Sequence record: MN850622.1
DNA length: 64,000 bases
Origin: Escherichia phage mobillu
Reading direction: 5' to 3' (one strand)
The translations under genes and the position numbers were made by a program. Within the stretch, counting starts at the first letter, position 1, and each line of letters starts with the position of its first letter. A model generated the notes under the pieces. It was not told where the DNA came from. It was given only the letters and a program-made list of their open reading frames with translations, and ran no database searches. Of the stretch, positions 1 to 64,000 are shown in pieces.

Positions 1-54
1 GATATTGAATACGATTTTGATAACTTTGGAATTGTTTCTGGTGGTAAAGCTTAA
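1..54 (+). CDS. 3' end of an upstream CDS truncated by the window edge
   Basis: Open frame from position 1 ending at TAA 52-54 (..DIEYDFDNFGIVSGGKA*). Confidence 0.3.
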   Translation, partial: DIEYDFDNFGIVSGGKA

Positions 55-230
55 ATAATTCCTGTCTAATAAAGGGGAACGCAACCTCTCCTCATGAACG
101 TCGAGTCCTCTGAGTGATGTACCTTTTCCAACCTGTAATAAGGTCGAGCGCAATGCGGTAATGGGTTTACATAGCGAGTCGAAGGACCTAACATGTGCCA
201 CGGAATGGCCCAAACCTTAAGAGAAATAAT

Positions 231-770
231 ATGAGAACATTTTTAACTGGACCTTATCTATCCCTGATGAATGCTTTTACACACCATTCTGATGCTAGAG
301 TAGAAGAAATTTGTAAGAACGGTTATGTCCCACCGTTTGAAGACGTACTCAAGCAGTACTGTACACTTCGTTTAGACGGTGGCCGACAATCAGGTAAATC
401 AATTGCTGTGACTAACTTTGCTGCTAATTGGCTGTATGATGGTGGAACGGTTATTGTTCTTTCTAATACTTCAGCTTATGCTAAAATTTCTGCTGGCAAC
501 ATTGAAAAAGAATTTTCTCGTTATTCTAGCGACGATATTCGATTCCGTTTATTTACTGATTCTGTTCGTAGTTTTATTGGCAATGAAGGTTCTAAATTCC
601 GTGGATTAACGCTTTCTCGTATTCTGTATATAATTGACGAGCCTATTAAAGCTCCTGATATGGATAAGATTTACAATGTACATATTAAAACAGTCCAACA
701 CTGTTGCAAAAACAAATATTGCAACGGCGGTATTGCTCGTCCTCAATTTTTTGTGATTGGAATGCAATGA
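231..770 (+). CDS. hypothetical P-loop NTPase-like protein
   Basis: ORF 195..770; Walker A-like GGRQSGKS and hhhhDE (YIIDEP); start placed at ATG 231 (ATG 195 possible). Confidence 0.55.
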   Translation: MRTFLTGPYLSLMNAFTHHSDARVEEICKNGYVPPFEDVLKQYCTLRLDGGRQSGKSIAVTNFAANWLYDGGTVIVLSNTSAYAKISAGNIEKEFSRYSSDDIRFRLFTDSVRSFIGNEGSKFRGLTLSRILYIIDEPIKAPDMDKIYNVHIKTVQHCCKNKYCNGGIARPQFFVIGMQ

Positions 771-1075
771 TGACCACTATTGAAGTTTTTGAATATTGTT
801 ATAATAGCCCGGTATGCAATAAAAGGGCTCTTGTAGAAAATTATGAGATTTACCATTTTAAACCTAAACGATATCGTTTGACTAAAGGTCCGTTCGCAGG
901 TCAGCAGGTTCTTTGTACTGCTCCTAATGCACGGTTGATGACTAGTATTCCACATTTCAAAATGGAATTTATTGATGGGCCATTTAAGGGATTAATCACT
1001 CAAAGTTTAATGGCGTTTAATTCCAACCCATTTTTGATTAAAGAAAAAACTTGGATAAATTTATTTTCTAATTGA
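767..1075 (+). CDS. hypothetical protein
   Basis: ORF 704..1075; start moved to ATG 767 which overlaps upstream stop (ATGATGA coupling). Confidence 0.5.
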   Translation: MMTTIEVFEYCYNSPVCNKRALVENYEIYHFKPKRYRLTKGPFAGQQVLCTAPNARLMTSIPHFKMEFIDGPFKGLITQSLMAFNSNPFLIKEKTWINLFSN

Positions 1076-1081
1076 GGTTAT

Positions 1082-1444
1082 ATGAAAGCATATCAAATTC
1101 TTGAAGGCACACACAAAGGCACTATTTATTTTGAAGACGGTACTCAAGCCCGGATTATTGTCTCTAAGACTTTTAAAGAAGACGCTATTGTAGACCCAGA
1201 AATTTTCTACGGTTTGAATGCCCGTGAAATTGAAATTGAACATCAACCTAAAGTTAAAATTGAAGGTGGTCAACATCTGAACGTTAACGTTCTGCGTCGT
1301 GAAACTCTGGAAGATGCAGTTAAGCATCCGGAAAAATATCCGCAGCTGACCATCCGTGTATCCGGTTATGCAGTTCGCTTTAACTCTCTGACTCTGGAAC
1401 AGCAGCGTGACGTTATCGCTCGCACCTTTACTGAGAGTCTATAA
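1082..1444 (+). CDS. autonomous glycyl-radical cofactor (GrcA/YfiD-like; T4 Y06I-type)
   Basis: C-terminal 60 aa [58 protein letters not shown] matches enterobacterial GrcA as I recall it, including the RVSGY glycyl radical motif; RBS GAGG upstream. Confidence 0.85.
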
Positions 1445-1668
1445 TGGCTAAATTGATTATAGAAGGGTCTGAAGATGTTTTAAAATGTTTTGCCGCCTGG
1501 TTTAGTTGCTCAGGCGAGCAATCATTCATTGAATCATTTAGAATGGGTGATATTACTGGAAACTATCCGACAACTGATATCACTGTACGTGGATATGGTA
1601 TTAATGAGCCTATCCAATTGGTCGAATATGACCTTGCCGCCGATGAGGAAATTCCTTATGTCGATTGA
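1444..1668 (+). CDS. hypothetical protein
   Basis: ORF with TAATG start/stop overlap with GrcA-like gene. Confidence 0.5.
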   Translation: MAKLIIEGSEDVLKCFAAWFSCSGEQSFIESFRMGDITGNYPTTDITVRGYGINEPIQLVEYDLAADEEIPYVD

Positions 1669-1924
1669 AGATATTAAAGGCTACAAGCCACATACCGACG
1701 ATAAAATTGGTAAAGTGAACGCTATTAAAGATGCAGAAGTCCGTCTTGGATTGTTGTTTGATGCTCTGATTGAAGAAGCATATATCTTGAAAGAAAATGA
1801 AACAGAGCAACAAACCAAAGAAGATATGGATGCAGTACAGGCTCTTAAGTATGCTAAGCAACATCTAAAAGAAGCCAGCATGTGGGCCTGTCGTGCAGTA
1901 TTTCGACCTGAGGAAAAATACTAA
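1658..1924 (+). CDS. hypothetical protein
   Basis: ORF 1490..1924; start placed at ATG 1658 (MSIEDIK..) overlapping upstream stop. Confidence 0.45.
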
Positions 1925-2223
1925 TGGCTCAAATCCTATCAGGCTTTGGAACTCATTATGAAGCGTCTAGACGCATAACTGAAAGCAATCCTTTTGGCCT
2001 TGTTCCGAAGCACAAGAAAATTCAAAGCCTTGATGACTTTGAGAACCGCCTATGGGCCCTCTTTAATGAGTACAAGGCATATCTGAAAGAAGACGCTGAC
2101 GATTGTCTTGAAGAAGATGAGATTGCGTATTACGAACAACGCCTTGAACAGCTAAAGAACTTCCATCAGGTTCGTGACGAAGTATCTAAAGCAGTTAAAA
2201 AGTTAATTCCTTTCAAAGAGTAG
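1924..2223 (+). CDS. hypothetical protein
   Basis: ORF; TAATG overlap with upstream gene. Confidence 0.55.
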
Positions 2224-2270
2224 TTTACTTCTCCTCTAGTTGTGTTACTATAGACTTGTCAACTAGAGGA
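2223..2270 (+). promoter_or_regulatory. T4-type early promoter with embedded inverted repeat (PeSL-like)
   Basis: GTTTAC 2223-2228, TG-TTACTATAGA -10 region; 12-bp inverted repeat CTCCTCTAGTTG 2231-2242 / CAACTAGAGGAG 2259-2270 that includes the downstream SD. Confidence 0.55.
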
Positions 2271-2279
2271 GAAATCAAA

Positions 2280-2738
2280 ATGACTATCAATTCGGAAGTT
2301 TTTATCCGCCGTAATAAACTCCGTCGAATCTTTGAAACGGAGTTCCGCAAAATAAATGCCGGTATAAAAGATGCTGCAAAGTCTCTTGGACTACCAGGCT
2401 TTCATATCAAGTATTCTCAACATCTCTTAGATCGTGCCATCCAGAGAGAAATAGATGAGAATTACGTTTTTGAATTATTTCATAAAGTAAAAAATCACGT
2501 TAAAGAAGTTGCAGAATTTTTATCAATGCCGGCACGTCCGGATGTTGATGAAGATTTTGTCGAAGGTGTCGAATATCGCCCAGGCCGTTTAGAAATAACT
2601 GACGGAAATCTTTGGTTAGGACTTACAGTTTGTCGCGAAAATCCGGCATTCAAAATGAAGACTCTTCAATGCAGAATGGCTATTATTAACAGTAAACGAC
2701 TACCAGGAAAAGCTTCTAAAGCAGTGATTAAAATCTAG
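2280..2738 (+). CDS. regB: RegB endoribonuclease
   Basis: 152 aa; MTINSEVFIRRNKLRR...LKYSQHLLDRAIQREIDE...EYRPGRLEITDGNLWLG...LQCRMAIINSKRLPGKASKAVIK matches T4 RegB as I recall it; start at ATG 2280 after GAGGAG. Confidence 0.8.
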   Translation: MTINSEVFIRRNKLRRIFETEFRKINAGIKDAAKSLGLPGFHIKYSQHLLDRAIQREIDENYVFELFHKVKNHVKEVAEFLSMPARPDVDEDFVEGVEYRPGRLEITDGNLWLGLTVCRENPAFKMKTLQCRMAIINSKRLPGKASKAVIKI

Positions 2739-2746
2739 AGGTAAAC

Positions 2747-3289
2747 ATGAGAAAAGCACTACTCGCTGGTCTATTTGCTCTTTCATTATCAGCACATAGC
2801 TCCGAGCATACTTTTAGTAATGTCCAACTCGATAACTTGAATTATGCTTATCAGTTTGGGGAACAGTTTTCTAAGGACGGAAAATTTAAAACGCATGAAA
2901 ATATGCATAAGAAAGGGCTTGGATACATAATGGCCGCAATACTATGGCAGGAATCATCCGCCGGTATTAATTTTAAAGATAAGAAAGGTCACCATGCGTA
3001 TGGAATGTTCCAAAATTATCTACCAACAATGAGGGCAAGAATTAACCAGCTTGGTTATAATATGACTGATGCCCAAATTAAGAAAATGCTATCTAAGCGG
3101 TCTAATTCAGCCAGATGGGCTTATATCGAATTTTCTTATTGGTTAAATATACATAACGGGGATATAAGAAAAGCTATATCCTCATATAATGCGGGATGGA
3201 AGACAAGTGCTGGAAGTAAATATGCTTCTGAAGTCCTAGAAAAGGCTAATTACCTTAAATCAAATAAACTACTGGAAATAAAAGAATGA
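2747..3289 (+). CDS. secreted lytic transglycosylase-like protein (SLT-like)
   Basis: N-terminal signal peptide; ILWQESSAG motif resembling the SLT catalytic E-S segment. Confidence 0.55.
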   Translation: MRKALLAGLFALSLSAHSSEHTFSNVQLDNLNYAYQFGEQFSKDGKFKTHENMHKKGLGYIMAAILWQESSAGINFKDKKGHHAYGMFQNYLPTMRARINQLGYNMTDAQIKKMLSKRSNSARWAYIEFSYWLNIHNGDIRKAISSYNAGWKTSAGSKYASEVLEKANYLKSNKLLEIKE

Positions 3290-3633
3290 CCAAAATGTTG
3301 GCTTTAATAGTTAGCTTGGTTTCATTTAACGCTCTTGCTAATACTACATATACTGATGTAACGGAGTATACAAACAGAACGGCGTCTGATTATTGTGGTA
3401 AAAGTCAAGAGTGTAAAGTAGATTTTTCACAAAAATTGTTATACGCGTATAAAGACGGAGAAAAAGATGGGGCGTCTAGTAGGTTCAAGGCGTCTACCTT
3501 AATTAAAAGATACTATAAAAAATGGCAAATATTAGAATGCTCGGTGGCGGAACCTAAAGATAAGGCAGCATGCAATTCTATGGTGGACCGTCTAGTTGAC
3601 TCTTATAATAGAGGACTTGCAGCAAGTGATTAA
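3286..3633 (+). CDS. hypothetical secreted protein
   Basis: ORF with signal peptide (MTKMLALIVSLVSFNALA), 4 Cys. Confidence 0.55.
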   Translation: MTKMLALIVSLVSFNALANTTYTDVTEYTNRTASDYCGKSQECKVDFSQKLLYAYKDGEKDGASSRFKASTLIKRYYKKWQILECSVAEPKDKAACNSMVDRLVDSYNRGLAASD

Positions 3634-4093
3634 AAACTATATCAAGGGCGATATTGTCGCCCTGTTTTCTAAAGGTAATAATATTGCTCATGGGTGTAAT
3701 TGTTTTCATACAATGGGCGCCGGTGTAGCAGGACAATTAGCAAAGGCTTATCCAAAAATTCTTGAAGCAGATAAACTTCAAACCGAATTCGGAGACAAGT
3801 CTAAACTCGGGACTTATTCGGTTTATGAAAAATATTTTAAGACCCATAAAGCTTATTGCTTTAATCTTTATACACAGTTTGAGCCGGGACCTAATTTTGA
3901 GTACTCTGCTTTAATGAATTGTATAATAGAATTAAATGAATTCGGAAAGAATAAGATAACAAAGCCTGTAATTTATATGCCAAGAATTGGTGCAGGTATT
4001 GGTGGTGGAAACTGGGATGTCATCGAAGAGATTTTAGATACGTATTCTACTAAACTAGAAATTGTGATTGTTGATTGGGAACCGTTATTATGA
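3596..4093 (+). CDS. macro-domain protein (ADP-ribose binding/processing family)
   Basis: GDIV...N.AHGCN...GAGVAGQ and later GIGGG segments resemble macro-domain motifs; overlaps upstream ORF by 38 nt. Confidence 0.55.
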   Translation: MTLIIEDLQQVIKNYIKGDIVALFSKGNNIAHGCNCFHTMGAGVAGQLAKAYPKILEADKLQTEFGDKSKLGTYSVYEKYFKTHKAYCFNLYTQFEPGPNFEYSALMNCIIELNEFGKNKITKPVIYMPRIGAGIGGGNWDVIEEILDTYSTKLEIVIVDWEPLL

Positions 4094-4302
4094 ATATACA
4101 TTATCCACATCCATATGACCCAAAGAATAAGGCAGTAATTATTCGTCAATGGGAACGCATTTGTCGTACCAAATGTCCAATTAATAGTCCACATGATGTA
4201 GATAAAGACTACATCGGAACATTCGTTGAATATACCTTTATTGATAAGAAAGGCCGTAAACAACATGTAGAAGAATATTGCTTAAAGGTGACATGGCTAT
4301 GA
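4075..4302 (+). CDS. hypothetical protein
   Basis: ORF 75 aa. Confidence 0.45.
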   Translation: MGTVIMNIHYPHPYDPKNKAVIIRQWERICRTKCPINSPHDVDKDYIGTFVEYTFIDKKGRKQHVEEYCLKVTWL

Positions 4303-4505
4303 GTCAAACAAAAATTCTTACAGGTGCTAAATGCGAAAAATGCGAATGGCCTGTAGTTTTTGCTTTATGCAATGACGAAATGGCTTGTGATTTTGATTAT
4401 TGGTGTTACTGTTCGAACAAAGGTTGTAGCAATCATAAAGGTGAAGGGTTTTACTCAGGATTTTACCCTTACCCAGATTTCGTTAAAGAAGGTGAACCTA
4501 AATGA
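4293..4505 (+). CDS. hypothetical Cys-rich small protein
   Basis: ORF 4278..4505, start placed at ATG 4293; CEKCEW...C..C..C pattern. Confidence 0.45.
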   Translation: MAMSQTKILTGAKCEKCEWPVVFALCNDEMACDFDYWCYCSNKGCSNHKGEGFYSGFYPYPDFVKEGEPK

Positions 4506-4684
4506 AATTGACTAAAGAAGAGAAAACTAAACTGTTTGAACTTATCCATGACCTATTGGATGAGCAAGCAGCCACCAATGCGTATGATGAATATGCTCCT
4601 TTGACGGACGAAGAATATCAAGCATTGTTGGAATCATTTGACAGGAAAGAACAAGAACTCATTGACTACGTGAATTCACTATAA
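4502..4684 (+). CDS. hypothetical acidic protein
   Basis: ORF 60 aa, ATGA overlap with upstream stop. Confidence 0.45.
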   Translation: MKLTKEEKTKLFELIHDLLDEQAATNAYDEYAPLTDEEYQALLESFDRKEQELIDYVNSL

Positions 4685-4693
4685 GGGACTCTT

Positions 4694-5275
4694 ATGGCTA
4701 GTTTAATTTTTACCTATGCCGCTATGAACGCTGGTAAGTCTGCTTCATTACTTACTGCCGCACATAACTATAAAGAACGCGGCATGGGTGTATTAGTTCT
4801 TAAACCGGCTATTGATACTCGCGATTCAAAAGGTGAAATAGTCTCTCGTATTGGTATTCGTCAGGACGCCAATATAATTACAAAAGACATGGATATCTTT
4901 GAATTCTATAAATGGGCTGCAGCACAAAAGGATATTCACTGCGTATTTGTTGACGAAGCTCAGTTCTTAACTACTGAAAAGGTGTATCAACTTAGTCGTA
5001 TTGTTGACGTATACAATGTGCCGGTAATGGCATATGGACTACGAACAGATTTTAAAGGTAATCTATTTGAAGGTTCTCAAGCATTAATGGCTATTGCCGA
5101 TAAGCTTGTTGAACTTAAAGGTGTCTGTCATTGTGGTAAAAAGGCCACAATGGTAGCTAGAGTCACGGAAGACGGACTTCCAATTACAGATGGCAGTCAA
5201 ATTGAAATTGGTGATACCGATAGATATGTGTCATTATGCCGGAAGCATTGGAACGATTTGACAGGGTTGTTATAA
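4694..5275 (+). CDS. tk: thymidine kinase
   Basis: 193 aa; P-loop NAGKSASLL, VDEAQF, zinc ligand pattern CHCGKKAT...C; matches T4 Tk length and motifs. Confidence 0.9.
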   Translation: MASLIFTYAAMNAGKSASLLTAAHNYKERGMGVLVLKPAIDTRDSKGEIVSRIGIRQDANIITKDMDIFEFYKWAAAQKDIHCVFVDEAQFLTTEKVYQLSRIVDVYNVPVMAYGLRTDFKGNLFEGSQALMAIADKLVELKGVCHCGKKATMVARVTEDGLPITDGSQIEIGDTDRYVSLCRKHWNDLTGLL

Positions 5276-5278
5276 ATA
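5271..5278 (+). promoter_or_regulatory. candidate T4 late promoter (TATAAATA)
   Basis: Exact TATAAATA about 25 nt upstream of ATG 5303. Confidence 0.35.
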
Positions 5279-5302
5279 CTAATATCTAACCAAGAGGTAT
5301 AT

Positions 5303-5515
5303 ATGCAGCAATTAAACGAAAGACAACTTCGTAATCTTACTGTAACCCAATTGGATGAAATCCGAAGAGAATTAGGACATTCTATTTCTCATTTAAACGA
5401 GGATATCCGTCAAACTGGTTCTAAAGCTGATTATACACGCAAGCGCAAGCTGGAAAAATACCTCGCAGATGTTAAGGCCGTCCAAAGGCGAAAAATAAAT
5501 ACTGGCCAAAATTAA
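5303..5515 (+). CDS. hypothetical protein (rI.-1 position)
   Basis: ORF 70 aa with RBS AAGAGG. Confidence 0.5.
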
Positions 5516-5527
5516 CAGGAGGCCTAT

Positions 5528-5830
5528 ATGGCCTTAAGAGCGATAGCTGTCATAGCGATGCTGGGGTTTTTTGCAGCAACAACTCCTATCGTTGGTACTG
5601 CAAATATCGACCCATATTTTGATAACTTTATGGAATCAGGGATTAAAAACGTATATACTTTGTTTGAAATTCAAAATGTCGAGAATTCTGAAAAATTCTA
5701 TAAGTATATGGCAAAGCATTACAAAAATAGCCCCTGTGATGATGCATTTGAATGTCATGAACAAGGCATAAAAACTGCCAGACAATTTGCCGAGTTCATG
5801 AAAATAAAATTAGAGCCTACATCTATCTAA
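5528..5830 (+). CDS. rI: lysis-inhibition regulator RI (antiholin)
   Basis: 100 aa with N-terminal signal anchor; NIDPYFDNFMESGIKNVYTLFE...YKNSPC..FEC..G...FMKIKLE matches T4 RI as I recall it; synteny tk-rI. Confidence 0.7.
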   Translation: MALRAIAVIAMLGFFAATTPIVGTANIDPYFDNFMESGIKNVYTLFEIQNVENSEKFYKYMAKHYKNSPCDDAFECHEQGIKTARQFAEFMKIKLEPTSI

Positions 5831-5836
5831 TTTACT

Positions 5837-5865
5837 AGCCCCTTCCGAAAGGTTGGGGCTTTTTG
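5837..5865 (+). terminator. rho-independent terminator
   Basis: Stem AGCCCC/GGGGCT with inner CC-GAAA-GG, followed by TTTTT. Confidence 0.7.
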
Positions 5866-5875
5866 GCATCTATCA

Positions 5876-5927
5876 GTTTACTTCTCCTCAGGTTGTGTTA
5901 TAGTAAACCTTACTTACTAGAGGAGAA
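5876..5927 (+). promoter_or_regulatory. T4-type early promoter (PeSL-like)
   Basis: GTTTAC 5876-5881, TG-TTATAGTAA; inverted repeat TCTCCTC/GAGGAGA spanning the SD. Confidence 0.5.
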
Positions 5928-5931
5928 CGTT

Positions 5932-6111
5932 ATGTCACGTAAAGAAAAAATTTCTAAGTTAATGTTTTTGATTGAAGAGTACGCTAATGCGGTATCTGAT
6001 TGGGAAAATGCTCATGGTTGCGAAGATGGAGACATCGACATTAACAGAGCTATGAAAAAGATGGCTGACGCCCACACCGAATTGCAAATGTATGTTAACG
6101 AGATTATGTGA
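5932..6111 (+). CDS. hypothetical small protein
   Basis: ORF 5863..6111, start placed at ATG 5932 after GAGGAG. Confidence 0.5.
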   Translation: MSRKEKISKLMFLIEEYANAVSDWENAHGCEDGDIDINRAMKKMADAHTELQMYVNEIM

Positions 6112-6118
6112 GGATATT

Positions 6119-6325
6119 ATGCTTTACGATTATACTGGAAAATCTGAAGACGGTGTACTTGAGCTTTTACCTGAAAGCGCTGAAGATGATGATATGGTGG
6201 TGATGTTTTGTAAAAATGGACCTGGGGATAAGGGATGGATTTATCTTCGTCAAGAAAATGACTTAATTGTTTTGGACCCTAAACAAGTTGAAGAACTTTA
6301 TCAACATTTAAAACACAATCGGTAG
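6119..6325 (+). CDS. hypothetical acidic protein
   Basis: ORF 6092..6325, start placed at ATG 6119. Confidence 0.5.
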   Translation: MLYDYTGKSEDGVLELLPESAEDDDMVVMFCKNGPGDKGWIYLRQENDLIVLDPKQVEELYQHLKHNR

Positions 6326-6362
6326 TTTACATCTTGGTAGGACTATGTTATAGTAGTCCTAT
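6325..6362 (+). promoter_or_regulatory. T4-type early promoter (PeSL-like)
   Basis: GTTTAC 6325-6330, TG-TTATAGTAG; inverted repeat AGGACTA/TAGTCCT. Confidence 0.5.
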
Positions 6363-6382
6363 CAAAACAAACGGAGAACAAA

Positions 6383-6493
6383 ATGAAACTTTTGCTTATC
6401 GCTTATGTTGTAGTACAATACAATTATCCGATGTTTACTTATAACATGGTAAACGGCATAGTGAATCTTATTGAAACGAGTATGGTAAAATGA
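6383..6493 (+). CDS. hypothetical micro-ORF (36 aa, hydrophobic)
   Basis: ATG with RBS ACGGAG; below the ORF-track size cutoff. Confidence 0.25.
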   Translation: MKLLLIAYVVVQYNYPMFTYNMVNGIVNLIETSMVK

Positions 6494-6669
6494 CCCGTGA
6501 ACAAGCTAATAAATTGATGGACCTTATCCGTGACTTACGTGAAGCCGATTCAGATTTGAATGATGTAGCTTATCATGCGGTAAATGATAACGAAGACTTT
6601 TATGAAAATCAGGTTGATGCTTGTCTGAATGATTTGGTGAATTTTGTTGAAACTTTAATTGGTGAATAA
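6490..6669 (+). CDS. hypothetical acidic small protein (59 aa)
   Basis: ATGA overlap with preceding micro-ORF; below ORF-track cutoff. Confidence 0.35.
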   Translation: MTREQANKLMDLIRDLREADSDLNDVAYHAVNDNEDFYENQVDACLNDLVNFVETLIGE

Positions 6670-6670
6670 T

Positions 6671-7201
6671 ATGAAAACTGTAATTGAAACAACCGAGTTG
6701 TTTGGCGATTTATGTATCGAAAAACGTGGTTATGCTTACGTTCTGACACAAGAAGATGATGCTGTTACTATTCTTCCTATGGAACTGGACAAGATTTTGA
6801 AACTCAATCCGCCCGGCCATGCATCTGTAATTAACATTGATGAAGACCTTCAAGTTCGTTTTTATCACGGTCTTTATAGTGGGGTTAATATCGAAACAGA
6901 AGATGAATGCCTTTCTATCAATAATTGGAAAACATTCGTCACTAAGGTGAAAGAATTCATAGAATCTGAAACTGCCAAAAAGGCCAAACTTCAATGGGCT
7001 AAATGCCGTAATGCTTTTATTACAAATCAGGACCACCCTGACTATACAACAGTCCTAGGCGTTAATCCTTCTTATGAAGACGGTGATGTCGTAGTTATTC
7101 GCCAAATTGATGACCTTCGTCAGCATATCATTACATTAGACAAAGATGAAGCAGTTGCTCTTAAAGCTTATCTCGATTCTATTATCCCAACTTTGAAATA
7201 A
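6671..7201 (+). CDS. hypothetical protein
   Basis: ORF 6659..7201, start at ATG 6671. Confidence 0.55.
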   Translation: MKTVIETTELFGDLCIEKRGYAYVLTQEDDAVTILPMELDKILKLNPPGHASVINIDEDLQVRFYHGLYSGVNIETEDECLSINNWKTFVTKVKEFIESETAKKAKLQWAKCRNAFITNQDHPDYTTVLGVNPSYEDGDVVVIRQIDDLRQHIITLDKDEAVALKAYLDSIIPTLK

Positions 7202-7210
7202 GGAATTATT

Positions 7211-7684
7211 ATGATTATCAATGAAAACTCTTGGCACTTTAAAATTTATGCCGCGTTCAATAGTACATGGAATCGCCCGAAAACGTTGTGTGCTTATTTT
7301 TGGAAAACGTTAATCCCGGTATTGGCTGTTTCAATTATTGGATTTGCGATTTTAGCAGCAGTCACAATTATTGGCCAGGAAATTTTAACTAAATTCTTTG
7401 TTTTTAGCAGTCTATGGACATTAGTTCCGGCCTCAATTGGCGTAGGCATTTTAATGGTAGCAGTCATGGCTTTTATTGCTACCGGGTTGGTAATTGGTCC
7501 GTCTTGGTTGTTAGACAAATATAACGACAGAAAATATTATAAAGAAATTGAGTTCATTGCACAAAACCAAGAACGAATTAAAAATGGACTTGAACCTATT
7601 GAACGTAAGAAATCATTAATAGGTGAATACCTTAAAGCTCGTAAAGAAAAAGTCTGTCCTACTCTTGAATATAAGGCTAAATGA
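7211..7684 (+). CDS. hypothetical membrane protein
   Basis: Two to three hydrophobic helices (LIPVLAVSIIGFAILAAV.., LVPASIGVGILMVAVMAFIATGLVIG). Confidence 0.55.
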   Translation: MIINENSWHFKIYAAFNSTWNRPKTLCAYFWKTLIPVLAVSIIGFAILAAVTIIGQEILTKFFVFSSLWTLVPASIGVGILMVAVMAFIATGLVIGPSWLLDKYNDRKYYKEIEFIAQNQERIKNGLEPIERKKSLIGEYLKARKEKVCPTLEYKAK

Positions 7685-8670
7685 TGAAAACGATTGTTAA
7701 GGCTTACTTTGGTAGCCACCTTTATGGAACGTCTACTCCTGAATCTGACGTCGATTTTAAAGAAATTTATGTCCCTCATGCTCGTGATATCTTGACCGGT
7801 AACGTTAAAGAACACATGAGCAAGAACACGAATAACACATCTTCTAAGAACACAAAAGACGACGTGGACCATGAGTTGTATAGTCTCAAATATTTCTTTA
7901 AACTAGCTGCGGATGGTGAAACCGTCGCATTAGATATGCTTCACACTCCACAAAGTCTAGTAGTTAAATCTGATTTGCCTGATGTATGGAAGTATATTCA
8001 AGATAACAGGTCTCGTTTCTATACCACTAACATGAAATCTTATTTAGGGTATGTCCGTAAGCAAGCTTCTAAATACGGTGTCAAGGGTTCTCGACTGGCT
8101 GTTCTTCGTCAAGCCCTTAAACGTTCTAATGAATGGGGACAATACTTTGATAATGGTGCAGTAATTCGTTTATCACATATGAAGAATGTTCTGCCTGTAG
8201 GTGAATTTGCTTCATGGGTTGAAACCGAAAACGAGAAAACAGGTAAGCAAACATTCTATAATCTGTTAGACCGTAAATTCCAAGACACATTAACCAATAA
8301 AGAGTTCAATGCCATCCTGGTTAAACTGGAAGAGAACTATGGTGAACGTGCTCGTAAGGCAGAAGCCAACGAAGGTATTGACTGGAAAGCATTGAGTCAT
8401 GCATGTCGTGGTGGACTTCAACTATTGGAAATTTACAAAACCGGCGACCTGGTTTACCCACTTCAGGATGCTCCATTTATTCTCGATGTTAAGCTTGGTA
8501 AACATACGTTTAAAACTGTACAAGAATTCCTAGAAGATATCGTTGACCAAGTTGAACATGCGTCAGAACAAGCCGCTAAGAACGGTATGCAACAAAAAGT
8601 AGATATGAGTTTCTGGGATGATTTCCTTGAGCAAGTCTATCTCGAAAATCATAATTCTTACTATAAATAA
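7681..8670 (+). CDS. Pol-beta-superfamily nucleotidyltransferase-like protein
   Basis: N-terminal GS-x9-SDVD motif (YFGSHLYGTSTPESDVDF). Confidence 0.55.
   Translation: MMKTIVKAYFGSHLYGTSTPESDVDFKEIYVPHARDILTGNVKEHMSKNTNNTSSKNTKDDVDHELYSLKYFFKLAADGETVALDMLHTPQSLVVKSDLPDVWKYIQDNRSRFYTTNMKSYLGYVRKQASKYGVKGSRLAVLRQALKRSNEWGQYFDNGAVIRLSHMKNVLPVGEFASWVETENEKTGKQTFYNLLDRKFQDTLTNKEFNAILVKLEENYGERARKAEANEGIDWKALSHACRGGLQLLEIYKTGDLVYPLQDAPFILDVKLGKHTFKTVQEFLEDIVDQVEHASEQAAKNGMQQKVDMSFWDDFLEQVYLENHNSYYK
8663..8670 (+). promoter_or_regulatory. candidate T4 late promoter (TATAAATA)
   Basis: Exact TATAAATA about 32 nt upstream of ATG 8702. Confidence 0.35.
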
Positions 8671-8701
8671 ATAGATAAATAACCATTAACTTGAGGTAAA
8701 T

Positions 8702-8968
8702 ATGAAAAAATTAGTAATTGGTTTATTCGCTGTAATGATGGCATTCTCTGTTGGTGCTACCACGGGCGCAGGAGCTGATGGTAACCAGTCTTCTGGGCCT
8801 TCTAACGGTTCGGTAAATGCATCACATTCTCAGGGTATTGAGAATATCAAATCAAGCTATATTAATAGCACGGCCGGACAAGCAACTGAAGCATGGTCAA
8901 AGGGTCGAGTAGTTACTCGCTCTGTATTCTGTGATATGCCTAATTATGTTGCTAAGTGTGATAAGTAA
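8702..8968 (+). CDS. hypothetical secreted protein
   Basis: Signal peptide MKKLVIGLFAVMMAFSVGA; Gly/Ser-rich. Confidence 0.55.
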   Translation: MKKLVIGLFAVMMAFSVGATTGAGADGNQSSGPSNGSVNASHSQGIENIKSSYINSTAGQATEAWSKGRVVTRSVFCDMPNYVAKCDK

Positions 8969-8973
8969 ATGTG

Positions 8974-8993
8974 GGGACCTTCGGGTCCCTTTA
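8974..8993 (+). terminator. candidate rho-independent terminator
   Basis: GGGACC-TTCG-GGTCCC followed by TTT. Confidence 0.5.
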
Positions 8994-9019
8994 GGGGGTT
9001 AAAATATTTTTAAAAAGTA

Positions 9020-9056
9020 GTGTACATGCTTTTAGGATATGATACTATAGACCTAT
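9020..9056 (+). promoter_or_regulatory. candidate early promoter
   Basis: TGTACA -35-like, TACTATAGACC -10 region as in other cassettes. Confidence 0.35.
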
Positions 9057-9086
9057 CGAAACGAAATGAGTAAATTGGAGAATAAA

Positions 9087-10067
9087 ATGTTCAACGTTCA
9101 AATCAAAAAAGGTATCTATCGTAATAACGAAATCTCTGGTTCTTATGTTGCCACAAAGACCTGGTTCCCGGCAAAGCTTAATCCTGAATGTTCCCACTTA
9201 GGTGATGGTAAAATTTTCGTTATGATTGATGGATCTGAACGTGGAGTATGGGTCTTCAAATCAGACATCGTAATGGAAGGAGTTGAGACGTCACCAGTTG
9301 CAGTTGTTGAAAGCACTGAAGATATGAAAACTCGTATCAACAAACGCTTTAAAGTAATGAACATGATGACGAATGGCATTATCGATGGCAAAATTCGTTC
9401 ACTCATTATTTCAGGTGCAGCTGGTATTGGTAAGACGTATTCTCTGGATAAAGCACTTAATAATGCTAATGATAATGGTTTCATCAAATACAAAAGCATT
9501 AATGGTAAAATCTCTGGTATTGACCTTTACGAACAACTTTGGCTCAACCGTGATGCAGACAGCGTTCTCTTAATCGATGACGTTGACGTATTCTCAGATA
9601 TGGACATCCTGAACCTTCTTAAAGCAGCATTAGATACCGGAGATAAACGCAAAGTTTGTTGGAGCACTGCGTCATCTTATCTCGAGGATAAGGGTATTGA
9701 TAAAGAATTTGAGTTTGAAGGTACTATCGTTTTCATTACAAACGTTGATATCGATAAAGAGTTAGAACGGGGTTCGAAACTTGCTCCACACCTTCAAGCT
9801 TTAGTATCTCGTTCAGTGTATCTCGACCTTGGAGTACACTCTAATGAAGAGATTATGGTTCGAGTTGAAGATGTAATATTATCTACTGACATGATGCAGA
9901 AACGTGGTCTGACGGATGCAGAAACGTATAAAGCATTGTCCTGGATGAAGGCTAACGTATCTCGTCTTCGCAATGTATCATTACGTACGGCTCTTTATGT
10001 AGCAGATTTTATTTCAACTGATAAAGATGGTTGGGAAGAAATCTCGGAAGTTACTTTACTGAAATAA
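9087..10067 (+). CDS. AAA-type P-loop ATPase-like protein
   Basis: Walker A ISGAAGIGKTY, Walker B VLLIDDVD; start placed at ATG 9087 after GGAG (ATG 9066 possible). Confidence 0.6.
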   Translation: MFNVQIKKGIYRNNEISGSYVATKTWFPAKLNPECSHLGDGKIFVMIDGSERGVWVFKSDIVMEGVETSPVAVVESTEDMKTRINKRFKVMNMMTNGIIDGKIRSLIISGAAGIGKTYSLDKALNNANDNGFIKYKSINGKISGIDLYEQLWLNRDADSVLLIDDVDVFSDMDILNLLKAALDTGDKRKVCWSTASSYLEDKGIDKEFEFEGTIVFITNVDIDKELERGSKLAPHLQALVSRSVYLDLGVHSNEEIMVRVEDVILSTDMMQKRGLTDAETYKALSWMKANVSRLRNVSLRTALYVADFISTDKDGWEEISEVTLLK

Positions 10068-10205
10068 GCTTATAGGAAGTTCTGAGGTAACAAAAGCCAT
10101 AAAGATGAATAATCATATGGCTTACCTCAAAGAAGGACACCAGGAACCTACTGAGGGCATAGAAATATTTAAAAATAATGATGTACAAATCAAAGAGGAT
10201 ATGTT

Positions 10206-10493
10206 ATGGATTTTATGCAAAAAATTAAAGCCGCAGTCGAACTCTATGCTCATCGTATGGTTAGTTCTACAATGCAATATAGCGAGGAGGTTCGCCAGGA
10301 CTCTTCCTTGAAAGGAAAAACTAAAGCCTTAATTACCTTAGATCGTTTGCAAAAGAATGCCATAGAGATGCTCCAGTACGACAAGGGTGTATATAAGAAA
10401 GAACAGGAAGAGAAACTTAAATCTGAAAAATTAAAGAAAATCCCGAAGTCGGTTTGGTTCAGTGGAAAAAATACCGAAAAAAGTTTCTTTTAG
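10206..10493 (+). CDS. hypothetical protein
   Basis: ORF 95 aa with RBS AGAGGA. Confidence 0.5.
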   Translation: MDFMQKIKAAVELYAHRMVSSTMQYSEEVRQDSSLKGKTKALITLDRLQKNAIEMLQYDKGVYKKEQEEKLKSEKLKKIPKSVWFSGKNTEKSFF

Positions 10494-10495
10494 TT

Positions 10496-10533
10496 GTTTA
10501 CAAGGTCTATGGTTATGTTATTATAGACCTATC
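10496..10533 (+). promoter_or_regulatory. T4-type early promoter (PeSL-like)
   Basis: GTTTAC 10496-10501, TG-TTATTATAGACC; inverted repeat GGTCTAT/ATAGACC. Confidence 0.5.
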
Positions 10534-10551
10534 AACTACTGGAGGTAAAAC

Positions 10552-11079
10552 ATGAACGCTAAAGATATTTTCAACCTGGTGAATTATAACGACGGTAAAT
10601 TTAAATCTGAAGCACAAAGCAAGTTCTTTAATGACGTTGCTTATGGTAACGAGATTACCGTGGACGGAGGTCAGATTTTCAAATCTCGCTGGAATTGGAT
10701 TGTTATCATCGATTCAGTTGGAATTGTGGAAGTCTACAAAAACACTAACAAAAAACGTACATTATTCTGGTCTCGTGAAACTAACGAGCAGTACAAAAAG
10801 GATAAAGCATCTCGTTTATCCAAAGTAACCCAGGAAGATATCGAGTTTATCAAGAAAGATATCGAGATGTACGAAAATTTAATTGCTGAAGACCAGGCAG
10901 TACTCGATAAGTTTGATGAAATTAAAGCTTCTCGTGAAATCCCTGACTTCATGAAAGAAACAGTAAACGAACGATACGCTCTCACTTCAGAACGTATTGC
11001 AAACTATACAAAACAGAAAGCAGAACGTATTAGTACTCTTCGGAAATTTGAAGAACGTTTAAAGACGGTTCACGCATAA
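10552..11079 (+). CDS. hypothetical protein
   Basis: ORF 175 aa with RBS GGAGG. Confidence 0.55.
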   Translation: MNAKDIFNLVNYNDGKFKSEAQSKFFNDVAYGNEITVDGGQIFKSRWNWIVIIDSVGIVEVYKNTNKKRTLFWSRETNEQYKKDKASRLSKVTQEDIEFIKKDIEMYENLIAEDQAVLDKFDEIKASREIPDFMKETVNERYALTSERIANYTKQKAERISTLRKFEERLKTVHA

Positions 11080-11081
11080 AC

Positions 11082-11106
11082 GCTTTACCCAAGGACGGGT
11101 TATAAT
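11082..11106 (+). promoter_or_regulatory. candidate middle-type promoter
   Basis: GCTTTA (MotA-box-like) 12 nt upstream of TATAAT 11101-11106; contains CCAAGGACGG motif. Confidence 0.35.
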
Positions 11107-11141
11107 GGTTTTGAGTTCCAATTCAATCTGAGGAAATAGTT

Positions 11142-12137
11142 ATGAGCATTACATCTGATGCGGTAAAACATGAAATTAACGGTTTATGTGCTTCACAGAT
11201 TAAAGTGTGGTTTAAAGACCATAACGATCGCAGAGCACTTAATTATGAACAAATTGCTATCCAAGTTCATCAATTACTGGTTAGTAAATTTGATTTTCAT
11301 ATGCCGTCTGAAATCTATACTAATCTGCCGCGAGCACTTATTAAAGCGTGTAAAGGTTATGGAAAATCAATGGCTGATGGAATCTTCAGCGCGCTGAATA
11401 AACTTAACGTTCTGTCGATGATTAACTCTAACAACATCCTGCGTAATCTAGGACGTACTGATTTGTTCGGCCGTGAACAGTGTAAAATGCCTTTGAAATG
11501 GATTGTTGCTCATCTTAACGAGAACCAAACACGTTTTATGGCCGTAACAGCACGCTTACAAATGGGCCTAGATCGTCAGATGAACTTTAAAACTCATCCA
11601 CGTTATTCAGGTTCAACTGACTTTTATAAATGTGAGCTTCAAAAGGTCGGTGGCAAAACCGTCTTAGTAGTTCGTGTAACGTTTGAAGGACGACGTCAAG
11701 GATATTTTGACATAATCGGCTCTGGACTTAAACATTGTGGATTTATCGACGAAGTTGATATCAAGCGAGACGGCGTTGGATACCGTATTGGGTATGTTTG
11801 TACTCTTAAAGAAGAGATTTCAGGACCAGCTCCAGGACTAAAAGACGTTAGATATAAAGACGAGCTCGTTGAAGAAATAAAAGAAGTTGAATATGATATC
11901 AACCAAGAAGATGCTCTTAAAGACCTTATTGATGAACTGAACCAAGACGTTATTCCGGTTCAGAAATTTGAATCAAAACATGCTGAGCAAATCAAATACT
12001 TTGAAGCTTTGATTAACGAACTTAATGTAACTATTCAACAGACTGACGATGAAATCTCACGATTAGCAGGCTTAAACGGTAAAAATAAAACAGAACGAGC
12101 TAATCTTATTCAAGTAGTAAAACTTCTTAAGGAATGA
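11142..12137 (+). CDS. hypothetical protein with C-terminal coiled coil
   Basis: ORF 331 aa; C-terminal heptad-rich segment. Confidence 0.6.
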   Translation: MSITSDAVKHEINGLCASQIKVWFKDHNDRRALNYEQIAIQVHQLLVSKFDFHMPSEIYTNLPRALIKACKGYGKSMADGIFSALNKLNVLSMINSNNILRNLGRTDLFGREQCKMPLKWIVAHLNENQTRFMAVTARLQMGLDRQMNFKTHPRYSGSTDFYKCELQKVGGKTVLVVRVTFEGRRQGYFDIIGSGLKHCGFIDEVDIKRDGVGYRIGYVCTLKEEISGPAPGLKDVRYKDELVEEIKEVEYDINQEDALKDLIDELNQDVIPVQKFESKHAEQIKYFEALINELNVTIQQTDDEISRLAGLNGKNKTERANLIQVVKLLKE

Positions 12138-12166
12138 TGTACAACCAAGGATGGTTGGAGTATAAT
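12137..12166 (+). promoter_or_regulatory. early promoter cassette
   Basis: ATGTAC-AACCAAGGATGGTTGGAG-TATAAT. Confidence 0.5.
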
Positions 12167-12192
12167 AAATTTTTCAACATGAGGAATATAAA

Positions 12193-13152
12193 ATGGCTTT
12201 TATTACACGTAGAGAACTTATCAAAGAATTTACCTCGAACGCATATACTCCAGGACCTAATCCTATCCGTATGCCTGTAAAGACTCCTGAAGAGATTGAG
12301 GAAATCTGTTCATATTATGGGATTACTTCTCGTAAGTTTACTCAATTTGAATGCGTTACTAACACACCCGTTAAAGAGTTCATTAAAAATGGCGAGTTCA
12401 GCCGTTTATTGGCCAAACAGAAACTTCGTAATTTTTGTATTGGCGGTGAAGGACAATATTTCGCTAAGCAGTTCCGGAATAACCTTAACAATCTGATGGC
12501 CATTGCTTCTCGTATTCGTCCTCAAGCAATTAACATGAAACATTTGAAATATACTTACGATAAGTTGGAAATCATGGTTATCAGTGAGAACGAGTTCACT
12601 CTCACGTATAAACCTAAGAATGATAACGTTGCTCGTGTATTCCACCAAGCGTTGGAAGTGTTAGGTGATAATATTCACCAGATTAAAGCAATTTATTCTC
12701 GTGAGCTTAATATTATCAACCCTATCAAGAATAAGGGCCATATCGCTATCCAGGCTCGTGTATCTATTGGTAAAAAGGTTCCTGCGCCATGGTGGCACAA
12801 AGACTCCGAATATTATCAAAATCTTAAAAAGGAAAATGCATTGTTTGAAGCATCGCTTACTGGGACCCCAATTGAACAGGCCGAAGTCCTAAGTGCTTAT
12901 TCTACTTCGGGTAAATCAATGTTTAAAGGTTTGCCAAATGTGTGCAAACTGTCTGCAGTAAAACTAAATGTTTCTAATGACCTTCTTCCGGTCGAAGATT
13001 ACCATTACAATCAAATCAAGGCCACTATGGACCAACTGTCTGTTGAACTTGACAAAGCACAAGCTAAGCTTCGTGATGCTCAAAGTGTTGTAACGAATCT
13101 CCAGTTGCAGTATTCTAAACTTTTTAACGCAATGAATGCGTTAAAATCATAA
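12193..13152 (+). CDS. hypothetical protein with C-terminal coiled coil
   Basis: ORF 319 aa; C-terminal heptad-rich segment. Confidence 0.6.
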   Translation: MAFITRRELIKEFTSNAYTPGPNPIRMPVKTPEEIEEICSYYGITSRKFTQFECVTNTPVKEFIKNGEFSRLLAKQKLRNFCIGGEGQYFAKQFRNNLNNLMAIASRIRPQAINMKHLKYTYDKLEIMVISENEFTLTYKPKNDNVARVFHQALEVLGDNIHQIKAIYSRELNIINPIKNKGHIAIQARVSIGKKVPAPWWHKDSEYYQNLKKENALFEASLTGTPIEQAEVLSAYSTSGKSMFKGLPNVCKLSAVKLNVSNDLLPVEDYHYNQIKATMDQLSVELDKAQAKLRDAQSVVTNLQLQYSKLFNAMNALKS

Positions 13153-13156
13153 ATCA

Positions 13157-13186
13157 GTTTACAACCAAGGATGGTTGGAGTATAAT
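13157..13186 (+). promoter_or_regulatory. early promoter cassette
   Basis: GTTTAC-AACCAAGGATGGTTGGAG-TATAAT, identical 30-mer also at 55021. Confidence 0.55.
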
Positions 13187-13214
13187 GAATTTATCTTAAC
13201 GAGAGGAAAATATT

Positions 13215-14165
13215 ATGACACGTTCACATTACATTGAATACTTTGCAGGTCTTATCGCTAACGTTCATGCCCAACGTGCTTCTGGTGTACTAGGATTTGA
13301 TGTTCCACACCGAGATGTAGTAAGTGGTATTCTTCGAGATTTTGGTACATACGTAGGCCAAGAAAATCATATCTGTAAAGATACTCAAAATGCATATTCT
13401 CATTCATTAGGGACACTGCTTCAATGGTTCAAACGTTCTCGTTTATTATCTTCTACTGTAGCTCGCGATAACATTAAAAACTTTATGAAGCCGAGCTTTA
13501 TTAAATCTGTGACATCTAAAACCGATTTGGTTGAATTCACTATTGTTAATGATGTTAAAAAGACTCATTTGGCTGATTGGTTAACTACCATTCCTGAAAC
13601 TAAATTTGCCGATAAATTTGCTTGTGAATTCAATAACCAAGTGAATATGCTTTTTAAACATTCTCGTAAATTATTCACAGGCGGCGATTCTCGTACAAAT
13701 ACAGTTCATGCTAAAGATTGGGTTACTGCAGTGTTCAAACCAACCGGTAATGGTACCGCATCATTATCAATTGATATTCAGGTTCCTTATTATCACTCAC
13801 GTAATCTCGGCACCATGAAAGCTGAAGAAATTAAGAAGCACAATAAAACCATTCGTTCGCTGTCTTATAAACTTCGCATGATGTTAAGAATCATGGACGT
13901 GGTAGAAATGTATGATGAAACCGAAGATAATGGTTCAATGTTATACAGTTCTCGCATTCAAATTAAGTTGAAGAACCCTAACGAGTATAAGCCTAAGCCT
14001 ATTAAAGAGCCTAAAGCAGAAAAAGTTGATAACTTAAGAGAAGAACGCGAATATCTCAAATCTCGTCTGAAAGAAGTCGAAGCCCAGATTGCAGAACAAA
14101 CTAAATCGTTAAAAGCTCTGAATGCGAAAGCGGATGGTTTACGAAATGCCATTGAGGTGTTATAA
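13215..14165 (+). CDS. hypothetical protein with C-terminal coiled coil
   Basis: ORF 316 aa; C-terminal heptad-rich segment. Confidence 0.6.
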   Translation: MTRSHYIEYFAGLIANVHAQRASGVLGFDVPHRDVVSGILRDFGTYVGQENHICKDTQNAYSHSLGTLLQWFKRSRLLSSTVARDNIKNFMKPSFIKSVTSKTDLVEFTIVNDVKKTHLADWLTTIPETKFADKFACEFNNQVNMLFKHSRKLFTGGDSRTNTVHAKDWVTAVFKPTGNGTASLSIDIQVPYYHSRNLGTMKAEEIKKHNKTIRSLSYKLRMMLRIMDVVEMYDETEDNGSMLYSSRIQIKLKNPNEYKPKPIKEPKAEKVDNLREEREYLKSRLKEVEAQIAEQTKSLKALNAKADGLRNAIEVL

Positions 14166-14470
14166 TGAAACTACGTCTTTTAGAGGATATTGATATGAGC
14201 ACTAATCATGGCTTGGTTAAGTTTATTGACGATAGTTCAAAGATTGAATTTGTTCAGCGAGATAAAATCCACGGTGAAGAAGAGTTTGTTCCTCCGGCAT
14301 GGAACGAAATAATGAAAATGGTTGAACGACGTGAAAATGCTGCCAAATCGGCAGCAAAACATCCATGCCCGGAATGTGGAACTATCCAAGTCCAACTGGT
14401 TAACTGGACAACTGATAACTTGAAATTGAAATGCCGTAAATGCTTCCACAAATTTGAGAGAACATTATAA
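14165..14470 (+). CDS. hypothetical zinc-ribbon protein
   Basis: C-terminal CPEC-x17-CRKC; TAATG coupling. Confidence 0.5.
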   Translation: MKLRLLEDIDMSTNHGLVKFIDDSSKIEFVQRDKIHGEEEFVPPAWNEIMKMVERRENAAKSAAKHPCPECGTIQVQLVNWTTDNLKLKCRKCFHKFERTL

Positions 14471-14883
14471 TGAGATATAGCCTTCATTGTTTTATCGCAG
14501 CTTTAGTTTTTGCCATCATTCCATTCATTTGGAACAGCCAGAATACTTACATGGAAACTAAAGTAATTCCTGTGGAGGTAGTGGAATTAATCTCAGGTCA
14601 ATCTACAGGAAAATATTCTAAATTAGAATTTATTGCCGTCTATAAAGATGAGCAAGGACGAGTTTTTGACAGGCGTGTATCGCCATCGTTTTATACGCTT
14701 CTGAATAAAGGTGATACGATAGCTATAGAAATTCGTGAGATGGATATCAAACAAACTACTAAAGATAACTTGATTTGGTTCTTTGGTATGGTGTTGTTGG
14801 TTTCTATCTGTATCACAGGTTTTATTACATGTATTGTATTTGGCGTTGCATATTTAATCGATGAAAGGAAAAATAATGTTTAA
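14470..14883 (+). CDS. hypothetical membrane protein
   Basis: N- and C-terminal hydrophobic helices. Confidence 0.55.
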   Translation: MRYSLHCFIAALVFAIIPFIWNSQNTYMETKVIPVEVVELISGQSTGKYSKLEFIAVYKDEQGRVFDRRVSPSFYTLLNKGDTIAIEIREMDIKQTTKDNLIWFFGMVLLVSICITGFITCIVFGVAYLIDERKNNV

Positions 14884-15139
14884 AGTGTACGGGTATGACT
14901 CTACTATTCATAAATGCATTTATTGTGATAATGCGAAACGATTGCTGACTGTTAAGAAACAGCCATTCGAATTCATTAATGTTATGCCAGAAAAAGGTGT
15001 TTTTGATGATGAGAAAATTGCTGAGCTTCTGGTTAAGCTTGGACGTGAATCACAAGTCGGATTGACTATGCCTCAAGTGTTTGCTCCTGACGGAAGTCAC
15101 ATTGGTGGATTTGATCAACTGCGAGAATATTTTAAATGA
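14876..15139 (+). CDS. nrdC: thioredoxin (NrdC)
   Basis: 87 aa from ATG 14876; MFKVYGYDSTIHKCIYCDNAKRLL...GGFDQLREYFK matches T4 NrdC as I recall it (CxYC active site). Confidence 0.9.
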   Translation: MFKVYGYDSTIHKCIYCDNAKRLLTVKKQPFEFINVMPEKGVFDDEKIAELLVKLGRESQVGLTMPQVFAPDGSHIGGFDQLREYFK

Positions 15140-15351
15140 TGCTTGAAGGAACTGATTATATCCATGACTACCGTGGAAACGCGGTATATGTAGGTGATGA
15201 AGTTGCAGTTTACTATGGGTATGGAACTTTGATGACAGCCAAGGTTATTCAAATTAAAAATAATCGTGCTAAACTCGAAGTTTATTATTCTAATGGCGAA
15301 AAGTCTATTTCTAAATGGAAATACGGCGATTGCATGGTCAAACTGGGGTAA
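15136..15351 (+). CDS. hypothetical protein
   Basis: ORF 71 aa, ATGA overlap. Confidence 0.5.
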   Translation: MMLEGTDYIHDYRGNAVYVGDEVAVYYGYGTLMTAKVIQIKNNRAKLEVYYSNGEKSISKWKYGDCMVKLG

Positions 15352-15353
15352 AT

Positions 15354-15524
15354 ATGATTTACGATATTAGTGCAGCAAGAGCTCCATCAATGGTTACTAT
15401 TCCTGTTGAAGAATTAGATCGTCTTCAGAAAATTGAAGAGCTTCTTTGGGAAATTGAATCAGCTTTGCCGTCCGGACTAGAATCCTGGATTGATTATGAA
15501 GAGCTCAATAAACTCCGGGGTTAA
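15354..15524 (+). CDS. hypothetical small protein
   Basis: ORF 15315..15524, start placed at ATG 15354 after GGGG. Confidence 0.4.
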   Translation: MIYDISAARAPSMVTIPVEELDRLQKIEELLWEIESALPSGLESWIDYEELNKLRG

Positions 15525-15573
15525 ACCATGGTATTCGGCTCGATGGGAAACTGTCGAGCCAGACGTCGAAACA

Positions 15574-15603
15574 GTTTACAACGACGAAGAAACGTGTTAT
15601 GAT
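15574..15603 (+). promoter_or_regulatory. candidate early promoter
   Basis: GTTTAC 15574-15579 and TG-TTATGAT 18 nt downstream; preceded by hairpin GGCTCGA/TCGAGCC 15537-15560. Confidence 0.35.
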
Positions 15604-15652
15604 GAACCTACAGTAAACGATATGATTGATTTGGAAATGGGAAGAGATTATT

Positions 15653-15823
15653 ATGCAAGTTAAATTGTTATACCGTTTATTAAAAAGTGGCGAACACGAT
15701 TGGTATGTGTTGATTAAAACTGAACCAAATTTTTTCTCCGGACGACCATTTACGGTTCGACCAACTAAACGTCAGCTTCGCAAAGCGAAACGCACGCATC
15801 GCAACTTTTATAGAGGATATTGA
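15653..15823 (+). CDS. hypothetical basic small protein
   Basis: ORF 15626..15823, start placed at ATG 15653 after GGAAGAG. Confidence 0.4.
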   Translation: MQVKLLYRLLKSGEHDWYVLIKTEPNFFSGRPFTVRPTKRQLRKAKRTHRNFYRGY

Positions 15824-15824
15824 T

Positions 15825-16250
15825 ATGAATATTTCTGACACACGTGGTAAGTGGTTCAAGATTGTTAAAGATGACGAAGAACTCCAAGATAAGTTTCCTG
15901 AATTAAAGAAAGATACAATCATCAAGGTAATTGGTACTACGACCGAAGATGGTTATGGCGACCATGGCATTATTGAAGTGATGTTGAACACTGGTGAGAA
16001 ACTTTGCATCTATGACCGTGATACTTCTCTTTGGTGCTTCTGGGAATCACATTCAATAGATGAACTCGAAGAAATTGATTCGGCTGATATTGCGGATGTG
16101 CTAGGTAGTAAACTTGGTGAATTCGAAGGTGAACGAATTTCTTATGCATTAGCTAAATTAGCCGGACAAGAAAATAACGACGGCTATGAAGGTAACCTGA
16201 TGCAAGCAGCCGCAGAATACATTGAATATTTAGAAAGACGTTTAAGTTAA
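15825..16250 (+). CDS. hypothetical acidic protein (position of T4 pin)
   Basis: ORF 141 aa between nrdC and gene 49; no motif recognised. Confidence 0.55.
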   Translation: MNISDTRGKWFKIVKDDEELQDKFPELKKDTIIKVIGTTTEDGYGDHGIIEVMLNTGEKLCIYDRDTSLWCFWESHSIDELEEIDSADIADVLGSKLGEFEGERISYALAKLAGQENNDGYEGNLMQAAAEYIEYLERRLS

Positions 16251-16255
16251 TAAAT

Positions 16256-16284
16256 ACCCTTATCTATTTAAGGTAAGGGTTTAT
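16256..16284 (+). terminator. hairpin / weak terminator upstream of gene 49
   Basis: ACCCTTA-loop-TAAGGGT followed by TTAT. Confidence 0.4.
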
Positions 16285-16285
16285 C

Positions 16286-16759
16286 ATGTTATTATCAGGC
16301 GCAAAATATAAAGAAGAAAAACAAAAATTTTATGATGCACAGAATGGTAAGTGTCCTATTTGCCACCGTGAATTAGACCCTGATGTTCAAGGTAACCATC
16401 TTGACCACGACCACGAATTAAACGGGCCAAAAGCCGGTAGAGTTCGTGGATTACTCTGTAATCTGTGCAACGCAGCAGAAGGCCAAATGAAGCATAAGTT
16501 CAATCGTTCCGGTCTTAAAGGACGTGATGTTGACTACCTCGAATGGCTTGAAGCTCTTCTTGCTTATTTGAAACAAGATTATTCTGATAATAATATCCAT
16601 CCTAATTTTGTTCCAGACAAAACTAAAGAGTTCTCAAGACTAGGTAAAGAGGAAATGATGGCTGAGATGCTTCAAAGAGGATTTGAATATAATGAATCTG
16701 ACACCAAAACACAGTTAATAGCTTCATTTAAGAAGCAGCTTAGAAAGAGTTTAAAATGA
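16286..16759 (+). CDS. 49: endonuclease VII (Holliday junction resolvase)
   Basis: 157 aa; YKEEKQKFYDAQNGKCPIC..HLDHDHELNGPKAG.VRGLLCNLCN...GFEYNESDTKTQLIASFKKQLRKSLK matches T4 gp49 as I recall it. Confidence 0.9.
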   Translation: MLLSGAKYKEEKQKFYDAQNGKCPICHRELDPDVQGNHLDHDHELNGPKAGRVRGLLCNLCNAAEGQMKHKFNRSGLKGRDVDYLEWLEALLAYLKQDYSDNNIHPNFVPDKTKEFSRLGKEEMMAEMLQRGFEYNESDTKTQLIASFKKQLRKSLK

Positions 16760-18573
16760 CAATTGAAAAAGAAATTGAAGGATTGATTCATAAAACTAAT
16801 AAAGACCTTTTAAACGAGAATGCTAATAAAGATTCTCGTGTTTTTCCAACTCAACGGGACCTTATGGCCGGTATTGTGTCTAAACACATTGCCAAAAATA
16901 TGGTCCCGTCTTTTATTATGAAAGCGCATGAAAGCGGAATTATTCATTTCCACGATATTGATTATTCCCCTGCTCTTCCATTTACTAATTGCTGTTTAGT
17001 AGATTTAAAAGGAATGCTTGAAAACGGATTTAAGCTAGGTAATGCACAGATTGAAACTCCTAAATCAATTGGCGTTGCTACTGCAATTATGGCACAAATT
17101 ACTGCACAAGTTGCTTCCCATCAATACGGCGGAACGACTTTTGCTAATGTAGATAAAGTACTTTCTTCTTATGTTAAACGCACCTATGCAAAACATATTG
17201 AGGATGCAGAAAAATGGCAAATCGCTGATGCGTTGAATTATGCTCAATCTAAAACAGAAAAAGACGTATACGATGCATTCCAAGCTTATGAATATGAAGT
17301 AAATACTCTCTTTAGTTCAAACGGACAAACTCCTTTTGTAACAATTACATTTGGTACGGGAACTGACTGGACTGAACGAATGATTCAGAAAGCAATTCTG
17401 AAAAATCGTATTAAAGGTCTTGGTCGTGATGGAATAACTCCTATTTTCCCTAAGCTTGTTATGTTCGTTGAAGAAGGCGTTAATCTTTATAAAGACGATC
17501 CGAACTATGATATTAAGCAGCTTGCTCTAGAGTGTGCAAGCAAAAGAATGTATCCTGACATTATTTCGGTTAAGAATAATAAAGCTATTACCGGTTCTTC
17601 AGTTCCTGTTTCTCCAATGGGTTGCCGTAGTTTCTTGAGCGTATGGAAAGATTCAACCGGTAATGAAATTCTTGATGGTCGCAATAATCTTGGTGTTGTA
17701 ACATTGAATCTTCCTCGTATCGCGTTAGATTCTTATATTGGAACACAGTTCAATGAACAGAAATTTGTTGAGCTATTTAATGAACGAATGGATCTGTGTT
17801 TTGAAGCCTTGATGTGTAGAATTAGTTCCTTAAAAGGAGTTAAAGCAACTGTTGCTCCTATTCTTTACCAAGAAGGTGCATTAGGGGTTCGTCTTAAACC
17901 TGATGACGATATAATTGAGTTATTTAAAAACGGTAGAAGTTCAGTGTCTTTGGGATACATTGGTATTCACGAATTGAATATTCTTGTCGGTCGTGATATT
18001 GGGCAAGAAATTTTAACTAAAATGAATGCTCATCTTAAACAGTGGACTGAAAGAACCGGATTTGCTTTTAGTTTATATTCGACTCCTGCTGAAAACCTTT
18101 GTTATCGCTTCTGTAAACTTGATACAGAAAAATATGGAAGTGTAAAGGATGTCACTGATAAAGGCTGGTACACTAATAGTTTCCATGTTTCAGTAGAAGA
18201 AAATATTACTCCGTTTGAAAAGATTTCTCGTGAAGCGCCATATCATTTCATTGCGACAGGTGGTCACATTTCTTATGTTGAACTTCCTGATATGAAAAAT
18301 AACTTAAAGGGTCTTGAGGCCGTGTGGGATTATGCTGCACAACATTTAGATTATTTTGGTGTTAATATGCCAGTGGATAAATGTTTTACATGCGGAAGTA
18401 CTCATGAAATGACTCCCACTGAAAACGGATTTGTTTGTTCAGTTTGTGGAGAAAGTGATCCTAAAAAGATGAACACCATAAGAAGAACATGCGGTTATTT
18501 GGGAAATCCGAACGAACGAGGATTTAATCTCGGTAAAAATAAAGAAATCATGCATAGGGTTAAACACCAATGA
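16756..18573 (+). CDS. nrdD: anaerobic ribonucleoside-triphosphate reductase
   Basis: 605 aa; C-terminal zinc site C..C..C..C and glycyl-radical motif RRTCGYLG; uninterrupted reading frame. Confidence 0.95.
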   Translation: MTIEKEIEGLIHKTNKDLLNENANKDSRVFPTQRDLMAGIVSKHIAKNMVPSFIMKAHESGIIHFHDIDYSPALPFTNCCLVDLKGMLENGFKLGNAQIETPKSIGVATAIMAQITAQVASHQYGGTTFANVDKVLSSYVKRTYAKHIEDAEKWQIADALNYAQSKTEKDVYDAFQAYEYEVNTLFSSNGQTPFVTITFGTGTDWTERMIQKAILKNRIKGLGRDGITPIFPKLVMFVEEGVNLYKDDPNYDIKQLALECASKRMYPDIISVKNNKAITGSSVPVSPMGCRSFLSVWKDSTGNEILDGRNNLGVVTLNLPRIALDSYIGTQFNEQKFVELFNERMDLCFEALMCRISSLKGVKATVAPILYQEGALGVRLKPDDDIIELFKNGRSSVSLGYIGIHELNILVGRDIGQEILTKMNAHLKQWTERTGFAFSLYSTPAENLCYRFCKLDTEKYGSVKDVTDKGWYTNSFHVSVEENITPFEKISREAPYHFIATGGHISYVELPDMKNNLKGLEAVWDYAAQHLDYFGVNMPVDKCFTCGSTHEMTPTENGFVCSVCGESDPKKMNTIRRTCGYLGNPNERGFNLGKNKEIMHRVKHQ

Positions 18574-19040
18574 ATTATGATAGATTTTATCCTTGCGATT
18601 TTGTGAATGGCCCTGGTTGCAGGGTCGTTCTTTTCGTTACAGGTTGTTTGCATAAATGTGAAGGGTGTTATAATAAATCAACATGGAATGCTAGAAATGG
18701 TATTCCATTCACTGGTGAAACACTAGAACAATTAATTGAATGTTTGAATAATGATTATATAGAAGGATTGACTATAACCGGAGGAGACCCTCTCTATCCT
18801 GACAACCGAGATGTTATTCATTGCATTGCTCAAACAGTAAAAAATCTTTATCCCAATAAAAGCATTTGGTTGTGGACAGGATATAAGTTTGAAGATATTA
18901 AACAGCTAGAAATGCTTAAATATGTTGATGTTATTATTGATGGGAAGTATGAGAAAAATCTTCCGACCAAAAAACTGTGGCGAGGATCAGATAATCAGCG
19001 ACTTTGGTCAAATACCGATGGGGTGTGGAAACATGATTAA
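18570..19040 (+). CDS. nrdG: anaerobic RNR activating protein (radical SAM)
   Basis: 156 aa; CLHKCEGC radical-SAM cluster motif; ATGA coupling with nrdD. Confidence 0.9.
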   Translation: MNYDRFYPCDFVNGPGCRVVLFVTGCLHKCEGCYNKSTWNARNGIPFTGETLEQLIECLNNDYIEGLTITGGDPLYPDNRDVIHCIAQTVKNLYPNKSIWLWTGYKFEDIKQLEMLKYVDVIIDGKYEKNLPTKKLWRGSDNQRLWSNTDGVWKHD

Positions 19041-19150
19041 ATTGAATTACATTATGGATACTATAAATGATATGATTTTTCGTTTTGGTCCAGAATTTTA
19101 TTCGCAATATAGTTTAATGATTATCAATGCTTAGTTAATTAAGGGTAAAT

Positions 19151-19366
19151 ATGTACAAATTTCGTAAAGGTTTAGCTGATTTTCTTACAACTGTAACGTT
19201 CTTTTTGTTTATGGCAGTTGGAGCTATTTTTCTTATTCCTTTTACTGGTGTATTTTTCGTGATTAGTTTAATTTCTCCAGAAAAGGGTTTATCCTCCAGC
19301 GAATTCAATGAACGTTTGGACAAAATTACTAATAAACTGAATTCTGTTCTTGATAAAAAGGCTTAA
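19151..19366 (+). CDS. hypothetical membrane protein
   Basis: Two hydrophobic helices. Confidence 0.5.
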   Translation: MYKFRKGLADFLTTVTFFLFMAVGAIFLIPFTGVFFVISLISPEKGLSSSEFNERLDKITNKLNSVLDKKA

Positions 19367-19368
19367 TT

Positions 19369-19686
19369 ATGATTAGTTTTGAGCGGTATGTAGTAGAGAG
19401 TTGGAATGGTTTTGATATGTTCGGTAATGACTATTATTTCTATGAATGTAGTCTGAACCCAAGCTTCTGGGCTGGACGTGAACAAGACCTCGAAGAAATC
19501 AACGCTCGTGCCGATTTGTTAGGTGAACTGCCTACGGTTTATTTTACCTTTGATGAATCCGGCTTCGTTATCCAGGTTTATTTTCCTGAAGAAAACTCTG
19601 GTGAGGATTCTGTTAATCCTCCTTATTGGGCTTACCAAGGAATTATTTCTCGTGGAACAAAACTCGAACTTAAAGAACAAGATTGA
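19369..19686 (+). CDS. hypothetical acidic protein
   Basis: ORF 105 aa. Confidence 0.5.
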   Translation: MISFERYVVESWNGFDMFGNDYYFYECSLNPSFWAGREQDLEEINARADLLGELPTVYFTFDESGFVIQVYFPEENSGEDSVNPPYWAYQGIISRGTKLELKEQD

Positions 19687-19975
19687 AATTTATGGCATCC
19701 CTGAAGAAGTTGGACGTTGTCCAGGATGTTATACTGTTACAAAACTTTTAAAGGAGCTCAATGCTCCTTATACATTTTATAAAGTCCTCACTAATAATGG
19801 TAAGATTGAATATGACCGTCCTTTAATCGTATCTCTTGCTAAACGTGCAGGATTCACTTCACTTAATATTCGTTATCCTGTCATATTTTTAAATGATAAG
19901 AAACAAAAGAATATTGCAGAGTTTAAAAAGTCCTTGATTTCATTAGGATATGACTCTGATATCATAGAAGATTGA
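19652..19975 (+). CDS. nrdH: glutaredoxin-like protein (NrdH-like)
   Basis: Glutaredoxin fold signature KIEIYG...CPGC; no in-frame ATG near the domain, so start tentatively at GTG 19652; ORF-track 19523 start would overlap upstream gene by 164 nt. Confidence 0.55.
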   Translation: MEQNSNLKNKIEIYGIPEEVGRCPGCYTVTKLLKELNAPYTFYKVLTNNGKIEYDRPLIVSLAKRAGFTSLNIRYPVIFLNDKKQKNIAEFKKSLISLGYDSDIIED

Positions 19976-20084
19976 CCAGGTGCCGCCTGGTCTTCTTTAT
20001 CTCATTTCTAATATAATCCATTGGAATCTTCACTTCACTATCTCCTTGTGCCCCTCTCAAATCAAAAAATATTTTCATAAAACA

Positions 20085-20115
20085 GTTTACATCCTCAATA
20101 AATGTGTTAAGATTA
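20085..20115 (+). promoter_or_regulatory. candidate early promoter
   Basis: GTTTAC 20085-20090, TG-TTAAGAT 16 nt downstream. Confidence 0.4.
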
Positions 20116-20141
20116 AACCATCTACTATAGAGGAAAATAAA

Positions 20142-20324
20142 ATGACAATTGAAGATAAAGAAATTAAGGTTGACCAGTACTATTCTGTCAATGGTAATGC
20201 AGTACAGATAACCAGAGTTTCAAGCCTGGATGTTTGGTACCGTTCAATCAAATATCCAGAAATTGGCGAAATGCTTTGTGACCGTGGTATCTTCTGTTCA
20301 ATTGCGAAGGAAATTAAGCTATGA
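20142..20324 (+). CDS. hypothetical small protein
   Basis: ORF 19980..20324, start placed at ATG 20142 after AGAGGAAAA. Confidence 0.5.
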   Translation: MTIEDKEIKVDQYYSVNGNAVQITRVSSLDVWYRSIKYPEIGEMLCDRGIFCSIAKEIKL

Positions 20325-20569
20325 TTAGTTTAGATTCAAAGAAAGTTGTTCTAACCCTTAAAGTTAATGACGAGCGACCGGTATTCGTTACCATTTCCGA
20401 TTTGCATGTTGAAATTGCTAATGGCGTCCGTACTTATCAAACGTCTAAAACACATTGGGACTATATCCCGATGTTGACGCTTACTCAGCGTTTAGAATCA
20501 ATCGGTCTTAAAGACCTTTCAGTAAGTGAAGTGAATTTTATCAAACGCATTGTATCAATCAACCTCTGA
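20321..20569 (+). CDS. hypothetical protein
   Basis: ORF 82 aa, ATGA overlap. Confidence 0.5.
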   Translation: MISLDSKKVVLTLKVNDERPVFVTISDLHVEIANGVRTYQTSKTHWDYIPMLTLTQRLESIGLKDLSVSEVNFIKRIVSINL

Positions 20570-20576
20570 GGTACTT

Positions 20577-20870
20577 ATGGGTAAAACGTATCGTCGTAAA
20601 GATTTGAAAGTTCGTGATTATGACTATTTTGGTAAACGTAAAGCTCCTGACGGTGTTAGCCACAAAGACATGGTTGAAAACATTTTCCGCTCAGATAAAT
20701 GGAAACGTATGAAAGGCGTTGATTCCGAAGTCAAGAATGAAATGAATCGACAACTCCGCAAAGAAGTTCGTAAGTTGAAAAAAGATGTTTACAGTAAAGA
20801 AGATTATGATTATAATACTTCTCATACTGAAGCCAAACGTAAAGCTAACGAATGTTATCGTTACAGTTGA
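20577..20870 (+). CDS. hypothetical basic protein
   Basis: ORF 20550..20870, start at ATG 20577 after GAGG. Confidence 0.5.
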   Translation: MGKTYRRKDLKVRDYDYFGKRKAPDGVSHKDMVENIFRSDKWKRMKGVDSEVKNEMNRQLRKEVRKLKKDVYSKEDYDYNTSHTEAKRKANECYRYS

Positions 20871-20877
20871 GGAAATT

Positions 20878-21012
20878 ATGAATATCAAACGAATGCTTTT
20901 TAAGCAGGGATTATATACTTTAAATGTTAATCCAAAGGGTGATACAACTAAATGGTCCGTAAATGACTGGATTAAGTTCATCGATGAAAATGGGGCCTGG
21001 AACACAAAATGA
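20878..21012 (+). CDS. hypothetical small protein (44 aa)
   Basis: ORF 20785..21012, start at ATG 20878 after GAGGAAA. Confidence 0.35.
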   Translation: MNIKRMLFKQGLYTLNVNPKGDTTKWSVNDWIKFIDENGAWNTK

Positions 21013-21209
21013 ATCCTGAATCTATGTTATCGCAAAAGCTTCGTGAAGAACGTGCCGAATTCTTTGCCAATATGAAACTCAACGGCGTTGAGGATGAAGA
21101 CTTCTTACGCTGGTTCTGGATTTACAAATACAAAGAATGCCAGCACGCTGTACTACTGACTTGTGCAGTTATGTACGAAGGCTGGAAAGGCGCTAAAAAG
21201 TTCGGTTAA
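21009..21209 (+). CDS. hypothetical protein
   Basis: ORF 66 aa, ATGA overlap. Confidence 0.5.
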   Translation: MNPESMLSQKLREERAEFFANMKLNGVEDEDFLRWFWIYKYKECQHAVLLTCAVMYEGWKGAKKFG

Positions 21210-21272
21210 TAATGTACAACGATAGGAAGACATGTTATTATCTTCCTATCGTCTTAAAATGAGGAAAATATC

Positions 21273-21512
21273 ATGGCCCAAGAATTAGATTTTATCAAAT
21301 TCAAAAAACACCTCGACGTTAAAATTGGGGATTCAATTGTTAGGATTGAGTATGACATTTTAACAGATGCTATTACTATTAGTTGTGATGGAAATAGTTT
21401 CAGCTTCGATACAACCGAAAACAAATACCCAATCTATAAAGGCATCTTTGATATGGGTGTTGATATTACTCCACGTGATACAAATTACTTACTTTTCATG
21501 CTTAAAAAATAG
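21273..21512 (+). CDS. hypothetical protein
   Basis: ORF 79 aa with RBS GAGGAAAA. Confidence 0.5.
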   Translation: MAQELDFIKFKKHLDVKIGDSIVRIEYDILTDAITISCDGNSFSFDTTENKYPIYKGIFDMGVDITPRDTNYLLFMLKK

Positions 21513-21578
21513 TATACAAACTCTTGAGAGATGAGTATAATTCTCTCGTTGGATAATAAAATAACCGAGGAAAATAAT

Positions 21579-21911
21579 ATGTCTACTAAAATCAAAAACG
21601 TAGTTAATTCTTTCGCTTTCGATAAAGTTGTTGCTCTTCTGGAATCTGGCAATATTGTTACTCCTCAAGTTCTTGACGCATGGGAATTCCGTCTTTATGA
21701 AATCATGCAAAAACACAACCAGAAAATTGGACGTAATTCTATTCGTGAAATTCTAGTGCAATATATTCTTTCTGAATTTGACGTTGCTGCGTTTGGTGTT
21801 GAATCTAAAGCTTATCAGAAACATGAAATCTCTGAAAAGACTATCCGTCGTATGAAAAATCAACGTAAGAAAAAATTCGTTGACCTGAAAATTGTTAAGG
21901 CGGCAAAATGA
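21579..21911 (+). CDS. hypothetical protein
   Basis: ORF 21531..21911, start at ATG 21579 after GAGGAAAA. Confidence 0.5.
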   Translation: MSTKIKNVVNSFAFDKVVALLESGNIVTPQVLDAWEFRLYEIMQKHNQKIGRNSIREILVQYILSEFDVAAFGVESKAYQKHEISEKTIRRMKNQRKKKFVDLKIVKAAK

Positions 21912-22135
21912 GTGTATTAACAGAAACTTTGATTAATGACCTGCGTCTAGCTGGTTACGAAGTTGGTACAAATAGCCTAGGTCTTCCTCAGATTGAAGGT
22001 CCTGGATTTATTCTAGAATACGAATTCAAACAATGGTGGTTATATGCTACGGTTGACGATGCGTTGAATATTGATTTCGTTGACCAATTTGATTCGCTGG
22101 ATGCTGCTCTTGAAGCAGCAAAGGAACTAGAATGA
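21908..22135 (+). CDS. hypothetical acidic protein
   Basis: ORF 75 aa, ATGA overlap. Confidence 0.5.
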   Translation: MSVLTETLINDLRLAGYEVGTNSLGLPQIEGPGFILEYEFKQWWLYATVDDALNIDFVDQFDSLDAALEAAKELE

Positions 22136-22401
22136 AATTAACTCGAATCAGTATAACTGAAGAAAAGCTGGGCGAATTTTATGTTGACGAATACATGAAA
22201 GTCACGTATTTTCCATTCGTTAAAGGTGTTGGTTTTTGGGAAACTCATGTATCTCAATTAAACGAAGGCGACTATAACGAAACACATGAGAACTTTTTAG
22301 ATTTTCTTTATAATGCCGGTCTTACTGAGCTTTATATCGATATCCATGAGTTCAAACGTTTAATGGAAAAAGTGTTTCAGGCTTATTGTTTGCTCCGATA
22401 G
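22132..22401 (+). CDS. hypothetical protein
   Basis: ORF 89 aa, ATGA overlap. Confidence 0.5.
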   Translation: MKLTRISITEEKLGEFYVDEYMKVTYFPFVKGVGFWETHVSQLNEGDYNETHENFLDFLYNAGLTELYIDIHEFKRLMEKVFQAYCLLR

Positions 22402-22409
22402 TATCTCGT

Positions 22410-22452
22410 GCTTTAAGATAGGTCTCTAAATATTATGATATAATAGACCTAT
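22410..22452 (+). promoter_or_regulatory. candidate promoter with inverted repeat upstream of gene 55
   Basis: GCTTTAA, TATAAT 22439-22444; inverted repeat AGGTCT/AGACCT. Confidence 0.4.
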
Positions 22453-22473
22453 GAATTGAGCCAAGAGGTACTT

Positions 22474-23031
22474 ATGACTGAACAAAAACCTAAAAATAAC
22501 TATGTGAATAATAAAGAGCTTCTCGCCGCTATAATCGAGTGGAAAAAGGAGCTCTTAAATAATAAAGACCCAAACAAAATTATTCGTCAGAATGATACCA
22601 TCGGTTTAGCAATTATGCTTATCGCCGAAGGCCTGTCCAAACGTTTCAACTTTTCAGGATATACCCAGTCTTGGAAGCAGGAGATGATTGCAGATGGGAT
22701 TGAAGCCTCTATTAAGGGACTTCATAATTTCGACGAAACTAAGTACAATAACCCACATGCATACATAACTCGAGCTTGTTTTAATGCTTTTGTCCAACGT
22801 ATCAAAAAAGAACGTAAGGAAGTTGCAAAGAAATATAGTTACTTCGTTCATAATGTCTACGACAGTCATGACGATGATATGGTAGCGTTGGTAGATGAAA
22901 CGTTTATTCAAGACATCTACGATAAAATGACGCATTATGAAGAATCCGCTTATAAAGCTCCTGGGGCTGAAAAGAAGGAAGTTGTTAGCGATTCGCCTAG
23001 TTTGGATTTTTTATATGAGGATGACAATTGA
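22474..23031 (+). CDS. 55: late-transcription sigma factor gp55
   Basis: 185 aa from ATG 22474; ..[13 protein letters not shown]...[53 protein letters not shown] matches T4 gp55 as I recall it. Confidence 0.9.
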
Positions 23032-23230
23032 CATCTCTAACTACTTAGAAGAACCTTTTGACGAAGCAATCCCTTATTTGGTAAAACTGTTGGGTCGAGA
23101 ATTTAAAATTAATTTTGACATCGACCCTTTGAACCCACATGACGTGTCATTTTCGATAAATGGGACCCCAGTTGAATATGAGTTCTGTATTGAAGAGGAT
23201 GGGCGTTTTTATTTTAATTTAATGAGATAA
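23021..23230 (+). CDS. hypothetical small protein
   Basis: ORF 22937..23230, start placed at ATG 23021 (or 23015), overlapping gene 55 end. Confidence 0.4.
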
Positions 23231-23231
23231 T

Positions 23232-23555
23232 ATGACTACCGAGATTATTGAAAATAAAGAAGCAGAAGATGCAGTAGCTAAAATGCTACAAGAAATCCAA
23301 AAGAAAAATGAAGCTGAAGCACGTAAAAAATCTGAAAAGATTCTTAAAAAGAATCGTTTTGAACTAAACCGTCTTTATGCTCATGCTCAAGAAGCAGCAA
23401 TTCAAAACAACTTCGAAGCTTATGAATATGCTATTAAGAAATCTCGGGATATTCTACGACAACCATATAATGACAAGTTAATTAAAATCCAGTGGATTAC
23501 TACTCGTCAGGCTATTGAGGACATCATTAATGGCGCTAGTTCAAACAAAGTTTAA
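23232..23555 (+). CDS. hypothetical protein (coiled-coil, Lys/Glu-rich)
   Basis: ORF 107 aa. Confidence 0.5.
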   Translation: MTTEIIENKEAEDAVAKMLQEIQKKNEAEARKKSEKILKKNRFELNRLYAHAQEAAIQNNFEAYEYAIKKSRDILRQPYNDKLIKIQWITTRQAIEDIINGASSNKV

Positions 23556-23736
23556 ACGTCTGAAGCTGAACGCAGGGTTCACCATTAAATTGGGTGGTCC
23601 TCTTTGTGTTAAAATTTCCGAAAAGGAATATCACGACGGTTCTATTACAGAAATTTGTCCGCCTATTGTAAAGGCAGACCCAAAACAACTCGTGTGGGTT
23701 GATTCATTCCAAGTTAAGAAATGGTGGAAACGATGA
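23530..23736 (+). CDS. hypothetical small protein
   Basis: ORF 23515..23736, start placed at ATG 23530. Confidence 0.35.
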   Translation: MALVQTKFKRLKLNAGFTIKLGGPLCVKISEKEYHDGSITEICPPIVKADPKQLVWVDSFQVKKWWKR

Positions 23737-23775
23737 GAGAAATCGATTTAGGCATTTTCTGAGAGGTGCTTATGC

Positions 23776-23949
23776 ATGACGAACATCCCGACTTCTGAAA
23801 ATTTTGATAAAATCCGTAAAGGCAAAGCAGAAAGAATGAGACGTTTTAAAGAGTCTTATGATAAAGCTAAAGCCGAAGGAACTATTACGTACAAGCCCAT
23901 TCGATTTAAAAGTTCAAATGAGCCTCTGTACGGTGTACTATGTGGATAG
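23776..23949 (+). CDS. hypothetical basic small protein (57 aa)
   Basis: ATG 23776 with GAGAGG upstream; ends immediately before the terminator; below ORF-track cutoff. Confidence 0.4.
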   Translation: MTNIPTSENFDKIRKGKAERMRRFKESYDKAKAEGTITYKPIRFKSSNEPLYGVLCG

Positions 23950-23972
23950 GAACTCTTCGGAGTTCCTTTTTT
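23949..23972 (+). terminator. rho-independent terminator
   Basis: GGAACTC-TTCG-GAGTTCC followed by TTTTTT. Confidence 0.7.
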
Positions 23973-24018
23973 GCTTTATAAACGGATGATAGAATGAATT
24001 AACTAATGAGGAAATAAT

Positions 24019-25038
24019 ATGAAAATTTTGCACTTAGGCGACTTCCATATCGGAGTCAAACAAGACGACCCATGGGTTCAAGATATTCAACGTGATGGTA
24101 TTCAACAAGCAATTGAATACTCTAAGAAACACGGGATTAAAACTTGGATTCAGTACGGTGATTGGTTTGACGTCCGTAAAGCAATAACACATCGTACAAT
24201 GGAATTCAATCGTGAAATCGTTGATATGATTTCTAAAGCAGGCATTCACGTTCATGTCACGATAGGAAACCATGACATGGCGTTTAAGAATACAATAACA
24301 CCTAACACTGTTTCTGAATTGTTAACTCAATTTGAAAACTTTACTATTTACGAACATCCAACTACTGTAGATTTTGACGGATGTCTGATTGATATCGTTC
24401 CATGGATGTGTGAAGAAAATACAGGTGAAATCTTAGAGCACATCAAGACTTCTTCCGCCGCGTATTGTGTTGGGCACTGGGAATTAAATGGCTTTTATTT
24501 CTATAAAGGAATGAAGTCTCATGGGCTTGAACCTGATTTCTTAAAGACCTATAAACAAGTCTGGTCTGGCCACTTCCACACAATCTCTGAAGCTGCTAAC
24601 GTCAAATATATTGGGACACCATGGACCCTTACTGCAGGCGATGAGAACGACCCGCGCGGATTCTGGGTATTTGACACTGATGTTGAACGTATGGAATTTA
24701 TTCCTAATGAAACAACATGGCATCGACGAATCACTTATCCGTTTAAAGGCAAAATTAATTATTCTGATTATACTAATCTAGCCGTACGTGTTATAGTATC
24801 AGAAATTGATTCAGAGTTGACTAAGTTTGAATCTGAACTTGAAAAAGTAGTTCACTCTCTTCGTATGGTTTCTAAAGTTGATAACAGTGTTGAATCTGAT
24901 GACGACCAGGAAATCGAGATTAAATCACTTCAAGATATCATTAAAGAATATATTGACGCGATTCCAGATATCTCAGACGAAGACAGAGAAGCGCTGGTCA
25001 AATATTCCAACGAACTTTATATTGAGGCAACACAATGA
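24019..25038 (+). CDS. 47: recombination nuclease subunit gp47 (Mre11-like)
   Basis: 339 aa; phosphoesterase motifs LHLGDFH, GDWFD, GNHD, GHWE, GHFH; matches T4 gp47 as I recall it. Confidence 0.9.
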   Translation: MKILHLGDFHIGVKQDDPWVQDIQRDGIQQAIEYSKKHGIKTWIQYGDWFDVRKAITHRTMEFNREIVDMISKAGIHVHVTIGNHDMAFKNTITPNTVSELLTQFENFTIYEHPTTVDFDGCLIDIVPWMCEENTGEILEHIKTSSAAYCVGHWELNGFYFYKGMKSHGLEPDFLKTYKQVWSGHFHTISEAANVKYIGTPWTLTAGDENDPRGFWVFDTDVERMEFIPNETTWHRRITYPFKGKINYSDYTNLAVRVIVSEIDSELTKFESELEKVVHSLRMVSKVDNSVESDDDQEIEIKSLQDIIKEYIDAIPDISDEDREALVKYSNELYIEATQ

Positions 25039-25292
25039 CTTTAGATGAATTTAACAATGCTGGTCTCAGGCTTGAAGTTGAAATGGACGTTAAAGACGAT
25101 GATGGATTCGAGGACACTATCAAGTATTGGATTGAGCCATTACGCGTTGAAGGCAATGAAGTTAAAGCAGTTCATGTCTGCACCGACTGGGCTATTGAAT
25201 TTAGCTTTAATATAATGGACAACGATACTCCCGGCTCTATTCTTAAAATGGCTGAAGCGTGTATTGAGGATGCGTATAATGACGAAGACTGA
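25035..25292 (+). CDS. hypothetical acidic protein
   Basis: ORF 85 aa, ATGA overlap with gene 47. Confidence 0.5.
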   Translation: MTLDEFNNAGLRLEVEMDVKDDDGFEDTIKYWIEPLRVEGNEVKAVHVCTDWAIEFSFNIMDNDTPGSILKMAEACIEDAYNDED

Positions 25293-25518
25293 TTATGAAA
25301 TCCATCGTCATGAATTTAGTATTGGTGACGGTTATATTGGTATCGTTGAATGGACTGAGAATTACGAGGAATCAACTCCTCGTTTCTTTGGAACAATGTA
25401 TGTTACCTGTGAGTACGCACCAGGTGTTGTTATGTATGCAGAACTAGATGAATATTTTGCTGATAGAGATGGCATGTTAAAATATGTAGAGGACTTCATT
25501 CGAAGAGAATACATATGA
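25279..25518 (+). CDS. hypothetical protein
   Basis: ORF 25264..25518 begins with TTG in the track; ATG 25279 (or 25270) preferred. Confidence 0.45.
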   Translation: MTKTDYEIHRHEFSIGDGYIGIVEWTENYEESTPRFFGTMYVTCEYAPGVVMYAELDEYFADRDGMLKYVEDFIRREYI

Positions 25519-27203
25519 AATCATTTAAATTAAATCGTGTTCGTTATCAAAACATCATGTCTGTAGGTGGGAATCCTATTGATATCCAATTAGATAAAGT
25601 CCAAAAGACCTTAATCACCGGTAAAAATGGCGGTGGTAAATCTACGATGTTAGAAGCCATTACTTTCGGACTTTTCGGTAAACCATTTCGTGATGTTAAG
25701 AAAGGACAAATCATTAATAGCACGAACAAGAAAGAGCTCTTAGTTGAGCTTTGGATGGAATTCGATGATAAAAAATACTTCATTAAACGTGGCCAAAAGC
25801 CCAATATTTTCGAAATCTCCGTTGACGGTGTTCGTCTCGATGAATCTGCCAGCAGTCGTGACTTCCAAGAAGAATTTGAACGTAGCATCGGAATGTCATA
25901 CGCGTCTTTTAAACAGATCGTTGTGCTTGGGACGGCAGGGTATACCCCTTTCATGGCTCTTAGCACCCCTGCTCGTAGAAAACTTGTCGAAGACCTTTTA
26001 GAAGTCGGCACACTCGCTGAAATGGATAAAATCAATAAGTCTCAAGTTCGAGAACTTAATTCCCAGGGACAAGTTCTCGATGCCAAGAAAGATGGTATTA
26101 TCCAACAAATTAAGATTTATAACGAGAATATCGAACGTCAAAAGAAATTATCTGGTGATAATGTAGCGCGTCTACAGAATATGTATGACGACCTAGCCAA
26201 AGAAGCTCGTTCATTAAAAGCAGAAATCGAAGAAGCTAATGAGCGACTACTTAATATCGTTCTTGATGAAGACCCTACTGAGGCATTCAACAAGATAGGA
26301 CAAGAAGCATTCTTGATTAAATCTAAAATCGACTCATATAACAAAGTTATTAAGATGTATCATGATGGCGGTACATGTCCTACTTGTGCATCACAGTTGC
26401 ACCAGGGTGATCCTATTGTCTCTAAGATTACCGATAAGCTTCATGAATGTAATCACTCATTCGAGCAACTTACATGTCACAGAGATAATCTGAGTGTCCT
26501 AGTGGACGAATATAGAGCTAATGTTAAGACTAAACAGGACCTTGCATCTGATATTCGTACCAAGAAACAAGCAATGATTGCCACTATTGATAAAGCTAAG
26601 AAAGTTAAAGCTGCAATAGAGCAAGCCTCAGCAGAATTTATCGACCATGCCGATGAGATAGCTTTGCTTCAAAAAGAACTTGATAAAATCATTAAAACAA
26701 AATCAGATATCGTTCTTGAAAAATACCATCGTGGTATTATCACAGATATGTTAAAAGATTCTGGTATTAAAGGTGCTATCATTAAAAAATATGTGCCTCT
26801 GTTCAACAAGCAGATTAACCATTATCTTAAAATCATGGAAGCTGATTACGTGTTTTCTATTGACGAAGAATTCAATGAATCTATAAAATCACGTGGTCGT
26901 GAAGATTTTAGTTATGCTTCATTTAGTCAAGGTGAAAAGGCACGTATCGATATCGCATTGTTGTTTACATGGCGAGATATTGCTGAAAAGGTCTCTGGTG
27001 TTAAAATCAACACTCTGATTCTTGATGAGGTTTTTGATGGTGCTGTTGATTCTGAGGCTGTTAAGGCTATAGATACCATTCTTGGAAGTTTACAAAATAC
27101 TAATGTGTTCATTATCTCTCATCGAGACCATGACCCTCAACGTTATGGACAACATCTTCAAATGAGCAAAGTTGGACGATTTACGGTAATGACTGTTTCA
27201 TAA
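25515..27203 (+). CDS. 46: recombination nuclease subunit gp46 (Rad50/SbcC-like ATPase)
   Basis: 562 aa; Walker A GKNGGGKST, central coiled coil with CPTC zinc hook, signature FSQGEKARI, Walker B LILDEVFD. Confidence 0.9.
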   Translation: MKSFKLNRVRYQNIMSVGGNPIDIQLDKVQKTLITGKNGGGKSTMLEAITFGLFGKPFRDVKKGQIINSTNKKELLVELWMEFDDKKYFIKRGQKPNIFEISVDGVRLDESASSRDFQEEFERSIGMSYASFKQIVVLGTAGYTPFMALSTPARRKLVEDLLEVGTLAEMDKINKSQVRELNSQGQVLDAKKDGIIQQIKIYNENIERQKKLSGDNVARLQNMYDDLAKEARSLKAEIEEANERLLNIVLDEDPTEAFNKIGQEAFLIKSKIDSYNKVIKMYHDGGTCPTCASQLHQGDPIVSKITDKLHECNHSFEQLTCHRDNLSVLVDEYRANVKTKQDLASDIRTKKQAMIATIDKAKKVKAAIEQASAEFIDHADEIALLQKELDKIIKTKSDIVLEKYHRGIITDMLKDSGIKGAIIKKYVPLFNKQINHYLKIMEADYVFSIDEEFNESIKSRGREDFSYASFSQGEKARIDIALLFTWRDIAEKVSGVKINTLILDEVFDGAVDSEAVKAIDTILGSLQNTNVFIISHRDHDPQRYGQHLQMSKVGRFTVMTVS

Positions 27204-27257
27204 ACGCTTTAACACGATGTGGTTATAATGACCACATCAAATTAAATGGAGAACAAC

Positions 27258-27446
27258 ATGGAGTATTCAACTGGCCAACATCTTCTCGTTGTCCCTGAAA
27301 TTAAAAAATATGTTTTGACCAATACGTTTTCAGGTGAAGAACATATTGTTACTGAACAAATGCTCAAATCTGCTTTTAAAGATGAGTATAATAAAATAAT
27401 GTCTAATCGCAATTCCGCATGGACAGTTACCGACTTCTACGAATAA
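27258..27446 (+). CDS. hypothetical small protein (45.2 position)
   Basis: ORF 27246..27446, start placed at ATG 27258 after GGAGAA. Confidence 0.5.
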   Translation: MEYSTGQHLLVVPEIKKYVLTNTFSGEEHIVTEQMLKSAFKDEYNKIMSNRNSAWTVTDFYE

Positions 27447-27458
27447 GAGAGAAATAAT

Positions 27459-27875
27459 ATGTTTACTACTGCTAAAGGTTTTACCGCTGCTGATCTGAAA
27501 GTTACTTCTATCCGTACTGACGCTAACCCGCATAACCATAATCGTGTTCGTAAAGCATGGGTCCTGCATTGTGATGACGCAAGTGCTAAAAAACTCCAAT
27601 CTTTGCCACAAGAAACTCGTTTTATGATTTATGGTTTTATTGATAACGATGTATCTGATATGTGGATTCATCTGATGCGTAAGCACTATAAAGATTCTAT
27701 CGAAGCAGGTGCTAAAATCGTTCTTGATAAAGACGGTTCTGAACGCCTTGAAGATTTTTACTGTGTTGATGCCGACGAACAACTAATTGCAGCTGGCGAA
27801 ATTGTTGCTTCTAAAATTCCAGAATATATTGAATCACTGCCTGAAGCTATTAAAAAGCAGATGGTTGCTGCATAA
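27459..27875 (+). CDS. rpbA: RNA polymerase-binding protein RpbA (by position and size)
   Basis: 138 aa ORF between gene 46 and gene 45; assignment by synteny. Confidence 0.6.
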   Translation: MFTTAKGFTAADLKVTSIRTDANPHNHNRVRKAWVLHCDDASAKKLQSLPQETRFMIYGFIDNDVSDMWIHLMRKHYKDSIEAGAKIVLDKDGSERLEDFYCVDADEQLIAAGEIVASKIPEYIESLPEAIKKQMVAA

Positions 27876-27917
27876 TAAATTTGTTATAAACTTTGAATTG
27901 TCTTGAAAGGAAATAAA

Positions 27918-28604
27918 ATGAAACTGTCTAAAGATACTATCGCTATTCTGAAAAACTTTGCCTCTATTAACTCTGGCATTCTGCTGAGTCAAGGTAAATT
28001 TATTATGACTCGTGCAGTTAATGGCACCACTTATGCGGAAGCAAATATCTCTGATGAAATTGATTTTGACGTAGCACTTTATGATTTGAATAGCTTCTTA
28101 AGCATTTTGAGTCTAGTGTCTGATGATGCCGAAATTTCAATGCATACTGATGGCAATATTAAAATTGCAGATACACGTTCCACAGTTTATTGGCCTGCTG
28201 CCGACAAGAGCACCATTGTTTTTCCTAATAAGCCAATTCAATTCCCAGTGGCTTCTGTGATTACTGAAATTAAAGCTGAAGACCTTCAACAATTGCTTCG
28301 AGTTTCACGTGGTCTTCAGATTGATACAATTGCTATTACAAATAAAGACGGTAAAATTGTTATCAATGGCTATAATAAAGTTGAAGATTCAGGACTAACT
28401 CGTCCTAAGTATTCTTTGACTCTTACTGATTATGACGGTTCTAATAACTTTAACTTCGTAATCAATATGGCTAATATGAAAATCCAGCCAGGTAACTATA
28501 AAGTAATGTTGTGGGGAGCTGGTGATAAAGTTGCAGCCAAGTTTGAAAGCTCTCAAGTAAGTTATGTTATTGCGATGGAAGCCGATTCTACCCACGACTT
28601 CTAA
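27918..28604 (+). CDS. 45: sliding clamp gp45
   Basis: 228 aa from ATG 27918; MKLSKDT.A.LKNFA.INSGI...AEDLQQLLRVSRGLQIDTIAIT...EADSTHDF matches T4 gp45 as I recall it. Confidence 0.9.
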   Translation: MKLSKDTIAILKNFASINSGILLSQGKFIMTRAVNGTTYAEANISDEIDFDVALYDLNSFLSILSLVSDDAEISMHTDGNIKIADTRSTVYWPAADKSTIVFPNKPIQFPVASVITEIKAEDLQQLLRVSRGLQIDTIAITNKDGKIVINGYNKVEDSGLTRPKYSLTLTDYDGSNNFNFVINMANMKIQPGNYKVMLWGAGDKVAAKFESSQVSYVIAMEADSTHDF

Positions 28605-28679
28605 GTCAAAGCTTTACGTTTATTGTGATACGATTATGGAGGAGAAATCCTCCAGTTTAATGATAATGAGGAAAATTAC

Positions 28680-29642
28680 ATGATTACTATCAATTCCAAA
28701 GAACACATTCTAGAACAGAAATATCGTCCTTCTTCCATTGACGAATGTATTCTGCCTGCGTATGACCATGAAACATTCAAGTCTTTAGTATCTAAAGGAA
28801 AACTTCCTCATATTATTTTACACTCTCCATCTCCTGGTACCGGTAAAACAACCGTAGCAAAAGCATTATGTAATGATATCAATGCCGAAATGATGTTCGT
28901 CAACGGTTCTGATTGTAAGATTGATTTTGTGCGTGGTCCATTAACTGCATTCGCTCGTTCAGTCTCAATGGAAGGCAAGCCTAAAGTTATTGTTATTGAT
29001 GAATTTGACCGTAGTGGCCTCGCTGAATCACAACGTCACCTTCGTACATTCATGGAAGAATTCTCTAGTAACTGTTCTATTATTATTACTGCCAACAACA
29101 TCGATGGAATTATCGAACCGTTACGTAGTCGTTGTCGAGTTATCGAATTCGGACGTCCAACCGAAGAAGATAAAATCTCAATGATGAAGAAAATGATTCA
29201 TCGCATGGTTGAAATCTGTAAGAACGAAAATATCGAAATCGCTGATATGAAAGTTGTTGCAGCTCTGGTTAAAAAGAACTTCCCGGACTTTCGACGTACA
29301 ATTGGTCAATTAGACCAGTACTCATCTAAAGGTGTTCTTGATGCAGGTATTTTGTCGATTGTAACCAATGATCGTGGCACGGTAGATGATGTCATAGAAG
29401 CAATGAAAAATAAAGATATCAAACAGCTTCGTGCGTTAGCTCCAAAATATGCCGCTGATTATTCATGGTTCATCGATAAATTAGTTTCTGAGTGTTATGA
29501 CAAAGTTGCACCAGGTAAAAGTATTATTTCGCTTTATGAAATTGCAGGCGAAAATAATAAGTTTCATGGATTAGCAAGTAATATTGAATTACATGTTATG
29601 TATATGCTTCTTCAACTGACCTGCGAACTGACTTGGAAATAA
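28680..29642 (+). CDS. 44: clamp loader large subunit gp44 (AAA+)
   Basis: 320 aa; Walker [11 protein letters not shown], Walker [12 protein letters not shown] motif LRSRC. Confidence 0.9.
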
Positions 29643-29643
29643 T

Positions 29644-30207
29644 ATGAACTTATTTGATGATGCCGTCCAACTTAACGAGCACCAAATTGCATGGAAGTCT
29701 AACGACGCTGATGCGATTCAAAAATGTGCTGACATGTTTAAAGAAAAACCTGAGAATGAATTCTTTAAAATCATTAATGCTATTAATGAAAAGAAATCTA
29801 TGTCAATTGCTCAGGTCGACTACTCAAAATTTATGGTTGAGAACTCATTATCCCAGTTCCCAGAATGTATGCCAGCTGTTTACATGATGAACTTAGTCGG
29901 TTCTGAATTAAGTGATGAAGCGCACTTCAACTATATGATGGCAGCAATTCCGCGTGGTCGTCGATTCTCTAAATGGGCTAAACTAGTCGAAGACACTTCA
30001 GAGTTACTAGTTATCAAACTGTTGATGAAACGTTACACAATCAACATGAATGATGCTACCGAGTATAAGCGGCTCCTTGAAAAAAATAACAAGTTGCCAA
30101 TAGTCCTTAAAGAACTGAAGGCCATGGTCACTGATGAGTTTCTCAAAGAAGTTACAAAAAATGTGAAAGAACAAAAACAATTTAAAAAATTAGCATTGGA
30201 ATGGTAA
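29644..30207 (+). CDS. 62: clamp loader small subunit gp62
   Basis: 187 aa, immediately downstream of gene 44; synteny and size. Confidence 0.8.
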
Positions 30208-30209
30208 AA

Positions 30210-30578
30210 ATGATTGAAATTAAATTGAAGAACCCTGAAGATTTTCTGAAAGTCAAAGAGACTTTGACCCGTATGGGCATCGCTAATAACAAGGATAAAG
30301 TTCTTTATCAGTCCTGTCATATCCTCCAAAAGCAAGGTAAATACTACATCGTCCACTTTAAAGAAATGTTGCGTATGGATGGACGTCAGGTTGATATTGA
30401 TGGTGAAGACTATCAGCGACGTGATTCGATTGCTCAGTTGCTTGAAGACTGGGGATTGATTGTTATTGAAGACTCTGCTCGTGAAGATCTGTTTGGCCTT
30501 ACTAATAACTTCCGTGTTATCTCTTTTAAACAGAAAGATGACTGGACTTTGAAAGCAAAATATACAATTGGTAATTAA
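30210..30578 (+). CDS. regA: translational repressor RegA
   Basis: 122 aa from ATG 30210; MIEIKLKNPEDFLKVKETLTRMGIANNKDKVLYQSCHILQK.G.YYIVHFKEMLRMDGRQV...NNFRVISFKQK matches T4 RegA as I recall it. Confidence 0.9.
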   Translation: MIEIKLKNPEDFLKVKETLTRMGIANNKDKVLYQSCHILQKQGKYYIVHFKEMLRMDGRQVDIDGEDYQRRDSIAQLLEDWGLIVIEDSAREDLFGLTNNFRVISFKQKDDWTLKAKYTIGN

Positions 30579-30582
30579 AGCA

Positions 30583-30612
30583 ATGGGACTTCGGTCCCAT
30601 TTGGAGTATAAT
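30583..30612 (+). promoter_or_regulatory. hairpin plus -10 element upstream of gene 43
   Basis: ATGGGAC-TTCG-GTCCCAT hairpin 30583-30600 followed by TATAAT 30607-30612. Confidence 0.4.
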
Positions 30613-30659
30613 AAGTTCATCAACAAACAAAAGACAATAACTCGTCTAAAGGAAATTAA

Positions 30660-33371
30660 ATGAAAGAATTTTACTTAACGGTTGAACAGATTGGTGATTC
30701 AATTTTTGAACGTTACATCGATTCTAATGGCCGTGAACGTACTCGCGAAGTAGAATATAAACCATCACTGTTTGCTCATTGTCCAGAAAGTCAGGCTACG
30801 AAATATTTCGATATCTACGGTAAGCCGTGTACTCGTAAATTGTTCGCTAATATGCGTGATGCCTCCCAATGGATTAAACGCATGGAAGATATCGGACTTG
30901 AAGCACTTGGCATGGACGATTTCAAATTGGCGTATTTGTCTGACACTTATAACTATGAAATCAAATACGACCATACAAAAATTCGTGTGGCTAACTTCGA
31001 CATCGAAGTAACATCTCCGGACGGGTTCCCTGAGCCGTCACAAGCAAAACATCCGATTGATGCTATCACCCATTATGACTCAATTGACGACAGGTTCTAC
31101 GTATTTGATCTATTGAATTCTCCATATGGTAATGTGGAAGAATGGTCTATCGAAATTGCGGCTAAGCTTCAAGAACAAGGCGGTGATGAAGTTCCATCCG
31201 AAATTATCGATAAAATCATTTATATGCCGTTTGATAATGAAAAAGAATTATTGATGGAATATCTCAACTTCTGGCAACAGAAAACTCCTGTCATTTTGAC
31301 TGGATGGAACGTTGAGTCATTTGATATTCCATATGTGTATAACCGAATCAAGAATATTTTTGGCGAATCTACTGCGAAACGTTTATCGCCACATCGTAAA
31401 ACTCGTGTTAAAGTTATCGAAAACATGTATGGTTCTCGTGAAATCATTACATTGTTCGGTATCTCTGTTCTTGATTACATTGACCTTTACAAAAAATTCT
31501 CTTTTACCAATCAACCGTCGTATTCTCTGGATTACATTTCAGAATTTGAATTGAACGTTGGTAAACTGAAATATGACGGCCCTATTTCTAAGCTTCGTGA
31601 AAGCAATCACCAACGATATATTTCTTATAACATTATCGACGTGTATCGTGTATTGCAAATTGATTCTAAGCGTCAGTTCATCAACTTGAGCTTGGACATG
31701 GGTTATTATGCTAAAATTCAGATTCAATCTGTGTTTAGCCCAATTAAAACATGGGATGCTATTATTTTTAATAGCCTTAAAGAGCAGAACAAGGTGATTC
31801 CACAAGGTCGTTCTCACCCGGTTCAACCTTATCCTGGCGCTTTTGTTAAGGAACCTATTCCAAATCGATACAAATATGTAATGAGTTTCGACCTTACATC
31901 TCTGTATCCAAGTATTATTCGCCAAGTGAATATTAGCCCTGAAACAATAGCAGGAACGTTTAAAGTAGCTCCACTGCATGATTATATTAACGCAATCGCT
32001 GAACGTCCTTCAGATGTGTACAGTTGTTCTCCTAACGGCATGATGTATTATAAAGACCGTGATGGTGTAGTTCCAACTGAAATCACTAAGGTCTTTAATC
32101 AACGTAAAGAACATAAAGGTTATATGCTTGCAGCTCAACGTAATGGTGAAATAATTAAAGAGGCATTGCATAATCCTAATCTTTCTGTTGACGAACCATT
32201 AGATGTTGATTATCGTTTTGACTTCACTGACGAGATTAAAGAAAAGATTAAAAAGTTGTCTGCTAAATCTCTTAATGAAATGTTGTTTAGAGCTCAACGT
32301 ACTGAAGTTGCAGGTATGACTGCACAAATTAACCGTAAATTGCTTATCAACTCACTTTATGGTGCACTTGGCAACGTTTGGTTCCGTTATTATGATTTGC
32401 GTAATGCTACTGCAATCACAACATTCGGGCAAATGGCTTTACAGTGGATTGAACGTAAAGTTAATGAATATCTGAATGAAGTTTGTGGTACAGAAGGTGA
32501 AGCTTTCGTTCTTTATGGTGATACAGACTCTATTTACGTATCTGCTGATAAAATTATCGATAAGGTTGGTGAATCTAAATTCCGCGATACTAACCATTGG
32601 GTAGACTTCTTAGATAAGTTTGCACGTGAACGTATGGAACCAGCTATTGATAGAGGTTTCCGTGAAATGTGTGAATACATGAACAATAAACAACACTTAA
32701 TGTTCATGGACCGAGAAGCTATCGCTGGTCCTCCGCTCGGTTCTAAAGGTATTGGTGGATTCTGGACTGGCAAGAAACGTTATGCATTAAACGTGTGGGA
32801 TATGGAAGGCACTCGTTACGCCGAGCCTAAACTCAAAATCATGGGTCTAGAGACTCAGAAATCTTCGACCCCTAAAGCAGTACAGAAAGCTCTTAAAGAA
32901 TGTATTCGTCGTATGCTTCAAGAAGGTGAAGAATCATTACAAGAATATTTTAAAGAGTTTGAAAAAGAATTCCGTCAATTGAATTATATTAGCATCGCGT
33001 CGGTATCTTCTGCGAATAACATTGCTAAATATGACGTAGGTGGATTCCCGGGTCCTAAATGCCCGTTCCATATTCGTGGAATTCTGACGTATAACCGAGC
33101 TATCAAAGGTAATATTGATGCACCACAAGTTGTAGAAGGTGAAAAAGTATATGTTCTGCCTTTACGTGAAGGAAACCCATTCGGTGATAAATGTATCGCA
33201 TGGCCTTCTGGTACTGAAATCACAGATTTAATTAAAGACGATGTACTTCATTGGATGGACTACACTGTTCTCCTTGAGAAGACATTTATTAAACCGCTTG
33301 AAGGATTCACATCAGCAGCTAAACTCGATTACGAGAAGAAAGCATCTCTGTTCGATATGTTTGATTTTTGA
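30660..33371 (+). CDS. 43: DNA polymerase (family B) gp43
   Basis: 903 aa; exonuclease motif FDIEV, polymerase motifs DxxSLYPS, KxxxNSLYG, YGDTDS; N-terminus matches the RB69-type polymerase as I recall it. Confidence 0.97.
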   Translation: MKEFYLTVEQIGDSIFERYIDSNGRERTREVEYKPSLFAHCPESQATKYFDIYGKPCTRKLFANMRDASQWIKRMEDIGLEALGMDDFKLAYLSDTYNYEIKYDHTKIRVANFDIEVTSPDGFPEPSQAKHPIDAITHYDSIDDRFYVFDLLNSPYGNVEEWSIEIAAKLQEQGGDEVPSEIIDKIIYMPFDNEKELLMEYLNFWQQKTPVILTGWNVESFDIPYVYNRIKNIFGESTAKRLSPHRKTRVKVIENMYGSREIITLFGISVLDYIDLYKKFSFTNQPSYSLDYISEFELNVGKLKYDGPISKLRESNHQRYISYNIIDVYRVLQIDSKRQFINLSLDMGYYAKIQIQSVFSPIKTWDAIIFNSLKEQNKVIPQGRSHPVQPYPGAFVKEPIPNRYKYVMSFDLTSLYPSIIRQVNISPETIAGTFKVAPLHDYINAIAERPSDVYSCSPNGMMYYKDRDGVVPTEITKVFNQRKEHKGYMLAAQRNGEIIKEALHNPNLSVDEPLDVDYRFDFTDEIKEKIKKLSAKSLNEMLFRAQRTEVAGMTAQINRKLLINSLYGALGNVWFRYYDLRNATAITTFGQMALQWIERKVNEYLNEVCGTEGEAFVLYGDTDSIYVSADKIIDKVGESKFRDTNHWVDFLDKFARERMEPAIDRGFREMCEYMNNKQHLMFMDREAIAGPPLGSKGIGGFWTGKKRYALNVWDMEGTRYAEPKLKIMGLETQKSSTPKAVQKALKECIRRMLQEGEESLQEYFKEFEKEFRQLNYISIASVSSANNIAKYDVGGFPGPKCPFHIRGILTYNRAIKGNIDAPQVVEGEKVYVLPLREGNPFGDKCIAWPSGTEITDLIKDDVLHWMDYTVLLEKTFIKPLEGFTSAAKLDYEKKASLFDMFDF

Positions 33372-33411
33372 TATAATGCCAAGGACGGCCAACTAATTAA
33401 ATGAGAGAAAT

Positions 33412-34047
33412 ATGAAAACTACACCAATCACTATCGCTATTGACGCAATCGTAAAACAAGCTTCATCTCTTGCCACTATGGCTAAAGTAATTAGTCAAAA
33501 CCCTGCTCGGTATAATGCTATTCTTGAAACTCTTCGTCGCCCTGGACTGAGTAATTATGAAAGTCGTGTAATTATTACAGGTGTTGGTAAGAACGCTAAT
33601 ATCGCAACTAAAGCTTCCGAGACTTTTGCTTCACTAGGTATTCCTAGCATGTATTTGAACACTGGGCATTATTCTCATGGTGACGCAGGATTTATTGCAC
33701 CTAATGATGTATTAGTTCACATCAGCCGTTCTGGTAAGACTGAAGAAATGATAGGTGTTGCTAAACATCTTCGTATGATTCGTCCTCAGGTTAAACAGAT
33801 TCTGTTACATTGTAACCCTGACATTCCACAAGAATACGAAGCCCTTTTTGATTACTCTTTCTGTACAGGCATCGCGGTAGAGGTTGATGAGAATTCTCTG
33901 GCTCCGACCATGTCCACTACATTGTTGTTAGCGCTTATCGATACGTTTGCTATCAACCTTTCGTCTGAACGTGGATTTACCTCTAATGATTTCCTTAAGT
34001 TCCATCCAGGCGGTGCACTAGGTGCCATGTTACGAGGCGAACAATGA
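33412..34047 (+). CDS. SIS-domain sugar-phosphate isomerase (GmhA/KdsD-like)
   Basis: 211 aa; SIS signature VIITGVGKNANIA...HISRSGKTEE; single-domain size similar to phosphoheptose isomerase. Confidence 0.75.
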   Translation: MKTTPITIAIDAIVKQASSLATMAKVISQNPARYNAILETLRRPGLSNYESRVIITGVGKNANIATKASETFASLGIPSMYLNTGHYSHGDAGFIAPNDVLVHISRSGKTEEMIGVAKHLRMIRPQVKQILLHCNPDIPQEYEALFDYSFCTGIAVEVDENSLAPTMSTTLLLALIDTFAINLSSERGFTSNDFLKFHPGGALGAMLRGEQ

Positions 34048-34187
34048 AAGCAATAACAATAGGACTTTTACTATTGATGCTTGTCATGACTATCTACTGG
34101 AGCTTAACGGCTCCGGTAATGATTCCAACACTTGTAATTGGATGGATTATGATTGGTCTACAGGCAAAGTATGAATGCTTTAACTAG
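34044..34187 (+). CDS. hypothetical small membrane protein (47 aa)
   Basis: ATGA coupling with SIS gene stop; two hydrophobic segments; below ORF-track cutoff. Confidence 0.4.
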   Translation: MKAITIGLLLLMLVMTIYWSLTAPVMIPTLVIGWIMIGLQAKYECFN

Positions 34188-34228
34188 AATAGTGTACAAT
34201 ACTCCTACTTACCAATGAGGACTTCAAC

Positions 34229-35914
34229 ATGAAAAAAGCTGTTATTCTTGGTGCTGGATTGGCAACTCGTTTGTATCCAATAACGCATCATATTCCTAAG
34301 GTGCTTGTTAACTATAAACAAGACACTATTCTGAGCAATTTGTATACAATTTATTCTGACCTTGGCGCAGATGAAATTATTGTAGTAGTTCATTCAAAAT
34401 TTGCTGAAACTGTTCGAGCTTATTGTGAGCAAGAAGGGTTCAATGTGACTATTCGTACAGTTGATGAAGCGTATGGTTCTGCTTATGCTCTTGCTAAATT
34501 ACACAAAGATTTAGACGGCCATAATGTAATTGTTAACTGGTGTGATATTATTCCCGATTTTGGTTCATGGTCTTGGAATGTTAACGCAATCTATGTTAAG
34601 GGTGACGAATGTCGATATAATTTCGACGGTGAAAATATCACTAACGTAGGTTCAACAGGTGGTAATGTTGTAGGAATTTATCAGTTCAAAGACTGGGAAT
34701 TCTATATGGGTTCTACTGATGAGGAAATTCATGAATACTGCAAAGGACGTGATTTCGTAGAATTCCTTTACGGCAGCGCATTCAATAAATCAGAGCTTAT
34801 GAATATAATTGATTTAGGTGATATGCCTAAACTTGAAAAGGCTCATGAAGTTCGTGAACTTAATCGTAGTTTTAATGCAGTTGAAATTGGTGAAGAAACT
34901 GTAACTAAATTCGCATTAACCGAACAGGGACGAGCTCTTCAGAAAGATGAGATTTCGTGGTATTTGAAAGTGAAATCAGATTCAGTTCCTCAGTTAGTTT
35001 CTGTTAATGAAAATAACTTTGAAATGGAACGCATTAAAGGTAAGCCGGCATTTGAATATATTAAATCAAAATCAAGTCTTGCTCGTCCACAAATTATTGA
35101 TGCAATTTTAGATGCACTGAAATTCAGCACAGACACTTATTTTGTAAGTCCTGAAACTGTTCGTCGTGATTTCACTAAAGAATTCTATACGAAAGTTATT
35201 GATCGTTGTGAAAGCATTCAACCATTGATTGATTCATTTGGTAAAATCACACATGTGAACTACACTAAGATTGGACGTCTGAAGCCAATGCTGAAACAAG
35301 CTTTAGAACACCTTATTCGTTATCATAACCGTTCTCAGGGACAGTACTCTGTTATTCATGGTGACCCGAACTTCAGTAATACTATGATTACTGATAACGG
35401 CGAAGTCAAGTTTATCGACCCTCGTGGATATTTTGGCGAAACCAAGATTTACGGGCCAAAATTGTATGATGAAGCTAAAGTGCTTTATGCTGTTTCAGGT
35501 TATGATGAATTCAATGCTAATCCGACCTGGGGACAGTTTACTATTGATGAAACAACTTGTAATGTGACTATTAACATCAATCCATTAGTTTACAAATATG
35601 GAAAGATGAGTTCGTTTAACGAGTATCATCATTTGGCTGTAGCAATTATCTGGATTGCATTAGGTGGTTATTTCAAGAATAATCCACTTAAAGCGGTAGC
35701 CGCATATTATAAAGGTATGGAACTTCTGACTAAGCAATTACGTAACATGGGCCGTGTACTTCAAGACGGCTCTATTAGTTATGACGTAGCAGAACCTGTA
35801 ACGGCTACTCTGATTACAAAAAATCCTGGTAAATGGGTACTAACTGATAAAGAAACTGGTGTTTCCTATCGTCCAATCGGTGGCGATATCACTCATCAAT
35901 GGGAACGAATCTAA
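34229..35914 (+). CDS. bifunctional sugar-1-phosphate nucleotidyltransferase / sugar kinase (APH-choline kinase fold)
   Basis: 561 aa; N-terminal NTP-transferase signature AVILGAGLATRLYPIT..PK; C-terminal kinase motifs VIHGDPNFSNTMI and FIDPRGYFGE. Confidence 0.75.
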   Translation: MKKAVILGAGLATRLYPITHHIPKVLVNYKQDTILSNLYTIYSDLGADEIIVVVHSKFAETVRAYCEQEGFNVTIRTVDEAYGSAYALAKLHKDLDGHNVIVNWCDIIPDFGSWSWNVNAIYVKGDECRYNFDGENITNVGSTGGNVVGIYQFKDWEFYMGSTDEEIHEYCKGRDFVEFLYGSAFNKSELMNIIDLGDMPKLEKAHEVRELNRSFNAVEIGEETVTKFALTEQGRALQKDEISWYLKVKSDSVPQLVSVNENNFEMERIKGKPAFEYIKSKSSLARPQIIDAILDALKFSTDTYFVSPETVRRDFTKEFYTKVIDRCESIQPLIDSFGKITHVNYTKIGRLKPMLKQALEHLIRYHNRSQGQYSVIHGDPNFSNTMITDNGEVKFIDPRGYFGETKIYGPKLYDEAKVLYAVSGYDEFNANPTWGQFTIDETTCNVTININPLVYKYGKMSSFNEYHHLAVAIIWIALGGYFKNNPLKAVAAYYKGMELLTKQLRNMGRVLQDGSISYDVAEPVTATLITKNPGKWVLTDKETGVSYRPIGGDITHQWERI

Positions 35915-36300
35915 TGCACCGTGTAGAAAACATGCTTAATCTTTGTTTTGATGTCGATGATTGTATAACAGAGTGGAATAACAATCGTGATTACGTGAAC
36001 TTCAAACCAGACGTCGAAATGGTGTCTGCCATTAATGCCCTGTATGATGCAGGGCATACCATAACGCTTTACACTGCTCGCGGTATGAAGTCAGTAGGTC
36101 CTGGTCGTATAGCAATTGACATTCTCCCAAGTCTGATTCAGAACTTGGCAAACATTGGCTTGAAGTACCATAATTTGCTAACACATAAACCAGTATATGA
36201 TTGGATTATCGACGACAAAGCTATGCGTCCTGACGAATTCAAAGCTCTTATGAATAAAGGCGAATTCGAAACATTTAAATCATATAAACCAAATCTATAA
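35914..36300 (+). CDS. HAD-superfamily phosphatase
   Basis: 128 aa from ATG 35914 (TAATG coupling); HAD motif I FDVDDCIT near N-terminus; C-terminal WIIDDKA. Confidence 0.65.
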   Translation: MHRVENMLNLCFDVDDCITEWNNNRDYVNFKPDVEMVSAINALYDAGHTITLYTARGMKSVGPGRIAIDILPSLIQNLANIGLKYHNLLTHKPVYDWIIDDKAMRPDEFKALMNKGEFETFKSYKPNL

Positions 36301-36357
36301 TAATTTAAGTAAGACCTGCAAAAACCATCGCATCAATTAACGTGAGATGCAAAAAAA

Positions 36358-37518
36358 ATGAATACTTTTAAAATCGGAACGAATTTTGATTTAGCTCTTC
36401 TTGATAAAATCGTAGAGCTCAATAAAACTTATCCTAATAGCTTGATAAACGAAGTATACGGCTCTACAAGAGAAATGGCTTTTGTAGCAGCCAGACCTGA
36501 TTTTAGGCTTCCTGACGTTGACAAAAAGATGTTAGAAGATTACGTTAAACGTTGTAACGAATTAGGTATTTGCTTTAACTATACACTCAACACGATAAAT
36601 CCTGGTTCAAAAAGAGAACTAGTTGAGTGGAAGAAGAAAGCTATTCAGGATTATGTTCAGTATCTTTGGTCAATAGGCGTATGGCGTATTACTATCGCTA
36701 ACCCTGTTGTTATGGAAATTGTTCGTGAAGTCAATAAAGACATTGAGATTGAAGTTTCAACAATTCTACATGTCGATGCTGTAACTCAAATCAAATACTT
36801 GCATGACCAGTATAATATCAAAAAGGTCTGCTGTGGAATTCATAAGAACCGTTCAGTTTCTTTCCTGAAGCGTGCAGCAGAGTTTTGCAATAAGAACAAT
36901 ATAATATTTGAAGTTCTTGTAAATGAGTTCTGTTCTAATGCTGGTAAAGGGTATACAACACATTGTAGCTATCGTGACTCTTGCTATATTTTCCATAGTA
37001 CTGATGTTACAGCTGATGATGCTAAATCCTTAAACGGATATCCTATGCAGCACTGTATTAAAGCTCGTGATACAGACCCATTTAACTGGTTGAGAACTCG
37101 TTTTGTTCGTCCTCAAGATTTGAAACTTTATAATGATATTGGTATCACTCAATTCAAAGTTTCAGGACGTACAGGTAGCACAGACTACATTTTGAAAGTT
37201 CTTGAAGCATACGCTTCTGAAAAGTTTGAAGGTAATTTGTTAGAACTGTGGAAGCCTTTAGAGACTATTTTCACTCTTGAAAATGAGACCGAGTTTTCAC
37301 ATACGGTAAATATTGAAACCTCTTTGTTAGATGGCTTTTTAGAAAAAAGGTGGTTCAGACATCCAGATTTCGATTGTGCTAATGAAATCTGCGGGACGAC
37401 GTGTACATATTGTGAAAGATATTATAAACGTCAGTTATCTAAAAATGGGTTATCAGAAAATTCTATATCTATTATTGATATAACTAACTCTGATGACGCT
37501 TTGAGGTACCCAGAATGA
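36358..37518 (+). CDS. U32-family-like Cys-rich protein (tentative)
   Basis: 386 aa; layout YTLNTIN ... EVSTILHV ... IFEVLVNEFCSNAGKGYTTHCSY resembles U32 (PrtC/RlhA/UbiU) family; C-terminal cluster C-x4-C-x4-C-x2-C. Confidence 0.55.
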   Translation: MNTFKIGTNFDLALLDKIVELNKTYPNSLINEVYGSTREMAFVAARPDFRLPDVDKKMLEDYVKRCNELGICFNYTLNTINPGSKRELVEWKKKAIQDYVQYLWSIGVWRITIANPVVMEIVREVNKDIEIEVSTILHVDAVTQIKYLHDQYNIKKVCCGIHKNRSVSFLKRAAEFCNKNNIIFEVLVNEFCSNAGKGYTTHCSYRDSCYIFHSTDVTADDAKSLNGYPMQHCIKARDTDPFNWLRTRFVRPQDLKLYNDIGITQFKVSGRTGSTDYILKVLEAYASEKFEGNLLELWKPLETIFTLENETEFSHTVNIETSLLDGFLEKRWFRHPDFDCANEICGTTCTYCERYYKRQLSKNGLSENSISIIDITNSDDALRYPE

Positions 37519-37754
37519 TTTCTAGAAAAACTTTTAACCACCAACTTAATGAAGAGATTTTGACTATGAAAATTAACAGCAACGAACAAATTCTTAAAAA
37601 GGCCCTTATGGGCCTGTTTGAAACTAAAGCGGCTAAAGTGATTAAAGGACCTGTTCAATTGGAATACTACGCTGATGCATTTCTTCATAGTGTTCTTGGA
37701 AGTATCGATGCTGAAGCTTTACGTTATATCAACATTGTCAAGAAATTCAAATAA
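37515..37754 (+). CDS. hypothetical protein
   Basis: ORF 79 aa, ATGA overlap. Confidence 0.5.
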   Translation: MISRKTFNHQLNEEILTMKINSNEQILKKALMGLFETKAAKVIKGPVQLEYYADAFLHSVLGSIDAEALRYINIVKKFK

Positions 37755-37796
37755 GCTTTACGAATTGAGTATATAATAAATTGTATTGAGGTAAAC

Positions 37797-38513
37797 ATGG
37801 GAAAACATAACACAATGAAATATATCAAAGCCGCAGATTTTCAAACCGCATTTAAAGCAGTCAATCGTGAAATTTTAGAAAACCCGGAATTCGTAACTGA
37901 TTCTCGTATTGGACGTTGTAATGAAATTGGGTCTATGACAGTAGTTGTTGACACTCCATCATCATTCAAAATGACCGACCCACGTATTAACCGCATCTCT
38001 TATGAATACGCCGAAGATTTCTGGAAGTTTATGATTTCTGGTGGTACCAACGCAGAAGAAGCGTTTAAGGCATATCCTAATGTCGCTAAATTTATTTCTA
38101 AACCAAAATCAGATGTTTTGCCGGCGAACTTCAACACTTTCTACGGTCCTCGCATTGCGGCCCAATTACCAGCTCTTCTAAAAGAACTTAAAGAGAAGCC
38201 TAACTCCCGAAGAGTTGTGTTCCAAATTCTAGAAAGTTCTGATCAGGCTTTGCTTGATTCAGACGAAACGCTTGAATATCCATGTACTGACTCAGTGACT
38301 TATTATATTCGTGATGGTAAGCTTTATACCCACTGTCATATGCGTTCTCAGAACTGTGCTGTTGTTATGCAGTTGGATTTTTATCTCCAAGGAAAATTAC
38401 TTCATTATATCGCTAACGAATGTGGTGTAGAAGTTGGTGATTATACTCATACCATGGTAAGTGCCCATGTGTTTGAACGTGATTTTGATTATGTTAAAGG
38501 ATTCCTTGACTAA
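37797..38513 (+). CDS. 42: dCMP hydroxymethylase gp42 (thymidylate synthase family)
   Basis: 238 aa; PCTDSVTYYIRD ... HMRSQN segments correspond to T4 gp42 active-site region as I recall it. Confidence 0.8.
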   Translation: MGKHNTMKYIKAADFQTAFKAVNREILENPEFVTDSRIGRCNEIGSMTVVVDTPSSFKMTDPRINRISYEYAEDFWKFMISGGTNAEEAFKAYPNVAKFISKPKSDVLPANFNTFYGPRIAAQLPALLKELKEKPNSRRVVFQILESSDQALLDSDETLEYPCTDSVTYYIRDGKLYTHCHMRSQNCAVVMQLDFYLQGKLLHYIANECGVEVGDYTHTMVSAHVFERDFDYVKGFLD

Positions 38514-39412
38514 TGGCTATTTTCCGCGTACCAATCTTGAGTATGCGGTCTTATGAAACTGGACAGTATGCTATCCTTAAGGATGGCAACTTCCAACTTC
38601 ATTTGCACCGTGCTAATCCAGGTGATGTGATTACATATCCACGTAATGCATCTGATATTAAAGAATGCGAACGTCTTTTCCCAGAATTTAAGTTTGTTCC
38701 ATTATGGTATAAAGATAACGCGTATAACACTCGTAAATATTTCTGGTCTGAAAATGAATTTGTGGTTGATTCATTAATTGCTTATTATGATTGTGATTTT
38801 CTAATCACAGATATCACCGGATATGACGGTGCTTTTGATGTAGAATTCAATTTCAATATCACTGCAGACCCTAATAAACCACGTTTTTATATTGACGAAT
38901 TCTTAAAAACCGACATGTTGTCGGTTAATCGTTCACTTCAAACTACTGTGTTGAACGAACGTCAAAAAGAAGTGCTGGTTAACGCAGGTGCAGATGGTAA
39001 TAAGATTATCGTAACGCAGAAAGTTATACGTCCTTCCATCATGCAGCGTCTTGTAGGTGATTTGGCTCCTATTCATCTAGATGGTATTTTTCATCCATTT
39101 CGAATTAGCGACCCGTGCTATCGTTTTGAACAAGTGGTTGAATGTGCAATTCAATTAGGCCAACCGCTTTATATAACCGATCCAAATAATAGCTTCGACA
39201 GAAATAAGTATCCTGAAGAAGCGCTGATTCGAATTTTTAAACCAACTAAAACTGAGTACTATCAAATTCTTAAAGGACGTCCGAAAATTCAATATTTCGA
39301 AAATCCTGAAGAAGTATTCCATCCAGGTCTTGGTGAGTTCATCTACTTTAATGCTTTAATTTCTTCGCCGTATAATATACCTAAATATGAAGATGTCGTA
39401 ATCGAGGAATAA
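38513..39412 (+). CDS. hypothetical protein occupying the beta-glucosyltransferase locus
   Basis: 299 aa; no similarity to T4 beta-gt recognised; TAATG coupling with gene 42. Confidence 0.6.
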   Translation: MAIFRVPILSMRSYETGQYAILKDGNFQLHLHRANPGDVITYPRNASDIKECERLFPEFKFVPLWYKDNAYNTRKYFWSENEFVVDSLIAYYDCDFLITDITGYDGAFDVEFNFNITADPNKPRFYIDEFLKTDMLSVNRSLQTTVLNERQKEVLVNAGADGNKIIVTQKVIRPSIMQRLVGDLAPIHLDGIFHPFRISDPCYRFEQVVECAIQLGQPLYITDPNNSFDRNKYPEEALIRIFKPTKTEYYQILKGRPKIQYFENPEEVFHPGLGEFIYFNALISSPYNIPKYEDVVIEE

Positions 39413-39413
39413 A

Positions 39414-39962
39414 ATGGCTAAAATTATTTTAGTAGATGGCCCAGATAATGCTGGTAAAACAACTTTCATTAATGACATAATGGAAATTAGTGAAAGATAT
39501 GTAAAGATTGATTTCCCTAAACGAACAGTTGATGGGCGTTTCGATGTTAAGTCTCGAAATGAAGTTGGCTGCTTCGAAACGATGTTGAATTATTTAGACC
39601 CTACTAAGATTTATCTGTTAGACCGTGGATATATTAGTAACTGGGTTTATGGACGTATTCGACAAGATGCGGACTCGGTTCTTGACGTTTATGAACAGGA
39701 TTATGTTCGTCTTTGCCAAAACCATGATGTGTTCACAATTATTTTAACACGTAACGAAATGACTGAAAGTTTTGAAGACGACCTTATTACTTTGTCTTCA
39801 TTCGGTTTTAATACAGTCATTTCACATTTTGAAGAGTTTGCAATTCATAACAAAATCCAAACGTATCAATTACTTAATCATGATGGTGCTAACAAAGTTA
39901 TAGGATTTAATGCAAGCGAACGTAATTATTTGATTACAGAAATTATCAAATGGGCTCGTTAA
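39414..39962 (+). CDS. P-loop nucleoside/nucleotide kinase-like protein
   Basis: 182 aa; Walker A VDGPDNAGKTT; LDRGYIS resembling dNK/TMK family. Confidence 0.65.
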   Translation: MAKIILVDGPDNAGKTTFINDIMEISERYVKIDFPKRTVDGRFDVKSRNEVGCFETMLNYLDPTKIYLLDRGYISNWVYGRIRQDADSVLDVYEQDYVRLCQNHDVFTIILTRNEMTESFEDDLITLSSFGFNTVISHFEEFAIHNKIQTYQLLNHDGANKVIGFNASERNYLITEIIKWAR

Positions 39963-40060
39963 GAGCCATTTAAAGTTTTAAATGCTGTATAACCCTTAGT
40001 ATATAATCATCTTATCTTTTAAACATGAGTAAAATATAATGATGCCTATGGAAAAATACA

Positions 40061-41233
40061 ATGTCTGATTTAAAATCTCGTTTGATTAAAGCTTCTACTT
40101 CTAAAATGACTGCAGACTTGACTAAGTCTAAGCTGTTTAATAATCGCGATGAAGTCCCTACTCGTATTCCAATGTTGAATATTGCACTAGGTGGTGCACT
40201 GAATGCCGGGTTGCAATCAGGCTTGACTATTTTTGCTGCTCCTTCTAAACACTTTAAAACGTTGTTTGGACTGACCATGGTTGCAGCATATATGAAGAAA
40301 TATAAAGATGCAATCTGTTTGTTTTATGACTCAGAATTCGGTGCTTCGGAATCTTATTTTCGTTCAATGGGTGTTGATTTAGACCGTGTAGTTCATACTC
40401 CGATTCAATCGGTCGAACAACTTAAGGTTGATATGACTAATCAGCTTGACGCGATTGAACGCGGTGATAAAGTTATTATCTTTATTGACTCGATTGGTAA
40501 TACTGCATCTAAGAAAGAAACCGAAGATGCATTGAACGAGAAAGTTGTAGGTGATATGTCTCGTGCTAAGGCACTTAAATCTCTGTTCCGCATTGTGACC
40601 CCGTATCTGACTATTAAAGATATTCCGTGTGTTGCAATTAACCATACAGCAATGGAAATCGGCGGATTGTATCCTAAAGAGATTATGGGCGGTGGTACAG
40701 GTATTCTTTATTCTGCCAACACGGTATTTTTTATCTCTAAACGTCAGGTTAAAGAAGGTACAGAATTGACCGGTTATGACTTCACGTTGAAAGCAGAAAA
40801 ATCTCGCACAGTTAAAGAGAAATCTACTTTCCCGATCACGGTTAATTTTGATGGCGGTATTGACCCATTCAGTGGCTTGTTAGAAATGGCAACTGAAATT
40901 GGTTTTGTAGTTAAGCCTAAAGCTGGTTGGTATGCTCGTGAATTCCTTGACGAAGAAACAGGTGAAATGATTCGTGAAGAAAAATCATGGCGTGCTAAAG
41001 CTACTGATTGTGTAGAATTCTGGGGACCTTTGTTTAAACACAAACCTTTCCGAGATGCAATTGAAACTAAATATAAACTAGGTGCTATCTCTTCTATTAA
41101 AGAAGTTGATGACGCTGTTAACGACCTTATTAATTGCAAAGCAACAACTAAAGTTCCGGTTAAAACTTCTGATGCTCCATCTGCAGCAGATATAGAAAAC
41201 GACCTTGACGAAATGGAAGATTTCGATGAATAA
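40061..41233 (+). CDS. uvsX: recombinase UvsX (RecA-like)
   Basis: 390 aa; Walker A-like AAPSKHFKT, RecA core; matches T4 UvsX size and position. Confidence 0.9.
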   Translation: MSDLKSRLIKASTSKMTADLTKSKLFNNRDEVPTRIPMLNIALGGALNAGLQSGLTIFAAPSKHFKTLFGLTMVAAYMKKYKDAICLFYDSEFGASESYFRSMGVDLDRVVHTPIQSVEQLKVDMTNQLDAIERGDKVIIFIDSIGNTASKKETEDALNEKVVGDMSRAKALKSLFRIVTPYLTIKDIPCVAINHTAMEIGGLYPKEIMGGGTGILYSANTVFFISKRQVKEGTELTGYDFTLKAEKSRTVKEKSTFPITVNFDGGIDPFSGLLEMATEIGFVVKPKAGWYAREFLDEETGEMIREEKSWRAKATDCVEFWGPLFKHKPFRDAIETKYKLGAISSIKEVDDAVNDLINCKATTKVPVKTSDAPSAADIENDLDEMEDFDE

Positions 41234-41567
41234 TCTCGATGATTTAAATCTAGAAATCGTTGATGAATCCCCTTCTTCGGAAGGGGAAGACATTCGCAAA
41301 GAACGAGTGTTTAATGAATCTCTTAAAATTGTCCGTTCAGCAATGGAAAATGTCATTCAAGAGATTCTGATTACACTTGAAGACGGTTCCCATCATATAG
41401 TCTATATTACAAAACTAGACTGGGTTGATGGTAAAATCGTAATGGACTTTGCAGTTCTTGACCAGGACAGAAAAGCAGAACTTGCACCGCACGTTGAAAA
41501 ATGTGTTACAATGCAAGTACAACAAGCTTTTAATGAACGAACCAAGAAAAAATTTAAATTCTTTTAA
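41226..41567 (+). CDS. 40: gp40-like protein (head vertex assembly chaperone position)
   Basis: ORF 41205..41567, start placed at ATG 41226 overlapping uvsX stop; synteny uvsX-40-41. Confidence 0.55.
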   Translation: MNNLDDLNLEIVDESPSSEGEDIRKERVFNESLKIVRSAMENVIQEILITLEDGSHHIVYITKLDWVDGKIVMDFAVLDQDRKAELAPHVEKCVTMQVQQAFNERTKKKFKFF

Positions 41568-41576
41568 GGAGTTATC

Positions 41577-43019
41577 GTGGTAGAAATTATTTTGTCTCAT
41601 CTAGTATATGACCAGGCTTATTTTTCTAAGGTCTGGCCTTATATGGATTCTGAGTATTTTGAGCGTGGACCGGCAAAAAATGTCTTTAAAATTATAAAGA
41701 GCCACGTTAACGAATATAATGCAATGCCATCTATCAATGCGTTAAAGGTGGCTTTAGATAACAGTTCTTTAACTGAAGCCGAATATAAAGGAACTTCAGA
41801 CCTAATTGAAAAATTGGCTGATACTCCTGAAGACCATGAATGGTTGGTTAAAGAAACTGAGAAATATGTCCAGCAAAAAGCGATGTATAATGCTACATCC
41901 AAAATCATTGAGATTCAGTCTAATGCTGAACTACCTCCAGAACAACGTAACAAGAAAATGCCTGACGTAGGAGCTATTCCTGATATTATGCGTCAAGCAC
42001 TTTCAATTTCGTTTGATAGTTATGTTGGTCATGACTGGATGGAAGACTACGAAGCACGCTGGCTTTCTTATCTAAATAAAGCACGTAAGGTCCCGTTCAA
42101 ATTAAACATTTTGAATAAAATCACTAAAGGTGGTGCTGAAACAGGTACACTAAACGTTTTAATGGCCGGTGTTAACGTTGGTAAATCTTTAGGCCTTTGT
42201 TCACTTGCTGCAGATTATCTTCAAACAGGTCATAACGTTCTTTATATTTCTATGGAAATGGCTGAAGAAGTTTGTGCTAAGCGTATAGATGCAAACATGC
42301 TTGACGTATCACTCGATGATATCGATGATGGTAACGTATCTTATGCTGAATATAAAGCCAAGATGGAAAAATGGCGTTCAAAAACAACATTAGGACGTTT
42401 AGTAGTTAAACAGTATCCCACTGGTGGAGCTAATGCTAATACATTTCGTGCATTGCTTAATGAGTTAAAACTTAAGAAGAACTTTGTGCCATCTGTAATC
42501 ATGGTTGATTACTTAGGTATTTGTGGGTCTTGTCGTATCAGAGTTTACACTGAAAATAGCTACACATTAGTTAAAGCTATCGCAGAAGAACTTCGTGCAT
42601 TAGCAGTAGAATCTGAAACAGTTCTATGGACTGCAGCTCAAGTAGGACGGGCAGCATGGGATGCTTCGGATATGAACATGAGCGATATTGCAGAATCAGC
42701 AGGTTTACCAGCAACGGCAGATTTCATGTTGGCCGTAATTGAAACCGAAGAACTTGCACAAGCTGAACAACAACTTATCAAACAAATCAAATCACGATAC
42801 GGCGATAAGAATAAGTGGAATAAATTCCTGATGGGTGTACGTAAAGGCAACCAGAAATGGATTGAGATTGAGCAAGAAGGCATGAACACACCTAACACAG
42901 TAAATGAAAACGCAGGTGCTCAGATGCGTCAGGCAGAGGTGAATCGTACGGAACGCGTAGGTAAAGCCAAAGCAACACGTGCTGACCTAGATAGCTTAGC
43001 CAATGAGTTAAAATTTTAA
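41577..43019 (+). CDS. 41: replicative DNA helicase gp41 (DnaB-like)
   Basis: 480 aa; GTG start 41577 with RBS TAAGGAG; Walker A GVNVGKS; N-terminus MVEIILSHL.YDQAYFSKVWPYMDSEYFE matches T4 gp41 as I recall it. Confidence 0.9.
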   Translation: MVEIILSHLVYDQAYFSKVWPYMDSEYFERGPAKNVFKIIKSHVNEYNAMPSINALKVALDNSSLTEAEYKGTSDLIEKLADTPEDHEWLVKETEKYVQQKAMYNATSKIIEIQSNAELPPEQRNKKMPDVGAIPDIMRQALSISFDSYVGHDWMEDYEARWLSYLNKARKVPFKLNILNKITKGGAETGTLNVLMAGVNVGKSLGLCSLAADYLQTGHNVLYISMEMAEEVCAKRIDANMLDVSLDDIDDGNVSYAEYKAKMEKWRSKTTLGRLVVKQYPTGGANANTFRALLNELKLKKNFVPSVIMVDYLGICGSCRIRVYTENSYTLVKAIAEELRALAVESETVLWTAAQVGRAAWDASDMNMSDIAESAGLPATADFMLAVIETEELAQAEQQLIKQIKSRYGDKNKWNKFLMGVRKGNQKWIEIEQEGMNTPNTVNENAGAQMRQAEVNRTERVGKAKATRADLDSLANELKF

Positions 43020-43025
43020 TAAAAA

Positions 43026-43044
43026 GGAGACTTCGGTCTCCTTT
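43026..43044 (+). terminator. rho-independent terminator
   Basis: GGAGAC-TTCG-GTCTCC followed by TTT. Confidence 0.6.
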
Positions 43045-43048
43045 CGGG

Positions 43049-43078
43049 GTTTACATCTTCCTCTAGGCATGATATGAT
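43049..43078 (+). promoter_or_regulatory. candidate early promoter
   Basis: GTTTAC 43049-43054 and TATGAT 18 nt downstream. Confidence 0.4.
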
Positions 43079-43107
43079 GTACTTACACCAACCAAGAGGA
43101 AAACATT

Positions 43108-43482
43108 ATGAATATGTCTCAAGCAATTTTTACTGTAATCACCGAAAACACAACTGTTGAAGTAGTTTCTCCACTGGCAACCTACGTTATTCTTGCTCCT
43201 AAAACTATTGTATCTCGTATGGAAAACATGGGCAAACGTATCGTACAAATAGTTGGAGCCGGAAATCAAAAACTTGATTATCTACGAACCATCAAAGCTT
43301 ATGAACATTTCCAACTCGAAAAAGGTTCTCCTATCCAGGTAGAACTCGTAAATGGTGATATCGTTCGAGCAATGTTCCATCATTTCTATGCATTGAATGA
43401 CCCATCTAAAGCGGTTCGTTTAATTGCATACGACGCAAACCAAAACGAAATCAACGCAGATGTATCTAAATTACGTTTTTAA
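43108..43482 (+). CDS. hypothetical protein
   Basis: ORF 124 aa with RBS AAGAGGAAA. Confidence 0.55.
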   Translation: MNMSQAIFTVITENTTVEVVSPLATYVILAPKTIVSRMENMGKRIVQIVGAGNQKLDYLRTIKAYEHFQLEKGSPIQVELVNGDIVRAMFHHFYALNDPSKAVRLIAYDANQNEINADVSKLRF

Positions 43483-43531
43483 GTTTACTTCTCCAGTAGT
43501 TGTGTTATTATAGATCTATCAACTACTGGAG
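43483..43531 (+). promoter_or_regulatory. T4-type early promoter (PeSL-like)
   Basis: GTTTAC 43483-43488, TG-TTATTATAGA; 12-bp inverted repeat CTCCAGTAGTTG/CAACTACTGGAG. Confidence 0.55.
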
Positions 43532-43537
43532 AACAAA

Positions 43538-43855
43538 ATGAAAACCATCGATTGTAAAGCAGAATTTAAGATTTTTTATCACGGTTCAAGTAGTTCAGCT
43601 AACATCGAAAACATGCTTTGTCCTCCTGAAGAAACAGGAGTTCTGTCTGAAACTGGACGTAAGAAAAACTTGGATCGTGTATTCTTTACTGAAGATATCG
43701 GTTTAGCAAAGATTTATGCAGGACGAGCAGCACGCTCTTATGGAGGTGAACCACGTCTCTATCGAGTAATTTCTCCGGTAGATGTAGTTCAAATGAATGA
43801 TACTAAAGGCGCTACAGTTTATCACGCTGAATGGGCATTTTGCGAGGAAATATGA
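43538..43855 (+). CDS. hypothetical protein
   Basis: ORF 105 aa immediately upstream of and coupled to dmd. Confidence 0.55.
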   Translation: MKTIDCKAEFKIFYHGSSSSANIENMLCPPEETGVLSETGRKKNLDRVFFTEDIGLAKIYAGRAARSYGGEPRLYRVISPVDVVQMNDTKGATVYHAEWAFCEEI

Positions 43856-44040
43856 GCAAATTAACTAAAGTTACTTTTATCGGTTGGTTTAAAAGCGGTG
43901 AGATGTTCACTAAAGATATCATGTTATCAGGTGATCGCGAAGAAATCGAGTGGGTTACGGTACAACTTGCTGAAGTGAACAAAGCATTAGTTAAAGCATT
44001 TGTTAATGACGAGAAAGTTTTCGAAGCAGATTTTCGATAA
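43852..44040 (+). CDS. dmd: Dmd (discriminator of mRNA degradation; antitoxin against RnlA/LsoA)
   Basis: 62 aa from ATG 43852; ..KVTFIGWFK..EMFTK...AEVNKALVKAF..D.KV.E.D matches T4 Dmd as I recall it. Confidence 0.7.
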   Translation: MSKLTKVTFIGWFKSGEMFTKDIMLSGDREEIEWVTVQLAEVNKALVKAFVNDEKVFEADFR

Positions 44041-44052
44041 TTTTAAATAGCT

Positions 44053-44086
44053 GTTTACAAGCCCCACATACTGTGTTACTATCTTT
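44053..44086 (+). promoter_or_regulatory. candidate early promoter
   Basis: GTTTAC 44053-44058, TG-TTACTAT. Confidence 0.4.
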
Positions 44087-44110
44087 CTATCAACTACAGA
44101 GGAAATTGAA

Positions 44111-44479
44111 ATGAAAAAATTAATCGCTTTAGCAATGGTATTTGGATTAACCGGATGTGGTGCCCATGGCTTTATCCCTAATAATGTTGGCCAACTGATT
44201 TATAATCCGAATGTTAAACAGTACGACCAACCTAAAGTTGAAGTGGAAGACCCGGTTACTGTAGGTAATCGAATGATTCAAGCTGATGCCCATGCTCAAC
44301 GTTATCGTGACTCTGATACTGTAGCATTGTCAAAAGAACAGCGCGTTAAAGAACATTGCTTACAGGCTACTGAAATCGCATTCATTCGCTATGTTGAAAC
44401 AACCGGTAAAGAGCCTACCCAGAAACAAATCGCGAATAACTACGTCCAGTGTATTGAACGTTTAAACAAATTTAATTAA
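44111..44479 (+). CDS. hypothetical lipoprotein
   Basis: Signal peptide with lipobox LTGC. Confidence 0.55.
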   Translation: MKKLIALAMVFGLTGCGAHGFIPNNVGQLIYNPNVKQYDQPKVEVEDPVTVGNRMIQADAHAQRYRDSDTVALSKEQRVKEHCLQATEIAFIRYVETTGKEPTQKQIANNYVQCIERLNKFN

Positions 44480-44482
44480 TTG

Positions 44483-44516
44483 GTTTACACCAAAGTTAAA
44501 ATAAGATACTATAAAC
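44483..44516 (+). promoter_or_regulatory. candidate early promoter
   Basis: GTTTAC 44483-44488, TACTATAAAC downstream. Confidence 0.35.
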
Positions 44517-44540
44517 ATAACAAATCAAGAGGAAATTAAC

Positions 44541-44789
44541 ATGGAATTATTCGTAGCTAGTTCAGTAGCAGTTTTAATCGCAGGTATTGGTTCAATCATC
44601 ATTTACATGTTGCCTTGGGTAATCGCACTTATTCGTGGCACAAAAAGCACAACAGCAATCTTCTTTGTATCTTTACTCTTTAACTGGACGATGGTTGGTT
44701 GGATTGGAACTTTAATTTGGTCTATCATTGCCGAAAAGAAATCGGCTCAGCAGCCTCAACAAGTAATTATTATTCGCGAAAAAGAATAA
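44541..44789 (+). CDS. hypothetical membrane protein
   Basis: Two hydrophobic helices; 82 aa. Confidence 0.55.
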   Translation: MELFVASSVAVLIAGIGSIIIYMLPWVIALIRGTKSTTAIFFVSLLFNWTMVGWIGTLIWSIIAEKKSAQQPQQVIIIREKE

Positions 44790-44793
44790 ACTT

Positions 44794-44830
44794 GTTTACA
44801 TTATAGATGGACTATAGTATAGTAGTCCTA
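44794..44830 (+). promoter_or_regulatory. T4-type early promoter (PeSL-like)
   Basis: GTTTAC 44794-44799; inverted repeat GGACTA/TAGTCC. Confidence 0.5.
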
Positions 44831-44852
44831 TCAAATCAACTAAGGAGTTAAA

Positions 44853-45146
44853 ATGAAAAAGTTATCATTGGCAGCAATCTTACTTGCAGTATCATGTGCA
44901 CCGGCTCCAGTTACGGCAGGTTATGATAAAGACCTCTGTGAGTGGTCAATGACTGCAAATCAAGAAGATGTTGAACAACAAATCTTCTCTGATATCATGA
45001 ACATCACTAAACGAGACCGTCCTAATATGGTTAATAAAGTTGTTGAACAACTTAAGTCTGGCGGTATCATGCAGTACAACTATGTTTTGTATTGTGACCC
45101 TAATTTCGATAACAAAGATATCGTAACCGAAATCACAGGTGAATAA
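44853..45146 (+). CDS. sp: Spackle-like periplasmic protein (tentative)
   Basis: 97 aa with signal peptide; AGYDKDLCEWSMTA...YNYVLYCD resembles T4 Sp as I recall it. Confidence 0.5.
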   Translation: MKKLSLAAILLAVSCAPAPVTAGYDKDLCEWSMTANQEDVEQQIFSDIMNITKRDRPNMVNKVVEQLKSGGIMQYNYVLYCDPNFDNKDIVTEITGE

Positions 45147-45798
45147 TATGATTTATTATATGCACAAAAATGCGCCATTTAAATATGGTAAATTTCCTAA
45201 TGCACAATGTTATAATATAACGCCGAATGAAAATAATAACGGATACCATCTCGGTGTAATTTTTGTAATTGTTAAAGATAACGAAATAGTTGCCTGGGCA
45301 GATTTTAAAGGTACAACATATGATGTTAATCCTGTGCCTTTCACATATTACAATATAATGGATTTGGCATATGATTATAATTGGTTTAATCATGACACGT
45401 TGGCTCATATTGAAGGTGTAGGATTTGACATCTCTTATTCTAGCTATTCATTATGTCCTATGAGCCGAGCTCACGGTAAAGATGTATCATATCTTTCAAT
45501 TCGGAAACGTGTAAACTTCAAACGTAGTACAGAGTATGTTGGTGGACTCTTTGTTAAAGATAATAAAATAACCCGTATTAGTTATCCTCTAAGTGTAGGC
45601 CAAAAAGATGTTGATGTTGATTTGGACTTAACTGAAAATAACATTAATCGTATTGCTTCTGTATATTTTGATATCGATGAAAAAATTGTAGTGTGTGGAT
45701 ACGAATTACCACCTGAAGAAAAGGCCGAAGCAATTGAAGTCGAATTAGAAATTTCTGTTGATGACCAAATATTTAATGCATTTATGAATCGAGGTTAA
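45139..45798 (+). CDS. hypothetical protein
   Basis: ORF 219 aa. Confidence 0.55.
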   Translation: MNNMIYYMHKNAPFKYGKFPNAQCYNITPNENNNGYHLGVIFVIVKDNEIVAWADFKGTTYDVNPVPFTYYNIMDLAYDYNWFNHDTLAHIEGVGFDISYSSYSLCPMSRAHGKDVSYLSIRKRVNFKRSTEYVGGLFVKDNKITRISYPLSVGQKDVDVDLDLTENNINRIASVYFDIDEKIVVCGYELPPEEKAEAIEVELEISVDDQIFNAFMNRG

Positions 45799-45799
45799 A

Positions 45800-45997
45800 A
45801 TGACTACTGCAATTTGCACTGGTTCTAAAATTAGTGTTTTTACAAGTTTTGAAGATTATGAAGTTGTTTCAAAACACCAATGCCATATTAGCGTAAAAGC
45901 TAATGATGGTGTAATTTGGAATATTCCACAGTATGAAGGCACTACATATGAAGTCACAGATATAAATGGTGACAAAGCAATCTTTGTAATTGATTAA
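45800..45997 (+). CDS. hypothetical protein
   Basis: ORF 65 aa. Confidence 0.5.
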   Translation: MTTAICTGSKISVFTSFEDYEVVSKHQCHISVKANDGVIWNIPQYEGTTYEVTDINGDKAIFVID

Positions 45998-46016
45998 ATA
46001 TACTCAGGAGGTACCT

Positions 46017-46484
46017 ATGGGTATTATTAACACTGCAATAGATTCTGTTTATGCATATAAGTTTATTCGACTAATGCAAAAACCTTTTACTGAATGGAAA
46101 GCATACGAAGCCAAAATCATCGATGAACGTGGAAGTGTTCTTAAACGCCCTTCCACTCCTGAAGAGAAAGCGGCTTATACACCTTTTCATGCTTCAGTTC
46201 GTTCAATGAAGCGAATGATGAGCACTGTTCCAGGTCTTAATGGAATGGCCTCAATGATGTCTGCCTGGAGTGCTGTAGCTTCACGCTATAACATTACGGA
46301 AGAACAACAGAAAGAAATATTTAAAGAACTCCCTTTATTTGAGGATATGGTTGCTGGTGATTCAGGCGACAGTCCTCAAGCTATTGCATCAGGAACAACT
46401 ACAGGTGCAGTCGTAAATAAAGGTCCAGAACAAATTCCTTCCAAGAAAAGAAAGCGAATTAAAGTAAATATTAATAAGTTGTGA
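46017..46484 (+). CDS. hypothetical protein
   Basis: ORF 45990..46484, start placed at ATG 46017 after AGGAGG. Confidence 0.5.
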   Translation: MGIINTAIDSVYAYKFIRLMQKPFTEWKAYEAKIIDERGSVLKRPSTPEEKAAYTPFHASVRSMKRMMSTVPGLNGMASMMSAWSAVASRYNITEEQQKEIFKELPLFEDMVAGDSGDSPQAIASGTTTGAVVNKGPEQIPSKKRKRIKVNINKL

Positions 46485-46523
46485 TATGATGGCCTTATTA
46501 ATTTAAGGCCTCTGGAGAATACT

Positions 46524-47546
46524 ATGGCTGAATGGATAGATAATGAATTTGCTTATCGTGCGTTTTCTCACCTACCTCGTTTTAGACAAATCAATAATTC
46601 AAGCACATTTAAATTAACATTTCGATGTCCAGTTTGTGGCGACTCTCAGACAGATGCAATGAAAGCTCGCGGTTGGTATTATGGCGGTACTCCTGGTAAT
46701 GTACATTGCTATAACTGTCAATACCACAATACAATTTCCGGATACTTAAAGGAGTATGATGAAGAGCTTTATCGCGAATATCTAATGGAAGTTCGTAAAG
46801 AAAAAGCTAGAATGGAACCAAAGATTGAAAAGGTTCCTGAAGCTAAGCCAGAGCCAGAGAAAAAGACTATAAATTCTTTGCCGTCTTGTTCTCGTCTGGA
46901 CAAGTTGCCTGAAGAGCATCCTATTGTGAAATATGTTAAGTCTCGGTGTATTCCTAAAGAATCATGGAACAGATTATGGTTCACATTAGAATGGCCCAAA
47001 TTGGTCAACAAGATTCAACCTGGTACGTATAAGAAAGAGATTCCCGAACCACGTTTAGTGATTCCTATTTTTAATAAAGATGGTAAGGCCGAGTCATTCC
47101 AAGGACGTGCACTTCGTAAAGATGCTCCTCAGAAATATATCACTATTAAAGCGTTTGAGTCTGCAACAAAAATTTATGGTGTTGAACGTGTTAAGGAAGG
47201 GGACGTCTGGGTAATGGAAGGCCCTATTGATAGTTTATTCATACCCAATGCAATCGCTATTACAGGCGGCTCAATAGATTTAGATGTGGTACCATTTAAA
47301 GAACGTCGGGTATGGGTAATGGATAATGAACCTAGGCATCCGGATACTATAGCTCGCATGAAGCGATTAGTTGATGCAGGCGAACGTGTCATGTTCTGGG
47401 ATCGAGCTCCATGGAGATCAAAGGATGTGAATGATATGGTAATGAAAGAAAATGCAACACCACAAGAAATTTTAGAATATATGAAACAGAATATTTCAAG
47501 TGGGTTGCATGCTAAAATGAGATTATCTCGTTATTCGAAGATTTAA
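46524..47546 (+). CDS. 61: DNA primase gp61
   Basis: 340 aa; N-terminal zinc ribbon CPVCGDS...CYNC, TOPRIM segment VMEGPIDS...D.E. Confidence 0.85.
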   Translation: MAEWIDNEFAYRAFSHLPRFRQINNSSTFKLTFRCPVCGDSQTDAMKARGWYYGGTPGNVHCYNCQYHNTISGYLKEYDEELYREYLMEVRKEKARMEPKIEKVPEAKPEPEKKTINSLPSCSRLDKLPEEHPIVKYVKSRCIPKESWNRLWFTLEWPKLVNKIQPGTYKKEIPEPRLVIPIFNKDGKAESFQGRALRKDAPQKYITIKAFESATKIYGVERVKEGDVWVMEGPIDSLFIPNAIAITGGSIDLDVVPFKERRVWVMDNEPRHPDTIARMKRLVDAGERVMFWDRAPWRSKDVNDMVMKENATPQEILEYMKQNISSGLHAKMRLSRYSKI

Positions 47547-47740
47547 ACAAGCCCTATAATAGCAAAGGCCAAATCAACTACAGTATCCAATGGAACAGAA
47601 GGAACCATAACACCATGGGCAACTAACAATGGTGCAATCCCGAAGTTCCATGAAATAATGCCACCTACAACTATTGCAGCGATAGCAGTTTTCTTTTTAT
47701 TGCCTTTAATAGCGTTGATTAACGATGGAAGTTTAAACAT
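47543..47740 (-). CDS. hypothetical small membrane protein (minus strand)
   Basis: 65 aa; strong RBS TAAGGAG 5 nt upstream of ATG on minus strand; lies in a gap with no + strand ORF; two hydrophobic helices. Confidence 0.55.
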   Translation of the reverse strand: MFKLPSLINAIKGNKKKTAIAAIVVGGIISWNFGIAPLLVAHGVMVPSVPLDTVVDLAFAIIGLV

Positions 47741-47828
47741 GATATCTCCTTAGTTACCTATTATTTATTACGCTTTATAAAATTAATGTTAGAATTAACT
47801 CTCTTATACTGAATTGAAAGGAAAAATA

Positions 47829-48350
47829 ATGGCACACTTTAACGAATGTTCACAACTTATTTCTGGTGTTGATAAAGCAGAAGAAGCTTATTTTAATGCT
47901 CTGATTCACGAAGATAAAGACCCACTGCAGGTAATGCTTGATATGCAGAAATCTTTACAGGTTCGTCTGGCAAATGACAAGCCTGAACATAACAAACATC
48001 CTGATGAATTGGCCACTGCTGGCGATGTTGTTGATTGGCTGCGTAATCAGAAAGATTATATTGATGATGAATTTCGTGAACTGCTGACTTCACTTGGTGG
48101 TATGTCCAACGGTGAAAAAGCTGCCAGCTCTGTGTGGAAGCCATGGAAAGCACAACATGCTGAATATCGTAATCGTCGTATTGATGAACTGTCTCCTGAA
48201 GACCAGCTCGAAATTAAATTCGAAATGATTGATATTCTGCACTTCGTTCTGAACATGTTCCAAGGTCTGGGTCTTTCTGCCGAAGAAATCTTTAAACTGT
48301 ATTATCTGAAGAATGCTGAAAACTTTGCTCGTCAAGACCGAGGTTATTAA
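47829..48350 (+). CDS. 56: dCTP pyrophosphatase gp56 (MazG-like)
   Basis: 173 aa from ATG 47829; MAHFNEC...DPLQVMLDMQ...ETAGDVV.W...IDDEFRELLTSLG...SPEDQLEIKFE..DI.HFVLNMF.GLG...EEIFKLYYLKN.ENFARQDRGY matches T4 gp56 as I recall it. Confidence 0.85.
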   Translation: MAHFNECSQLISGVDKAEEAYFNALIHEDKDPLQVMLDMQKSLQVRLANDKPEHNKHPDELATAGDVVDWLRNQKDYIDDEFRELLTSLGGMSNGEKAASSVWKPWKAQHAEYRNRRIDELSPEDQLEIKFEMIDILHFVLNMFQGLGLSAEEIFKLYYLKNAENFARQDRGY

Positions 48351-48523
48351 TGGCTCGTTTAAATAAACGTCAGCTTAAGAAAGCTCATAAGAAACGTATT
48401 GACCAACTATTTAAAAATGATAACAGTGAGCTTATTTGTAAGCTCCTGTCTAATCAGCTTCAGCATGTTAGTCAATTATCAGACCATCTACATATGGTTG
48501 ATTGGGTTGCAAATGAAACTTGA
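48350..48523 (+). CDS. hypothetical basic small protein (57 aa)
   Basis: TAATG coupling with gene 56 stop; below ORF-track cutoff. Confidence 0.4.
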   Translation: MARLNKRQLKKAHKKRIDQLFKNDNSELICKLLSNQLQHVSQLSDHLHMVDWVANET

Positions 48524-48737
48524 TTTTTATGCATGGCAAAAAGCCGGGAGACCGGCTAATAAAGCATTCGGCTCTGATGGATATAATACTAGACTCCACT
48601 GGAAATTTAATACTCCAGATGATTATTCTCCGGTAATAATTAACGGTGATGTTGTTATATTAGCTAAATTCGGATATTTTATTGTACCGAAGAAATTCAT
48701 TATAAATACACCTGTAACTAAACAACAAAGGAGTTAA
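48513..48737 (+). CDS. hypothetical small protein
   Basis: ORF 48399..48737 in other frame; start placed at ATG 48513; alternative longer form would have hydrophobic N-terminus. Confidence 0.35.
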   Translation: MKLDFYAWQKAGRPANKAFGSDGYNTRLHWKFNTPDDYSPVIINGDVVILAKFGYFIVPKKFIINTPVTKQQRS

Positions 48738-48739
48738 TT

Positions 48740-48976
48740 ATGGGTGGTTATGTAAACATCAAAACCTTTACGCATCCTGCTGGTGAAGGTAAAGAAGTTA
48801 AAGGTATGGAAGTTTCTGTGCCGTTTGAGATTTATTCAAACGAACATCGGATTGCAGATTCTCATTACCAAATCTTTCCATCAGAAAAGGCAGCTTATTC
48901 TACTGTAGTTTCTGATGCAGCTGACTGGAAAACTAAGAACGCTGCAATGTTTACCCCTACACCAGTAAGTGGTTAA
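48740..48976 (+). CDS. soc: small outer capsid protein Soc
   Basis: 78 aa; GYVNIKTF...HYQ.FPSEKAAYSTV matches T4 Soc as I recall it. Confidence 0.75.
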   Translation: MGGYVNIKTFTHPAGEGKEVKGMEVSVPFEIYSNEHRIADSHYQIFPSEKAAYSTVVSDAADWKTKNAAMFTPTPVSG

Positions 48977-48984
48977 ATAATTTA

Positions 48985-49010
48985 AGGAATCCTTCGGGAT
49001 TCCTTTTTTT
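48985..49010 (+). terminator. rho-independent terminator
   Basis: AGGAATCC-TTCG-GGATTCCT followed by TTTTTTT. Confidence 0.8.
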
Positions 49011-49019
49011 GTTTCTACA

Positions 49020-49052
49020 GTTTACAACAACTAAAAACTGTGTTAAGATATT
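49020..49052 (+). promoter_or_regulatory. candidate early promoter
   Basis: GTTTAC 49020-49025, TG-TTAAGAT. Confidence 0.4.
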
Positions 49053-49077
49053 TTTACTTACTCAAGAGGAGAACAAT

Positions 49078-49305
49078 ATGTTAAATCGTTGGATTAAACC
49101 TAATAACACATTAGGTGCTTTGATTGCTCAAGAAGTTTCGTTGAAATACGGTCTTGGATATTACGATGATGTAGTCGTACACTCATTCATGATGGATGGT
49201 GAAGACGTCAAATTTAATGTCGAAATCCGTTGGGATGATGGTGGTGTTCGTTTTGTTCGAGGAACAATTAATGCTTACGATACTGAAGAAGTTGTTTGCT
49301 GTTAA
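49078..49305 (+). CDS. hypothetical protein
   Basis: ORF 49009..49305, start placed at ATG 49078 after GAGGAG. Confidence 0.5.
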   Translation: MLNRWIKPNNTLGALIAQEVSLKYGLGYYDDVVVHSFMMDGEDVKFNVEIRWDDGGVRFVRGTINAYDTEEVVCC

Positions 49306-49318
49306 GCCAGGCGAAGGT

Positions 49319-49519
49319 ATGATGCCTATTCCTGATACACACGAAAAAAGTTGGGAATATATCGGTGACGGCATGATGGAAGAAGTTGTTCGTCCAAAAA
49401 CAAAACATGTTAATGCTTCAAGCTCTTCAAGTTATAATCATTCATACGTATCGTCTTGGCCTGGTGATTCTGGGTCAAGTTATTCTGATTGTGGTTCAAG
49501 CTCAGGGAGCTGCGAATGA
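49319..49519 (+). CDS. hypothetical Ser-rich small protein
   Basis: ORF 49196..49519, start placed at ATG 49319; low-complexity Ser/Gly C-terminus. Confidence 0.35.
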   Translation: MMPIPDTHEKSWEYIGDGMMEEVVRPKTKHVNASSSSSYNHSYVSSWPGDSGSSYSDCGSSSGSCE

Positions 49520-49695
49520 ACAAGATAGTTAAATGGTTTAAAAGCTGGGACGATGGTGTCGGTCCGGAAGATTGGCTGGATGTTCTTGAAGAGAATATGG
49601 CTAAAGAATTCCAGAAACATGAAGAAAAGCTCGTCGAAGATGAAGGCGAACGTATTGTAAAACTTTATATGGGTGAACCATCGAGGAAATTATAA
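49516..49695 (+). CDS. hypothetical small protein
   Basis: ORF 49489..49695, start placed at ATG 49516 (ATGA coupling). Confidence 0.4.
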   Translation: MNKIVKWFKSWDDGVGPEDWLDVLEENMAKEFQKHEEKLVEDEGERIVKLYMGEPSRKL

Positions 49696-50159
49696 TGGAT
49701 GCTATGCTATTTAAAATGTATTTGCTTGAAGCCAAGTCATTTAAACATATACCAGTGGAAGATAAGACTCCACTAGAAATAGCTATTCTCATTAACAAAA
49801 GTCTAAATAATCCGCAATATATCGTAGAAGAATTCTGCAAATTGCAGATTCCTAAAGGTTACAAAATTCGTGTAGAGCGAGTTGGAGCTATTACTCGTTC
49901 TAAAAATTCTCCGTTTAGTCTTGAAGAAGGCATAAAGGACTTAGGTTATGAATCTACGGAAAATGCCGTTTATGCGAATCCTGAAAAGCGTTTAGACTTG
50001 TTTGAAAAGCGAGACCACAAGTATTTTGCCAAAAAATACTTTATTACATCATTAGCAGATTTAATCCATTTGCAACGAGCTATTTGGAAATTTTTTAAGA
50101 CAAAAGGTGTAGCGCTAGAAACATTCTCCGAGCAGCCTAGTTTTTATTTAGGTGAATAA
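49695..50159 (+). CDS. hypothetical protein
   Basis: ORF 154 aa. Confidence 0.55.
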   Translation: MDAMLFKMYLLEAKSFKHIPVEDKTPLEIAILINKSLNNPQYIVEEFCKLQIPKGYKIRVERVGAITRSKNSPFSLEEGIKDLGYESTENAVYANPEKRLDLFEKRDHKYFAKKYFITSLADLIHLQRAIWKFFKTKGVALETFSEQPSFYLGE

Positions 50160-50160
50160 T

Positions 50161-50340
50161 ATGGACCTTATGAGTATGTTTGACGAGCCTGAAGTTGAGG
50201 CTCCTAAAGTGCATCGTAGTGAACTTGTTGATGAACTAGATAGTATTATACAGCGTCATGGCTTTAGTTTACCATTAGATGTCCTGAAAGACCTCGCCTC
50301 TTATTATGATGACCCTCCACCATGGAGTCCATGGAAATGA
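50161..50340 (+). CDS. hypothetical acidic small protein
   Basis: ORF 50152..50340 starts with GTG in track; ATG 50161 preferred. Confidence 0.45.
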   Translation: MDLMSMFDEPEVEAPKVHRSELVDELDSIIQRHGFSLPLDVLKDLASYYDDPPPWSPWK

Positions 50341-50501
50341 AAGAGAAATTGAAAGAGAAATTCTTACTAGAAATCAAGGAAAAAGACTTTGAGACATGGT
50401 ATCGAATGGTGAAAGGGTTGACATTGCTTTTTAAAGCATCCTTATTCATGTTAGAACAACCTGGCCCTGATGGACCTTTAGTAGGAAAGCTTAAAAAGTA
50501 G
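50337..50501 (+). CDS. hypothetical small protein (54 aa)
   Basis: ATGA coupling with upstream stop; below ORF-track cutoff. Confidence 0.35.
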   Translation: MKEKLKEKFLLEIKEKDFETWYRMVKGLTLLFKASLFMLEQPGPDGPLVGKLKK

Positions 50502-50535
50502 TTTACATTCCCTCCTCTCGTGTTATGATAGGCTT
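50501..50535 (+). promoter_or_regulatory. candidate early promoter
   Basis: GTTTAC 50501-50506, TG-TTATGATAGG. Confidence 0.45.
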
Positions 50536-50556
50536 ATCTTTAAATGGAGGTCTATC

Positions 50557-51138
50557 ATGACATGTCAATCTGAACTTCAAGAACGTGAATACCTAACAAA
50601 TCTGATTGATAGCAAATTCACCCACCAAGAACAAAACATTCTCTGGGCTTGCACCGATTCTAAGGAAGACCCGGATTTCCACTATGAATTAGACCATCTT
50701 GTTCGTAAGCATATGACTTCTACAGTACCAGTAGAACTCTACCGTGGTGTAACTCCAGAAGAAGTAGAACGTCTTTCACTTCTTTCTGTTGGTTGCCATT
50801 GGTCTCCTGGACGAGTAACATCGTTCACAACTGATTTCAGTACAGCTCGTCAATTCTCCGGGAGATGGGAATATCAGACGTACACTATTCTTAGTCTCAG
50901 GAATGCTCCATTCATTTTTGATTACTACCAAAACATGATTAACATTGTACTCGCCGGAAAGAACCCTAAGCATGTTATGGAAGAAACGCGTGTTGACGTC
51001 CTAGATATGATTGAATCTGAACAAGAGTACATGGTCTCAGGTATCTCTAGATTTGAGATTGTGGAAATTGAAGACTTAGAATATGACCCTTTATCTCGAT
51101 TATACAAAATCATTCATTTGAAAATGTTGAATTTTTAG
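50557..51138 (+). CDS. modB: ADP-ribosyltransferase (ModB-like)
   Basis: 193 aa; R-S-E triad: LYRG, TSFTT (STS-type), EQEYMV; tandem with second ART. Confidence 0.65.
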   Translation: MTCQSELQEREYLTNLIDSKFTHQEQNILWACTDSKEDPDFHYELDHLVRKHMTSTVPVELYRGVTPEEVERLSLLSVGCHWSPGRVTSFTTDFSTARQFSGRWEYQTYTILSLRNAPFIFDYYQNMINIVLAGKNPKHVMEETRVDVLDMIESEQEYMVSGISRFEIVEIEDLEYDPLSRLYKIIHLKMLNF

Positions 51139-51196
51139 TGTACAAACTCTTCCAATGATGATACTATTACCTTTATCAACCACAGGAGAAACCTAA

Positions 51197-51805
51197 ATGT
51201 TTATGCCGTATAACGAGTGTGAAATTGAAGAAATTGTTCGTCGTGCTCAAAACCCCGAATATCAAGATGTATTGCAGTACGAAATTGATAGTCAATTCAG
51301 CGACATTGAACAAAGTGTACTGTGGCAGTGTATGGAAAACAAGCCAGACTGTATTCAACAGGAGTTAAGTTCAATCGTTCGTAGAAATTGGACGTCTTCT
51401 GTTCCTGAGACAATGTATCGTGGAATCTCTAAGAAAACTATGGCCGCACTCGATGATAAAGGCATTGGTAGTATTATTAAATTTGACAGAGTAATGAGCT
51501 TCAGCCCAGTGTTCGGTGTAGCACGTAACTTTGCTTCGTATAATTTTTACGGAACATTTAATATGTTCTGCATCAAAGATGCACCATTTGCTTTCAACTT
51601 CCGTGAACATATGCTTAACATGATTCTGGCTGCGCCATCTTGTGAGTTCAATGGAGCTTTCCCTGAAGCGACAAGACGGTCTAATGCTAGACTTATATCC
51701 GACGAATGTGAATTTATGCTCCCTATAGGGACTACACTGCGTGTAGATTCTATTATTCAAGATGGACGTTATACAATCTGGAATCTGTCTATTGTCAGTT
51801 ACTGA
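51197..51805 (+). CDS. modA: ADP-ribosyltransferase (ModA-like)
   Basis: 202 aa; MYRG, MSFSP, DECEFML triad elements. Confidence 0.65.
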   Translation: MFMPYNECEIEEIVRRAQNPEYQDVLQYEIDSQFSDIEQSVLWQCMENKPDCIQQELSSIVRRNWTSSVPETMYRGISKKTMAALDDKGIGSIIKFDRVMSFSPVFGVARNFASYNFYGTFNMFCIKDAPFAFNFREHMLNMILAAPSCEFNGAFPEATRRSNARLISDECEFMLPIGTTLRVDSIIQDGRYTIWNLSIVSY

Positions 51806-51957
51806 CTGAATTGGAATAACCGGATGGAACTCAGAACCATTATAACACATAAAAAATTAAAGCATTTTACGAAAAAAGAGTGTACACTACCTGAGGGCAT
51901 GATATTATAAGCTTATCAGCTAAATGACTTAACGTCCGTAAGACAGAGGAAAATATT

Positions 51958-52704
51958 ATGTTATCAAATAATAAAATTAACAAAATCAATCGTCGTCTTG
52001 ACCACACCAGAGCTTCTGCGAAGAGACGCTCTAAGGATTTTAACTTAGACTTTAATTACCTTAAAAACATTCTTGATCAAAAGGTCTGCGCTTACTCAGG
52101 TGAATCTTTCAATAACTCTGTTGAAGGTGAGAAATTATCCTTAGAACGTTTTAATAACGATATCGGCTACATTAAAGGTAATGTTATCCCGGTTAAGAAA
52201 AAATATAACACGGCTCGTTCTGATTTAACATTAGAAGAACTTATTGAGAAACGTGACGCTGTTGCAAGACGTATCGCTAATCCTTCTGCCCGTAAAGTAG
52301 AGAAACTTAATCTCGACGAGAAGAAATGGGCCCAAATTAAAAAGGTTTATGATACTATTTTAAAAATCCGAGCAAAACGTGAAAATCGTGTTAAGCATAT
52401 GGCGAACATGATGAAAAATCAACCTTTATCTAACGAATCTAAACTTAGAATTGTTGCTTTGAAAGCACGCATTAATGGCTCACATCAAGCAGAAGGCCAT
52501 GAACTTACTAAACTCAACGTTCTTCTTAAAGGCTCTGACTGGAAAACTAAAACTAAATTAACTGACGCTGAATCGCTTTTCGATACATATGATAAAGTTA
52601 TCCAAGGTCTGCAACGCTTTGAAAAGATTGGTTTCATTGGTAAATTAAAATTGAAACGTGGCTTACCACTTAGCGCATCATTATTCCAACTGATTAAAGG
52701 TTAA
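51958..52704 (+). CDS. hypothetical basic protein (srd position)
   Basis: 248 aa; position corresponds to T4 srd between modA and dda. Confidence 0.5.
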   Translation: MLSNNKINKINRRLDHTRASAKRRSKDFNLDFNYLKNILDQKVCAYSGESFNNSVEGEKLSLERFNNDIGYIKGNVIPVKKKYNTARSDLTLEELIEKRDAVARRIANPSARKVEKLNLDEKKWAQIKKVYDTILKIRAKRENRVKHMANMMKNQPLSNESKLRIVALKARINGSHQAEGHELTKLNVLLKGSDWKTKTKLTDAESLFDTYDKVIQGLQRFEKIGFIGKLKLKRGLPLSASLFQLIKG

Positions 52705-52706
52705 TT

Positions 52707-53018
52707 ATGGTTTATGTATATGCAATAGTTTATCGAGATATGGAAGGATTTACCGTCCCGGTTCCACTTGATGAGCATCGTCCTGCAGTATTTTTTAGAA
52801 AGGATATTGCAGATAAAGTTTTCGATACTTTGAAAACACAGTATAAAACAGATTTAAAAATGGGAGTTCTAAGAATGGTCGAAACTCCGCGTAAGTTCTG
52901 GTTTAATAAGCTTGAAATGAAACACGTTAAACTAGATGCGGAGACGCAAAGATTGTATCAACGAATCCTGGACACAGGCCGTATTGTTAGTATTCCAATT
53001 GCAGGGACTTTACGATGA
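52707..53018 (+). CDS. hypothetical protein (dda.1 position)
   Basis: ORF 103 aa. Confidence 0.5.
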   Translation: MVYVYAIVYRDMEGFTVPVPLDEHRPAVFFRKDIADKVFDTLKTQYKTDLKMGVLRMVETPRKFWFNKLEMKHVKLDAETQRLYQRILDTGRIVSIPIAGTLR

Positions 53019-54328
53019 CATTTGATGATTTGACTGAAGGCCAGAAAAACGCCTTCAACGTTGTTATGGAAGCTATTAAAGAAAAGAAACATCACGTAAC
53101 TATTAATGGGCCTGCTGGTACAGGTAAAACAACCCTTACTAGATTTATTGTTGAAGCTCTTATTTCTTCAGGAGAATCAGGTATTATTTTAGCAGCCCCT
53201 ACACATGCTGCTAAAAAGGTTCTAAGCAAACTTGCGGGTCAAGAAGCATCGACTATTCATAGCATTCTTAAAATCAACCCAACTACATACGAAGAAAACG
53301 TATTGTTTGAACAGAAAAAGGTTCCCGACTTAGCCTTGTGCCGTGTACTGTTATTTGATGAAGCGTCAATGTGTGACCGTTCTCTGTTTAAAATAATGTT
53401 AGCTAGTATCCCTAAATGGTGTACAGTAATTGGAATTGGTGACCGATGCCAGATTCGTCCAGTAGACCCAGGTGAATCAACTGCGTATCTAAGTCCTTTC
53501 TTCACTCACAAAGACTTTGTGCAATGCAACCTTACAGAAGTTAAACGTAGCAATGCACCAATTATTGATGTTGCGACTGATATTCGTAATGGCAAATGGA
53601 TTTACGATAAAGTAGTTGATGGACACGGTGTTCATGGATATACAGACCTTAAATCGTATATGATGAACTATTTTAACGTTGTTAAAACTCCTGAAGACCT
53701 TTTCGAAAATCGAATGATGGCATTCACAAATAAGTCGGTGGACAAGTTAAATTCAATTATTCGCCGAAAACTTCTTGAAACAGAAAAACCATTTATTAAA
53801 GACGAAGTCATTGTTCTACAAGAGCCATTTACTAAGACATATAAGCTAGATGGTAAAAATATGACCGAAATGCTTTTCAATAACGGGCAATTCGTTCGTA
53901 TTCGAGATGCTGTAGAAACGTCTACATTCGTTAAAGCACGTGGTGTTTCAGGCGAATATATGATACGATACTGGAATCTTACAGTAGAAACATATGGGGA
54001 TGATGAAGAATACATCCGCGAAGATATAAAGGTTATTTCTTCTGAAGAAGAGCTTTATAAATTCAATTTGTTTTTGGCTAAGACCGCAGAAACATACAAA
54101 TTTTGGAATAAAGGTGGTAAAGCCCCATGGAGCGAATTCTGGGATGCTAAACGCATGTTCACTAAGGTGAAGGCACTACCTGTATCAACCTTCCATAAGG
54201 CCCAGGGTATATCTGTTGACACGGCCTTTGTTTATACACCGTGTATCCATTATGCCGATTCAGAATTAGCCAAACAATTACTATATGTCGGCACGACTCG
54301 TGGTCGTTTTGACGTCCATTTTATTTGA
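53015..54328 (+). CDS. dda: SF1 DNA helicase Dda
   Basis: 437 aa; Walker A GPAGTGKTT, Walker B LLFDEASM; N-terminus MTFDDLTEGQKNAFN matches T4 Dda as I recall it. Confidence 0.9.
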   Translation: MTFDDLTEGQKNAFNVVMEAIKEKKHHVTINGPAGTGKTTLTRFIVEALISSGESGIILAAPTHAAKKVLSKLAGQEASTIHSILKINPTTYEENVLFEQKKVPDLALCRVLLFDEASMCDRSLFKIMLASIPKWCTVIGIGDRCQIRPVDPGESTAYLSPFFTHKDFVQCNLTEVKRSNAPIIDVATDIRNGKWIYDKVVDGHGVHGYTDLKSYMMNYFNVVKTPEDLFENRMMAFTNKSVDKLNSIIRRKLLETEKPFIKDEVIVLQEPFTKTYKLDGKNMTEMLFNNGQFVRIRDAVETSTFVKARGVSGEYMIRYWNLTVETYGDDEEYIREDIKVISSEEELYKFNLFLAKTAETYKFWNKGGKAPWSEFWDAKRMFTKVKALPVSTFHKAQGISVDTAFVYTPCIHYADSELAKQLLYVGTTRGRFDVHFI

Positions 54329-54337
54329 GAGAAAATT

Positions 54338-55015
54338 ATGAGCACTGATGTTATTATAGATTTTGAAACATTCGGCAATACATCAAAAGCGGCTGTTATT
54401 GACCTTGCGGTTATTGCATATAATTCCGACCCTGAAGTTGTTGAATCATTTGAAGAACTTGTTCAACGAGGTAAGCGAATTAAATTTAATTTAGCTTCTC
54501 AGAAAGGGAAGCGAGTTTTCGCTAAATCCACTATGAAATGGTGGAAAGAGCAATCGGCTGAAGCACGTAAAAACTTGGCCCCGTCTGAAGACGATGTCAC
54601 TACGCTTGAAGGCATTAAAATCTTTTTAGATTATTGTCGAGCTAATAAAGTTGACCAATGGAAATCACAGATGTGGTGCCGTGGTATGAGCTTTGACTTC
54701 CCGATCTTGGTCGATTTGATTCGTGACCTCTATCGTGATGAAGGTGTTCTTGAACCAGATATTGATACTGATAAATTAGAACCGGTTAAATTCTGGGCTC
54801 AACGTGATATTCGTACGGCAATCGAAGCTTACTCGTTGACACGAGGATTAAGTATGTGTCCATTACCGATGGGTACGCTAAAAGGATTCGTTGCCCATGA
54901 TAGTATTCATGATTGTGCTAAAGATATTTTGATGTTAAAATATGCTCAGCGTTATGCGCTTGGCCTTGAAGATGTCCCTGAGAATCCTGACCCATTAAGT
55001 GTAAAACAGCGATAA
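54338..55015 (+). CDS. dexA: exonuclease A (DEDD family)
   Basis: 225 aa; N-terminal IIDFETFG (DEDD motif I); synteny downstream of dda. Confidence 0.75.
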   Translation: MSTDVIIDFETFGNTSKAAVIDLAVIAYNSDPEVVESFEELVQRGKRIKFNLASQKGKRVFAKSTMKWWKEQSAEARKNLAPSEDDVTTLEGIKIFLDYCRANKVDQWKSQMWCRGMSFDFPILVDLIRDLYRDEGVLEPDIDTDKLEPVKFWAQRDIRTAIEAYSLTRGLSMCPLPMGTLKGFVAHDSIHDCAKDILMLKYAQRYALGLEDVPENPDPLSVKQR

Positions 55016-55020
55016 AACCG

Positions 55021-55050
55021 GTTTACAACCAAGGATGGTTGGAGTATAAT
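55021..55050 (+). promoter_or_regulatory. early promoter cassette
   Basis: GTTTAC-AACCAAGGATGGTTGGAG-TATAAT, identical to 13157-13186. Confidence 0.55.
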
Positions 55051-55081
55051 CTTTCTATCTTAACCAAACAGGAAAAACATT

Positions 55082-55576
55082 ATGAATATCAATACTACGG
55101 CTACTTACATCCTGAAAGACGAAAAACAAATCAACTGGTACGGTGCTTCAGTGCGAGCTTATGAAAAGTTTTGTGAAATTTTAGGTGCCACTCAAGGTAA
55201 TAGTTTCACTATTGTTAACTTCATCAAACAAGCTGAAGGCCCTTGGTTATTCTTAGAAATTAAAAATTCATACGGTACAATTTCTACTGCCGCCCTTCCA
55301 AGCACCGACTTTGAACTGTTGATTGAAGAAGTAGAACCTGTTAAAGACATCTGTATTGATATGGATATCGCTTGTATGTACGGTACTCTGATTAAGCCTA
55401 TTGAGCCTACTGATTTGTTGTGTAAATATGTTTCAATTCGACGACCGTTCGCTGGTCCAGTAAATGGCTGGGTGTCTGACCAGTGGATTGAAGAAGGTGT
55501 TGAACTTCTGAACGTTGTTCATGCAGGTGATTTTAGTGTAGTTCCACGTAGTGCTGTGGTTAATATCCTTAATTAA
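55082..55576 (+). CDS. hypothetical protein, paralog family member A
   Basis: 164 aa; C-terminal GWVSDQWIEEGVELLNVVHAGDFSVV shared with next two ORFs. Confidence 0.6.
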   Translation: MNINTTATYILKDEKQINWYGASVRAYEKFCEILGATQGNSFTIVNFIKQAEGPWLFLEIKNSYGTISTAALPSTDFELLIEEVEPVKDICIDMDIACMYGTLIKPIEPTDLLCKYVSIRRPFAGPVNGWVSDQWIEEGVELLNVVHAGDFSVVPRSAVVNILN

Positions 55577-55578
55577 TG

Positions 55579-55608
55579 TTGTACATCCAAGGATGGATGG
55601 AGTATAGT
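55579..55608 (+). promoter_or_regulatory. early promoter cassette variant
   Basis: TTGTAC-ATCCAAGGATGGATGGAG-TATAGT. Confidence 0.5.
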
Positions 55609-55638
55609 GAATTCAATTTAAACAAAGAGAGAGAAATT

Positions 55639-56094
55639 ATGATTGCTATTGGTGAAATTAAGCGTGTATCGTCTGCATCTCGTTCTAAAGCTGCAGGTCG
55701 TCTAGTTGAAGTGGTAGGACTTCGTACTAATGGTACTGGTCGTGTTAAAGAAGTTAAAGTTCGAATCATTCCTAGTTCTGGAAAAACTGAAACTCAGTAC
55801 GCTTACGTAAGTCCTAAATTTTTGGAAACTCATGTGAGCGCTCATTTTGCTTCTACTGAACCTAATGCACAGTTCAAATGGGCCCTTTGCAAAGGTGTTG
55901 AATTCCAGACTGATAAAGAATTTGACTTCATCGATGAATATGGTTATCCAAGCAAAACTGATACTATGTGTGGCTTCATTAGTGACCAATGGGTTGAAGA
56001 TGGTGAAAAGTTATACAATATCGTATTCTTAGGTGACTTCCGAGTTGTTAAAGAATCTGAAATCACTCGCTATGTGTCTCCTCGTAAAGCTTAA
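55639..56094 (+). CDS. hypothetical protein, paralog family member B
   Basis: ORF 55576..56094 begins inside the promoter; start placed at ATG 55639 after GAGAGAG; shares N- and C-terminal motifs with 56104 ORF. Confidence 0.6.
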   Translation: MIAIGEIKRVSSASRSKAAGRLVEVVGLRTNGTGRVKEVKVRIIPSSGKTETQYAYVSPKFLETHVSAHFASTEPNAQFKWALCKGVEFQTDKEFDFIDEYGYPSKTDTMCGFISDQWVEDGEKLYNIVFLGDFRVVKESEITRYVSPRKA

Positions 56095-56103
56095 GGAATT
56101 ATT

Positions 56104-56523
56104 ATGAATATTGTAAATCTCTCTACAGGTGATTACGTATATGTATCCGTTGCTTCTCGCTCTAAAGTTGCCGGGAAGTTGGTTGAAGTTCTTTCTGTGA
56201 GTGATCCGGTTTTTGGACGTAACGAAGTTAAAGTTCGTGACGCTGATGGTAACATTGGTTATGTCTCAAGCCAATTCATTGAACCAGAAGAAAAAGCGTT
56301 CAAATGGGGACTATGCAGATCAGTTTCTGTTGAAAAAGACCATGAATTCACTATTGCTGCGGCAACTGATGGAACACCGTGGAAAACTAAGCAAATCGCC
56401 GGATTTATTAGCGACCGTTGGGTAGAAGATGGTGTTAAGCTTTATAACATCGTTTTCGCTGGACAGTTCATGGTAGTTCCTGAATTCCAAATTAAAAAAT
56501 ATAGCCCAGCTGCTTTTGCATAA
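56104..56523 (+). CDS. hypothetical protein, paralog family member C
   Basis: 139 aa; SRSK.AG.LVEV and GFISD.WVEDG..LYNIVF.G.F.VV shared with member B. Confidence 0.6.
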   Translation: MNIVNLSTGDYVYVSVASRSKVAGKLVEVLSVSDPVFGRNEVKVRDADGNIGYVSSQFIEPEEKAFKWGLCRSVSVEKDHEFTIAAATDGTPWKTKQIAGFISDRWVEDGVKLYNIVFAGQFMVVPEFQIKKYSPAAFA

Positions 56524-56527
56524 AGTT

Positions 56528-56576
56528 GTTTACTTCTCCTCTGGTTTTGATATTATAACCATATCAACCAGAGGAG
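56528..56576 (+). promoter_or_regulatory. T4-type early promoter (PeSL-like)
   Basis: GTTTAC 56528-56533; 11-bp inverted repeat CTCCTCTGGTT/AACCAGAGGAG. Confidence 0.55.
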
Positions 56577-56582
56577 AATAAT

Positions 56583-57107
56583 ATGTTAGTTTACCGCGTA
56601 GAACGTAGTTTTTGTACTCAACGTGAATCATTACCAGGAATTGCTATCGAAGACGGTAAAGCCGTCAGAATTTGGGAAACCTCTTGGAATAAAGAACCTC
56701 GCTCGCCGTACGGTTGGTCGGGCACCGACAACTCTGAAGAAACATGGGAGTTCCTTGATAAACACGGAATACTCTCAGGTAACTTCTACCATCACGGCGA
56801 CAACTATAATGTCCCTAATCGTCCTACAGTAAATGAAGACAAACTCCTTGAACAAAATATCTTAAGATACCATAGAATTGAGTACACATTTGAATTGAGT
56901 GAAGATTGGGCTCAAGGGTTCTATTTTGGATTTGAAAGTGTTGACGCGGTTTATGCATGGTTTGATGACCAGGTGGATGTTGAACTCTTGAAAGCTAAAG
57001 GATACTACATCGCGGTCTATGAAGCACCTGATTTCATCCTCGGAAGTTGTCAATTAATGTTCAGACGTTCATTGGCAGAACAAGTTGATTTTATTTTGCT
57101 AAAATGA
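56583..57107 (+). CDS. hypothetical protein
   Basis: ORF 174 aa. Confidence 0.55.
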   Translation: MLVYRVERSFCTQRESLPGIAIEDGKAVRIWETSWNKEPRSPYGWSGTDNSEETWEFLDKHGILSGNFYHHGDNYNVPNRPTVNEDKLLEQNILRYHRIEYTFELSEDWAQGFYFGFESVDAVYAWFDDQVDVELLKAKGYYIAVYEAPDFILGSCQLMFRRSLAEQVDFILLK

Positions 57108-57141
57108 TGTACAACAACTATGGTCTATGATACTATAGACC
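57108..57141 (+). promoter_or_regulatory. candidate early promoter (PeSL-like)
   Basis: TGTACA, TACTATAGACC; inverted repeat GGTCTAT/ATAGACC. Confidence 0.45.
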
Positions 57142-57164
57142 TATCAAAACAAGAGGAGAATATT

Positions 57165-57392
57165 ATGAAACGTCAAATCATTAAAAACGTAACTACTGAT
57201 TCAAACATCGATGAGTTTGAAGATGTTCTGTTTAATCCTGATTTAGTTGTTGTACAGAAAAACTGGACTGAATTTTTATGCTACACTGAAGTGGTTTACG
57301 TTTACGAAAAACTCGGCGATGAAATGCCTATCTATGGTATCTTCCGTGAAATCACTGAAAATGGTACAACTTATTGGAAGGAAACTTACTAA
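57165..57392 (+). CDS. hypothetical protein
   Basis: ORF 57120..57392, start placed at ATG 57165 after GAGGAG. Confidence 0.5.
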
Positions 57393-57805
57393 TGGCTAAT
57401 AAATTCCGCGTTAACTCATGGTACCAATTTAAAGATAAACGTGCCCAAGAAGAGTTTATTAAAGACCACACTGATAATGGGATTTATGCACGACGTCTTG
57501 GCATGGAACCATTTAAAGTATTAGATGTTGACCATCTTGGTCGTCCTACTAAAATTGTGACATCTACTGGCACGGTTGGATACGCAACAGGCGGTGATAT
57601 CCTTGATGAAAACTTTATCTGGCTCTCCACGAATGAAGCAGAATTCTTTGACGAAGTTGGAAATCCATATCAAGCGTCCGAAGAGCAAGATTCTGGTGAA
57701 CTTGATGAATTGTCTGAATTTCCGGTGATGACGATTACTATCGAAAATAACGACCAGGCATGGTCTTTGTATCAAATGTTGAAAGCTCACTTTAAGGAAC
57801 AATAA
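57392..57805 (+). CDS. hypothetical protein
   Basis: ORF 57374..57805, start at ATG 57392 (TAATG coupling). Confidence 0.5.
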
Positions 57806-57984
57806 TGCCGTTATACGACTATAAATGTCAATCTGAAGATTGTGGTCATGAATATGAAAAAATTAAAAGAATTTCTGAACGAGAAAACGATGTTTGCCTT
57901 GAATGTCATCGTCTGTCTACTCGTCGGGTTTCTGCTCCTAAACATGTGAACGGTGGTTTTTACGACTTACTTAAGAAGGGTTAA
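57805..57984 (+). CDS. hypothetical zinc-ribbon small protein (59 aa)
   Basis: C-x4-C ... C-x2-H pattern (YKCQSEDCGH...CLECH); TAATG coupling; below ORF-track cutoff. Confidence 0.45.
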   Translation: MPLYDYKCQSEDCGHEYEKIKRISERENDVCLECHRLSTRRVSAPKHVNGGFYDLLKKG

Positions 57985-57986
57985 TT

Positions 57987-58409
57987 ATGGCTTTTAAAGG
58001 TTTTGAAGTTGGTAAGAAATATCGTATTATCAAAGGACAGGAAGATAATTTCTTGAGAATTCTTAATACGACTGGTAAACGTCTTAACACTACTCTGCAT
58101 ACAGTTTTATTATCAAGAGATTTTATTGTAGAAGAGATGATTGGTTATGGTGTTTCAATGATTGCCGCTGAAACCGATGGACCTGGACGTACAATCATTA
58201 GTATGCAAGGTGATATTCTAATTTACGGTGCAGAATTTAAATTCTTTGAAGAAGTTCCTGAATCAGATACAGCCGTAGATTTCAAAAAAGGCTCTATAGA
58301 ATTTGTTGATGGTTCGGTGATCGTATCAGGTGATGTGGTCATTACAGTTAAAAGTGAACAAGGGCGTTTGGCTGCAATTGATGCACTTCAGAAAATTAAA
58401 TTTAAATAA
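57987..58409 (+). CDS. hypothetical protein
   Basis: ORF 140 aa, followed by terminator. Confidence 0.55.
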   Translation: MAFKGFEVGKKYRIIKGQEDNFLRILNTTGKRLNTTLHTVLLSRDFIVEEMIGYGVSMIAAETDGPGRTIISMQGDILIYGAEFKFFEEVPESDTAVDFKKGSIEFVDGSVIVSGDVVITVKSEQGRLAAIDALQKIKFK

Positions 58410-58427
58410 GGGCTTCGGCCCTTTTTG
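58408..58427 (+). terminator. rho-independent terminator
   Basis: AAGGGC-TTCG-GCCCTT followed by TTT. Confidence 0.75.
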
Positions 58428-58472
58428 CTTTAGATTTCGGATGATAGAATACCTTCATAACGAGGAGACAAC

Positions 58473-60290
58473 ATGATTAAAAATGAAATTAAGGTATTGT
58501 CAGATGTAGAACATATTAAGAAACGTAGTGGTATGTATATTGGTTCTTCGGCTAAAGAAGCCCACGAGCGTTTTTTGTTTGGTAAATATCAACAAGTTGA
58601 ATATGTTCCTGGTCTGGTTAAATTAATCGATGAGATTATTGACAACTCGGTTGATGAAGCTATTCGTACATCATTTAAGTTTGCAAATAAAATTGATGTG
58701 CAAATTAAAAATAATCAAGTTTCGGTGGAAGATAACGGACGTGGTATTCCTCAAGGTTTAGTTACCGACCAAACAGGTGAACAAATTCCTGGACCTGTAG
58801 CAGCCTGGACTATTCCAAAGGCCGGTGGTAACTTTGGTGATGACTCTGAACGCAAGACTGGTGGTATGAACGGCGTCGGGAGTAGTTTAACTAATATCTT
58901 CTCTACGTTGTTTACAGGCATCACGTCAGATGGCGAAAACGAAATCACTGTTAACTGTTCAAACGGAATGGAAAACAAATCATGGTCTTCTAAGAAATCT
59001 AAAGGTAAAGGCACTAAAGTAATCTTCACTCCTGATTTCTCTTCATTTGAAGAGCATAATTTATCTCAAATTTATTTAGATATTACTTTAGACCGACTTC
59101 AAACATTGGCAGTCGTTTATCCTGATATCAAGTTCACATTTAATGGTAAAAAGGTTGATGGTAATTTTAAACGATTTGCTAAACAATTTGGCGAAGATAA
59201 CATCATTCAAGAAAATGATAAAGTCTCTATAGCATTCACAACATCACCAGATGGCTTCCGTCATTTAACTTATGTGAATAACATCCATACTAAAAATGGT
59301 GGTCATCATGTTGAATGTGTAATGGATGATATCTGTGAACATCTTTTGCCTGGTATTAAAAAGAAATATAAGGGTATTGAAGTCACTAAAGCTCGTGTTA
59401 AAGAATGTCTCACAATGTTGATGTTTATTAGAGACATGAGCAACATGCGTTTTGATTCTCAGACTAAAGAACGTTTAACGTCAACGTATGGTGATATTCG
59501 TAATCATATCCAATTAGATGCTAAGAAAATTGCTCAGGCACTTCTTAAAAACGAAGCCTTGATTATGCCTATTGTTGAAGCAGCATTAGCTCGTAAATTG
59601 GCAGCAGAAAAGGCTGCAGAAACTAAAGCAGCTAAAAAGGCAACTAAAGCTAAGGTTCATAAGCATATTAAAGCTAACCAATGTGGTAAAGATGCAGATA
59701 CGACATTGTTTTTAACAGAAGGTGATTCGGCAATTGGTTATCTCATTGATGTTCGTGACCGTGAACTACACGGCGGATTCCCATTACGTGGTAAGGTGAT
59801 GAATAGCTGGGGTATGTCATATGCTGATATGATGAAGAACAAAGAGCTCTTTGATATCTGTGCTATCACGGGTCTTATTCTTGGTGAAAAGGCAGAGAAT
59901 ACGAACTATCGTAATATTGCAATTATGACCGATGCCGATCATGACGGTCTTGGAAGTATTTATCCGGCTTTGCTTGCTTTCTTTAGTAATTGGCCTGAAT
60001 TGTTTGAACAAGGACGTATTCGCTTTGTTAAAACGCCTGTAATTATTGCACAAATTGGCAAAACTCAAAAATGGTTTTATACTGTAGCTGAGTATGAAGA
60101 AGTTAAAGATACACTGCCTAAGCATAGTATTAGATACATCAAGGGATTAGGCTCCCTTGAAAAGTCAGAATATCGTGAAATGATTCAGAACCCTGTGTAC
60201 GACGTAGTTAAACTTCCTGAAAATTGGAAAGAACTCTTTGAAATGTTGATGGGTGATGATTCAGAACTTCGTAAAGAATGGATGTCCTAA
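58473..60290 (+). CDS. 39: DNA topoisomerase II large subunit, fused gp39/gp60 form (GyrB-like ATPase + TOPRIM)
   Basis: 605 aa; GHKL ATPase motifs (DNSVDE, DNGRGIP, GGMNGVGSS) plus TOPRIM LFLTEGDSA and DADHDG in one continuous frame. Confidence 0.9.
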   Translation: MIKNEIKVLSDVEHIKKRSGMYIGSSAKEAHERFLFGKYQQVEYVPGLVKLIDEIIDNSVDEAIRTSFKFANKIDVQIKNNQVSVEDNGRGIPQGLVTDQTGEQIPGPVAAWTIPKAGGNFGDDSERKTGGMNGVGSSLTNIFSTLFTGITSDGENEITVNCSNGMENKSWSSKKSKGKGTKVIFTPDFSSFEEHNLSQIYLDITLDRLQTLAVVYPDIKFTFNGKKVDGNFKRFAKQFGEDNIIQENDKVSIAFTTSPDGFRHLTYVNNIHTKNGGHHVECVMDDICEHLLPGIKKKYKGIEVTKARVKECLTMLMFIRDMSNMRFDSQTKERLTSTYGDIRNHIQLDAKKIAQALLKNEALIMPIVEAALARKLAAEKAAETKAAKKATKAKVHKHIKANQCGKDADTTLFLTEGDSAIGYLIDVRDRELHGGFPLRGKVMNSWGMSYADMMKNKELFDICAITGLILGEKAENTNYRNIAIMTDADHDGLGSIYPALLAFFSNWPELFEQGRIRFVKTPVIIAQIGKTQKWFYTVAEYEEVKDTLPKHSIRYIKGLGSLEKSEYREMIQNPVYDVVKLPENWKELFEMLMGDDSELRKEWMS

Positions 60291-60312
60291 GCTCCTTCGG
60301 GAGCTTCATTTT
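60290..60312 (+). terminator. candidate rho-independent terminator
   Basis: AGCTCC-TTCG-GGAGCT followed by TCATTTT. Confidence 0.55.
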
Positions 60313-60332
60313 AATTTTAATAAGGCTTAATT

Positions 60333-61433
60333 ATGAAAGTTATGTTTATCCCATCTCGCGCAGTCCCATTTAACCCAGAACGTGTACAAGGTGGTCTTGA
60401 AGCAGTACATTTAAATGTGTTGAAATATCTTGTGTCCATCGGTGCTGATATTGATTATATCGGCTTTGATAATGACACGTTTGGTGACTGGAAGGTTAAT
60501 CATCATCCTGTTGGTCATCTGACTAAATTCAGTCTAGGTATGAGTTATACTATGGCTCGTAAGATTGTTGAACTAGCCGGCATTAATGAGTACGATTTCG
60601 TTGTTACAATGGAACCGACCAAACTAACCGTTCAGGCAATTAAAGACGCAGGTCTCTCTAAAGTTCATAAGAATTTTATGGCAACACCATTTGAACCAGT
60701 ATCTCGTGGCATTGTTCAAATTTGGGACCAGACTATTCAAATTCATAAGAACGGTGGTAAGAGTTATGCTCCTACTAAAGCCTTCCGTGAATTTGAACGC
60801 AAATATTGTTATATGACTTCAGGTCTGACTGACAAAATTGATTATGATTATTGGCGAGCAAATCCGTTGTTTGAAGCCGAAGATTATCCGGTTATTTGTT
60901 TGAATGATAAACCTGAAGTTCTTCCGGCGACTGATCTGATTATTAGTGCACAACGTTATGACACTAAAATGCGTCGTACTGATGTTGCTCTTGAAGCGAT
61001 TAAAGCACTAGGCGAAAATGGTGCAGGATACTGTCCTAGTAAATGGGCACCACCAGCTAAATATCCTGTTATTATTGATGCTCCACACAGTGAAATCATG
61101 GAACGTCTTAAAATGGCTAAAGCACTTATTAATACGTGTCCTGACACAGGTACGGTAGAGAATAGTTCTATTGAAGCCATCTCTAAAGGTGTCCCTGTAA
61201 TCCAGTTAGTTTTTAAGGATTATCCTCATGCGACATTCGAATACGACCCGGATACTGTGCGTGTAGAAATTGATTCCTCTACTCCTAAGAAAGAAGTAGT
61301 TGCGCTTTACACAAAAGCTGTATTAGAATTCACTGACACATACGAAGCTCGAGTTAAACGTGCTGAAGCAGTATGGAAGAAATATAATCGAGATGCAGTT
61401 GTTGCGATGTGGGATAAAATCTTCACAGCGTAA
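60333..61433 (+). CDS. GT-B fold glycosyltransferase (GT4-like); candidate DNA (hmC) sugar transferase
   Basis: 366 aa; N-terminal MKVMFIPSRA..GGLEAVHLNVLKYL and C-terminal ENSSIEAISKGVPVI resemble GT4 signature regions. Confidence 0.65.
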   Translation: MKVMFIPSRAVPFNPERVQGGLEAVHLNVLKYLVSIGADIDYIGFDNDTFGDWKVNHHPVGHLTKFSLGMSYTMARKIVELAGINEYDFVVTMEPTKLTVQAIKDAGLSKVHKNFMATPFEPVSRGIVQIWDQTIQIHKNGGKSYAPTKAFREFERKYCYMTSGLTDKIDYDYWRANPLFEAEDYPVICLNDKPEVLPATDLIISAQRYDTKMRRTDVALEAIKALGENGAGYCPSKWAPPAKYPVIIDAPHSEIMERLKMAKALINTCPDTGTVENSSIEAISKGVPVIQLVFKDYPHATFEYDPDTVRVEIDSSTPKKEVVALYTKAVLEFTDTYEARVKRAEAVWKKYNRDAVVAMWDKIFTA

Positions 61434-61525
61434 ATCCTGAATAGCCTGAGGCACTATTACACATAAGATGATAGATTATATGGTCTTTAGTAATAGTGCC
61501 CTAGGAATCTACTGAAGAGAATATT

Positions 61526-61726
61526 ATGAGAACATATAACGTGGACTTGGAACTTTTTGATAAAGCAGTGCTCCGGGAATTCCGGCTTATCCAAAGATTT
61601 TTTGATATCGAATCAGCAGAGTCCTTTAAAGAACGCTTTAAAGAAATTCGATATAAAATACAAACCGATACAGCTACTAAAGAAGAACTTCTTGAAGTAG
61701 CAGAAATTTTTAAACGTAACTTGTGA
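61526..61726 (+). CDS. hypothetical protein (rIIA.1 position)
   Basis: ORF 66 aa upstream of rIIA. Confidence 0.5.
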   Translation: MRTYNVDLELFDKAVLREFRLIQRFFDIESAESFKERFKEIRYKIQTDTATKEELLEVAEIFKRNL

Positions 61727-61738
61727 TGAGAGAAAAAT

Positions 61739-63952
61739 ATGATTATTGAAACGGCTAAAGAAACGATTATTGGTTCTGGTGGTAAAAGCACAGCATTTAC
61801 TATTCAAGGCAATAGCAAAGTTTATAAGATTTTGTCTAATGACCTTTATACAAACAAAGAATTGGCTTGTGTACGTGAATTAATCACAAACTGTATTGAT
61901 GGGCAAATTCTTAATGGTTGCACTGATAAGTTTATTGTTCAGGCACCAGGTCGTTTAGACCCACGTTTTGTAGTTCGAGACTTTGGTCCTGGTATGAGTG
62001 ATTTCACCATTCGAGGTAATGACGAAGAGCCAGGAATTTATAACTCATATTTTGCTTCAACTAAAACATCGAGTAACGATTTCATTGGTGGATTCGGACT
62101 CGGCTCTAAAGCTCCATTAGCATATACCGATACGTTTAACCTTACGTCTTATCACAACGGCGAAGTTCGTGGTTACGTAATCTACCAAGATGACACGGGT
62201 CCACAAATTAAGCCGACCTTTGTAGATAAGATGGGTCCTGATGACCGTACTGGTGTAGAAGTAGTCGTACCGGTTAACCCGGAAGATTTTGAAAAGTTTG
62301 CATCCGAAATTGCGTATGTTATGCGTCCTCTAGGTGATATTGCAGAAGTTCGTGGTGTTAAAGATATTAAATACTTCCCTGAATTTGACGATGTATATTT
62401 GGCCAAGGAAGCTCCATGGGGTGAACGCGGTAATATCATGGCTGTTTACGGTGGTATTGTATATCCAATCGGAAGTGTTATTAAAGAACAAACATGGATG
62501 ATGACGCGATGCACTACAGCTTATATTAAATTCCCTATGGGTGAACTAGATGTAGCTCCGTCTCGTGAAGCATTGTCATTTGATAAACGTACGGTAGCAA
62601 ATATCCATAAACGCGTTGCAGAAATCGATGCTAAATTGTTCGCTGAAGATTCTAAGAAATGGATTGATTGTAAATACCCACGTCATGTGTTCCGTGAAAT
62701 TGATTCTCTTGGCTATACCGCTCGTAAATACATGGAAAAGGCTGGGTCTAATATTGAATCACTGAAATACTCTAAAGAACAACTAACTTATTCTGAGTTG
62801 TACAAACGTTTTAAAATGGGGCCTGAGTGGTGTAATCTTGGCGTCGTATATGATATCGTTGAATCCCCTCGTCTTCGTCGTATTCGTGAAAGTGGTAGCT
62901 CAACGGCAACCATTTCAATTAACAGTCTGATTGGCATTAACATTAAAAACGTTGAAATTGTTATTGACGACGTTAAGGGACGCGTTCCATTAATGCGAGC
63001 TCTTAATTCAATTGAAATGTCTAAAGACGAGGTTAAATTAACTGGTAAAGTTCCACGCGGTTTTGGTAAAAGCGTACTATTCGTTGACCCTACAGACGAA
63101 GATGCAATGAAACTTCTGGAACGCCTTAAAGTTATCTTTGTTGGCGACAACATTAACATGTACAAGACTTCAGAGCTTTTACAAATCGTTAAGCCATGGA
63201 TTGAAGTCAGGAAACGAACTAATGAGCCTCGTCCTAAATCGCCAAGTGCTCATCGATTCTTTAAGAATGAAAACGATGTTTGGGTATCAGAAGACCTCTT
63301 TATTCCGGCAAGTGAAGCAGATGAAATCCAAGGTTATGCTATAGTTCGTAATCGTTCTAATGCTGAATGTCTTGATGCAGATAAAGGTTGGTTGAACTAT
63401 GACTCTAATTTCTTGACCCGTATTGCTGATTTGTCAGATATTAAAGAGTTCACTGTAGTCCGTCCACAGATTGCTAAGAAAGTTCGTAAACTTGGTGAAG
63501 TAGAATGCTTGTTCGAAAAATCAATTAATGACTATATTACGCTAATCGATAAAGTAGATTATGATGAGTATGTATCACCAAGTCGTAGAGCACAGCCCTA
63601 TCTAAACCATATTACTCGTAATGAAGAGCTTAACTTCCTTAGTAAGTATTTTAGCTCTAAGAACAAAGAAATCAGTAAAGATTTTGCAAAACTCTCCACA
63701 GTAAATAATCGCTGGGGATGGAATCGATTCGCAGGTGCTACTAATACAGACCTGAATAAGAAGTTAGAATTGTGTGCTAAAATTTTCGATAAGCTTAAAG
63801 ATAATGCTTACGATAATGATGATAAAATGGTTATTGAATTCGAAACCAATTATCATATTGTGACAGAATACATGGGACGACGTGGTACTCTTTCAAAAGA
63901 ACAGGTCGCTCAAATCGTTAAATTCATGAAGGCCGTGGAAGCGGCCAAATAA
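61739..63952 (+). CDS. rIIA: rIIA membrane-associated protein
   Basis: 737 aa; followed directly by rIIB start; N-terminal GHKL-like region; size and synteny. Confidence 0.85.
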   Translation: MIIETAKETIIGSGGKSTAFTIQGNSKVYKILSNDLYTNKELACVRELITNCIDGQILNGCTDKFIVQAPGRLDPRFVVRDFGPGMSDFTIRGNDEEPGIYNSYFASTKTSSNDFIGGFGLGSKAPLAYTDTFNLTSYHNGEVRGYVIYQDDTGPQIKPTFVDKMGPDDRTGVEVVVPVNPEDFEKFASEIAYVMRPLGDIAEVRGVKDIKYFPEFDDVYLAKEAPWGERGNIMAVYGGIVYPIGSVIKEQTWMMTRCTTAYIKFPMGELDVAPSREALSFDKRTVANIHKRVAEIDAKLFAEDSKKWIDCKYPRHVFREIDSLGYTARKYMEKAGSNIESLKYSKEQLTYSELYKRFKMGPEWCNLGVVYDIVESPRLRRIRESGSSTATISINSLIGINIKNVEIVIDDVKGRVPLMRALNSIEMSKDEVKLTGKVPRGFGKSVLFVDPTDEDAMKLLERLKVIFVGDNINMYKTSELLQIVKPWIEVRKRTNEPRPKSPSAHRFFKNENDVWVSEDLFIPASEADEIQGYAIVRNRSNAECLDADKGWLNYDSNFLTRIADLSDIKEFTVVRPQIAKKVRKLGEVECLFEKSINDYITLIDKVDYDEYVSPSRRAQPYLNHITRNEELNFLSKYFSSKNKEISKDFAKLSTVNNRWGWNRFAGATNTDLNKKLELCAKIFDKLKDNAYDNDDKMVIEFETNYHIVTEYMGRRGTLSKEQVAQIVKFMKAVEAAK

Positions 63953-63960
63953 GGAAACAT

Positions 63961-64000
63961 TATGTACAATATCAAATGCTTGTCCCAAGAAGAACAGTTA
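63961..64000 (+). CDS. rIIB: rIIB (5' end, truncated by window)
   Basis: MYNIKCLSQEEQL matches the T4 RIIB N-terminus MYNIKCL as I recall it. Confidence 0.6.

Follow-up and report, generated by a model that had tools for sequence, protein, structure and literature searches.

In phage T4, the protein corresponding to the large subunit of the T-even type II topoisomerase (Topo II) is made as two pieces, gp39 and gp60, with the result that the TOPRIM glutamate (in the EGDSA motif of gp39) and the DxD metal-binding element lie on different polypeptides. The two homologous blocks of the gene are separated there by a 997-nt insert made up of the sequence coding for the 43 C-terminal residues of gp39, the mobA pseudogene, 60.1, and the sequence for the first 26 residues of gp60; a 50-nt coding gap follows after GGA46-TAG in gene 60, and all of these parts are specific to T4 in the comparison presented here. 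Insertion of mobA is described as splitting the topoisomerase gene "as compared to related phage" (Edgell et al., 2010), and the uninterrupted gene has been interpreted as the parental form, with the split mediated by MobA (Manning and Atkins, 2022). The MobA cassette is ~1.1 kb in size, adds an extension of ~44 aa to each half, swaps 55-75 nt of the gene for a homologous stretch, and carries at its end the bypass element, which shields the invaded gene from MobA (Manning and Atkins, 2022). In mixed infections MobA moves the cassette into T2 (Bonocora et al., 2011, as cited in Manning and Atkins, 2022). Cryo-EM work from 2024 on the enzymes of T6 and T4 (PDB 8ylu and 8yo3) describes the Topo II of T2 and T6 as composed of two subunits (gp39 and gp52) and that of T4 as composed of three, and demonstrates ATP-dependent relaxation or decatenation by the T6 and T4 enzymes. 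Hundreds of genomes have an annotated one-piece gene 39, the textbook counterpart to the split 39/60 of T4, and the structure of the equivalent T6 protein has been solved.

Against this background, we analyzed a 64,000-nt stretch of DNA from Escherichia phage mobillu (GenBank: MN850622.1; hereinafter the window), for which a sequence-only reading had proposed a Topo II large subunit encoded as a single 605-aa frame. Exactly at the proposed position, 58473..60290 on the + strand, we found one ATG-to-stop ORF of 605 aa plus the stop codon. The coding frame has no stop before the terminal one in its 1,818 nt, as compared with 32 and 101 stops in the two remaining forward frames; given these counts and a GC content of about 37% (~35-39% throughout the window), the open frame extends far beyond what is expected by chance. 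The start is likewise well supported, since a Shine-Dalgarno sequence GAGGAG (58462..58467, +), whose GAGGA core T4, T2, and phage JK45 share without change, lies 5 nt before the ATG, and since the N-terminus MIKNEIK agrees with that of T4 gp39. A profile search against PHROGs matched residues 1-605 in their entirety to phrog_543, "DNA topoisomerase II large subunit" (E = 2.3e-287), and the DNA of the gene is 99.0-99.6% identical to that in more than 20 phage records (including vB_EcoM_MM02, APCEc01, mar005P1, and JK45), almost all of which are annotated as Topo II large subunit. The local gene order, namely dexA, motB-like, cef, goF-like, 39.2-like zinc ribbon, 39, rIIA.1, and rIIA, is that of T4 and T2. 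We accordingly identify 58473..60290, with a probability of about 97%, as gene 39 of a T4-like coliphage of the JS09/APCEc01/mar005P1 group (Mosigvirus, a genus label taken only from record names such as Mosigvirus mar005p1, the taxonomy line of JK45 reading Tequatrovirus), coding in one polypeptide for a complete GyrB/ParE-like type IIA subunit that would partner with gp52 and having either escaped invasion by the MobA cassette or kept no trace of it. Nothing substantive was found against the gene 39 identity. We also considered a host-derived gyrB or parE origin and rejected it, as the best matches are all to phage gp39 and the synteny is T4-like. Within the window there is no second topoisomerase-like gene and tblastn recovered no match to T4 gp52; T4 gene 52 lies beyond rIIB, an equivalent position to which falls past the end of the window, and we assume from this synteny that the mobillu genome codes for gp52.

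The domain architecture of the predicted protein is that of a type IIA ATPase subunit. An N-terminal GHKL ATPase domain spans residues 47-189 (58611..59039, +; Pfam HATPase_c, E = 3.5e-11, 44 bits against a cut-off of 26.4) and is followed by a transducer domain at residues 249-385 (59217..59627, +; Pfam DNA_gyraseB, E = 2.8e-14, 53.4 bits against a cut-off of 27), which includes the QTK loop in the form QTKERL (residues 330-335). The motifs EGDSA and DADHDG had been cited in the sequence-only reading as marking the ATPase and TOPRIM regions; both are present, but both belong to the TOPRIM domain, and the ATP-binding motifs are instead DNGRGIP (residues 87-93) and GGMNGVG (residues 130-136). 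EGDSA, with the catalytic glutamate, occupies residues 416-420 (59718..59732, +), and DADHDG, the DxD motif, residues 487-492 (59931-59948, +), in the same chain and the same frame; the PLRGK motif is conserved as well. The Pfam TOPRIM_C match, at 27.8 bits, falls just short of the curated threshold of 29, and no match to the generic Pfam Toprim model was reported at E <= 0.001; the TOPRIM assignment consequently rests on the motifs together with the full-length T6 and T4 alignments, of which that to T6 gp39 (8ylu) spans the domain. By homology with the T6 enzyme, two copies of this subunit would combine with two of gp52, the GyrA-like cleavage subunit, to form an A2B2 enzyme that would pass one duplex through a transient double-strand break at the expense of ATP. 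Here, the ATPase N-gate and the transducer are predicted to couple ATP binding to strand passage, and E416 and D487/D489 of the TOPRIM domain to bind the catalytic metal beside the active-site tyrosine of gp52.

To compare the gene with its split counterpart, we took T4 gp39 and gp60 from NC_000866, with the 50-nt gap of gene 60 spliced out as annotated, and aligned them to the mobillu protein with BLASTP. Residues 1-474 correspond to T4 gp39 1-473 (79% identity) and residues 473-605 to T4 gp60 27-159 (87% identity, E = 8e-88). The frame is thus colinear with gp39 and then gp60 through to its C-terminus, as had been supposed, and the relationship to gp60 covers not only the C-terminal 90 aa but the last 133 residues. 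The gene 39 frame runs unbroken across the region that is interrupted twice in T4. The stretch equivalent to that replaced by the MobA cassette in T4, from A474 (the last gp39-homologous residue) to G492 (59895..59948, +), is intact and includes DADHDG; we identified it from the BLASTP block boundaries, the codon view, comparison with T2 DNA, and the published cassette anatomy, and as a presumptive MobA target region it is placed approximately, following the description of Manning and Atkins (2022). At the equivalent of the T4 gene 60 coding gap (59946..59951, +), codon-level comparison and DNA alignment with T4 show G492 (GGT) followed directly by L493 (CTT). The surrounding 59943-59957 reads GAC GGT CTT GGA AGT (D491, G492, L493, G494, S495) without a stop or an insert, and the counterpart of the T4 take-off GGA is the GGT at 59946-59948.

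We found no remnant of the T4 bypass element or of the rest of the cassette in the window. The T4 50-nt gap sequence has no significant match anywhere in it; with the 997-nt insert containing mobA as query, blastn-short returned short matches at chance level only and tblastx none; and the peptide tails of the T4 cassette (the C- and N-terminal extensions, CTE and NTE) gave best tblastn E-values of 0.77-1.4, at unrelated places. An HNH homing endonuclease gene (mobA) is absent from between the halves of gene 39, which form a single ORF in place of a split pair with C- and N-terminal extensions, and no coding gap in the style of gene 60, some 50 nt long and equipped with a matching pair of GGA codons for take-off and landing, a stop or hungry codon behind the take-off, and a take-off stem-loop, is present at the junction. 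Together with the colinearity to T4, this absence bears out the central proposal of the sequence-only reading, that the gene has neither the 39/60 split nor the bypass element and represents the unsplit state. The T4 arrangement arose when a MobA homing-endonuclease cassette with its 50-nt bypass element invaded the gene and separated the metal-binding elements; the mobillu gene is translated conventionally, since it was never invaded or at least bears no trace of invasion.

Among the closest characterized relatives, T2 gp39 is likewise a one-piece protein of equal length (605 aa) with the same domain order and motifs, to which the mobillu protein is identical at 498/605 positions (82%). The only indels are an extra glycine at residue 301 of the mobillu protein and the lack of the C-terminal Q; identity is 76-79% in the ATPase and transducer parts and rises to 92% in the TOPRIM and 90% in the C-terminal part. 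At the DNA level, the sequence coding for residues 466-500 is 80% identical to that of T2 with no indel. The T6 gp39 structure (PDB 8ylu, 611-aa chain) aligns end to end, residues 1-605 matching 1-604 of 8ylu_C with 1161 bits, and the artificially fused T4 gp39-gp60 chain (PDB 8yo3) is matched in two stretches. More distantly, the protein shares the architecture of GHKL, transducer, and TOPRIM domains with ParE/GyrB and the N-terminal half of eukaryotic Topo II (phmmer: human Topo II-alpha, E = 1e-61; ParE, 4e-48; GyrB, 1e-37). At 605 aa, it falls short of the roughly 804 aa of E. coli GyrB; the T4 Topo II relaxes DNA without supercoiling it, and mutants of T4 gene 39 are known for a DNA-delay phenotype.

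Gene 39 of T2 and T4 likewise precedes rIIA.1 and rIIA. In mobillu, a gene for a 366-aa arabinosyltransferase-like protein (60333-61433, +) separates gene 39 from rIIA.1, at a place where T4 and T2 have nothing. The protein has no Pfam match and falls in phrog_8302, a family without known function; it is 99.2% identical to its counterpart in Shigella phage Shf125875, which has been listed as a homologue of RB69 ORF003c, a proposed DNA arabinosyltransferase (Thomas et al., 2018). RB69 gp3 has been labelled "beta-arabinosyltransferase 2", acting on 5-hydroxycytosine DNA, in a 2026 NAR paper. In view of this match to homologues of the proposed RB69 ORF003c arabinosyltransferase, mobillu DNA probably carries arabinosylated cytosine. 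Acinetobacter phages have further homologues (42% identity), with two loci in each genome. In JK45, an extra 136-aa ORF (8054-8464 of that record), absent from the corresponding part of the window (61434-61525), lies between the 366-aa gene and rIIA.1; with the 366-aa protein as tblastn query, two JK45 pieces were joined for a sum of 1011 bits, compared with about 750 in other records, suggesting that part of the gene has been duplicated in that phage.

We also assessed how common the unsplit state is, using as tblastn query 90 residues across both T4 interruption points and scoring a record as continuous if a single place covered at least 80% of the query. By this measure, 1,854 of the 1,928 phage records matched (~96%) have a continuous junction, with T4 itself matching at two places. 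A megablast search with 401 nt around the junction gave a comparable picture, with 197/208 records continuous; the partial matches listed are from distant Acinetobacter phages, none being a close relative. The T4 insert is present in ~43 close relatives of T4; at a greater distance it also occurs in phages of the Salmonella S16-like, Proteus PM2, and Acinetobacter KARL-1 types. These clades agree with those of Manning and Atkins (2022). An intact MobA is encoded, for example, by phage HY01. Separately, the topoisomerase junction maps to two places in Acinetobacter phage LemonAid (OR608380.1), PQ885451.1, and Escherichia phage vB_Eco_F26 (OP870145.1), with a homing endonuclease annotated nearby in the first two; these are apparently additional split genes of the MobA type outside T4, in line with the published clades. 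The uninterrupted gene 39 is hence the ordinary condition and the split gene of T4 the oddity: the unsplit state in mobillu is neither new nor unusual but a common and previously described form, a point that the sequence-only reading had missed. The sole use of mobillu gene 39 is as an extra "parental" sequence for mapping the cassette insertion and as a possible naive target for cassette-spread experiments in a lineage with a different DNA modification.

An intact frame could in principle also be derived, the gene having once been split by a MobA/bypass cassette and then re-fused after cassette loss in a "hit and run" manner. Both progressive cassette loss and one Campylobacter-phage clade with secondarily fused ORFs are known (Manning and Atkins, 2022), but lineages that have passed through cassette loss retain the C- and N-terminal extensions, and cassette insertion costs 2-7 junction residues (Manning and Atkins, 2022), whereas the mobillu protein shows no similarity to the CTE or NTE and its junction aligns with that of T2 without an indel. 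As none of the listed near relatives has an interrupted junction either, we regard re-fusion as very improbable in comparison with the gene having simply remained uninterrupted. That the ORF, though intact, no longer codes for a working topoisomerase subunit, being a decaying or repurposed gene, is hardly credible: we found no point in favor of it, and it is at odds with the conservation of the ATP-binding motifs, the QTK loop, EGDSA, PLRGK, and DADHDG, with the particularly high T2 identity of the TOPRIM (92%) and C-terminal (90%) parts, with the 99% conservation over many independent isolates, and with the retention of a strong ribosome-binding site and conserved upstream signals.

A different question is whether the JS09/APCEc01-type (Mosigvirus) lineage as a whole is refractory to the MobA/bypass cassette despite its intact-looking target region. 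The junction is interrupted in 0 of ~160 close relatives of mobillu, and in T4's own group ~43 cassette-bearing records stand against ~449 T2-like uninterrupted ones; the naive probability of the 0/~160 pattern is 4e-7, a figure that greatly overstates the evidence, the records not being independent samples. The target stretch itself is 80% DNA-identical to that of the MobA-sensitive T2. A possible cause of the absence of the cassette is the arabinosylated-cytosine DNA of RB69-type phages, to which a genetic isolation of these phages from the other T-even phages has been attributed in a published proposal; however, that absence would also be accounted for if opportunities for co-infection were simply lacking or the recognition site had diverged, and we consider a refractory lineage unlikely.

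Gene 39 is flanked on both sides by hairpins closed with a C(UUCG)G tetraloop. The upstream one (AAGGGC TTCG GCCCTT, 58408..58423, +), detected in a terminator scan and by alignment with T4, T2, and JK45, is followed by a T-run and is conserved in T4 and T2; it would end the upstream goF-like gene. The downstream one (AAGCTCC TTCG GGAGCTT, 60289..60306, +), detected in the same kind of scan, overlaps the stop codon of gene 39 and has a T-rich tail. In 57700-61800, there are 9 terminator-like sites versus 2.3 expected. Between the upstream hairpin and the Shine-Dalgarno sequence lies an element resembling a T4 middle promoter (58424..58450, +), with a Mot-box-like TTTGCTTTA (58424-58432), a 12-nt spacer, and a -10 element TAGAAT (58445-58450), which, from the known MotA-box consensus, we take to be a putative MotA-dependent middle promoter. 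The same Mot-box/-10 layout precedes gene 39 in T4 and T2, and in T4 the hairpin, the promoter-like element, and the ribosome-binding site are laid out as in mobillu. Across the window there are 15 instances of the pattern TGCTTYA-N11-13-TANNNT versus 1.7 expected from shuffles, with 10/15 on the + strand (e.g., at 3907, 16668, 23972, 26665, 34176, 39352, 49414, and 58426), an excess that would be consistent with T4-type middle promoters across the early/middle gene region. Going by consensus only, both hairpins may function as terminators, and gene 39 may be transcribed from the upstream middle-type promoter.

Upstream of gene 39, two small groups of paralogous genes were recovered. The first comprises three tandem genes on the + strand (55082-55576, 55576-56094, and 56104-56523) with a common C-terminal motif, GFISDQWVEDG.KLYNIVF.G.F.VV. 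Two of them are matched over their full length by the MotB-like phrog_1671 and the third at its C-terminus only, its remainder matching phrog_2333; the JK45 record has two MotB-like genes annotated at this position. The second group consists of two goF-like paralogues (57374-57805 and 57987-58409, +), both matching phrog_622 and, more weakly, goF families, with a gene for a 59-aa FmdB-like zinc ribbon, the equivalent of 39.2, between them (57805-57984). T4 has a single goF where mobillu has these two paralogues.

Follow-up and report, generated by a model that had tools for sequence, protein, structure and literature searches.

The stretch of Escherichia phage mobillu DNA analysed here (record MN850622.1; its full 64,000 nt are called the window in the following) carries at 60333..61433 a gene whose product probably adds a second arabinose to arabinosylated 5-hydroxycytosine (5hoC) in DNA and not, as a first-pass annotation had proposed, the first sugar to hmC. 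The gene itself is already known: it is a rediscovery of RB69 ORF003c, also referred to as gp3 or Aat, and nothing we found departs from the published picture. An arabinosyltransferase function was proposed for ORF003c in 2018 (Thomas et al., PMC6024577), the structure of the HY126 ortholog was released in 2025, and in 2025-2026 gp3 was given the second transfer instead (PMC13326640).

We propose the following pathway for the modification. A cassette of sugar and base genes at 33412..39962 would make both UDP-D-arabinofuranose and 5-hydroxy-dCMP, and the hydroxylated base would take the place of C in the phage DNA. A GT-B enzyme encoded inside the cassette (38513..39412) would attach the first, alpha-linked arabinofuranose to the 5-hydroxyl, and the product of 60333..61433 would add a second, beta-(1->3)-linked arabinofuranose to the arabinosylated DNA. 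We infer that this enzyme acts at the level of DNA, with O3 of the base-proximal alpha-Araf as acceptor and the cassette-made UDP-D-Araf as donor. Its product would be di-arabinosyl-5-hydroxycytosine, the form that predominates in Mosigvirus DNA, and the extra sugar would widen protection against DNA-targeting host defences.

The gene lies on the plus strand, starts with an ATG at position 60333 and ends with a stop codon at 61431-61433. Its 366-aa product carries the two sequences by which the ORF had been described, MKVMFIPS...GGLEAVHLNVLKYL at the N-terminus and ENSSIEAISKGVPVI in the C-terminal part. The reported location between gene 39 and rIIA was correct as well: a GyrB-type topoisomerase subunit of 605 amino acids (58473..60290; Pfam DNA_gyraseB, HATPase_c and TOPRIM_C) ends upstream, separated by a gap of 42 nt, and rIIA.1 (61526..61726; Pfam T4_RIIA1, 2.1e-30) and rIIA (61739..63952, a 737-aa ORF) follow downstream. 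RB69 shows the identical gene order of rIIA, rIIA.1, ORF003c and 60plus39. The distance to the sugar cassette, previously given as about 23 kb, amounts to 20.4 kb when measured to the near end of the cassette and ~23.6 kb when measured to the middle. Judged by its sequence, the window is an RB69-like Mosigvirus, and the gene shows 90-99% nucleotide identity across 155 phage records. These conserved records, a full-length match to PHROG 8302 and the solved structure of a 98%-identical protein place the ORF far beyond chance.

The closest known relatives are the orthologs from RB69 and HY126. With RB69 ORF003c the protein shares 361 of 366 residues (99%), and none of the five substitutions (window to RB69: E16D, N85H, D192E, M262T and T327I) affects a family-invariant residue. 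Two structures are available for the 98%-identical glycosyltransferase of HY126, the apo form (PDB 9IQZ) and a complex with UDP (9IR0). We regard the window protein likewise as a soluble enzyme with a UDP-sugar as ligand. We also take the Aat proteins of Bas46 and Bas47 to be orthologs of the same gene.

Sequence models of known families do not recognize this protein. Searches against Pfam at E <= 10 (PF00534, PF13439 and PF13692 included) and against NCBIfam returned no matching family, and the only full-length match was to PHROG 8302, annotated as "unknown function" (residues 1-366 of 366; 9e-222). The family is very small, with 10 proteins recovered by a profile search of 5.8 billion proteins and 12 representatives at E <= 0.001 in an exhaustive search of 1.84 billion. 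An AlphaFold (AF2) model built from 10 sequences nevertheless reached a pLDDT of 90.8 and a pTM of 0.87 and revealed a compact protein of two Rossmann-like domains, free of any signal peptide or membrane segment. This confident two-domain model with GT4-like neighbours answers the question of a GT-B fold that the first-pass annotation had raised. Based on the model, we classify the protein as a GT-B glycosyltransferase that is GT4-like by fold; apart from 9IQZ and 9IR0, all its structural neighbours act on small molecules, lipids or glycans (for example BshA, PimA, MshA and WaaG). When the family profile was compared to PDB sequences, it found the HY126 chain 9iqz (9.6e-161) and no GT4 chain, so that the likeness to GT4 rests on structure. 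The sole bridge to GT4 at the sequence level is the most distant profile match, P0016 (E 1.2e-4), which matches Pfam Glyco_transf_4 above the cut-off. By full-length homology and by a GT-B fold that matches the solved HY126 structure, the protein belongs to the gp3/Aat family (PHROG 8302).

Six positions are invariant or nearly invariant in this family: G20-G21, R208, K215, E276 and E281. The canonical motif in the C-terminal domain of GT4 enzymes is E-x7-E. The window protein instead shows an E-x4-E spacing within the acidic motif TGTVE276-NSSI-E281-AISKGVPV, in which E276 is invariant and E281 nearly so. The earlier label "GT4-like" therefore stands for the GT-B fold and the structural neighbours, but neither the Pfam and NCBIfam sequence models nor the motif support it. 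In some GenBank records, family members are called phosphatidylinositol mannosyltransferase.

The identity of the modified base follows from a second gene, the ThyA homolog of the cassette. It shares 236 of 238 residues (99%) with RB69 gp48 (ORF048c) and matches the HY126 enzyme of PDB 9IQC/9IR2 (7.9e-161). RB69 gp48 is a flavin- and O2-dependent 5-hydroxy-dCMP synthase, and the RB69 base was determined by NMR as beta-D-Araf-(1->3)-alpha-D-Araf-5-hydroxy-2'-deoxycytidine (Lee et al., PMC13326640). The same chemistry was described for Mosigvirus NP, with a mono- to di-arabinoside ratio of 1:4, and an earlier call of arabinosyl-hmC was stated there to be erroneous (Durham study, PMC13390438). 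Because the homolog is 99% identical to a proven 5-hydroxy-dCMP synthase, we conclude that the acceptor base is 5-hydroxycytosine and not hmC. The proposed hmC acceptor is hence not borne out, and RB69-type DNA contains di-arabinosyl-O5-cytosine (PMC13326640, PMC13390438). Lee et al. also treated an Asn opposite Asp169 of E. coli ThyA as diagnostic for 5hoC synthases (PMC13326640). At this position the window protein reads A188 in the BLAST register and N186 in an ungapped register (RSQN versus RSCD). Since the two registers disagree, we base the assignment on the 99% identity to RB69 gp48.

The other cassette genes, all on the plus strand, include those for the donor. The first (33412..34047; RB69 gp55) encodes a KpsF/GutQ/KdsD-type arabinose-5-phosphate isomerase (Pfam SIS; NCBIfam kpsF 1.1e-31, KdsD 3.8e-30) and, by its sequence, represents the first step of donor sugar synthesis. 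It is followed by a bifunctional nucleotidyltransferase and kinase (34229..35914; RB69 gp52:53, HY126 AfhE) with matches to Pfam NTP_transferase (8.8e-10) and NCBIfam sugar-1-P nucleotidyltransferases as well as weak kinase matches; AfhE makes UDP-D-arabinofuranose, as summarised in PMC13326640. A small HAD-like sugar phosphatase (35899..36300; RB69 gp51) matches the capsule biosynthesis phosphatase model TIGR01689 of NCBIfam (4.3e-13) and corresponds to HY126 AfhF (function from PMC13326640). The ThyA-family 5-hydroxy-dCMP synthase described above (37797..38513; RB69 gp48; Pfam Thymidylat_synt 2.3e-15) makes the acceptor hydroxyl, and a putative nucleotide (dNMP) kinase (39414..39962; RB69 gp45), identified by a weak dTMP-kinase match and by synteny with RB69 ORF045c and the "putative thymidylate kinase" gp78 of DLP3, closes the cassette. 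The window thus belongs to the T4-like phages that possess the synthase, the UDP-arabinose pathway and the cassette glycosyltransferase.

Another member of the cassette is a Peptidase-U32-family protein (36358..37518, plus strand; RB69 gp50; Pfam Peptidase_U32 7.3e-11 and a weak UbiU match). U32 proteins include the O2-independent hydroxylases UbiU/V, RlhA (5-hydroxycytidine in rRNA) and TrhP (5-hydroxyuridine in tRNA). The phage protein could provide an anaerobic path to 5-hydroxycytosine that complements the O2-dependent gp48. Its homologs, present in 221 records of phages that infect Enterobacterales or Shewanella, are at least 80% identical, making it far more conserved than the neighbouring glycosyltransferase. 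None of these 221 records stems from an Acinetobacter phage; the Acinetobacter host is a strict aerobe. In the literature, the protein is labelled merely as "sugar or heterocycle reductase" (PMC13326640).

Between the synthase and the dNMP kinase lies the second glycosyltransferase gene of the window (38513..39412, plus strand; RB69 ORF046c+047c), which encodes a GT-B protein of 299 amino acids, here called the cassette GT. No Pfam or NCBIfam family matched it and the PDB holds no solved structure for it; its nearest structural neighbours are retaining GT4-type enzymes. Its N-terminal domain contains four invariant aspartates (D24, D100, D128 and D134), and one could speculate that they act as general base. 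We considered the two glycosyltransferases of the window as possible paralogs and rejected this idea, as a direct comparison gave no sequence similarity. The start codon of the cassette GT (ATG at 38513) and the stop codon of the preceding 5-hydroxy-dCMP synthase gene have one base in common. In the window, the cassette GT (299 aa) and the nucleotidyltransferase/kinase (561 aa) are each encoded by one uninterrupted ORF. The RB69 reference record AY303349.1 divides both in two (ORF046c/047c and ORF052c/053c), and the intact ORFs lend support to the published interpretation of these RB69 splits as sequencing errors.

With two glycosyltransferases available, the question is which of them adds which sugar. 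In a published proposal, Table 1 of PMC13326640 lists gp46:47 as "arabinosyltransferase 1" and gp3 as "beta-arabinosyltransferase 2", and the evidence described below fits it. We regard the unannotated GT-B gene inside the cassette as the more likely first-sugar enzyme and propose it as the alpha-arabinosyltransferase that acts on 5-hydroxycytosine. The best-candidate role that the first-pass annotation had assigned to the product of 60333..61433 accordingly survives in part: it is a cassette-linked glycosyltransferase, but the base is 5hoC and the cassette has a GT-B enzyme of its own. A counter-point is that the HY126 group crystallised the gp3 ortholog and not the cassette GT. This ortholog could also be the enzyme which that group assayed, possibly on bare 5-hydroxycytosine. 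We also weighed the reverse order, in which the 366-aa protein is the primary DNA arabinosyltransferase that places the first sugar on the modified cytosine, leaving a second or other function to the cassette GT. Its GT-B fold, the UDP complex of the HY126 ortholog and the original proposal for RB69 ORF003c (PMC6024577) all speak for this order, and the gp3 ortholog may have been better behaved than the structurally unsolved cassette GT and possibly the enzyme that was assayed. We nevertheless consider this order improbable. An hmC acceptor is excluded for a phage that makes 5hoC, and the sole homologs with assay data lengthen an arabinose chain that is already in place and are inactive on 5hoC-DNA (PMC13326640). 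The reverse order also conflicts with the distribution of the family.

We searched for both glycosyltransferases in phage records by tblastn. The gp3 family was found in 211 records, comprising ~155 Mosigvirus-type records with one copy, 55 Acinetobacter records with matches in two places each and one record named "Tegunavirus"; two divergent family members used as queries recovered the same set. The lone "Tegunavirus" record, neither Mosigvirus nor Acinetobacter, contains a family member of less than 60% identity. The cassette GT was found in 348 records, from phages of Escherichia (including Dhakavirus JS98), Klebsiella, Serratia, Enterobacter, Proteus, Yersinia, Edwardsiella, Shewanella (Thanatos) and Acinetobacter. 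Among these carriers of the cassette GT, no gp3-family member was detected in the phages of Klebsiella, Serratia, Yersinia and Proteus or in Dhakavirus and Thanatos. The cassette GT is present in every arabinosylating phage lineage, and the gp3 family is restricted to lineages for which two or more arabinoses have been reported; the co-occurrence of the two (211 versus 348 records) was judged from matching group counts and not by record-by-record intersection. The number of copies parallels the number of sugars: Thanatos has no gp3-family copy and mono-arabinose; RB69, NP, Bas46 and Bas47 have one copy and di-arabinose; and DLP3 has two copies and tri-arabinose, with the chemistry known from a few phages per lineage (PMC13326640, PMC13390438, PMC12923530). 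Most lineages that share the synthase, the sugar pathway and the cassette GT lack the family, Thanatos with its mono-arabinose among them, which speaks against a role as primary transferase.

The distribution also supports the suspected tie to the sugar cassette: family and cassette occur together in sequenced phages, and in other lineages they are direct neighbours. This bears on a further explanation, namely that the 366-aa protein glycosylates a target other than DNA, for instance a protein or one of the lipids or glycans of the host envelope, and that its link to DNA modification is coincidental. Most GT4-type enzymes act in this way, as do the structural neighbours named above apart from 9IQZ/9IR0, and the mannosyltransferase name in GenBank points in the same direction. 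Such a role is very hard to reconcile with a family that is confined, among sequenced phages, to cassette-carrying lineages and adjoins the cassette in Acinetobacter phages and in the metagenomic contig L003, with homologs that act on DNA in vitro (PMC13326640) and with a compact two-domain model that has neither signal peptide nor membrane segment. We consider it highly improbable.

The biochemical evidence for a chain-extending function comes from DLP3. Its gp77 and gp76 are 42% and 41% identical to the 366-aa protein over the full length (E about 1e-100), and both paralogs are located inside the cassette, where its kinase, GT and synthase genes are their neighbours. In vitro, gp76 and gp77 jointly use UDP-Araf to attach a third arabinose to RB69 DNA, neither does so alone, and no single DLP3 GT is active on 5hoC-DNA (PMC13326640); the last two points count against firm single-enzyme roles. 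Both proteins keep G20-G21, R208 and E276, whereas in gp76 K215 is replaced by R and N277 by H. Transfer from UDP-Araf to arabinosyl-5-hydroxycytosine by the Mosigvirus enzyme is a published proposal that would extend this activity, demonstrated in vitro for the gp76+gp77 pair only (PMC13326640).

The joint action of the DLP3 proteins and the inactivity of the single enzymes on 5hoC-DNA raise the possibility that the 366-aa protein works only in a heteromeric pair with the cassette GT, and that both sugars are installed processively without separate roles. In contig L003, the gp3-family gene runs 4 nt (1571..1574) into the beginning of a cassette-GT homolog, and this homolog is 48% identical to the cassette GT of the window. 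The overlap and the start/stop coupling at 38513 are hints of co-translation or physical partnership of the modification enzymes. An obligate pair is nevertheless improbable: the two Mosigvirus genes lie ~20 kb apart, and many lineages with the cassette GT alone still arabinosylate their DNA (PMC13326640). Moreover, a Bas46 phage deleted for Aat still grows (PMC13216743), so that Aat is dispensable for growth, which argues against both an obligate pair and a primary transferase. The same source reports the deletion phage as susceptible to a plasmid-encoded defence, a result cited by analogy with second-sugar transferases.

We therefore retain separate roles for the two enzymes, with the product of 60333..61433 as the second arabinosyltransferase. 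The presence of an alpha and a beta linkage, presumably made from a single UDP-D-Araf donor by two enzymes that both resemble retaining GT4 types, implies that one phage GT must differ stereochemically from its fold relatives. A more specific idea, which we find rather unlikely, is that 60333..61433 encodes a retaining beta-arabinofuranosyltransferase with a short E-x4-E site that reads the major-groove sugar and needs the cassette GT as a partner, comparable to gp76/gp77.

The gene had further been described as flanked by terminator hairpins, which applies to one side. Upstream, a terminator scan and the sequence revealed a stem-loop (60289..60306, plus strand) of 7 bp whose loop reads TTCG and whose tail is rich in T. 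It reaches into the gene 39 stop codon, lies 27 nt ahead of the glycosyltransferase start and is terminator-like, or else an mRNA-stabilising hairpin. Downstream, in the gap before rIIA.1, RNA folding predicted a long stem-loop with imperfect pairing (61442..61511, plus strand; -28.6 kcal/mol, z = -4.12), and none of 200 shuffled sequences was equally stable. Its core arms form 11 perfect bp (GGCACTATTAC at 61450-61460 and GTAATAGTGCC at 61490-61500), but the long loop and the lack of a T-run show that it is not a canonical intrinsic terminator. An Rfam search around both hairpins gave no family match. A sigma-70-like site (60055..60083, plus strand; TTGGCA, 17 nt, TATACT; 10 of 12 matches) falls within the 3' end of gene 39, ~250 nt ahead of the glycosyltransferase gene; it is weak, and promoter-like sites are fewer here than in shuffled sequence. 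Since the 42-nt gap is too short for a promoter, transcription of the gene would either begin at this site or continue from gene 39 by read-through.

Taken together, the first-pass annotation recognised the glycosyltransferase correctly, with a functional assignment that is outdated. Poly-arabinosylated 5-hydroxycytosine allows Mosigvirus phages, which are common therapy candidates, to evade restriction enzymes and DNA glycosylases as well as some CRISPR-Cas systems, and the number of sugars alters which host defences still recognise the DNA. Assigning genes to sugars would enable the engineering of phages with defined DNA chemistry.

Compared to known DNA glycosyltransferases, the 366-aa protein resembles neither of the T4 enzymes: it shows no AGT sequence match to the T4 alpha-glucosyltransferase (GT72, Pfam AGT) and does not share its hmC acceptor, and there is no sequence or close structural match to the T4 beta-glucosyltransferase (GT63). 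The CAZy GT4-type retaining GT-B enzymes (BshA, PimA, MshA, sucrose-phosphate synthase and WaaG) are only 10-15% identical to it, and it differs from them by the E276-x4-E281 spacing and by its proposed acceptor, a sugar on DNA. RB69 ORF003c/gp3, in contrast, has the same length, the same slot between 60plus39 and rIIA.1 and the same partner cassette as the gene in the window. DLP3 represents a variation of this arrangement: two paralogs located in the cassette are both required and a tri-arabinoside is formed, whereas Mosigvirus has one copy ~20 kb from the cassette and two sugars.
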